Assembly (NCBI GenBank): GCA_943704425.1
Contig: CALSCP010000445.1
Coordinates: 1-33,455 of the forward strand
DNA length: 33,455 bases
Reading direction: 5' to 3'
Source of the DNA: Ministeria vibrans ATCC 50519
Lineage: Eukaryota; Protista; Filasterea
Shown: in pieces, positions 1 to 33,455 of the stretch
How the letters are laid out: the number at the start of each line of letters is the position of its first letter
Numbering within the stretch: the stretch's first letter is position 1
Notes under the pieces: generated by a model
Seen by the model: the letters and a program-made list of their open reading frames with translations, nothing else
The model's database searches: none
What the model was told of the DNA's origin: nothing
Position numbers and translations under genes: made by a program

Positions 1-74
1 CCCCCCCTCTCTCTCGATAACTTTGTTTCTCTATCACTATGTTTTTTTTAAAAAAAAATAAACACTCTTTTTAC

Positions 75-780
75 CTGGACTTGGAAGCGGATGCACACCT
101 GCGCGGCCGTCTTGTTGTGTACCTTGGCAATGGCCAAAATCTTCTCGTCCTCCAGCAGTGTGGGTTCCTCTGAATTGTATATGCGTAGCAAGAGCACAGA
201 GGAGAGTTAGTCAAAATTGGTAAAATACAGGCATGTAGAGACGGGTACTTGGCTGTACATACCTGGCTTGGCCCAGGGGCGGTCAGGCGAGCCCAGGGGC
301 GAGTAGGCCGTCACAATGATGTTCTTGGCTTCGCAGTGGGCAATGAGTTTCTGCTGCGTCAGGTAAGGATGGCTCTCAATCTGCAACACAGCCGGTTTGA
401 TGCGCGCCGCTTCGTACACTTCGTTGATTTGCTGCGAATTAAAATTGCTCAGCCCAATGTGGCGCGTCAGCCCAGCGTCCACAGCCTCCTCCATGACAGG
501 CCAAGTCTCCATGTACGACACGTCCATGTCGTACAACATGTCGCCCGTCTCGTCGCGGGGCATGTTCACTACATTAAAACCCAACCAGATGTTCACTTTT
601 CGAGTTATACATACATCACACACACACACTCTCTCTCTATCACTTTGTCTTTTTTCTCTCTATCACTTTCTCTCTCTCTATCACTTTGTTTCTTTCTCCT
701 TTCTCCTTTCTCTCTCTCTCTCTATCACTTTGTTTCTTTCTCCTTTCTCTCTCTCTCTATCACTTTGTTTCTTTCTCCTT

Positions 781-878
<98 letters not shown>

Positions 879-1480
879 GTATCTATCTATCTATCTATCT
901 CACTCTCTCTCAAACTATCTCCCTCTCCCTCTCTCAAACTCTCTCTCTCTGAAAAACTCTCTCAAAAACTCTCTCTCAAACTCTCTCTCTCTCTCTCAAA
1001 AACTCTCTGAAACTCTCGCTCTCAAACTCTCTCTCTCTCCATCCCTGAAAATACCTTCACCGCGCTGAAAAGCATGAGGCCAGTGGACAAGATAGAGATC
1101 AACGTAGTCCAGCTGAAGCGAGGCGAGGGTCGTCTTGAGCGACGGAATCACGTCTTCTTTGTGATGCTTTGTGTTCCACAATTTGCTGGTGACAAAAAGG
1201 TCTTCGCGCTTCACCACGCCCGCCTGGATGCGATCCGCAATGGCGGCACCCACCTCCGCTTCGTTTCCATAAGCAAATGCACAATCGATGTGGCGGTATC
1301 TGCATCGAGGAGAAGGAGGAGGCGTCAGGACACGCACCAGTGCACTCGCGCCGCCTACCCTGCGTCAATGGCCGCCTTGACCGCAGCCTCAACCTCGCCA
1401 GCCTTTGATTTCCACGTGCCCAGTCCCACATGCGGCATTTTAGCGCCCGTGTACAGCGTAGCGTGTGTTTGGTTGCTCAT
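75..1480 (-). CDS. Aldo-keto reductase (AKR1-like); 3' end lies beyond the left edge. Exons 1480-1359, 1299-1055, 568-263, 169-75
   Basis: Spliced translation gives [63 protein letters not shown] and [10 protein letters not shown]. All introns have GT donors and the three complete ones end in AG with consistent phase. Confidence 0.95.
630..1040. repeat. Compound (TC)n / (TCTA)n microsatellite with TATCACTTTGTTT and CTCTCAAA units in AKR intron 2
   Basis: Directly visible; it produces the spurious SLSLSL ORFs. Confidence 0.95.
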
Positions 1481-1751
1481 TGGGGTGTTTTGATGGCAAG
1501 TGAAAAGCAAATAGAAGGCTGAGAAAAAGAAAAGCTCCTTGAGCATACAAACTGAAAAAATAGTAATGATCAATCAAAGTGATTAGTGAGGATTGAAATT
1601 AGAGAATGGGGCATTATATTTTTTATCATTGGCATAAGGTGACAGGTGTTAAGTCTCTAGAACCTAAGTTTCACAATTCAGGTCGTCTGAAACTCGTCTT
1701 AAAAACGCGTCAATATAATTTGAAACCAAGTTTGCTTGAGAAATAGTGTCT

Positions 1752-3825
1752 TCAATGCCAAAGAGAAAGATCAAAGGCGTCGCCAACAGTCCCATTTCCA
1801 CTGAGAACAAACTCACAGGAGAAGACAGTCGTGTTAGCGTGGCACAGACTAAATCCAGCGAGGGCAATCTGGGCGCCTGTCGCCCACTGAGATGGCACAA
1901 AGTGTTTGTCAAAGCGCTCCTTGTTGCCCCCGGCGCCCGACAGGACGTGAACGGTGCCGGACGGGGCGGCGTAAGTGCCGCTGATGACGCCGTTGTCGGT
2001 AACGGGCATGGTGCGCTCGTAGTGGTGGATGTGCGCCCCAAAGTACAGCGACACTTTGTAGCGCGTAAATAGCGGTTCCAGCTCACGGCGCAAACCCTCT
2101 GCGTACAGCACACAGTCAGATTTTTTCGAGTCCGAGCAGTCTAAAACACAAATACAAAGGTTAACGAAAAATAACACACACGAGGAGGAAACAGTGAAAT
2201 GAAAAATGAACTTGACAAAGAATGATGAAAAAGACTTGCCACACACTCACGTACAGAGAGGACGGTGGCCCATGACAACAATCCAAGGGCGCACTGCACG
2301 GGCGGCAGGGGTAGCAGCCGCAGCAAGGTCGGCCTCGAGCCACTGGTACTGGAGTGAGTCTGGAGTGAACTGGAACGGGTACAAACCTATGTGCCAGAGA
2401 GGTATGTCAGTCAGTCTATTAAACACAAAAATGCACTTTGCAGAGAAAGGGAGGGGTTACCATCGGGGCCCTCAGTGCGAAGGGCAACAAAGTGGACAGG
2501 GCCATTGTTGAAGGAGTAGTAGAGGCGATCAGTGCTGTTGCTTGTCTCGTAGGGCATGTGGAAACGCGCACGGTATGCTGCAAACTCATAGAACCCCTCG
2601 TGGTTGCCAGGCATGGTCATGTACGGCACAAAGCCTGCTGTGGTCGCAAACTTGCGCATGTACTGGTCCCATAGCGGCTGGTAGCCGTCCGCATAGCTAT
2701 AATTGAAAATTGCGATGATTTAAAATTGTGTGTGGGCGCAATGTGTACGTACGAAATGTCGCCAATGTGCGAGACAAAGTCAATCTGCTGCGACTGCGCC
2801 AGCTGTGCCACACGAAAACTTGTCATGTCACCCTGGTCCGATGCGCCAGTGTCACCGTACAGTGCAAAGTTGACTCGCTTAGCTGTACACCCCGTCATAC
2901 GAGTTAGTGCGAGGTCTTACTTGCGCTCAACATTCGTACCGTTTTCTGTGGGACCCCAGAAGTGAGCACCCTGATCCTCAGACCACTGAGCTTTAAACCA
3001 CTGGCCGGGCACGCCAACAGCACCGACGCGGTAGAAATAGCGCTGGCCAGGCGTGAGACCTGTGACCAGCACGTCGTGGAGAGTGCCGACCCAACCGCCG
3101 TGATTGTACGTCGTTTGCGTGCCCGACGCCGACGACGCCCACATGTCCGTCTCCCAGCCATTCTCCACGTCCCACTGTACGGTCGAGTCGGGTGTCTCCT
3201 TGAGCGTGGACCACATGATGCGCAGCTCGCCAGCTCGACCGGTGTACGCAAGATGAATTCCCTCGGGTGTCACAGGGTTGCAACACTCAAAGGTACACAG
3301 TCCGCCGAGGATGCCGCACACAGCACGAGGCGAGTACTTCACCCATACGTACGTGTCGGCGTTCACAATGAGCTGAGCGAAGGAGACGACCGCCTTTTCA
3401 CAGTCGGGCTGGATGGATGACGGCAGAATGGCGCACACTTTGTCGAGAGCCGCAACAATCTGCAAGAGGAGGTCGGCAGTGTGAGTGTGATCTTGCGCGC
3501 GACTTCACGCATGCGGGCAGGCGGTTGCTGCAACGCGTCTCGTGAGAGCAAGTGCGATGATGTTCGACTCGTCTGGCACAAGACCATGCCAATTTCGCCT
3601 CCACCTGCACCCACTCCGATTCCATTTCGCAACCCCCTTCTCAGGACACTGCGTGGCGCGTGGCGCGCAACACCATACCTCGTGTTCGGTTGCGTTCGAA
3701 CGTAAATCCGGCAAAATCTCCGCTGTCGCAGCTTCACATATCGAGCAGAAAATGCCACTCTCCTTGGCAGGGGCGCCACTCACACAAGCCACAAAGGCCA
3801 ACACCAGAGCAAGCTTTCGATACAT
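1752..3825 (-). CDS. Secreted purple acid phosphatase (ACP7-like) with N-terminal saposin-B-like domain. Exons 3825-3679, 3459-2940, 2882-2753, 2696-2461, 2386-2255, 2140-1752
   Basis: Signal peptide MYRKLALVLAFVACVSG; saposin-type Cys pattern; FN3-like PAP N-domain (PEGIHLA...LHDVLVTGLTPGQRYFYRVG); metal-ligand motifs GDTG, GDISY, GNHE, VMGH and AHIH. Five GT-AG introns. Confidence 0.92.
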
Positions 3826-3938
3826 GTTAACAGTAAAAAAAAATTTCAAATAATCAAATAATTAGAAGAATTACTTTTAACGTTTTTTTTTGCACTCGTT
3901 CTCAGTTCATTTTCACCCTCTTCGTTAAAAGGAGGCGA

Positions 3939-6105
3939 TCAGGCAGGGACAACCTCGACCTTCTCGCTGATAAAAACACTCTGGACAACTTCAACGCCCT
4001 CCACATACTCGGGTTCGCGATCTTGTCCGCCGCGCAACGCCATGAGCTTCTCGTGCTCCTCGGCATTGATGGCGTCCACCTTGTCACGGAAAGCCTTGTA
4101 CTCGGCTTGCAGGCGTGCACGACGCTCCTGGACCTCCTGAGAGGCGCTGTTGGACAGAAGCGTATCGAGGCGGTCGTACTTGATGCTCCACTTTTTCAGA
4201 TCCTTCTTGACCTGCTTGCGTGCATCCTCAGCAAGCAGCAGCGCCGGGCGCGGGCGCCATACAAACTGGTAGAACAGATCAAGTGGCTTTCTCAGAATCT
4301 AGGAAATCAATAGAATTTTAGGCAAATTAAGGCAAAAAAATAACAATATGGAAATCTAAATGGAGTGGCTTTTCTGACCTGTTTTCCCGTAAAAGACCAG
4401 ATGAAGTAGCCATTCTCCATTTGTTTGTGCCAGGCACTGACAGACGTCGTAACAAAACGCCCACTAGGGTCCCATGCCACATCAGTGCACATAAAGTGGT
4501 CTACAACACACAGTTGGAGAGAGACAGGAAGAAAAAAGTCAATAAACCCCACGGAAGTGAGAGAGCGGAGGAAGGAGAACCAATGACGAGAGAGGAGAAA
4601 GACCAAAGTGAAAGTGGGAGGAAGGGAAAAGGACAAAGGAGGAAGAACAAAGTGAGGGACAGGAGGAAGAAGAATAAAGTGGGAGAGACACAGAGGAGAG
4701 GGAGAATAAAAGAAATGCGAGAGATGGTTGTTGTGTGCAACGGACCTCCCATAGCGAGTGTGGTCATGTCGGACGTGTCAAAGAACTCGAGCGTGCCGTT
4801 AAGGTTGCCCAGTCCCGCCAGAATGATGTACTGTCCGGCCGGAGACCAGAACAGGGCGTTCACAGCCTTCTTCTCAAGCGTTTCTAATGACATACGTGCG
4901 TGAGTGGGTATGTAATATATTTAATGTATGTATACGACTTACTGCGACAGACAATTTTTCCGAGTTCGTGAGCTTTGGCGGCAGTTTCGACCTTGTAAAA
5001 ACTGACAGAAATCTTGGGGGAGTCGCCATGGATGATCGCGAGCTGGTCGCCATGGGGCTCCCATAGGAACGCCGTGATGGTGTCTGTGCAGAGAAGAAGG
5101 AGTGAGCGCGAATGGAGCTGCGTTTGAATGTTGCGTGATTGTGTGTGCATGAGTGTGTGGGCGTGTGTATATATGTGTGTGTGTGTGCGTGTGCATGAAT
5201 GTGTGCGTGTGCATGAATGTGTGGGCGTGTGTATGTGTGTGTGTGTGTGCATGGGTGTGTGGGCGTGTGTATGAGCTTACCTTTGAGTTCAATGGCTTCG
5301 ACGGGAATGGCCTTTTCGCGGATGCGGAAAATCTCAAAGTTGGTAAAGGTGTTCTTCTTGCTCTTGGTATAACGATCGACCTTGACGCACAGGTAGTCTC
5401 CCTGAGGATGCCAGCGGAAGGCACAGGAGGAGACGTTGACAAGGTTCTTGATGGCGAGCTCTTTCCAGTCGGGCACGTCGGCAATGACAACGCGCGCCGG
5501 CGTGTTAGTGCTCTCGGGCAGCCAGTAGGCCAGGTGTGTGTCGCTGGGGCTCCACTCAAAGTTGCGCACGTCGGCAATCTTGTGTGTCTGGCGCGTCATG
5601 GCAGGAATCGAATACACGTCAATGCCATCCTTTTTGAGCGAGATGCGCGCCAGGTAATTGCCACAGGCAGACCACTTGAACTTGAAGACGGGCCAGGGAT
5701 GCTTCTCGCGCTCGCTGACGTGCTGGAAGGCGCGCAGCTTGCGACCGCTACGCACGTCCCACACCACAATAGCCTTGGGGTCGGCCTTGCTGTCCGTCAC
5801 TTCGGGCGAAAAGGTCATAAGGTAGCGCTCGCATGGCGACCATTCCAGAAGTCGCACGCCAAAGTGCGCAAACTTGTTCAACTGCTGCCATTTCTCGCCG
5901 CCCCAAATCGCCACGCCAAGCTGGTGCACCGTCGCCAGGTACGACCCTCGCGGTGACCACGACAGAAACGACTCTGTCCAGTACTCGCGCACCTCGGCAT
6001 CCTCCGGGTCTGTTACCCCCCCACCGTTCCAGTACACACCCGTTGTAGGTCCATATCGCACGGCAAACTATTGGGTGAGAGCGTATGAGATGTTAGAAAA
6101 AAAGC

Positions 6106-6137
<32 letters not shown>

Positions 6138-7129
6138 AAAAAATAAAATAAATTAATAATACAATAAATTTATTAAGAAAGGGACAAGAGACACGCGCAT
6201 ACAAACACATACACACACACACTGGTAGAAATACAAGAATGGTATGTACCTGATCGCGGTGACGCGAGTCACGGAGCCACTGACGCAAATCGGGACGCGG
6301 CTTGAACTCTGTCAGGTCGACGGGAACGTACTCGTCTGGCACCTGCTGTGAGCGCTCCACGTCATTCAGCGGGTTCACCAACAACGCATGGTTTTTGTCC
6401 AGCTTGAAGCCGTTCATGGCGGCCGCAACAGAATGTGCGCTTGCAGGCTGGAGGTACTCACAAAAGGCAAAGCTACACGAAAACGAGAGATGCACAAGTG
6501 TCAGAGAGTATCACTCAACGAGTCTGTCCAGACTCGATCCGAGACGCACCCCTTAGTCAAGCCCTTGGCGTCAACCGGCATGTGTATCGCGGGCTTGTCT
6601 GCCTTGTCCAGCTCAGGCGTGAATTTCTTCAGCAGAATCCCCTTGAGCTTCTCAATCCTGTCCGGCCCAACTTGCGGAAGGTTGTCCACAACGATGCAGC
6701 ATGGTGCCAGGTCCACCAGCGTCGGCCGATCCCTCAAAATGTCGGCGACTATTTCTGCAGTGGAGTGAGACAACGCGCGTGAAATGGTGAAACATGGAAC
6801 AGAAAAAAAAAAAAAAAANNNNNNNNNNNNNNNNNNNNNNNNNNNNNNNNNNNNNNNNNNNNNNNNNNNNNNNNNNNNNNNNNNNNNNNNNNNNNNNNNN
6901 NNNNNNNNNNNNNNNNNNNNNNNNNNNNNNNNNNNNNNNNNNNNNNNGCCCGTCACACGACTCAGCGCAATCGCGATCCCTCTCAACAGCGCCCACTTGC
7001 ATCCCACCACCCTCAAGAGGGTCGGAGGTGGAGGAATAGAGAAACACGGGAGAGGTGCAGGCGACAAATTTCCAAGAACGACAGCCGCTTAATACCGTCT
7101 TCAGGGCGAATTTCCATTTCGTTCGACAT
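3939..7129 (-). CDS. EIF3B: Translation initiation factor eIF3 subunit B. Exons 7129-7096, 6754-6550, 6472-6250, 6067-5281, 5083-4943, 4883-4746, 4500-4379, 4298-3939
   Basis: RRM (IVVDNLPQVGPDRIEKLK...TKGFAFCEY), beta-propeller (WSPRGSYLAT, GDYLCVKVDRYTKSKK, WDPSGRFVTTSVS) and C-terminal WRPRP...KKDLKK. An N-gap lies in intron 1. Confidence 0.96.
5140..5272. repeat. Compound (TG)n microsatellite in EIF3B intron 4
   Basis: Repeated GTGTGTGCATGAAT and GTGTGGGCGTGTGTAT units; source of the HTHTHT ORFs. Confidence 0.9.
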
Positions 7130-7195
7130 AGTCAAAAAAAAAATGATCAACGAATAACATTTTTTATTTGTCTCGTCAGTCGTTCTCAAACCACA
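7130..7195. promoter_or_regulatory. Putative bidirectional promoter between EIF3B and PSMB7 (66 nt between start codons)
   Basis: Divergent ATGs at 7129 (-) and 7196 (+); AT-rich spacer with CATTTTTT on both strands. Confidence 0.6.
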
Positions 7196-8423
7196 ATGGA
7201 GGTCCAGGTTGTTGATCCGCCTAGGGGAGGCTTTGATTTTGAGCTGTGCGCTCGGTACGTTTTGACTTGGATCGTTGCTCACTTCCCGTCCAAAAAACAC
7301 AACCCGACAGCGACGCACTACGCTGCGACACACATACACACGCCCACACGTCTAGTCGCACGACGATGTTGCTCCTCTTCCATGTGCAACCTTCACCGTG
7401 GTCGGCTTCGCTTTCCTTTCAAAAGAATTGATTCGTGAAGTTTCAAGAAGAACACACAAAAAAAAAAAAAAAAACGAACGGCTCATCCTCTGCCCTTCTC
7501 TGCGTCACGCTGGCGGGCGTCTTTGCTGCAACCGCACATGCACCGTAGTATTCTATTGCTATCCCCACCTACATTGTCGCCTTATTTCCGTTTAGACCGA
7601 CAAAGCAAAGAAAACGAACAAAGCTGACCCTTTTTTATTTAGAAACGAAATGCTCGCCAGCTCGGGAACCAAACTGCCTCGTGCAACAAGCACGGGCACG
7701 ACCATTGTTGGTCTGGTCTGTGACGGAGGCGTGGTGCTCGGTGCGGACACACGCGCTACGAATGGCTCGATTGTTGCCGACAAGAACTGTCGCAAGATTC
7801 ACTACATCGCGCCCAACATTTACTGTTGTGGCGCAGGCACGGCCGCCGACACGGACAAAACCACGGATATGATCTCGTCCCGTCTCGAGCTTCATCGTCT
7901 GCGAACGGGCCGCGAATCGCGCGTCCAAACCTCCTGCCGTATGCTTAAGCAGTACCTCTACCAGTACCAGGGTCACGTTTCGGCTGCCCTTGTTCTCGGC
8001 GGTGTAGACTGCACAGGCCCCAAGCTGTACTCGATCCATCCTCACGGCTCTACCGACAAGCTTCCTTACGTCACCATGGGCTCAGGTTCGCTCGCGGCCA
8101 TGGCCGTCTTCGAGGCACGCTACAAGCCGGGCCTGTCCATTGCGGATGCAAAGGAACTCGTCGCCGACGCAATCCTTGCCGGTGTCTTCAACGATCTCGG
8201 CTCCGGATCAAACGTCGATGTGTGTGTCATCACCAAGGACAACGTTGACTACATTCGCCCCTACAACATCGCCAACGTCCGCCCCGACCGTCATCTTCAG
8301 TACCGCTACCCCAAGGGTTCCGTCGAGGTCATATCCGAGACTGTCACCTACTTTAAGAAGGGCCCGCAAGAGGCCGCTGCCGAAGAAGGCACAGCCGATG
8401 CACCCGTCCCCATGGAATCTTAA
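7196..8423 (+). CDS. PSMB7: 20S proteasome subunit beta-2 (trypsin-like). Exons 7196-7254, 7643-8423
   Basis: Propeptide [14 protein letters not shown], processing site TG|TTIVG, and motifs [40 protein letters not shown]. Confidence 0.97.
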
Positions 8424-8630
8424 TTCTCTCTCCCACTCCCACGCCTATTACCCCCTCCTTCTCCGCCATCAATGTACACCATTTAGAAGAAAAGAAAAAA
8501 ACAATAATAGTAATTGGTCGCTTCATTCATGTAAAAAAAAAAATCATTCTCTCGTCCTCTCTTTCTCTCCCTCAAACGCACGCACACACACACACACATA
8601 CACTCCATCTCTCATCCTTTGCTACGCTTA

Positions 8631-11600
8631 TTATTTCTTAATGCGAGCAAGTCCGTCGATGTCTCGAGGTGCCTCAGTCACAGCAGGTTCAGAAGGCGCC
8701 GCAGTTGCCTGCATGCTCGAAAGACGCGCCGACGACCGACGCTCGCTTGCTTCGCCAAGCAAACTCAAACGTGAGCCTGGCGCACTTCCTGCGCCAAGAG
8801 TCGACGTGCGCGATCCTGCGTAGCTCCACCGTTGTCGTTCGCGCATAGCCCGCTCGTGAGTGCGCAGTTGAGATCGTGCAGCCGCACGCTCCTCAAAGGT
8901 CGCTGCACTTGCCACCTGCTGCTTAAGATACTCCTTCATAGCCGCGTCACTCTCGGGCGTCACCGGTCCATCTGTCGATGGCGGTCCCACCGGCGCCGCA
9001 TCTGATGCTGAAGAAGCCACCCCAGCGTCCGCTGGAGGAGTGGCGGCGGGGACTGTGGCAGAGGCCGTGGCAGCGGTCAGTGCATCACCGTCAAGCACAC
9101 TCGATGCGCGTCGCGCTGCGCGTGCTTCGTGTCGATTGGCCGCATTCATAATGCCCTGCAAACGCGCATCCATGTTCGCTGCCTCAGAGGGTGTCGCTGA
9201 CGCCACAACTTCAGCTTCAGCAGCATTGACGGATTCAGTCGAAGGTGTTTCAGTTGTCGTGGCCTTCTCAGCAGCCTCGGCGTCAGAAGCGGCAGCTGCA
9301 GCATCCGCCTTGACCTGTGCCTCAGCATCAGCCTTGGCCTGTGCCTCAGCATCCGCCCCCGCCACCTTGTTGACCTGTTGCTCAACAGATAAATTGACCT
9401 GGGCCTCAGTAGTCACATTGGCCTCAATCGCCTGCGCCTCAACTTCGGAACCACTGGAGGCAGGCTCGGTCGCGGTGATTGGCACTGGGGCACTCTCAGC
9501 AGCTGAAGTCCCATCGTCAGACGTCGTCGAGGGCGCGCCCGCCTGGAGACCGGCAAGGAAGGCCTTTCGCTCCGACTCAGCCTTCGCCTTCTTCAAGCGA
9601 CGCTGCTCGCGACGCTGCTCCAACTCAGTTAGCTGCGAGCTCACCGTGGTCTTGGGCTCGGTGGGTGCTGCAACAACCGGCGCTGCAACGGGCTCCGCCG
9701 CGGGGGTAGAAGGATTAACAGAAGAAGAAACGGTAGTACCAGAAACAGCAGCAGAGGTGGCGGGAGGCGACGAAGGTAGAAGTTGAGCAGAGGTATCCAG
9801 GGAGGAACGGCGATCGCGTTGGAGTGCCTGTAGTTTGCGAACACGCTGCAACTCATCGCGTTTCTCTTGCTCCACTGCCCGCTCTGCCTCTAGACGCGCC
9901 TCCTCCGCACGAGCCGCCTGCTCCTCAGCCAGTCGCTGCTGCTCCTCAGCAGCGCGAGTCGCGGCCTCTCCTTCGGCCGCTTGCTTCTCTTCGCGCGCTC
10001 GCTCCACCGCCTCGAGTGCCTGTCGAGCTGCCCCTTGTTCGCGCGCAACACGTTCCGCCTCAATCTCCTCCGCCTCGCGCGCCTGTCGTTCCTTCTCCTC
10101 GGTAGCCTGTCGCTGCAGCTGCATCAAACGCTCCCGACGCGCCTCCGCCTCGGCCTCGCGTCGCTGAATTTCCGCCTCGGCAGCCCGAGCACGCTCAGCA
10201 CGAATGCGCATCTCTTCTGCGCGCGAACGCTGCGCAATCGCTTCTCGCTCGCGTTTGAGTCGCTCCTGCTCGAAGACCTCCGCCTCCGCCTCTTCAATCA
10301 AGCGCTGACGTTCCCGCTCGGCCGCCGCCTCACGCTCGCGTTCTTCGCGCTCCGCTCGTTCAGCCGCCTTACGAATGCGCTCCGCCGCCTTGAGCTGCAA
10401 TTCGTTGCGCTCAAGATCGGCGCGCTCCTGTTCCTGTCGCAACTTCATGGCACCCTCCGTCTCGCGCTTGGGACCACGCGACAGCGAATCGCTGCGTGGT
10501 CGCGTAAACGAGTCACTGCGAGGCCGCGAGAAGGAGTCGCGGCGCTCAAAAGAGAGCGAATCGGCGGCGGCAAAGGCCGGAAACGAGCCGGAAAGGGCCG
10601 GCGACATTTGCGGCGAGATCGAGCTCGTGCTCGACTCGTACAGGTCGCGCTGGGCCGCCACACGATGTGCCATTTGCGCCGCCTCCTGAGCATCCCGCTC
10701 TGCTCGCTTCTGCTCCTCAACCAGCTGCTGCTCGCGCTCGTGCGCCTTGCGAGCTCGCTCCGCCACCTTTCGTTCCATCTCCTGTCGCTCGTACTCAATG
10801 CGCTCCTTCTCCTCCTGCATCTTGCGCAACATCTCCGTCTGTCGTGGTCCTGACTTGGGGCTTGCCGGACCACGCACAACCGGTGGTGGGCTTGCAGTGG
10901 GCACATCTTGTTGTTGTTGCTGATGCACTTGTTGTTCCTGCTGTTGCTGACTCCGACGGGCACGCATTGCCTCGGCCTTTGCCTCAAGCTCCTGTCGTTC
11001 GTGAGCCTCTTGATCGGCACGGAACCTGGCCGTTTCCGCTTCGCGCAACTGACGCTCGCGTGCAGACGCAGCGGCAGCCACATCAGCACGTTTACGTTCC
11101 TCCTGATCACGACGAGCCATCTCCTGGTGTACTTTCTCTTCCTCTTCCGCCTTTCGACGACGATCCGCCTCCGCACGCGCTCGTGACGCCTTCTTCATCT
11201 CCTCCTCACGCTGTGCCTTGACACGAATCGCATCCAGGCGGCGTTCCTCCTCAAGACGTTCCTTCTCCTTGTGTTCAATCTCGAGACGCACCCGCTCGAG
11301 ACGCTCCTTCTCCTTGCGATCAGCCTCGCGCAATCGCGACTCCTCCAATTGACGTTCGCGCTCCAGCTCGGCCAGACGTAGCTGCTCCTTAAGTCGCTCT
11401 GCCGCACGTCGCTCGTTTTCCAGACGCAGTCGCTCGGTCTCCTCGGCCTTGCGCGACGCCTCAGCACGCGCCTCGTCTGCCTCGCGTCGCTCGCGCTCGA
11501 TGCGTTCACGCTCCAACTGCTCTTGACGTTCGCGTTCGCGTGCAGCTCGCTCCGCTGCCTTGCGTGCGCGGTCCGCAGTGAATCGTTGAAACTCGCTACG

Positions 11601-14600
11601 TTCGACGGCAGATCGTTCCAGATCCGCGACAAATTTCAGACCAGTCACCGACATAGGGCGGGGTTTGCTCGAGCGCATGTTGCGGCGCACTGACGGGTCA
11701 TCCCCGGCGTCCTCAGACGAGTCGCTGCGGGTAGGCGGTGGGCGAGAAGTGGACGAGGCAACCGAGGAAGTCTCTTCAAGATTGAGCGAAGGTAGTATTG
11801 TCGGCTGAGTCGCTCTGCGCGCGGGAGGCTCAATCAAAGCGGGCGCACGACGAGGCGGCGGTGGCGAGAAATGCCCACTCTTGGTCGTAAATTTGGGCTT
11901 GTCCGCGACAACGGGAGGCCCTGTGGTGGAAGATGGCTCGGTGGCGATCGGGGAAGAGGCAGAGGTCGGCTCGGGAGTGGTTGGTGAGGCGTCATGAGGC
12001 GCAAATGAAGGCGTCTCCATGATGCTCTGGCGTTTGCGGACCTTCTCGAGAATGCGATCGCGTTCGTTTAGAGATTTCTCGACGCTGGAGCGACGGCGCT
12101 CCTCCTTTTTGAATGATGGCTCGCTACGTCGCACCCGTTCCTGCTCTTCGAGAAACTTGGCCGAGTCACGTCGTTCCATCTTCAACACGGGATCCTGTGA
12201 CAGCTGAAGAACAGCCATGCCGTCAACGGTGGGCGTGGAAACACTGTCGTTGGAAGTGCGACGCTCGGGTGTAAAGCTGCCTTCAACAAGATGCGTGGGT
12301 ACCGAAGAAGCGGGCAACTCGTCGGAAATGGAGTCGTCGGAGGCGACCGACTGAGTGCGCAGCTCGGAAATGCGACGACGGTGCTCAATCTCCATACGTT
12401 GTTGTTGGTTGGCAAGCTGTGCGCGTGCCTCGTCAGCCATCTCCTTCTCCTTAAGCAGCTGCGCACGGGCCACTTCCGAGTTGCGGGCGAGCTGCGCGAA
12501 ACGTTCCTCAGCGACTCGCTGGCGGTTGTCCAGGTCAGCACGCGCCGATGTGAGTTCGGTTTGGCGAGCGTCCGCCTCCGCACGCGCTGAAACAGCCTGT
12601 TCCGTCAGAAGACGAGCCGCCTCGACCTGCTTGGCGAGACGTTCCTCCTGCTCGACTCGTTGCGCCTCGACCAGTGCAAGACGTTCGTCGAGCAACGCGC
12701 GCATACGCTCCTCCTGATCAGAAGAAGCGCTCTCGGAGCGCAACTCGGCGGCGGCACGGCGCTCCGCATCCAATTCTTTCAGTTTCTCGTCGAGCCGCGA
12801 CTCGGCATCACGTCTCGCCTGCTCCGCATCCTGACGCTGTGCCTCGAGATTCACTGCAGCCTCGCGTGCTACTCGTTCCGCCTCGCTTCGAGCCTGCACC
12901 AACAGTTGCTGTTCAACACGCAAGGCGGCCGACTGGGCCTCCTCACGTGCCGCCTTGGTCGACGCTTCGCTAGCGAGCTGGAGGAAGCGCTCTCGTTCGC
13001 CCTTGAGCACCTGCTCGTCGGCCTGACGTTGCGCCGCCGACGATTTTTCACGTTCAAGACGCTCAAACTCGGCACGAAGAGCGTCACGCTCACGCTCAAG
13101 ATGACGTTCAGCCACCTCCTTCTCGCTCATCGTTGCCTCGACCAGGCGTTGTGCCTCAAGACGTTGCACTTCGACACGCTCGCGCTCGACCTTGAGACGC
13201 TCAAGTTCGTCGCGCACCGACACATCCTGAGCTTCCTTTTCCATTTCAAGCTTACGGCGCATCTCGGCCTCTTGCTCGGCAAGCGACGCTTGGCGACGCG
13301 TCAGCTCCGCCTCAAGACGCTCTTGCACAAGTCGTTCGACGCGTTCCTGCTCGTGCGCACGTTGATCGTCCGCCTCCTGTTTGTGACGCTGCTCCTCCTC
13401 CTCACGAGCGCGTTCCGCCTGCTCGCGTAGCTTGGTCTCGAGTCGCTCTTGCACGGCGCGTTCAATCGCTGCCAATTCCTCCTCGCGCTGCAAACGTTTG
13501 GCCTCCTCGTCGACACGCGCTCGTTCCTCCCGCTCGCGCTCCTCCTCCAGCCGATCCTGTACAAGTTTTTCGATACGCTCTGCATTCTCACGGTCACGTT
13601 GCTCCTGTTCCTTCTTCAGGCGCTCCGCTTCGTTTCGCATCGCTTCAATCTCGGCTGCCACACGTTCCTGCTCGCGGGCCAACCGCTCCTGTTCTTCGCG
13701 CTGACGTTCGCGGTGAGCCTCCTCAAGTTCGAGCACGCGTGCCGCTTCGCGTTCTTCCACCTCGCGCTTCACACGTTCTGCCTCTTTGCGGGCCTCCTCG
13801 AGTTCCTCGGCAAGACGACTTGACTCAAGTTGCTGACGCTGGCGCTCCTCGTCGAGTTCAACCTGACGCTTCTGCTCGAGCGCGGCCTTTTCCTCGCGCA
13901 GTCGCTCTTTCTCGGCTAGCTCCGCTGCCATGCGCAACTGAATCGCCTCCAACTCGGCCGCAAGTCGTTCCTGTTCCTACCACGACGGGCGAGAACAAAA
14001 AAAAAAAAAAAAAAAAAAAAAANNNNNNNNNNAAAAAAAAAAAGCCGCAATAAATAAGTACGCGGAACCTCAAAACCCCATTCACAACAACACATCACAG
14101 CAACAACCATAACAACAACAACAAAACACCCACTTGCCTTTTCGCGCTGCTGTCGTTCCTCGTCCTCTTTACGCCGGCGCTCGCGCTCCTCATCCTCACG
14201 TTTGAGACGTGCCTCCTCCTCTTGACGTGCTCGTTCGAGTTCCTCTCGCTTCAACTGCTGTTCCATTTCCCAGCGTCGACGCTCCTCCTCGGCACGACGG
14301 TCTTCCTCTTCGCGACGCAGCCGCTCCTCTTCGCGACGCTTCTTCTCCTCCTCCTCCTTGCGACGGAGGTCCTCCTCGATGCGTCGACGCTTCTCTTCCT
14401 CTTCGCGACGCCTCTGTTCACGCTCCTCGCGGCGTCGCTCCTCCTCTTCCTGTTCTTTGCGTTCGCGCTCCTCGCGTTCGCGTGCCTCGCGTTCCAGTCG
14501 CTCCTGTTCGCGTTGCTTACGCTCTTCCTCAAGACGACGCTTCTCCTCCATGCGCTCGCGTTGACGGCGCTCCTCCGCCTCCTTTTCAAGCTGACGTCGC

Positions 14601-16322
14601 TCGCGTTCTTCTTCGGCAAGCAGACGCTTCTCCTCCTCGAGACGCTCGCGTTCGGCCTCGCGGCGTTTGCGCTCAAGCTCCTCACGCTCGCGCTGTGCTT
14701 GTGCCTCGGCAGCGCGTGCTTCACGCTCACGACGCAATGTTTCGATGCGCTCCTCCTCAGCAGCTGCGGCTGCCTTGAGTTTGTTCTGGCGACGCTCTTC
14801 GGCGCGCTGCTCTTCGTTTGCTCGTTCGCGTGCGATGGCATCCTTGCGTTCGCGTTCAAGTTGTTTGCGTTTCTCACGGCGTTCGCGCTCTTTGCGAGCG
14901 CTGTCAGCATTCCAGCCGGGACGTGACACAGAAATAGTGTCAATGTCAGACTTGGGCAGTGCGATATTGGTCTTGGACGTGGAGCGAACAGTACCAGTAC
15001 GACGTTCACGCTCGCGACGAGCCGCCTCGGCATTGAAAGTGGGCGTGGCCGAGGGCGATGGGTCTTCGGCTGGCGACACAGCGTCCATGCTGCTGCCGGT
15101 GGTGGTGGTGATGGTGGTGGTGGTGGTGGTGGTGGCGTCGAGTGACTCGGAGCGCCCAGATGCACCCAACAAAGCCTGGTTGCGCTGCGAAGCGACCTCT
15201 TCGGGCGAGGTAAGGGGCGCCGTAAAAGGGCGTGGAGGGGAGTTATCATCGACGGTGTTGGTAGAAATGGCGACAGGTGGTGGTGGCGCCGCCATGGGGG
15301 GAGGCGGCAAGGGAGGTGCACTCGTCGGAGGCGGAGTGGGCACGGGAGGTGGTGGTGCGCTCATGGGTGGGGGCAGAGCTGGAGGCGCACTGTTGAGGAC
15401 TGGCGGTGGTGGTGGTGGAGCAGCACCGGTTGGAGGAGGTGCCTTCATTGGGATGGGCGGTGGTGGTACAGATGCATCGAGAGGTGCTGGCACTGGTGGA
15501 GGTGGAGCGGCCACGGGAGGAGGTGGAAGACTAGCTGGCAGCGGTGGAACGGGTGCGGAGAGAGGTGAAGGCAATGAGGGTGGCGGCGCAGAGGGGACCA
15601 CTGGCGACACTTCCTCTTCCTGTTGTTCCTGTTGTTCCTCCTGCTCCTCTTCCTGTTGCTCCTCCTGCTCCTCTTCCTCTTGTTCCTCCTGCTGCTCTTC
15701 CTCCTCCTCCTCCTCCTCTTCCGGTTGCTCCTCCTCATCCTCCTCATCTGAGGACACCTGGTTGAACATTTCCATGTAGCGACGCTGCTGGGCCGTCAGC
15801 GGTTTGGGCGATTCGGCCTCGGGCTCCGCTTCTTCAGTTGGTGGGTCGGGTGAGGGAGACTTGGCCGGCACAGCGGGAACGGTGGGTGGGGGAAGTGTCG
15901 GGGGAGGTCCTGGAGGGGGCATTGACGCAGGCAATGGCGGTGGTACAGTTGGCGGTGGTGCGCTTGTCACAGGCGGGGGCGGAGCAGACGTCAATGGCGG
16001 TGGCACGACTGGCGGTGGGCCGGATGGCGGCATAGACGGTGGCAGCGACGGAGGTAGTGAAGGCGGCAACGATGGCGGGGGACCAGGAGGCGGCATAGAA
16101 GCAGGTAAGGGCGGAGCAGGCGTCGAATCTGAGCAATCAACAATGCAGAAAAAAATATTATTATTAATGAAAAAAAGGAATCGATGGATTTGGCGTATGC
16201 GTAGAGATGCACGACGGTTATCGTCTGTTCTACCTAGTGCAGTGGGTGACGGATCCGTATCTGAGATGGACGCTGTGCAACAAAAGAGTTGATCAGAGGG
16301 AGAATTGTCAACAACCAAAAAG

Positions 16323-16364
<42 letters not shown>

Positions 16365-16849
16365 AATAATGATGAACTGCGCTCATGCCTACACCGTTGG
16401 TGGGACCACCATTCTTGTGACGGAGAGGGATATTCCGTCACGCGCTGTGCACGATCGTCCGGGGCAAACCCACACAGAGTCTCGAGTGGGTTGCAAAAAG
16501 GATCTTGGCATTTTTGTGACGACGCAAAACAAGGAAAAAAAAAAGAAGAAGAGGCGAGAAGGAGCAGAAAGAGAGAGGGGGGCGAGGGAGCGAGAAGGGC
16601 GTGGGGAGGATGCGGGTGGAGAAGAGGGTGATGGGAAGGGGCAGGGCGGAGAAGAGGGCAGTGCAGGGGAATCGTACAAGGACGCTTCTCTTTGCGAACC
16701 GACAGACGACGAGCTCGATCGAGTTTCCGCTTCAATCGCGTCTCTTCCGTTTCGATGACTTCGACGTCGCCTTCGGCCGCTCTCTCGAGCGCTTCAAGAC
16801 GAGCAAGTCCAGCAGCGCGTGCTGCTCGACGTGCTTCGGCGTCAGCCAT
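8631..16849 (-). CDS. ~2515-aa low-complexity protein with polyproline tracts, an acidic tract and long E/R/K/A charged helices (probably cytoskeletal). Exons 16849-16678, 16272-16234, 16128-14138, 13976-8631
   Basis: Two long ORFs join in phase through an AAG|GCAAGT...GTAG intron. The 5' exons were inferred from GT-AG sites and phase. No globular domain was recognised. Confidence 0.8.
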
Positions 16850-17197
16850 TTTCAAAAATAATTTTGTATTTTTGTTTATTGTGCTTTGGGTTTGATAATT
16901 GATTGCGATAAGAAGGGAATGATACCGTCTGCCCTGTCGCCAAGCAATAACACACTCAGATCGCCAAAGCGACAGCCTTATTGGTCAGTCTGTCTCTTGG
17001 AAGCAGACAGAGCCAACTGAACCGTCACGAGGTACGGAGGGTGTCGTCTCGCAATGGCAACAGCACGCCATTCACCTCCGAGAGTGCCTCGAGCTAGGAC
17101 GCCACGTTAACGGTATCTGTGACGGCAAGGAGCGTGAAGTGGACGTTGTTGAGTATGGCGATGTGTTGACGCTGTTGAAGCTGCAAGCGCTAAGTAG

Positions 17198-17383
17198 CGG
17201 ATTGGTGGTTGGGAGGCACAGGTGCCAAGGCTGGCTGGTCACGGTGGGCTGCAGTGTACGAACAGTGTACATGTGCTCCTGTACTGCAAACGGATTGGTG
17301 GTCGGAGGTACAGGACTACAGATGCCAATTGTGATATACATATGGCGGGTCACGGTGGCTGCAGCGTGCATGTGCTTCTGTAC
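17198..17383 (+). repeat. Two diverged direct repeats of ~90 nt
   Basis: CGGATTGGTGGT...GGTCACGGTGG(G)CTGCAG...CATGTGCT(C/T)CTGTAC at ~17198-17284 and ~17291-17383. Confidence 0.75.
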
Positions 17384-17760
17384 GTACCTGTGATTCCATT
17401 GTGATTGCAGGAGCAGGATGTTTGTTTCAGTTTGGTGCGCTTGTTGTTGTGATTATCTTTTCGTATGCGGAATCAATGTCATGCTGTACAATCAACAATG
17501 GGTATGGGCAGAGAAGCTATAAAAATTACAAAAGGGGGTGCAGGAGGGTGAGCCACTGAAAGTGTTCTTAACTCTTTTTGGTTCCAGTTTATTTAATTTA
17601 CTATGACTATAAATATAAAGGAGATGTATCCATTTCCATTTTCTCGCGCTCATTTTCCACGTTGTCGCACATCGACAAGGCTATCTCTCCATCACTTTGT
17701 TCGTTCTCTCTCTATCACTTTGTTACTTTCTTTCTCCTCTTCTCCTTCCTCCCTGTCTCC

Positions 17761-18663
17761 TCAAAAATCTGGCATTCTCCCGCCGGTTGTTCTGGCATCA
17801 GCCGACTTCTTTTGAGAAGCCCTCCGTTTGGCCTCTCTTCGTTGTGCCTCAACCACTTCGCGCATTTGCATTTCCTTCGCCAGTGCCAGATCGGGATCGT
17901 CGTCGTCGTTGCGAACCAAACTCTGCTTCGGAATACGCTCCGCTCTACCTCGTGCACCCTCCTGTGCAAGCGCCGTGTCCAGTGACATAGCATGTTTAGA
18001 CTGAGAATCACGCCCGTGTCTATCCGACGGACCACGGCGACTGTCACCATCACCAACATGAACACTGCCACTTCGCCCGATGTCGCCCTGAGTTGCACGG
18101 CGAACAACGTCTCCCCCATCACGAACAACACCAGTGGCACTCACAGCAGCAGCACCAGCACCAGCAGCAGAATCACCACCACCGTCCCGTCCCTTTTCAT
18201 CGCGTCGTGATGACCGCCGACCCGTGTCGCCCCTTCTATCCACTTCACTTGAACTGTGCCGTTGTTGACGTCGTCGCTGTCGCTTCTCCATTCTACAAAG
18301 ACGGTTGTGATGAGACACCCAAGCGTCCAACCGCCACAGCAGTGTACTCTTCTTCTTGAAGCTTTCGTGCCAGTGCAGCGTCCGCATCCTCACCTTGTTG
18401 CTCCTGCGTTAGAATGATACAAAACGGTTCATTATTTTGAGGACACAACACTTTTTCCAAACCTGTTCTCGATATAGCTCTCGGGCGAGAAGAGCGTCTT
18501 CGCGAGCCTTGGCAACCGATTCAGACGCACGAGCCTTTTCGCTGTCTTCTATTGACTGGGCAGCAAGAGAGTCCATCGAGAGGCCACGAAAGGTTTGGCG
18601 AACTCGTCGAACGTCAATGCTCTCTTCGACGACTCCGCTCACGTCGTACGGGTTGCTAGACAT
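17761..18663 (-). CDS. CCDC50/Ymer-like protein with MIU-like ubiquitin-binding helices. Exons 18663-18463, 18403-18348, 18292-17761
   Basis: N-terminal VRRVRQTFRGLSMDSLAAQSI, plus repeated helices EDALLARELYREQ, DADAALARKLQEEE and DPDLALAKEMQ. The 59- and 55-nt GT-AG introns restore frame. Confidence 0.65.
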
Positions 18664-18909
18664 GATTGCTAATAAATATACTCAAAAAAAAATGAAATTG
18701 AGAAGGCTGAAGCCTGAAGGACATTAGGACAGGCCGATAGAGCCGTCGTCAATGTGATCAGAGTTAGAGTGAAAAATAATTTATGTTAATCATTTTCTTC
18801 GTCGGTCGAAAATTCGAAGACGCAATCCGGTGTTCGACACTCTCGCGCGTCTGACTCTCGGTCCATCCATCAGTTCATCGAGTTTTGCTGCCGTCTTGTC
18901 GCTGGTGCG

Positions 18910-20205
18910 ATGCTTGCGTTGAATGTGCCCATTGGAAAGAACGACCTGTCCACTCACTTGCCTCAAGACCTTGTCAACGTCCACCAACGACTGGGCTACA
19001 CCGGCGTCGCTTTCAACTATGTAGTCAAAGACAAGCTGGTGCCCGAAGAGGCAGAAGTCCTTTCGTACGCAGAAAAAATCGAAATGCACGCCAACAGACA
19101 ACGCTCGTCCTGTCCTCGCTAGACCGCTTCTGGCAAAGCTAAAGGTTCCGCCAAGGATGCGAGTACTCTCCCGTGTCACCGTGGTTGTCAGCGACAAGAA
19201 GTTCACCTACCAGTTGGTACAGTCACGCTGATGTACAACACAGTGCGCAAGGAACTCACCCGCACACACGTAGGGTTTGAAAGGGGGAAGTTTTGGGTCG
19301 TTTGATGTTGTTGCAGTCCAACCGGAAAGCGAAGACGTCTTTCGTGCGTGTTGCACCACAGTACGCGCACGTTGTTCTTTGTGACAAAAAAACCTCACTC
19401 TTTTGGTGCGTCTGTTACAGCTTGAAATCGATGTCATTTCATTTGACTTTAGCAAACGGCACAGCTTCTACATTAAACGTCCCATGGCCAATGCAGCATT
19501 AGACAGAGGAATTGTGTTTGAAATTGTTTGTCGTGCAGCGTTCTTTGAAGGCAGTGCAAGGTATAGCAAAAACCCTCCCTCCCTTACCAACATAATAATA
19601 CGATAATAAAAATTAATGGAGAGAATCGAGAGCTGTACTTGTATGTGCAATGTCAAAAACTTAATAATAATAATTATTATTACGTCTTATTACAACTATT
19701 TTGTTTTTTTTTGCGTATATACAGACGGAACCTCATTATGAATGTATTGTCATTGTTGCACGCCACGCAAGGACGCAATGTATTTCTTTCGTGTGGTAGT
19801 CGCGAGCCCATCAACGTACGCAGTCCACACGATCTTGCAGCCATTGCGCGCCTCTTTGGACTCGATTCCGTAAGGCATTAGAGAGATTGAGAGAGAGAGA
19901 GAGTTCTTAATTTTTGAATGTAGACTGCTGCTCGCAAAGCCGTGACACTCAACTGCGCCGCCGTACTACAACATGCACAGACGCGTCGTGCAGTCAAGAG
20001 CACCATTGAAGTGGCGTGCGTCGAGACGGACCGCGTGAGCCGCGCAGTGCAGGCTGTCGGCTCCTCCCTCGCTGTGTCCACCGCCTCTCTTGCGCCCTTC
20101 TCCGTCGATGTCCTTCTCCAGCGCGCCCTTAAAACTGCGCCCACGGCTTTACCCAGTGCAACGACGAAGGAGAGCGGTGGAGTCGCCCCGATGTGTACAG
20201 AATAA
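18910..20205 (+). CDS. RPP30: RNase P/MRP subunit p30. Exons 18910-19064, 19123-19216, 19274-19360, 19421-19560, 19725-19869, 19924-20205
   Basis: LNV...RLGYTGVAFN, LSRVTVVV, FDVVAVQP, LEIDVISFD, ALDRGIVFEI, GRNVFLS, RSPHDL...LFGL, NCAAVL. Five in-phase GT-AG introns. Confidence 0.93.
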
Positions 20206-20341
20206 CCGAATCGTATCATATTCAAACCGTATACTAAAATTTAAATAAAACGCTACGTGCGAGTCAAAGAGAGTGAAGAAACGGAAAACAAGTAGAAATA
20301 GCACAGAGGAGGAATGTGATTACAGTATAGTTGTTAGTATA

Positions 20342-20640
20342 TTACAGGGAAAAGGGAGCATGAAGGTCGTAAAGGAGAAGGGCGGGGGTGTGTGGGGGCA
20401 GGGAGGGCTCAAGAGGGTCGCACACGCGAACACTAGAGTGCGCCGTGCTAGCCCAGCGGGTAAGCTCGCACTGCGCGACAATGTTGAGCACTTGAGCGGT
20501 GCCTGGGTAAACTACGAAGAATAGACAACAAAATCAGCATTAAAATGAAAATGAAATTATATATAGACAAACATTGACGACTGCAACAGCGATACATGTG
20601 TCAACGGCGGAACGTGCACCGATGGTGTGGNNNNNNNNNN

Positions 20641-20677
<37 letters not shown>

Positions 20678-21768
20678 TGAATTTTGTGCGTGTCGCGCGC
20701 GCGTGTGTGTGCGGTATGTCGAGTCGTGTCTCTCCAGTCGTACTGTAGTCGCGGGTGTAGAGGCCCTGGCGCGTCGTCACGGCGTTGATGAGAGAGGTGT
20801 CGTCGATGGTGCGCTCGCAGACGACGGTGAGCAAAGTAGACGCATTGACGACACAGGAAATCTCGTAGTGAGCCGTCTTTAGTGTGTGGCAGCAGATGGA
20901 CGGTTCGTGTTCTTGAAATGGCGTGCAGACGCCGCGCTGGACGGTCGTAAGGAAGAGGGCGCGTGAGAGCTCTGTAATAGGTAAGAGACGCTGTTCAAGC
21001 ACGCAGGGTACGCTGGAGAAGAGAGAAAAGTTGACGTCGCGAACGGTCTCGGTGAGCTGCCATGCATTGAAGGCAAGGGGAAACATGAGGTAGGCCAGGC
21101 TGCGTGTCGTGTCGGTGAGCACTGTCTCAATGTTGACGCGCTGGCGCAGCACAGGCGCACTCCAGTGCTGGTCGTCGGTCCACTCGACGCATTCACGATC
21201 TCGCTCACATGCCCCCAGACGATGTGTCACAAACAGATGAAGGTCCGACAGCGACGCAATCTTGGCGTGCCCGCGATCACCACGTTGTGTCAAGACTATG
21301 TCACACACACAGGGCGCCTGGACAGGGGTTGCACACAAAACTGGGACGAGCCCACCAGCGGCAAGAACAGTCGCACTCGTCGGCAGCATGTTGTTGTGCA
21401 GACTTGCCTCGGTCCACTGCCGACGCACGCGGCATACACTCACGTGCGAGAAACACCGACAAAAATCCTCAAAATTCATAAAGAATACCCCCTCATCATC
21501 GTGCTGATCGGTGCCCATCTGATGGCGCAGCAGCGGTGTCCACTGAGGCGCGGACGGGCCCCAGGCACCTCTCCACACGTGTCGGTCGCTTGCCCATGGG
21601 TTGCGCAAACGCACCAGGCGCACTGTCGCGTTGTAGGCGGTACGTAATGCCAGGATTGAATAAGCATGTCGGGCGACAAGTCCGGCGACGTCGGCGGGAC
21701 ACGAGGCAGTCAGAAGGAATCCACTGTCGAGCATAGAGACAAGACGAGTCCACAACATAACCCTGGCG

Positions 21769-21802
<34 letters not shown>

Positions 21803-22667
21803 TGCCACGTTGATCCGCGTCGATTCTATTGCTCATACCGCTCTTGATGCGGGTGTCTGCAACAGCAAGAGCGGCACCACCACCACCACCATCAGAGGAG
21901 GAGGAGAAGGAGGAAGGAGAACAAAAAGAGGAACGTAAATTAGAAGAGGAAGGAGCGCTGGAGTTGGTGGTGGTGGGTAGGTGTAAGCTGACGCTGACGC
22001 AAGGGAAGCCGGTGAGCATGGCGAGGCCGTCCTCGACGGAGCCCGCCTCAATGGCTGCATACGAACCGTGCACCTTGGCAATGGCCTTCTCCACAAGGGA
22101 TACCCACAGCTGCCGTCTACGACCACGCGAAAAGGCTAACTGGAACTTTGAAGTGCACGGTAGCCACGAATCCACCACCACTGTTTGCCATTGGCCGTCT
22201 TTGCAAATGCAAACACTGTACATCCCACTGCTGCCAACGCCGACGCCGCCAGCAGGGCTCCTTTCAAACTCCGTCGTGATCATGATACGGCGAATAAGTT
22301 CTTCGCGTTCAGCAAGCACCGCCAGTGCCGATAGGAGCCAGCAGTCGCCCAGGGCCCCCTGAACAATGTCGGAGGCGGTGGGTCGTTTGCAAAAAATCGT
22401 CCACGGCTCGCTCTCGCCGTCCTGAATATCCTCGGGACGTAGCCACACCTCTACCAAGTCTGTGCTTCCACCGGGCGTTCGCCCTAGCGATCGAGCCGAC
22501 GGCGGAAAGTCGTCGTCGTACTGTTGCGAGGGTGACGTCGTTGACAACGCATTGATAATGGTCCGCTGCTCTACCGGTGGCCGCGACGGTGCGGGGCGCC
22601 CACAAATTCGACACTGTCCATCCGTGTCGTGATTGAGTGCGTGGCATGCGCCAGGGCACGTCCACAT
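20342..22667 (-). CDS. CAPN15: Calpain-15 / small optic lobes (SOL) protease. Exons 22667-20744, 20511-20342
   Basis: N-terminal RanBP2-type finger (WTCPGAC...N...CRIC); catalytic triad QGALGDCWLL, HAYSIL, LRNPW; SOL-type C-terminus (TRDYIYP..AQVL...HTP...DLHAP). Confidence 0.9.
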
Positions 22668-23112
22668 GTTGTGATACTCGAGGGATGAAAAAATAATAAA
22701 AATAATAATATTATAAATAATAATAATTAATTATATAAAATAGTAAATTCCCCGCTCGCCCAACTCCAGCCTCGTGCTGGCAGAGCTTTATGAATTATGT
22801 CCCTTCCAAGATAACTAGGATCTAGTGTATCTGGACAATCTGGCGCCTGTCGCATCTCTTGTCTAGCCAACGTGTCTCCCCCTCATGCCCATTCTTGTGA
22901 ACGGATCTTTCGTTTCGATTAAATCGTATGAAGTTTGTATCAAAATGGGTTATATTCTTCGTCTTCTAATAGATTTCGCGTGGTGACTGTATCATTAATT
23001 AATGGGTTGTATTCTTCTTCTTCTTCTTCTAATAGACAACAATCTCTCTGCGGCATGGCTAGGTAGTGATACAATAAGTCGTTTGGTGTGACTCTACACT
23101 TATACAATGTGC

Positions 23113-25058
23113 TCATATTTTGTGGTGCCGGGCAATCTCTCCTCCAAGAATTTCAATTTGTTCCTTGGAAAAATAACGAATCAGATTGTTCAACAATCAC
23201 AAATAAAATGATATTATACTTTGAGATGAATATTGCTCAGGATAGTGCTCTCGAGGACCGATTGCATTCGCTGGTTGATTTCCAACGAGAGCTCGAGGGT
23301 CATGGACGAATCCTAAACATACAATGGAGTCTCGATAAGACTGCACAAACGGGATACAAATCGCAATGTTCAATTCAATGACCTTGCGCTGAGCGTTGAG
23401 AATAGAGGCACGAATGCTCTTCGTCTTGGCGGCACGCAGGCGGTCGACGTCGGCAGCGGGACTGGTGAGAGTAGAGGGAAGGGCGGTGGCGGGACCATGA
23501 GTGGCCGTGGGAGCAGCGGCAGTCGTGGCGGGTGCGTCCGAAGAGGCGCCCACCAGAAGCGCCTGGACGACACGCTGTTTGTCGCGCACTTCCAACTGCA
23601 GTGTCTCGGTATGTTCGCGCAGAACGGATTTTTGGCGTTCGCTTTTGCGCAGCTGTGTTTGCAGTTGGGCAACGCGTTGCAGAAGCATTTTGTTGTCTTC
23701 GTCAAGCTGAAGCAGTTCAAAGGAGGCGTCACGCGCAACGGAAGGCGCTGTTGATGCCAGGGGAGGCGCAGAAAGAGCCTTGTGAGAGACAGGAGAAAGG
23801 GATGGAGAAGGTTCATCATCGTCGTCGTCGTCGTCATTGTCGTCGTCATTGCCGTCGTCGCACAGGACAGGGAGGGTGGCAGCTTCACTCCCGGCCAAAA
23901 AAGGGCTAGGGAGCGTGGGCGGAGAAGACGTAGGGCGCCCTGGCGTCGACTTGGACGCCAACTTGTTGTCTGATACATTCGATGCTATCCCCTTGGCACT
24001 GTCGATGTGTGGCACAAGAAGAATGTCAGCAGTGGACGCGACTGCTTCGTTAAGTTTGCGTTCGCGAGCCAATTCCCGTTTCAGTTCGCGTGTCTGATTT
24101 CCCGCACGTTTCGCTGCGAGCACTGCATTTTCGCGCTCTTCGTCGACTCGTTGCTCCAGTGTTGCAACTCCTTCCTGGGCAGTGACCAGAAGTGCGCGAG
24201 TTTCCTCAAGATCCTTGTGGAGCGCTTGCAACTGAGCCTGAGCCAAGTCGCGACTCTCGCGCAGCTCCTTCTGCTCGCTTCGCAAGCTTGTGACGTCCCG
24301 GCGCGAGTTTTGTAGTGCACGAGCAAGATCGTCTGCTTGTCCACGTGCACTCTCAGCGGCCTCTTCGCTTGCATCAAGCTCCGTTTGTGTTCGAGTGGCG
24401 CGCTGCAATGCCGCTTCGAGTTTGGCGGACGCCGCTTCAAATTGAACGCGTAGCGTTCGTTCGTCCTGGCGTGCCGTCTCGGCCTCGCGTCGCGAGCCCA
24501 ACAAGAGCTGGTTGACACGCTCAAGCTCCTCGGTACGCGACTTCATCAGGGCATCAAGTGACTCGTCAGCGAGCAACTTCGCTTTGAGTCGCTCAATCTC
24601 ATCCTCGAGTTCGCTCGTACGCTGAGCACTCTGTTGGACTCGTCGTTCGCTGGCCTGCAACTCTTCATCGGATCGACGTGTTTGGTCGCCGCCAAGCGAC
24701 ATGAGCTCCTGCACCGACTCCAATTCATCGCACGTTTGCTCGTGCGTTCGAGTGAGCGTCGCCAATTTCTTCTCCAGCTCGTCGCAACGTCCACGCCACT
24801 CGCCTGCCGTGCGGTCCTCGGCATCTTTCACTTGAGTGACCATTATTTGGTACTGTTTGCGCAAGAGACCGCCTTCTTCTCGACTCTATCAGATGGATAA
24901 GTGTTGAAACCCTCTAATCGAATGATCGTTATTATTACTTCGCGCAGCTTCGCCTGAAGCAAAGTGGCGCTTGCTACTGCTTCATCGCGTTCCGCTTCCA
25001 CCTTTTTTAACTTGTTTTCAGTCCATTGCAGCTTTATTGCGTCCTTGCTAGCGGCCAT
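23113..25058 (-). CDS. CCDC186: Coiled-coil domain protein 186 homologue. Exons 25058-24939, 24885-23383, 23312-23220, 23163-23113
   Basis: IKLQWTENKLK and C-terminal [38 protein letters not shown] match the CCDC186 signature segments as I recall them; long coiled coil in between. Confidence 0.82.
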
Positions 25059-25178
25059 GGGTATTAATTATAAAAAAAATGTTAAATGATTCATGAACTA
25101 ATTTTTACAAAGTGTACTCAAATTGAGATGAGCGATCTCAATGCAACGAAGGCATTGAAATATCATCTACGCATCGTT

Positions 25179-25357
25179 TCAAAAGAAGAAGGTTTCGTTG
25201 CGCAAGGACGTCTCGTTGCGCACACAGAGAGAGTCGACAGCAATGGCGTTTGGGTCGGGAATGAGCGTAATCACAGTGGACGCCTATAAAAATGAAAAAA
25301 AAATATAATGATCATTATTATTAGTAATAAGAATAAGAATAATAATAGTAATAATAA

Positions 25358-25393
<36 letters not shown>

Positions 25394-27012
25394 ATTAATA
25401 TTATTACTCACCACAAAGAAGAAGCAGCCAAGGAAAAATAGAGAGAGCGCAAAGCCATTTCGCATGTCGCAGAAGGGACGGCCGCGACGAACGCGAATTT
25501 TGACGTAGATGGCTGAGGGAAGAATGAAAGAGATCATGGTGCTGGCAGTGGCACCGGCAATGCCAAAGACGAGCGACACGTCGGTGACAAGCATAGCAAT
25601 GGCAAAGGCAATGCCCACTAGCACAGTCGCAACAAGAATGTGGCGCAGACGCGAATAGGGTCGAGAGCGGAAAATGAGCTTGTCGATGGTGGAGCGGCAG
25701 GGGTGGCACATGACTGAAAAATAAAATATTCGTCCGTCATAACAGTGATCGTATAATATATGAATATTATAATAATAATTATGTATATATAATAATATAT
25801 GAATATATATAAACGTACGTGGAAAGCTAAGCATGATGACAATGGCGACGGCGACACGGCCGGCGGTAACAAGTGGGTCGCCCACTTCGTAGTTGATCAG
25901 AAAATTACCCTGAACCTCATCAAAGAAAGTCAGGTAGCCAAAGGTACCAACGAGACCGTAGATGACAAGACACACAATGAAGGAAAGGTACACGACGGCG
26001 TGAGCGCGACGAGGAACGGTGCTGCCGCGCAACTCACGCATGATAGGAAAGACATTCATTTGACAGGTGAAGGCAAACGTGATGATGGGCACGGCTCGGA
26101 AGAGACCCACGTTGGGCGCCGCCCATACCACGCAACCTCTCTCCGCCTCGCAGTCTAGCACCTCATTGATTCCAAGTTCGCGAACCGCCTCGATAAGTAC
26201 CACAGCAACCAGGTAGAGAATAGCGATGACGGCCACCGACGAAGTGTACGCAAGCGTCGAAATGTTTCGCAAATAGCTCAAGGGCAAGAGAACCACCAGC
26301 GAGCAGATGATGCTGAAACGACGGTCCGCAAGAAAAACACAAAAATCGCCGACCCAGTCGCCAATGAGAGGCGACATCATATCACCAATGATAATAAAGT
26401 AGCTCACCATGACGCCAAAAGTCGCAATGACCACACTCACGTCAGTCACGTAAACGCCCACCTTGCCAAATGCCTCGTACGCAATGCCTTGGTAGTGTCT
26501 GCGGTGTTCCGGCACGGCCCGACCACTTTTAAGCAACATGCGCACTGAGTAGATGCCGAGCGAGAAGGTGAGCGCAAGCAAAATCAGACCCACAGCCAGA
26601 CCGGCACTGTGGAAGGCATAGGGTAGCGAGAGGATGCCGCCACCAATCACCGTATTGGTAAGGTTGAATACAGACAAGGCAATGCCAGTGGTGGGTGCGT
26701 CCGTGACGACAATGGAGCTCTCAATGGCGATCGGTTCTGTGTCATGCAGTGCAGGCGTCTCTTTCGTCTCGCCAAAAAAATCATCTGCAGTCGCGTCTGC
26801 GCGCGGCATGAGGAGGACGTCGTCGTCGTCGTCGTTATCGTCAATCACGTTGCCATCTATCAAGCAACGAAAGAGAAAAGAGAAAGAGGGAGGGCATGAG
26901 AACGCGGAAGAGGGACTGGAAAAATGCGTCAACCAAGTGGTATGGTCTCGTGATCGGTTCCAGACGGACGCCTACGATCCAGCAGACCCCTTCGTTCATC
27001 ATCGTAAGACAT
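25179..27012 (-). CDS. Amino-acid transporter, SLC38/AVT (Aa_trans) family. Exons 27012-26934, 26856-25819, 25713-25412, 25283-25179
   Basis: SVFNLTNTVIGGGILSLPYAF, FAFTCQMNVFPI, GYLTF, GATASTMISFILP; many transmembrane segments. Confidence 0.93.
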
Positions 27013-27216
27013 AATGTCAAAATGATGAGAATATAATGCGGTTTGCTCGGTTATTTCCGCCGAATCGCCGGAAGTTGGAAATGGACGAATAAAACCAATC
27101 GAAGAAGTGGTGCAATTCAGAATTTTTATTCTCAAAAAAAAAAAAAAAAAAAAAAGACGTATTAATTATTATATTTTTCACCTTTCAGTCACGAAATAAT
27201 CAATAAGGAAAAGAAT

Positions 27217-28185
27217 TCAATCGTACAAATCAAAATCAACACGAGCAATGGGATAAAATTCGGTTCGATCGGCCCGTCGACACCAGACGGGCTTACTGTC
27301 AAATGCACCCGTGTCCTTCCACGAGGACATTTGTGCATTGGTAAAAGGGCCAAAAACCTCGGCATCGTCCGCGTCCGCCAAACGATACACCCAGTACATC
27401 ACACCTTTGGCAGCCGCTGCACGCATTTCCACGGCCGCCAGGATCTTCTCTCGTGTATCATCATACACCGAGGTCGTTCCCCGCTGCAGAAGCGTGTCTG
27501 CAAGCTCGGTCACCCGCACAAACGCCGCCTGTTTGTCCTTGGCCGCTGCCTCGTCCACAGGCGTGCATTTCTTGTCCCGTTTCGCCGCCTGAAGACGTCG
27601 CTCCTTGGCAGTGCGTGCCTTTTTCTCGGGGCGAAGTCGATTGAGAGCCTACATAGGCGAGCGCAGCTAACTGTCAGAAAACATAGGCACCGTGAAACAG
27701 ACCAACCTTGAACACGGTCTCATTCGCAAGCAGTAGCTCAGCCAACTCGGAGAGCAGCTCGTCGTCGGGTTTGCCTGCATCCTTGGCGTCCTCCTCGTCG
27801 TCGTGCATCTCTTCGCCAGCATCGTCGTCGTCGCCCAATGAGTATGCGCTCAGAGCAGTCTGGCGCACATCAGATGTCTCCAAATTGTCTGCCCACTGGT
27901 CGCGCACGGAGTTCTTCTCGGCAAAGTAATTTCCCTGCAAAATAAAGAGGAAAACGAAACAGAGTTAAGAAAAATTACTAAAACATGTTCTCTCAAATTT
28001 GCTCTTTCTCCTTTGTCACTTTGATTTGTTCTCGTTCTCGCTCTCTCTACCACCTTGTTTCTATCTTCTCTATCACCTTTTCTTACTCTCTATCAATTGA
28101 TCCTCTATCAATTGTTTCTCTCTCTCTATCACTTTCTGTATCTCACTCTTTCTCAAACTCGCTTTCTCTCTCTCTCTCTATTACT

Positions 28186-28241
<56 letters not shown>

Positions 28242-28245
28242 TACT

Positions 28246-28282
<37 letters not shown>

Positions 28283-28370
28283 NNNNNNNNNNNNNNNNNN
28301 NNNNNNNNNNNNNNNNNNNNNNNNNNNNNNNNNNNNNNNNNNNNNNNNNNNNNNNNNNNNNNNNNNNNNN

Positions 28371-28465
<95 letters not shown>

Positions 28466-28979
28466 GTGCCACTTAGTTTTCCACAATCTGTTACCGCTGC
28501 ATCAAAACGCCCTTCTTCCATCTCCTCCTCAAGGTTGAATGCTGTCATTTTGTACCCAGAGTCATCTGCGTCCTGCACAAGATGGAGTGGGTGACAATAG
28601 TATAAATAGTGACGGGGCAGAGAGACATTCGAACCTTTGAGAGTCGTTCTTGTGCATCAAGCACCTCACTCGAGAGACCCTTTTTCGTTTGCTTCGACGT
28701 CTCGTCGACGTCGTCGCCGTCGTCCTCGTCCTCATCACCAAACTCCCGTCGTTGTAATCTTGTGGGTTTGGCTCGCCCATCTTCGCCGATAGAAGTCTCA
28801 TCGTCACTATCTTCACCCTCAAACTTATGTCGTCGTTTCTCTGAATGGATGTGTGTGCGTGTGTAAGAACGTTTTAAACAATAATCATGCACCGAAATTC
28901 CAATTGGCGTCGTACTCAGATCAGGCTCATATTCTACAACCTCTTCAGAATCGTTGAAGGTGACCTTTCTCTTCGGCAT
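27217..28979 (-). CDS. CD2BP2: U5 snRNP 52K / CD2BP2 (Lin1) GYF-domain protein. Exons 28979-28916, 28840-28635, 28572-28495, 27934-27707, 27648-27217
   Basis: MPKRKVTF, AFNLEEEMEEGRFDAAGNYF, ETVFKALNRL, and a C-terminal GYF domain (W.Y...GPFTNAQMSSW...RVDFDLY). Confidence 0.92.
27990..28462. repeat. Compound (TC)n microsatellite with TAT(C/T)ACTTTGTTT units in CD2BP2 intron 3 (contains an N-gap)
   Basis: Directly visible. Confidence 0.95.
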
Positions 28980-29104
28980 TACAGCGAAATGTATTAAAAT
29001 GAAAATAATTAGTCAAACTTTTGATCTTTCGTTCTTGTTCACTGCTGTTCTCCTCCGGCGACCTCGACCGGGCCGTTATTGTCTAAATCTAACAGTAGAG
29101 AGAG

Positions 29105-30367
29105 ATGGGGAAGAAGCGTAAACACCAGCAACCGGAGAAGGAATCCATTTGGTGCTTGTAAGTTGTCTTGACACGTCCATCGTCGCCTGATCTCCTGCTC
29201 GTTCTCTTCCCACCCTAGCTATTGCGATCGTGAGTTTGACAGTGAAGAAATCCTCGTCGAACATCAGCGCGCTCGTCACTTCAAGGCAAGCAGAAGGGTC
29301 CTCATCCCTTGGCCCTTGAAGGAACTGCCCGCTCCAACTGACGCTGCCGTCTTCTTCTCCCGCATCTTCTAGTGCTCATTTTGTCACAAAAAGCTACACT
29401 CCGCTGCTGGGCTCGTGACGCACACGCAGAATGTACGCATTCTGATCCTTTTTTTTTTTTTTTCTGATATGATTCTCTTGTTTCTTGCACAGCTCCACAA
29501 TGAGAAAATAACCACCGTTCCCAATGCGCTGAAGGGGCGACAGTCGTGCGAACTCGAGATCTACGGCATGTCGGGCATTCCTGATTCGATGCTGGATCCA
29601 GCTGTTGCAGAAAAGAAGAAGCAAGAAGAGGCACAAAAAGCCGCTGCGACCGCCGCTCAAACTGCCGCCGCCTACCACCCTCCCTGGGGCGGACCGCCAC
29701 TGCCACAAGCTCAACAGCCCAATTTTCATGCCCCTCCCACGATGATGATGCCACCACAGCAAATGCCTCCACCATGGGGCGCACCGCCCAACCCTTTCAT
29801 GCCAGCTCCTCCGCCACACTGGCCTGGTGCTCCCCCGCCCGGCTTTCCCGGCATGCCTCCAATGGGAAACTTTATGCCTAATCCAAACATGATGATGCCT
29901 AATCCAAACATGATGATGCCTAATCCAGGCATGGGGATGCCTCCAAATATGATGCCGATGCCGCGACCCCCCAACATTCCTTCGTTTGTCCCCCCTCACG
30001 CGGCCCCCCACACAGAAGACGGAGTGGGTGTTGCGGTCGCGGGCACTGCAAATGATACAGTGTTGATGGCGCCGCCACCCGAAGGCTGTGCCAATCCGAT
30101 CGACTCAAGTGGAGGAGACGGTGCACCTTCGCCTGCAAATGTCGGCCCTGCTGCTCCCGAGCCAGCTGCCCCTGAGCCAGCACCTGCTGTCAAACAGCCC
30201 GGAATCGACAAGGACCGCTTTATTCTCATGTGTGAAAGCGAAGAGCTTTCAATGGTCAGAAATCGAGTTTGTTCAACTATTGTGCAATGGCTCTTTCGTT
30301 AAATTCTTGCTCTTTTGTCTTTTTTCTTTAGGAGGAACTTCGTGCGCAACTCACCAAGTACAACTGA
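29105..30367 (+). CDS. ZNF207: BuGZ / ZNF207 zinc-finger protein. Exons 29105-29157, 29219-29285, 29373-29432, 29493-30254, 30332-30367
   Basis: MGKKRK...[33 protein letters not shown]...H...H...VPNA...ELEIYGMSGIP, a Pro/Met-rich middle and C-terminal ELSMEELRAQLTKY. Intron 2 is GC-AG. Confidence 0.95.
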
Positions 30368-30876
30368 GGATGAAGTCGTACATTTGTATATGTCAGTGTG
30401 TGGAGTGTGTGTGGAGAGAGAAGAAAAAAAAGACATAGTCGAAGACACAAAAGAAAAGATGAGTGGTGAAAAGGGAGTTAGTGTGAATGTACTATTAACG
30501 TTTGAGCAACTTGAGTGAAGAACCAAAAAAAGAAAAAAAAATACCAACACTGCAATGCTGACTGACCCAAGAAAAAACACAAACCATTAAAGATGAGATT
30601 ACTCGGCGCAAATGAATGCGTCACCTTGCCAGTTGTGAGTTGACCGAGATTGGAATGAAACGGTATCAAAAATTAATGAAGAAGACATTAATAAAATTAA
30701 TTATTATTATTAATTTTTGTATTTTATATATTTTGACCTTTTTCTGGACTCTGTTTTTTGCCCACATCGAGTGGTTTATATTTTTTTCATGATGATTCCA
30801 AAATTAATAATAATAAAAAGTGATTACTCACTCAGATCAGCCAGTGAGTGAGTGATAGCCTCACACATTTTTTGAA

Positions 30877-32142
30877 ATGATGCACCCCATCTTCATCCTT
30901 CTAGCCGCTAGCCTCACTTCCGTCCAGGCACACCAGTACTTTGCGTGTCTCCACGCCGAAGCGTGTCCTTATGAGAGCGTCACGAGCAAAGATCTTGCAT
31001 TCTGCAACGCCCCTTTTGAAGGACACAAGTTCATCGAGCTTACTGATCAGTTGAGCAACACGGCTGTGTGTGCTCGTTGCCAGTTTCAACCCATTGTAAG
31101 CGCGTTCATTTATAATGAATTTATAAAGATTCAATAAAAGTTTTGAACCTAAAATAATTTTCCTTCGAAACTGTCTCTCCCCAAAACTTAGATGCGATAC
31201 GAGCTGATCGGAGAGCATGTTGACCATGGCGCTGGTGTTGTCGTGTGCCGTGGAGAGCTGCCTGAAAGCACCGAGACACGCGCGTGCAGCGAATTTTTGC
31301 CCATTTCTATTTTGACAACATTCTCAAGTGCCGGCAAACGAGCCCTTTCTTTCCACGTCGCAACTACCGTTGCCGACGCGACAAAGCGTTCGTGGTTGGA
31401 GTGGACCGACACGGAGAAGAATAGTGCAGTCCTGCATATTCAGCTGCATACGTCGTCGTTCAGTGACGCCTACAAATTTGACGCCCTCTCTGCTGAAAGG
31501 TTTGAAAACCCCCCATTCCTGACCCTCCCTCACCTTCTATTCCTTGGCGCCTCTGTGAAATCAGTATTGACTTATTTGAATGTGGAATTAAGTATCCATC
31601 ACTCGACTAACGAGCTCCTAAACAAACCATGAAACATGTTGATGGCGAAGCAAAGAAGAAGCAAAGATTGATAATAATAATAATTATTATTATTAATTAT
31701 TATAATTTTATTACTTTTGTTATCGTGCTTTTGTTGTTGATCTCGTGACTGTACCATGATTACATTGGTTGTATTCTTATTATTATTATTATTATGAGAA
31801 TTATTATTATTATTATGAGAATTATTTTTATCTATGGTGACAGTCGTCATTCTTTGTAAAAGTCTTAATTGATAATAATTCATAATTTATTTTTACATTC
31901 CTGCTTGTAGCATACTGGAAGTGGACAAGTACAATGAACTGATTGATGGTATCCATGGCGTGACGGATCACGGAGGTGACAAAGACCATCTAAATCCATG
32001 CCGACAGAGAACTGCCCATCACAGCTTGCGCCGTCTCATTCGCGACGTTGCGGTATCGCTGTTTGGCGACGATGTCATGAAAAGTGTTAAATTTAATCTT
32101 GCCCGATACGCCCGTCAGCCCGAAAAATGTTCGAACACTTGA
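30877..32142 (+). CDS. Uncharacterised ~261-aa secreted protein. Exons 30877-31095, 31192-31499, 31565-31591, 31911-32142
   Basis: Signal peptide MMHPIFILLAASLTSVQA and several cysteines. Three ORF fragments join in phase when a 27-nt micro-exon with GT-AG boundaries is used. Confidence 0.7.
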
Positions 32143-32238
32143 AGAAACAACCTACATTCAAAACAAATTAATACACTCGAAAGACAGTAATAGTTACGAA
32201 GAAGAAAAATAATAATTAATAATGGGTTTTTGGAAGTC

Positions 32239-32260
32239 CTAGGGTTAGGGTTAGGGTTAG
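32239..32260 (+). repeat. Telomeric repeat tract CTAGGG(TTAGGG)2TTAG
   Basis: Directly visible. Confidence 0.9.
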
Positions 32261-32730
32261 ATGGACGGGAGGAATGCCCAGCGTTTGTATCAGCAATGAC
32301 AGAGCTGGTACGCAGTTGTGTTCGACTGCGTCGAGCTCCATCGCGTGCCAAGAGCTTGCTCGACTGGCATGTGCTTTCTCTGTGCTGCGTCAAGTGTTGA
32401 GTGATCGTGGCGCCTGGCGTCAGTCGTGGATGCCCTCTCGGGGGTGTTTGCTAGCAGCGCTACAAACACCTGGGGTGCCAGCACCACCGTGCGCGAGACT
32501 CGCGCCCCTCGCCAGGTGCTGAAGCAGGCCCGCTTGCAGTGCCTGCGCCTGGTTGGCGACGGTGGTTGGTTGGTGCCGAGCTCGCCGTCTACTTAGTCAC
32601 ACCAGTGCCCAGCGGTGCAAATTGCGGCGCTCTTGCCAGTCTTCTGAGATCCTTTGTCGACCGTCGGTTTTGCAGGAGATGCAGCTCGTCATATTTCCCT
32701 GACTCAATTTCAACAACAACAAAAAGAAAA
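32261..32730 (+). mobile_element. Probable severely 5'-truncated non-LTR retrotransposon copy (ORF end + 3' UTR + tail), or a non-autonomous element
   Basis: Bounded by TTAGGG tracts on both sides, GC-rich with hairpins, ends in CAACAACAACAAAAAGAAAA, and begins with a short frame xDGRNAQRLYQQ*. Confidence 0.5.
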
Positions 32731-32747
32731 TCGGGTTAGGGTTAGGG
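32731..32747 (+). repeat. Telomeric repeat tract TCGGG(TTAGGG)2
   Basis: Directly visible. Confidence 0.88.
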
Positions 32748-33455
32748 TCACGGTCGTGCTCTCCGATGGCTCTGGGTCTGCTCTGTGACGTTTTGTTGGT
32801 GCGCGAAGAGTTTCACGCCAAGACGGAGGTTTTGCACGTTAAGGCACATGTGACGGATCGTGTTCGGACGCGTGAGGAGGAGTGGAACGAGCGTGCTGAT
32901 GGGATTGCTCGCGGTGGTCTTGAGCGTTTGCGTGGCAATATGGAAGGGAACAATGAGTATTTGGCAGAGCTGGCAATGCGTTGGGACTGGTGTGCGTTAC
33001 TGGGGTCGACGCCAATCAGTGGCGTGTGCATTCGCTTGGGTTGCGATGGCCGGGACCGTCGAGTGGAGCGCGCGGATGCCGGAGCGGCCAATCAGGTGCC
33101 TGTTGATAGGGCTGGTGCTACTGCCGGTCTAGATTTGCAGGATCATAATGCAAAACGACTGTTGAAGGACGTGCAACGTGATCGACTGTGGCGTGCGATG
33201 TCGGGCCATGTGCACCAGGGCAAGGTCGTTCGGGAGTCTGGTCATGAGTGGGTCAGGAGTGTGACAAGTAAGGTGGAGTGGAACGTCCGTCGTTTTCTTG
33301 TGCGTCTATGCTGTGGTCGATTGCCATGCGCTGCGGTGCAAAAGGAGCGGAAGCTACGGGACTCAGCGTTGTGTCCTGAATGTGGCGACGAAGATGAAGA
33401 TGTGGACCACATGTTTGCGTGCACTGCATCTGGGGTTAGTGGTATAGAGCGCGCC
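32748..33455 (+). mobile_element. 5'-truncated non-LTR retrotransposon ORF: RNase H C-terminal part and CCHC (zf-RVT-like) finger, open to the window end
   Basis: 236 stop-free codons containing EVLHVKAH...WNERADGIAR (RNase H His/Asn/Asp motif) and RRFLVRLCCGRLP...LCPECGDEDEDVDHMFAC (C-x2-C...H-x3-C). Confidence 0.85.

What the first reader, a model, noticed from the sequence alone, without database searches (positions are those of the whole stretch)
32239..33455. Candidate telomere-repeat-targeted non-LTR retrotransposon array embedded in TTAGGG repeats
Seen in the sequence: two short TTAGGG tracts, the only tandem ones I found in the window. Each is followed directly by GC-rich sequence unlike the host intergenic DNA. 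The second is fused in frame to a stop-free ORF that starts in the middle of an RNase H domain and continues to a CCHC finger. Established: RNase H followed by a CCHC finger is the C-terminal architecture of some non-LTR ORFs, 5' truncation is typical of target-primed reverse transcription, and telomere-specific non-LTR elements are known in insects (TRAS/SART), Magnaporthe (MoTeR) and Giardia. Inference: these are head-to-tail truncated insertions into telomeric repeats, representing a possibly undescribed TTAGGG-specific, RNase H-bearing family in this protist lineage.
Basis: partly seen in the sequence, partly recalled or inferred. Interest (0 to 1): 0.85.

Follow-up and report, generated by a model that had tools for sequence, protein, structure and literature searches.

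The report
Telomere-repeat-specific LINE retrotransposon fragments
The end of this contig is a chromosome end where broken copies of one jumping gene, a LINE retrotransposon that inserts almost only into the TTAGGG telomere repeat, are stacked between short telomere tracts; the type is known from silkworm and a few fungi and protists, but this family is new and very divergent.

Summary
Two short TTAGGG tracts (32240-32260, 32733-32748) are each followed by foreign GC-rich DNA. The second is fused in frame to an open frame that starts inside an RNase H domain and runs through a CCHC finger to the contig end.

Both blocks carry 5'-truncated pieces of one ~8.8 kb LINE. A full-length natural copy (L081) has ORF1 and a 2222-aa ORF2: APE-like endonuclease, RT, RNase H, CCHC finger.

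Across the genome:
- About 25 independent junctions read "TTAGGG tract, then truncated element", nearly always sense on the G-rich strand.
- About 27 of 37 genuine 3' ends listed run straight from ...CATGTCTC into GGTTAGGG, in one phase and without poly(A).
- 12 of 14 full-length 5' ends follow TTAGGGTTAGGGT(T).

Some contigs with the element end in long terminal TTAGGG runs. Other strains share the unique flank up to the first tract and then differ.

One correction: block 1 is a chimera. It holds 110 bp of this element plus about 360 bp of an inverted fragment from another LINE family.

The closest solved RT is human L1 ORF2p. The working analogue is silkworm SART1. The scan reached the same reading earlier on another contig of this genome (s1-763922). 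Verdict: real, a new member of a known kind.

The parts
32240..32260 (+). First telomere tract, (TTAGGG)3.5. It marks the end of chromosome-unique DNA.
   Evidence: Contigs from other strains (X6, X8) follow the unique flank up to 32248/32257 and then continue differently.
32261..32370 (+). Element fragment 1: 110 bp of ORF2 just upstream of the RT core (residues about 981-1017), in sense orientation. It is cut off at both ends.
   Evidence: 97% identical to C2679:428-535. Protein match at E 5e-12. ORF2 numbering. The contig depth here is about 75 times the flank depth in run X1.
32371..32732 (-). Degenerate, frameshifted fragment of a different L1-like LINE family, inverted relative to the G strand. 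Homology covers 32431-32703.
   Evidence: About 70% nucleotide identity to L036/L038 on the strand opposite their ORFs. tblastx E 1e-21 to L036/L038, and nothing significant against the full-length element L081.
32733..32748 (+). Second telomere tract, (TTAGGG)2.7.
   Evidence: The T at 32748 is shared with the element (one base of microhomology; compare L002).
32749..33455 (+). Element fragment 2: a 5'-truncated copy covering ORF2 residues about 1897 to 2132. It holds the RNase H C-terminal half (to about 32915) and the CCHC finger (33372-33422). It runs off the contig end.
   Evidence: Open frame. 99-100% identical to copies on C2693, C2223, C100, C31 and C2121. Contiguous with RT and endonuclease in the natural copies L079 and L081.

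Best explanation
The last 1.2 kb of the contig is the inner edge of a chromosome-end array made by a telomere-repeat-specific non-LTR (LINE) retrotransposon.

The element, as shown by natural copies:
- It is about 8.8 kb long, with a 5' UTR and an ORF1 of unknown type.
- ORF2 has 2222 residues: N-terminal extension, APE-type endonuclease, linker, reverse transcriptase, RNase H, CCHC (zf-RVT-like) finger.
- The 3' UTR is about 0.48 kb and ends ...CATGTCTC followed by GGTTAG repeats. There is no poly(A).

Inferred mechanism: the endonuclease nicks the C-rich strand of a (TTAGGG)n tract at one position of the repeat. The freed 3' end pairs with the telomere-like tail of the RNA and primes reverse transcription (target-primed reverse transcription). 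Copying usually stops early and leaves 5'-truncated copies. The sense strand therefore always lies on the G-rich strand, with the 3' end pointing to the chromosome tip.

Ends then erode into the elements and are healed with new repeats. A TERT gene is present, so telomerase is the presumed source. The healed tracts offer new targets. This yields the observed mosaic of short tracts (12-47 bp) and pieces truncated at the 5' end, the 3' end, or both.

Shown: the structure, the flanks, the orientation, the phase, the domains and the differences between strains. Inferred: the nick position, the RNA-tail pairing, and erosion followed by healing.
For: (1) One element. L079 (TARA scaffold) has one uninterrupted 1329-aa frame from RT through RNase H and the finger to the stop, then the 3' UTR and TTAGGG. 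L081 has the whole 2222-aa ORF2 plus ORF1.
(2) Domains. RVT_1 scores E 3e-16, above the cut-off. The RNase H fold is confirmed. For the endonuclease, Pfam Exo_endo_phos scores E 0.022-0.097, the atlas neighbours are all Exo_endo_phos families, and the motifs FNTKG, GDLND, RLDRIL and DSDH are present.
(3) Target. In 33 contig pieces, about 25 junctions read 'TTAGGG tract, then 5'-truncated element' at different truncation points. All but two are sense on the G strand.
(4) 3' end. 41 termini were found in the genome, and 22 are followed by GGTTAGGGTTAGGG in the same phase, against 0 for the reversed-pattern control. About 27 of the roughly 37 genuine ends listed reach at least one full repeat.
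(5) 5' end. Of 14 copies of the CAGTTTTATTCATTTC... terminus, 12 are preceded by TTAGGGTTAGGGT(T).
(6) Chromosome ends. C2693, C2326, C1583 and C1262 end in 8 to more than 18 terminal repeats distal to the element.
(7) Reads. Single-copy-depth contigs from the 2011 and 2022 data sets cover 31830-32288 and 32322-32470. Element depth is roughly 40-100 times the flank depth. Metagenome strains diverge right after the first tract.
(8) A 43%-identical relative from an ENA metagenome ends ...CTGTTCGG, then (TTAGGG)3, then the same CAGTTTTATTCAT start.
Against: No listed read contig bridges 32730 to 32749. About 10 of the roughly 37 genuine 3' ends are followed by AT-rich non-telomeric DNA after only GGT, GGTT or GGTTAG. 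The endonuclease is supported only by sub-threshold scores and motifs; its QET glutamate reads QDT, and the single-sequence structure model failed (pLDDT 35). Two arrays lie inside long scaffolds (C1735, C2825), although both abut N gaps. No expression or transposition data were obtained. The genome has no full-length copy in its assembled contigs that I could fetch; the full-length copy comes from another public assembly that is 99.3-99.9% identical over most of the element (95% over one RT stretch).
Confidence: 0.85

Rival explanations
1. The element has no real target preference. It simply carries a (GGTTAG)n tail in place of poly(A), and the arrays arise because new copies land in the tails of old ones, or because copies are tolerated only at chromosome ends.
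For: Copies outside telomere tracts still end in GGT, GGTT or GGTTAG, so the tail travels with the element.
Against: The innermost copies at about 20 different unique chromosome flanks are already preceded by a TTAGGG tract with no older copy upstream. Full-length 5' ends follow the repeat in a nearly fixed phase. Only about a quarter of the 3' ends are off target.
Confidence: 0.07
2. The element is added to naked chromosome ends without an endonuclease, primed by the G-rich 3' overhang. Drosophila HeT-A/TART and endonuclease-deficient Penelope-like elements work this way.
For: The location is terminal. Some junctions have no repeat between two pieces (C2679, A4:511 joined to the RT piece).
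Against: Overhang priming would put the antisense strand on the G strand, with the 3' end facing the centromere. Here the sense strand is on the G strand in about 25 of 27 junctions. ORF2 also carries an APE-like domain. The Penelope-like fragment in L002 does have the overhang-primed orientation, which shows the contrast.
Confidence: 0.04
3. The tracts are interstitial break-repair scars or an assembly artefact, and the LINE pieces are ordinary dispersed insertions.
For: The tracts are short (16-21 bp). The contig stops inside the repeat. The second junction is not bridged by read contigs.
Against: The same architecture recurs at dozens of contig ends, with terminal repeat runs. It also appears in independent data sets: TARA, an NCBI assembly and an ENA metagenome. 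Single-copy-depth contigs span the first junction in two studies.
Confidence: 0.03

Closest known systems
SART1 and TRAS1 of Bombyx mori (R1-clade, telomere-repeat-specific LINEs; PMC7265360, PMC2868851)
   Same: APE-type LINEs that insert into the telomere repeat in a fixed orientation and phase. They need only a few repeats as target, form arrays of 5'-truncated copies, and coexist with telomerase. SART1 has the same polarity, with the sense strand on the G-rich strand (from my own knowledge of the family).
   Different: The target here is TTAGGG, not TTAGG. There is no poly(A); the 3' end runs into GGTTAG. The RT matches L1 ORF2p best among solved structures, and no R1-clade structure appeared among the matches. 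ORF2 is about twice as long (2222 aa) and carries RNase H and a zf-RVT-type finger.
L1-type LINEs (human L1 ORF2p, PDB 8sxt/8c8j; CoL1-CoL4 of Capsaspora, PMC4007536)
   Same: L1 ORF2p is the best solved-structure match for the RT (E 5.5e-7, against 0.014 for R2). The order APE, then RT, then C-terminal cysteine-rich motif is shared. 5' truncation is shared.
   Different: This element has no poly(A) and strict target choice. Its RNase H domain is absent from human L1. The C-terminal 436 residues have only one relative among 1.84 billion representative proteins. Clade membership was not tested by a tree.
MoTeR / FoTeR of Magnaporthe and Fusarium (PMC7367193, PMC12857005)
   Same: Retrotransposons found in TTAGGG telomeres as head-to-tail, truncated arrays separated by short repeat tracts. 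They lack poly(A) and destabilise chromosome ends.
   Different: From my own knowledge, those elements are CRE/SLACS-like, with a restriction-enzyme-like endonuclease and no RNase H. This element has an APE-like domain and an L1-like RT.
Endonuclease-deficient Penelope-like elements (Athena/Coprina type) and Drosophila HeT-A/TART
   Same: Retroelements that live at chromosome termini between or beside telomere repeats.
   Different: Those are primed from the chromosome's 3' overhang and have the opposite polarity. A fragment of such a Penelope-like element lies next to this LINE in C2693, in that opposite polarity.

Membership tests
Non-LTR (LINE) retrotransposon | Reverse transcriptase domain of the LINE type | tested here: met
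   Pfam RVT_1 E 3.3e-16, 60 bits against a 29.6-bit cut-off. The best PDB matches are LINE-1 ORF2p.
Non-LTR (LINE) retrotransposon | Variable 5' truncation with a common 3' end, and no terminal repeats of its own | tested here: met
   More than 20 different truncation points share one 3' terminus. The flanks are telomere repeats, not LTRs.
APE-type LINE | N-terminal apurinic/apyrimidinic-like endonuclease with its catalytic motifs | tested here: inconclusive
   Exo_endo_phos scores E 0.022-0.097, below the cut-off. All top named atlas neighbours are Exo_endo_phos families. The motifs N108, GDLND355, RLDRIL512 and SDH537 are present, but QET reads QDT. The structure model failed and phmmer against the PDB found nothing.
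Telomere-repeat-specific LINE (functional class of TRAS/SART) | Both flanks are telomere repeats, with fixed orientation and fixed insertion phase | tested here: met
   3' junction: 22-27 of about 37-41 ends run into GGTTAGGG in one phase. 5' junction: 12 of 14 full-length starts follow TTAGGGTTAGGGT(T). Orientation is uniform in about 25 of 27 junctions.
R1 clade (TRAS/SART proper) | RT groups with R1-clade elements in a phylogeny; poly(A) tail | tested here: not met
   No poly(A) at any 3' end. No RT tree could be built because no reference set was available. The only solved LINE RTs matched were L1 (E 5.5e-7) and R2 (0.014).
L1 clade | RT groups with L1 in a phylogeny; L1-type ORF1; poly(A) tail | tested here: inconclusive
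   The best solved match is L1 ORF2p. ORF1 has no Pfam match. There is no poly(A). No tree was made.
RNase H-bearing LINE | RNase H type 1 fold with D-E-D-(H)-D catalytic residues, downstream of the RT | tested here: met
   The model (pLDDT 70) has RNase HI and retroviral RNase H as all of its listed PDB hits. The catalytic positions are conserved. Pfam RNase_H is only E 1.5e-3.
Pfam zf-RVT (C-terminal CCHC finger) | Match to PF13966 above the gathering score | tested here: inconclusive
   19-24 bits against a 27.5-bit cut-off. The CX2CX8HX3C motif is conserved in the 43%-identical relative P0001.
Overhang-primed terminal retroelements (HeT-A/TART, EN-minus Penelope-like) | 3' end faces the centromere; no endonuclease | tested here: not met
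   The 3' ends face the terminal repeats, and an APE-like domain is present.

The most novel reading that the evidence does not exclude
In this marine relative of animals, chromosome ends may not be plain telomerase-made repeat runs. They may be a maintained mosaic in which a telomere-specific L1-like LINE (sense on the G strand), an endonuclease-less Penelope-like element (sense on the C strand) and telomerase alternately rebuild eroding ends. The LINE would then act as a partner or back-up in end maintenance, an intermediate between ordinary telomeres and the retrotransposon telomeres of Drosophila, in a lineage close to the animal root.
Probability: 0.15. Interest if true: 0.75.

Novelty: new member of a known kind. 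Interest (0 to 1): 0.5.

Why it matters
Telomere-repeat-specific LINEs are known from few lineages: insects, Giardia, some fungi and green algae. This one is in a unicellular marine relative of animals and targets the vertebrate-type TTAGGG repeat. Its L1-like RT suggests that telomere targeting arose independently of the R1-clade TRAS/SART elements. A natural endonuclease that cuts the TTAGGG repeat at one position would be a candidate reagent. TRAS1 EN has been engineered for that purpose (PMC2868851). Practically, the family explains why dozens of contigs in this assembly stop. It also marks about 20 or more true chromosome ends, which helps finish the genome and interpret the subtelomeric genes other readers flagged.

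Tried and rejected
- Word-indexed homologue searches with the RNase H/finger ORF and with the RT region found nothing.
- phmmer of the C-terminal ORF and of the N-terminal 700 residues against the PDB found nothing.
- A single-sequence AlphaFold model of the endonuclease region was unusable (pLDDT 35), so no fold test of the APE domain was possible.
- I first took L002:1205 as the 3' end of the element. That was wrong: L002 is an exception where a Penelope-like fragment is joined there, and the true end lies 356 bp further on.
- I considered that 32371-32732 might be an inverted piece of the same element, as in twin priming. I rejected this because it has no similarity to the full-length copy L081.
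- I considered Capsaspora CoL3, whose target site is undetermined (PMC4007536), as the identity. This is not supported: the organism occurs in seawater and algal metagenomes, and I could not name it.
- The exact-product look-up of a window gene found nothing.
All inferences rest on natural copies.

Full report
OBSERVATION

The window is the whole contig C445 of a 29.7 Mb, 2860-contig genome. Tandem Repeats Finder reports TAGGGT x3.5 at 32240-32260 and GGGTTA x2.7 at 32733-32748. TTAGGGTTAGGG with up to 1 mismatch occurs nowhere else in the window, with 0.02 matches expected by chance. AT-rich intergenic DNA ends at 32239, and both tracts are followed by GC-rich sequence.

Frame 1 from 32733 is open for 241 codons to the contig end. 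It contains HVKAHV and NERADG, the last two RNase H motifs. It also contains a CX2CX8HX3C finger with a sub-threshold Pfam zf-RVT hit.

WHAT THE TWO BLOCKS ARE

A BLAST of 32749-33455 against the organism's own genome found 24 places. Most lie at contig ends and most lie next to TTAGGG/CCCTAA tracts.

Positions 32261-32370 are 97% identical to part of a 534-aa RT-containing frame on C2679. Block 1 therefore begins with a piece of the same family as block 2.

The rest of block 1 is different. Positions 32431-32703 are about 70% identical to the antisense strand of another LINE family (L036/L038). They have no similarity to the telomeric element.

ONE ELEMENT, SHOWN BY NATURAL CONTIGUOUS COPIES

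- A TARA Oceans scaffold (L079) is 100% identical to C2679 over 795 nt. It continues as one uninterrupted 1329-aa frame through RT, RNase H and the finger to a stop. A 0.48 kb 3' UTR and (TTAGGG)3 follow.
- The one database protein that matches the RT region is P0002 (2222 aa, 100% identical). It lies on an 8818-bp contig of NCBI assembly GCA_041166445.1 (L081).
- L081 reads, in order: the 3' UTR of an upstream copy, TTAGGG x3, a 5' UTR, ORF1 (about 594-2125, with some masked bases), then ORF2 at 2140-8808.
- Adding the 465 nt of 3' UTR known from other copies, the element is about 8.8 kb.

ORF2 landmarks:
- Endonuclease-like motifs: FNTKG 108, VQDTG 159, GDLNDA 355, RLDRIL 512, DSDHA 536.
- RT motifs: SPGDDG 968, FDIAKCFD 1104, RQGSVLGPL 1173, FVDDIAV 1247.
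- RNase H motifs: ATDAS 1761, GEVVAI 1824, WTDN 1845, HVKAHV 1926, NERADG 1943.
- Finger: residues 2105-2121.

The window's fragment 2 starts at about residue 1897. Fragment 1 covers residues 981-1017.

DOMAIN TESTS

- RT: RVT_1 passes Pfam's cut-off (E 3e-16). The best solved relatives are human LINE-1 ORF2p (E 5.5e-7), with R2 far behind (0.014).
- RNase H: only E 1.5e-3 in Pfam. However, an AlphaFold model built on a four-row alignment (pLDDT 70, pTM 0.74) has RNase H type 1 domains (E. coli RNase HI, HIV, MLV, foamy virus) as all of its listed Foldseek PDB hits. The catalytic residues are conserved in three related families.
- Endonuclease: less certain. Pfam Exo_endo_phos is sub-threshold (E 0.022-0.097). 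The language-model atlas puts the region among Exo_endo_phos families (0.93). Most catalytic motifs are present. The structure model failed and phmmer against the PDB was blank.
- ORF1: no Pfam match.

TARGET SPECIFICITY

I mapped natural reference pieces onto 33 contig stretches and printed every telomere tract with its flanks.

- About 25 junctions read "tract, then 5'-truncated element", each with a different truncation point. The element is sense on the G-rich strand. The only exceptions are C2059 and C2290.
- About 20 of these junctions sit directly after unique chromosomal DNA.
- The true 3' end is ...CGTAAAGTTCATGTCTC followed by GGTTAGGG, with no poly(A).
- Genome-wide there are 41 such termini. 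Of these, 22 are followed by two or more perfect repeats in the same phase, and the reversed-pattern controls gave 0. 26 are followed by at least one repeat.
- Reading 21 nt past each terminus shows that about 10 lie in non-telomeric, mostly AT-rich DNA, yet still carry GGT, GGTT or GGTTAG. The repeat-like tail therefore belongs to the element, and off-target insertion occurs.
- A defined 5' terminus, CAGTTTTATTCATTTC..., occurs 14 times. In 12 cases it directly follows TTAGGGTTAGGGT(T). L081 starts 40 nt further upstream.
- The two junctions together fit either insertion at TT|AGGG with no duplication, or a GGTT (4 + 6n) target duplication.

CHROMOSOME ENDS AND TURNOVER

- Terminal repeat runs lie distal to the element at the ends of C2693, C2326, C1583 and C1262.
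- Many pieces are also cut at their 3' side and followed by new repeats, sometimes after a few irregular G/T-rich bases (C1813, C2326, C1167, C1429, C1735). I read this as erosion followed by healing.
- A TERT gene is present (C397, L040, motif FVDDFLLIT).
- Internal tracts are 12-47 bp long.

READS

- In the 2011 and 2022 data sets of the organism, single-copy-depth contigs cover 31830-32288 (across the first tract) and 32322-32470 (across the chimera joint).
- Element sequence has roughly 40-100 times the flank depth, far more than the assembled copies. This explains why the contigs break here.
- In an algal and a seawater metagenome, the unique flank is shared up to 32248/32257 and then continues with other sequence. 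The end structure therefore differs between strains.
- No listed contig bridges 32730 to 32749, so that joint rests on the assembly and on the genome-wide pattern.

RELATIVES

The C-terminal 436 residues have a single relative among 1.84 billion representative proteins: P0001, 43% identical. Its ENA metagenome contig ends ...CTGTTCGG, then (TTAGGG)3, then TT, then CAGTTTTATTCAT. That is the same architecture in a diverged sister family.

Within the genome there are dispersed paralogous LINEs with RNase H plus a zf-RVT finger (L061, 35% identical over the aligned 136-residue RNase H segment) and with a related RT (C2581, 40% identical). Neither has telomere repeats in the stretches I fetched.

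COMPARISON AND VERDICT

The element works like SART1 of Bombyx, which has the same polarity, is repeat-specific and needs few repeats (PMC7265360). It produces arrays like those of MoTeR/FoTeR (PMC7367193, PMC12857005). It differs in four ways: an L1-like RT, an RNase H domain, a telomere-like tail instead of poly(A), and a very long ORF2.

It is not an overhang-primed element, because its polarity is the opposite. A Penelope-like fragment in C2693 does show the overhang-primed polarity.

I found no description of this family in the paper library. The Capsaspora TE survey (PMC4007536) reports L1-type CoL1-4 and does not mention telomere targeting. I could not name the organism; its runs are coded and marine.

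The scan's earlier follow-up s1-763922 reached the same reading on another contig. My analysis was finished before I read that note, and it agrees.

Verdict: a real, well-supported, new and divergent member of a known kind of element.

Noticed in passing
L002 (= G000:C2693) 1206-1851, minus strand; second copy at G000:C37:1099-1749: A Penelope-like RT fragment (motifs PKVHK..RPI and DVEALYPS). It is 5'-truncated directly against 15 terminal telomere repeats and lies sense on the C-rich strand. This is the polarity expected for endonuclease-deficient, overhang-primed elements of the Athena type. Its atlas neighbours are rotifer DUF8422/RVT_1 clusters. The C37 copy sits in a 684-aa open frame.
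   Followed up: partly
G000:C397 about 24541-24777 (L040 about 1500-1800 and 1917-2600): A telomerase reverse transcriptase gene (motifs CSFFYGDME and FVDDFLLIT). The telomere-specific LINE therefore coexists with telomerase.
   Followed up: no
G000 C1813:about 21450-21470, C2326, C1167, C1735; also the unique/tract boundaries of C445, C2223, C2121, C975: Broken ends are often joined to the regular repeats through a few irregular G/T-rich bases (for example gttgtggttctgttc, ggttgacttt, cttcgg). Many tracts are preceded by ...TTC or ...GTCC. The sister family in L078 ends ...CTGTTCGG, so some of these may be tiny 3' stubs of a second telomeric family rather than telomerase start-up errors.
   Followed up: no
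G000 C713:54955, C1788:81202, C12:1774, C159:4823, C1168:155046, C2178:995, C2643:48347 and others: About ten 3' ends of the element lie in non-telomeric, mostly AT-rich DNA. They keep 3-6 nt (GGT, GGTT or GGTTAG) of telomere-like tail. These are off-target insertions that could reveal the minimal target.
   Followed up: partly
L078 (ENA ERZ27266637 k141_502503) 1-1965: A sister family, 43% identical in protein, from a metagenome. It has the same architecture of 3' end, then (TTAGGG)3, then 5' start. Here a stop codon separates the RNase H N-terminal and C-terminal halves.
   Followed up: partly
G000:C1735:79.2-80.6 kb (L033 5184-6546) and G000:C2825:about 9.2-10.1 kb: Arrays of the element inside long scaffolds. 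Both abut runs of N, and C1735 also abuts a (GT)n run. They may be scaffold misjoins of chromosome ends rather than true interstitial sites.
   Followed up: no
L061 (G000:C1833:3530-4417) and L062 (G000:C1260): Dispersed paralogous LINE copies with RNase H (Pfam E 4.9e-4) and a zf-RVT finger. They are 35% identical to the telomeric element over the aligned 136-residue RNase H segment and have no telomere repeats nearby. They are candidates for the non-specific ancestor lineage.
   Followed up: partly
L081 400-441 compared with G000 C1887:56405 and 11 other 5' ends: The full-length copy in L081 starts 40 nt upstream of the usual CAGTTTTATTCAT start and reads CTG instead of CAG there. L079's next copy diverges from C1887 after about 45 nt. 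There may be two start sites or two 5' UTR variants.
   Followed up: no
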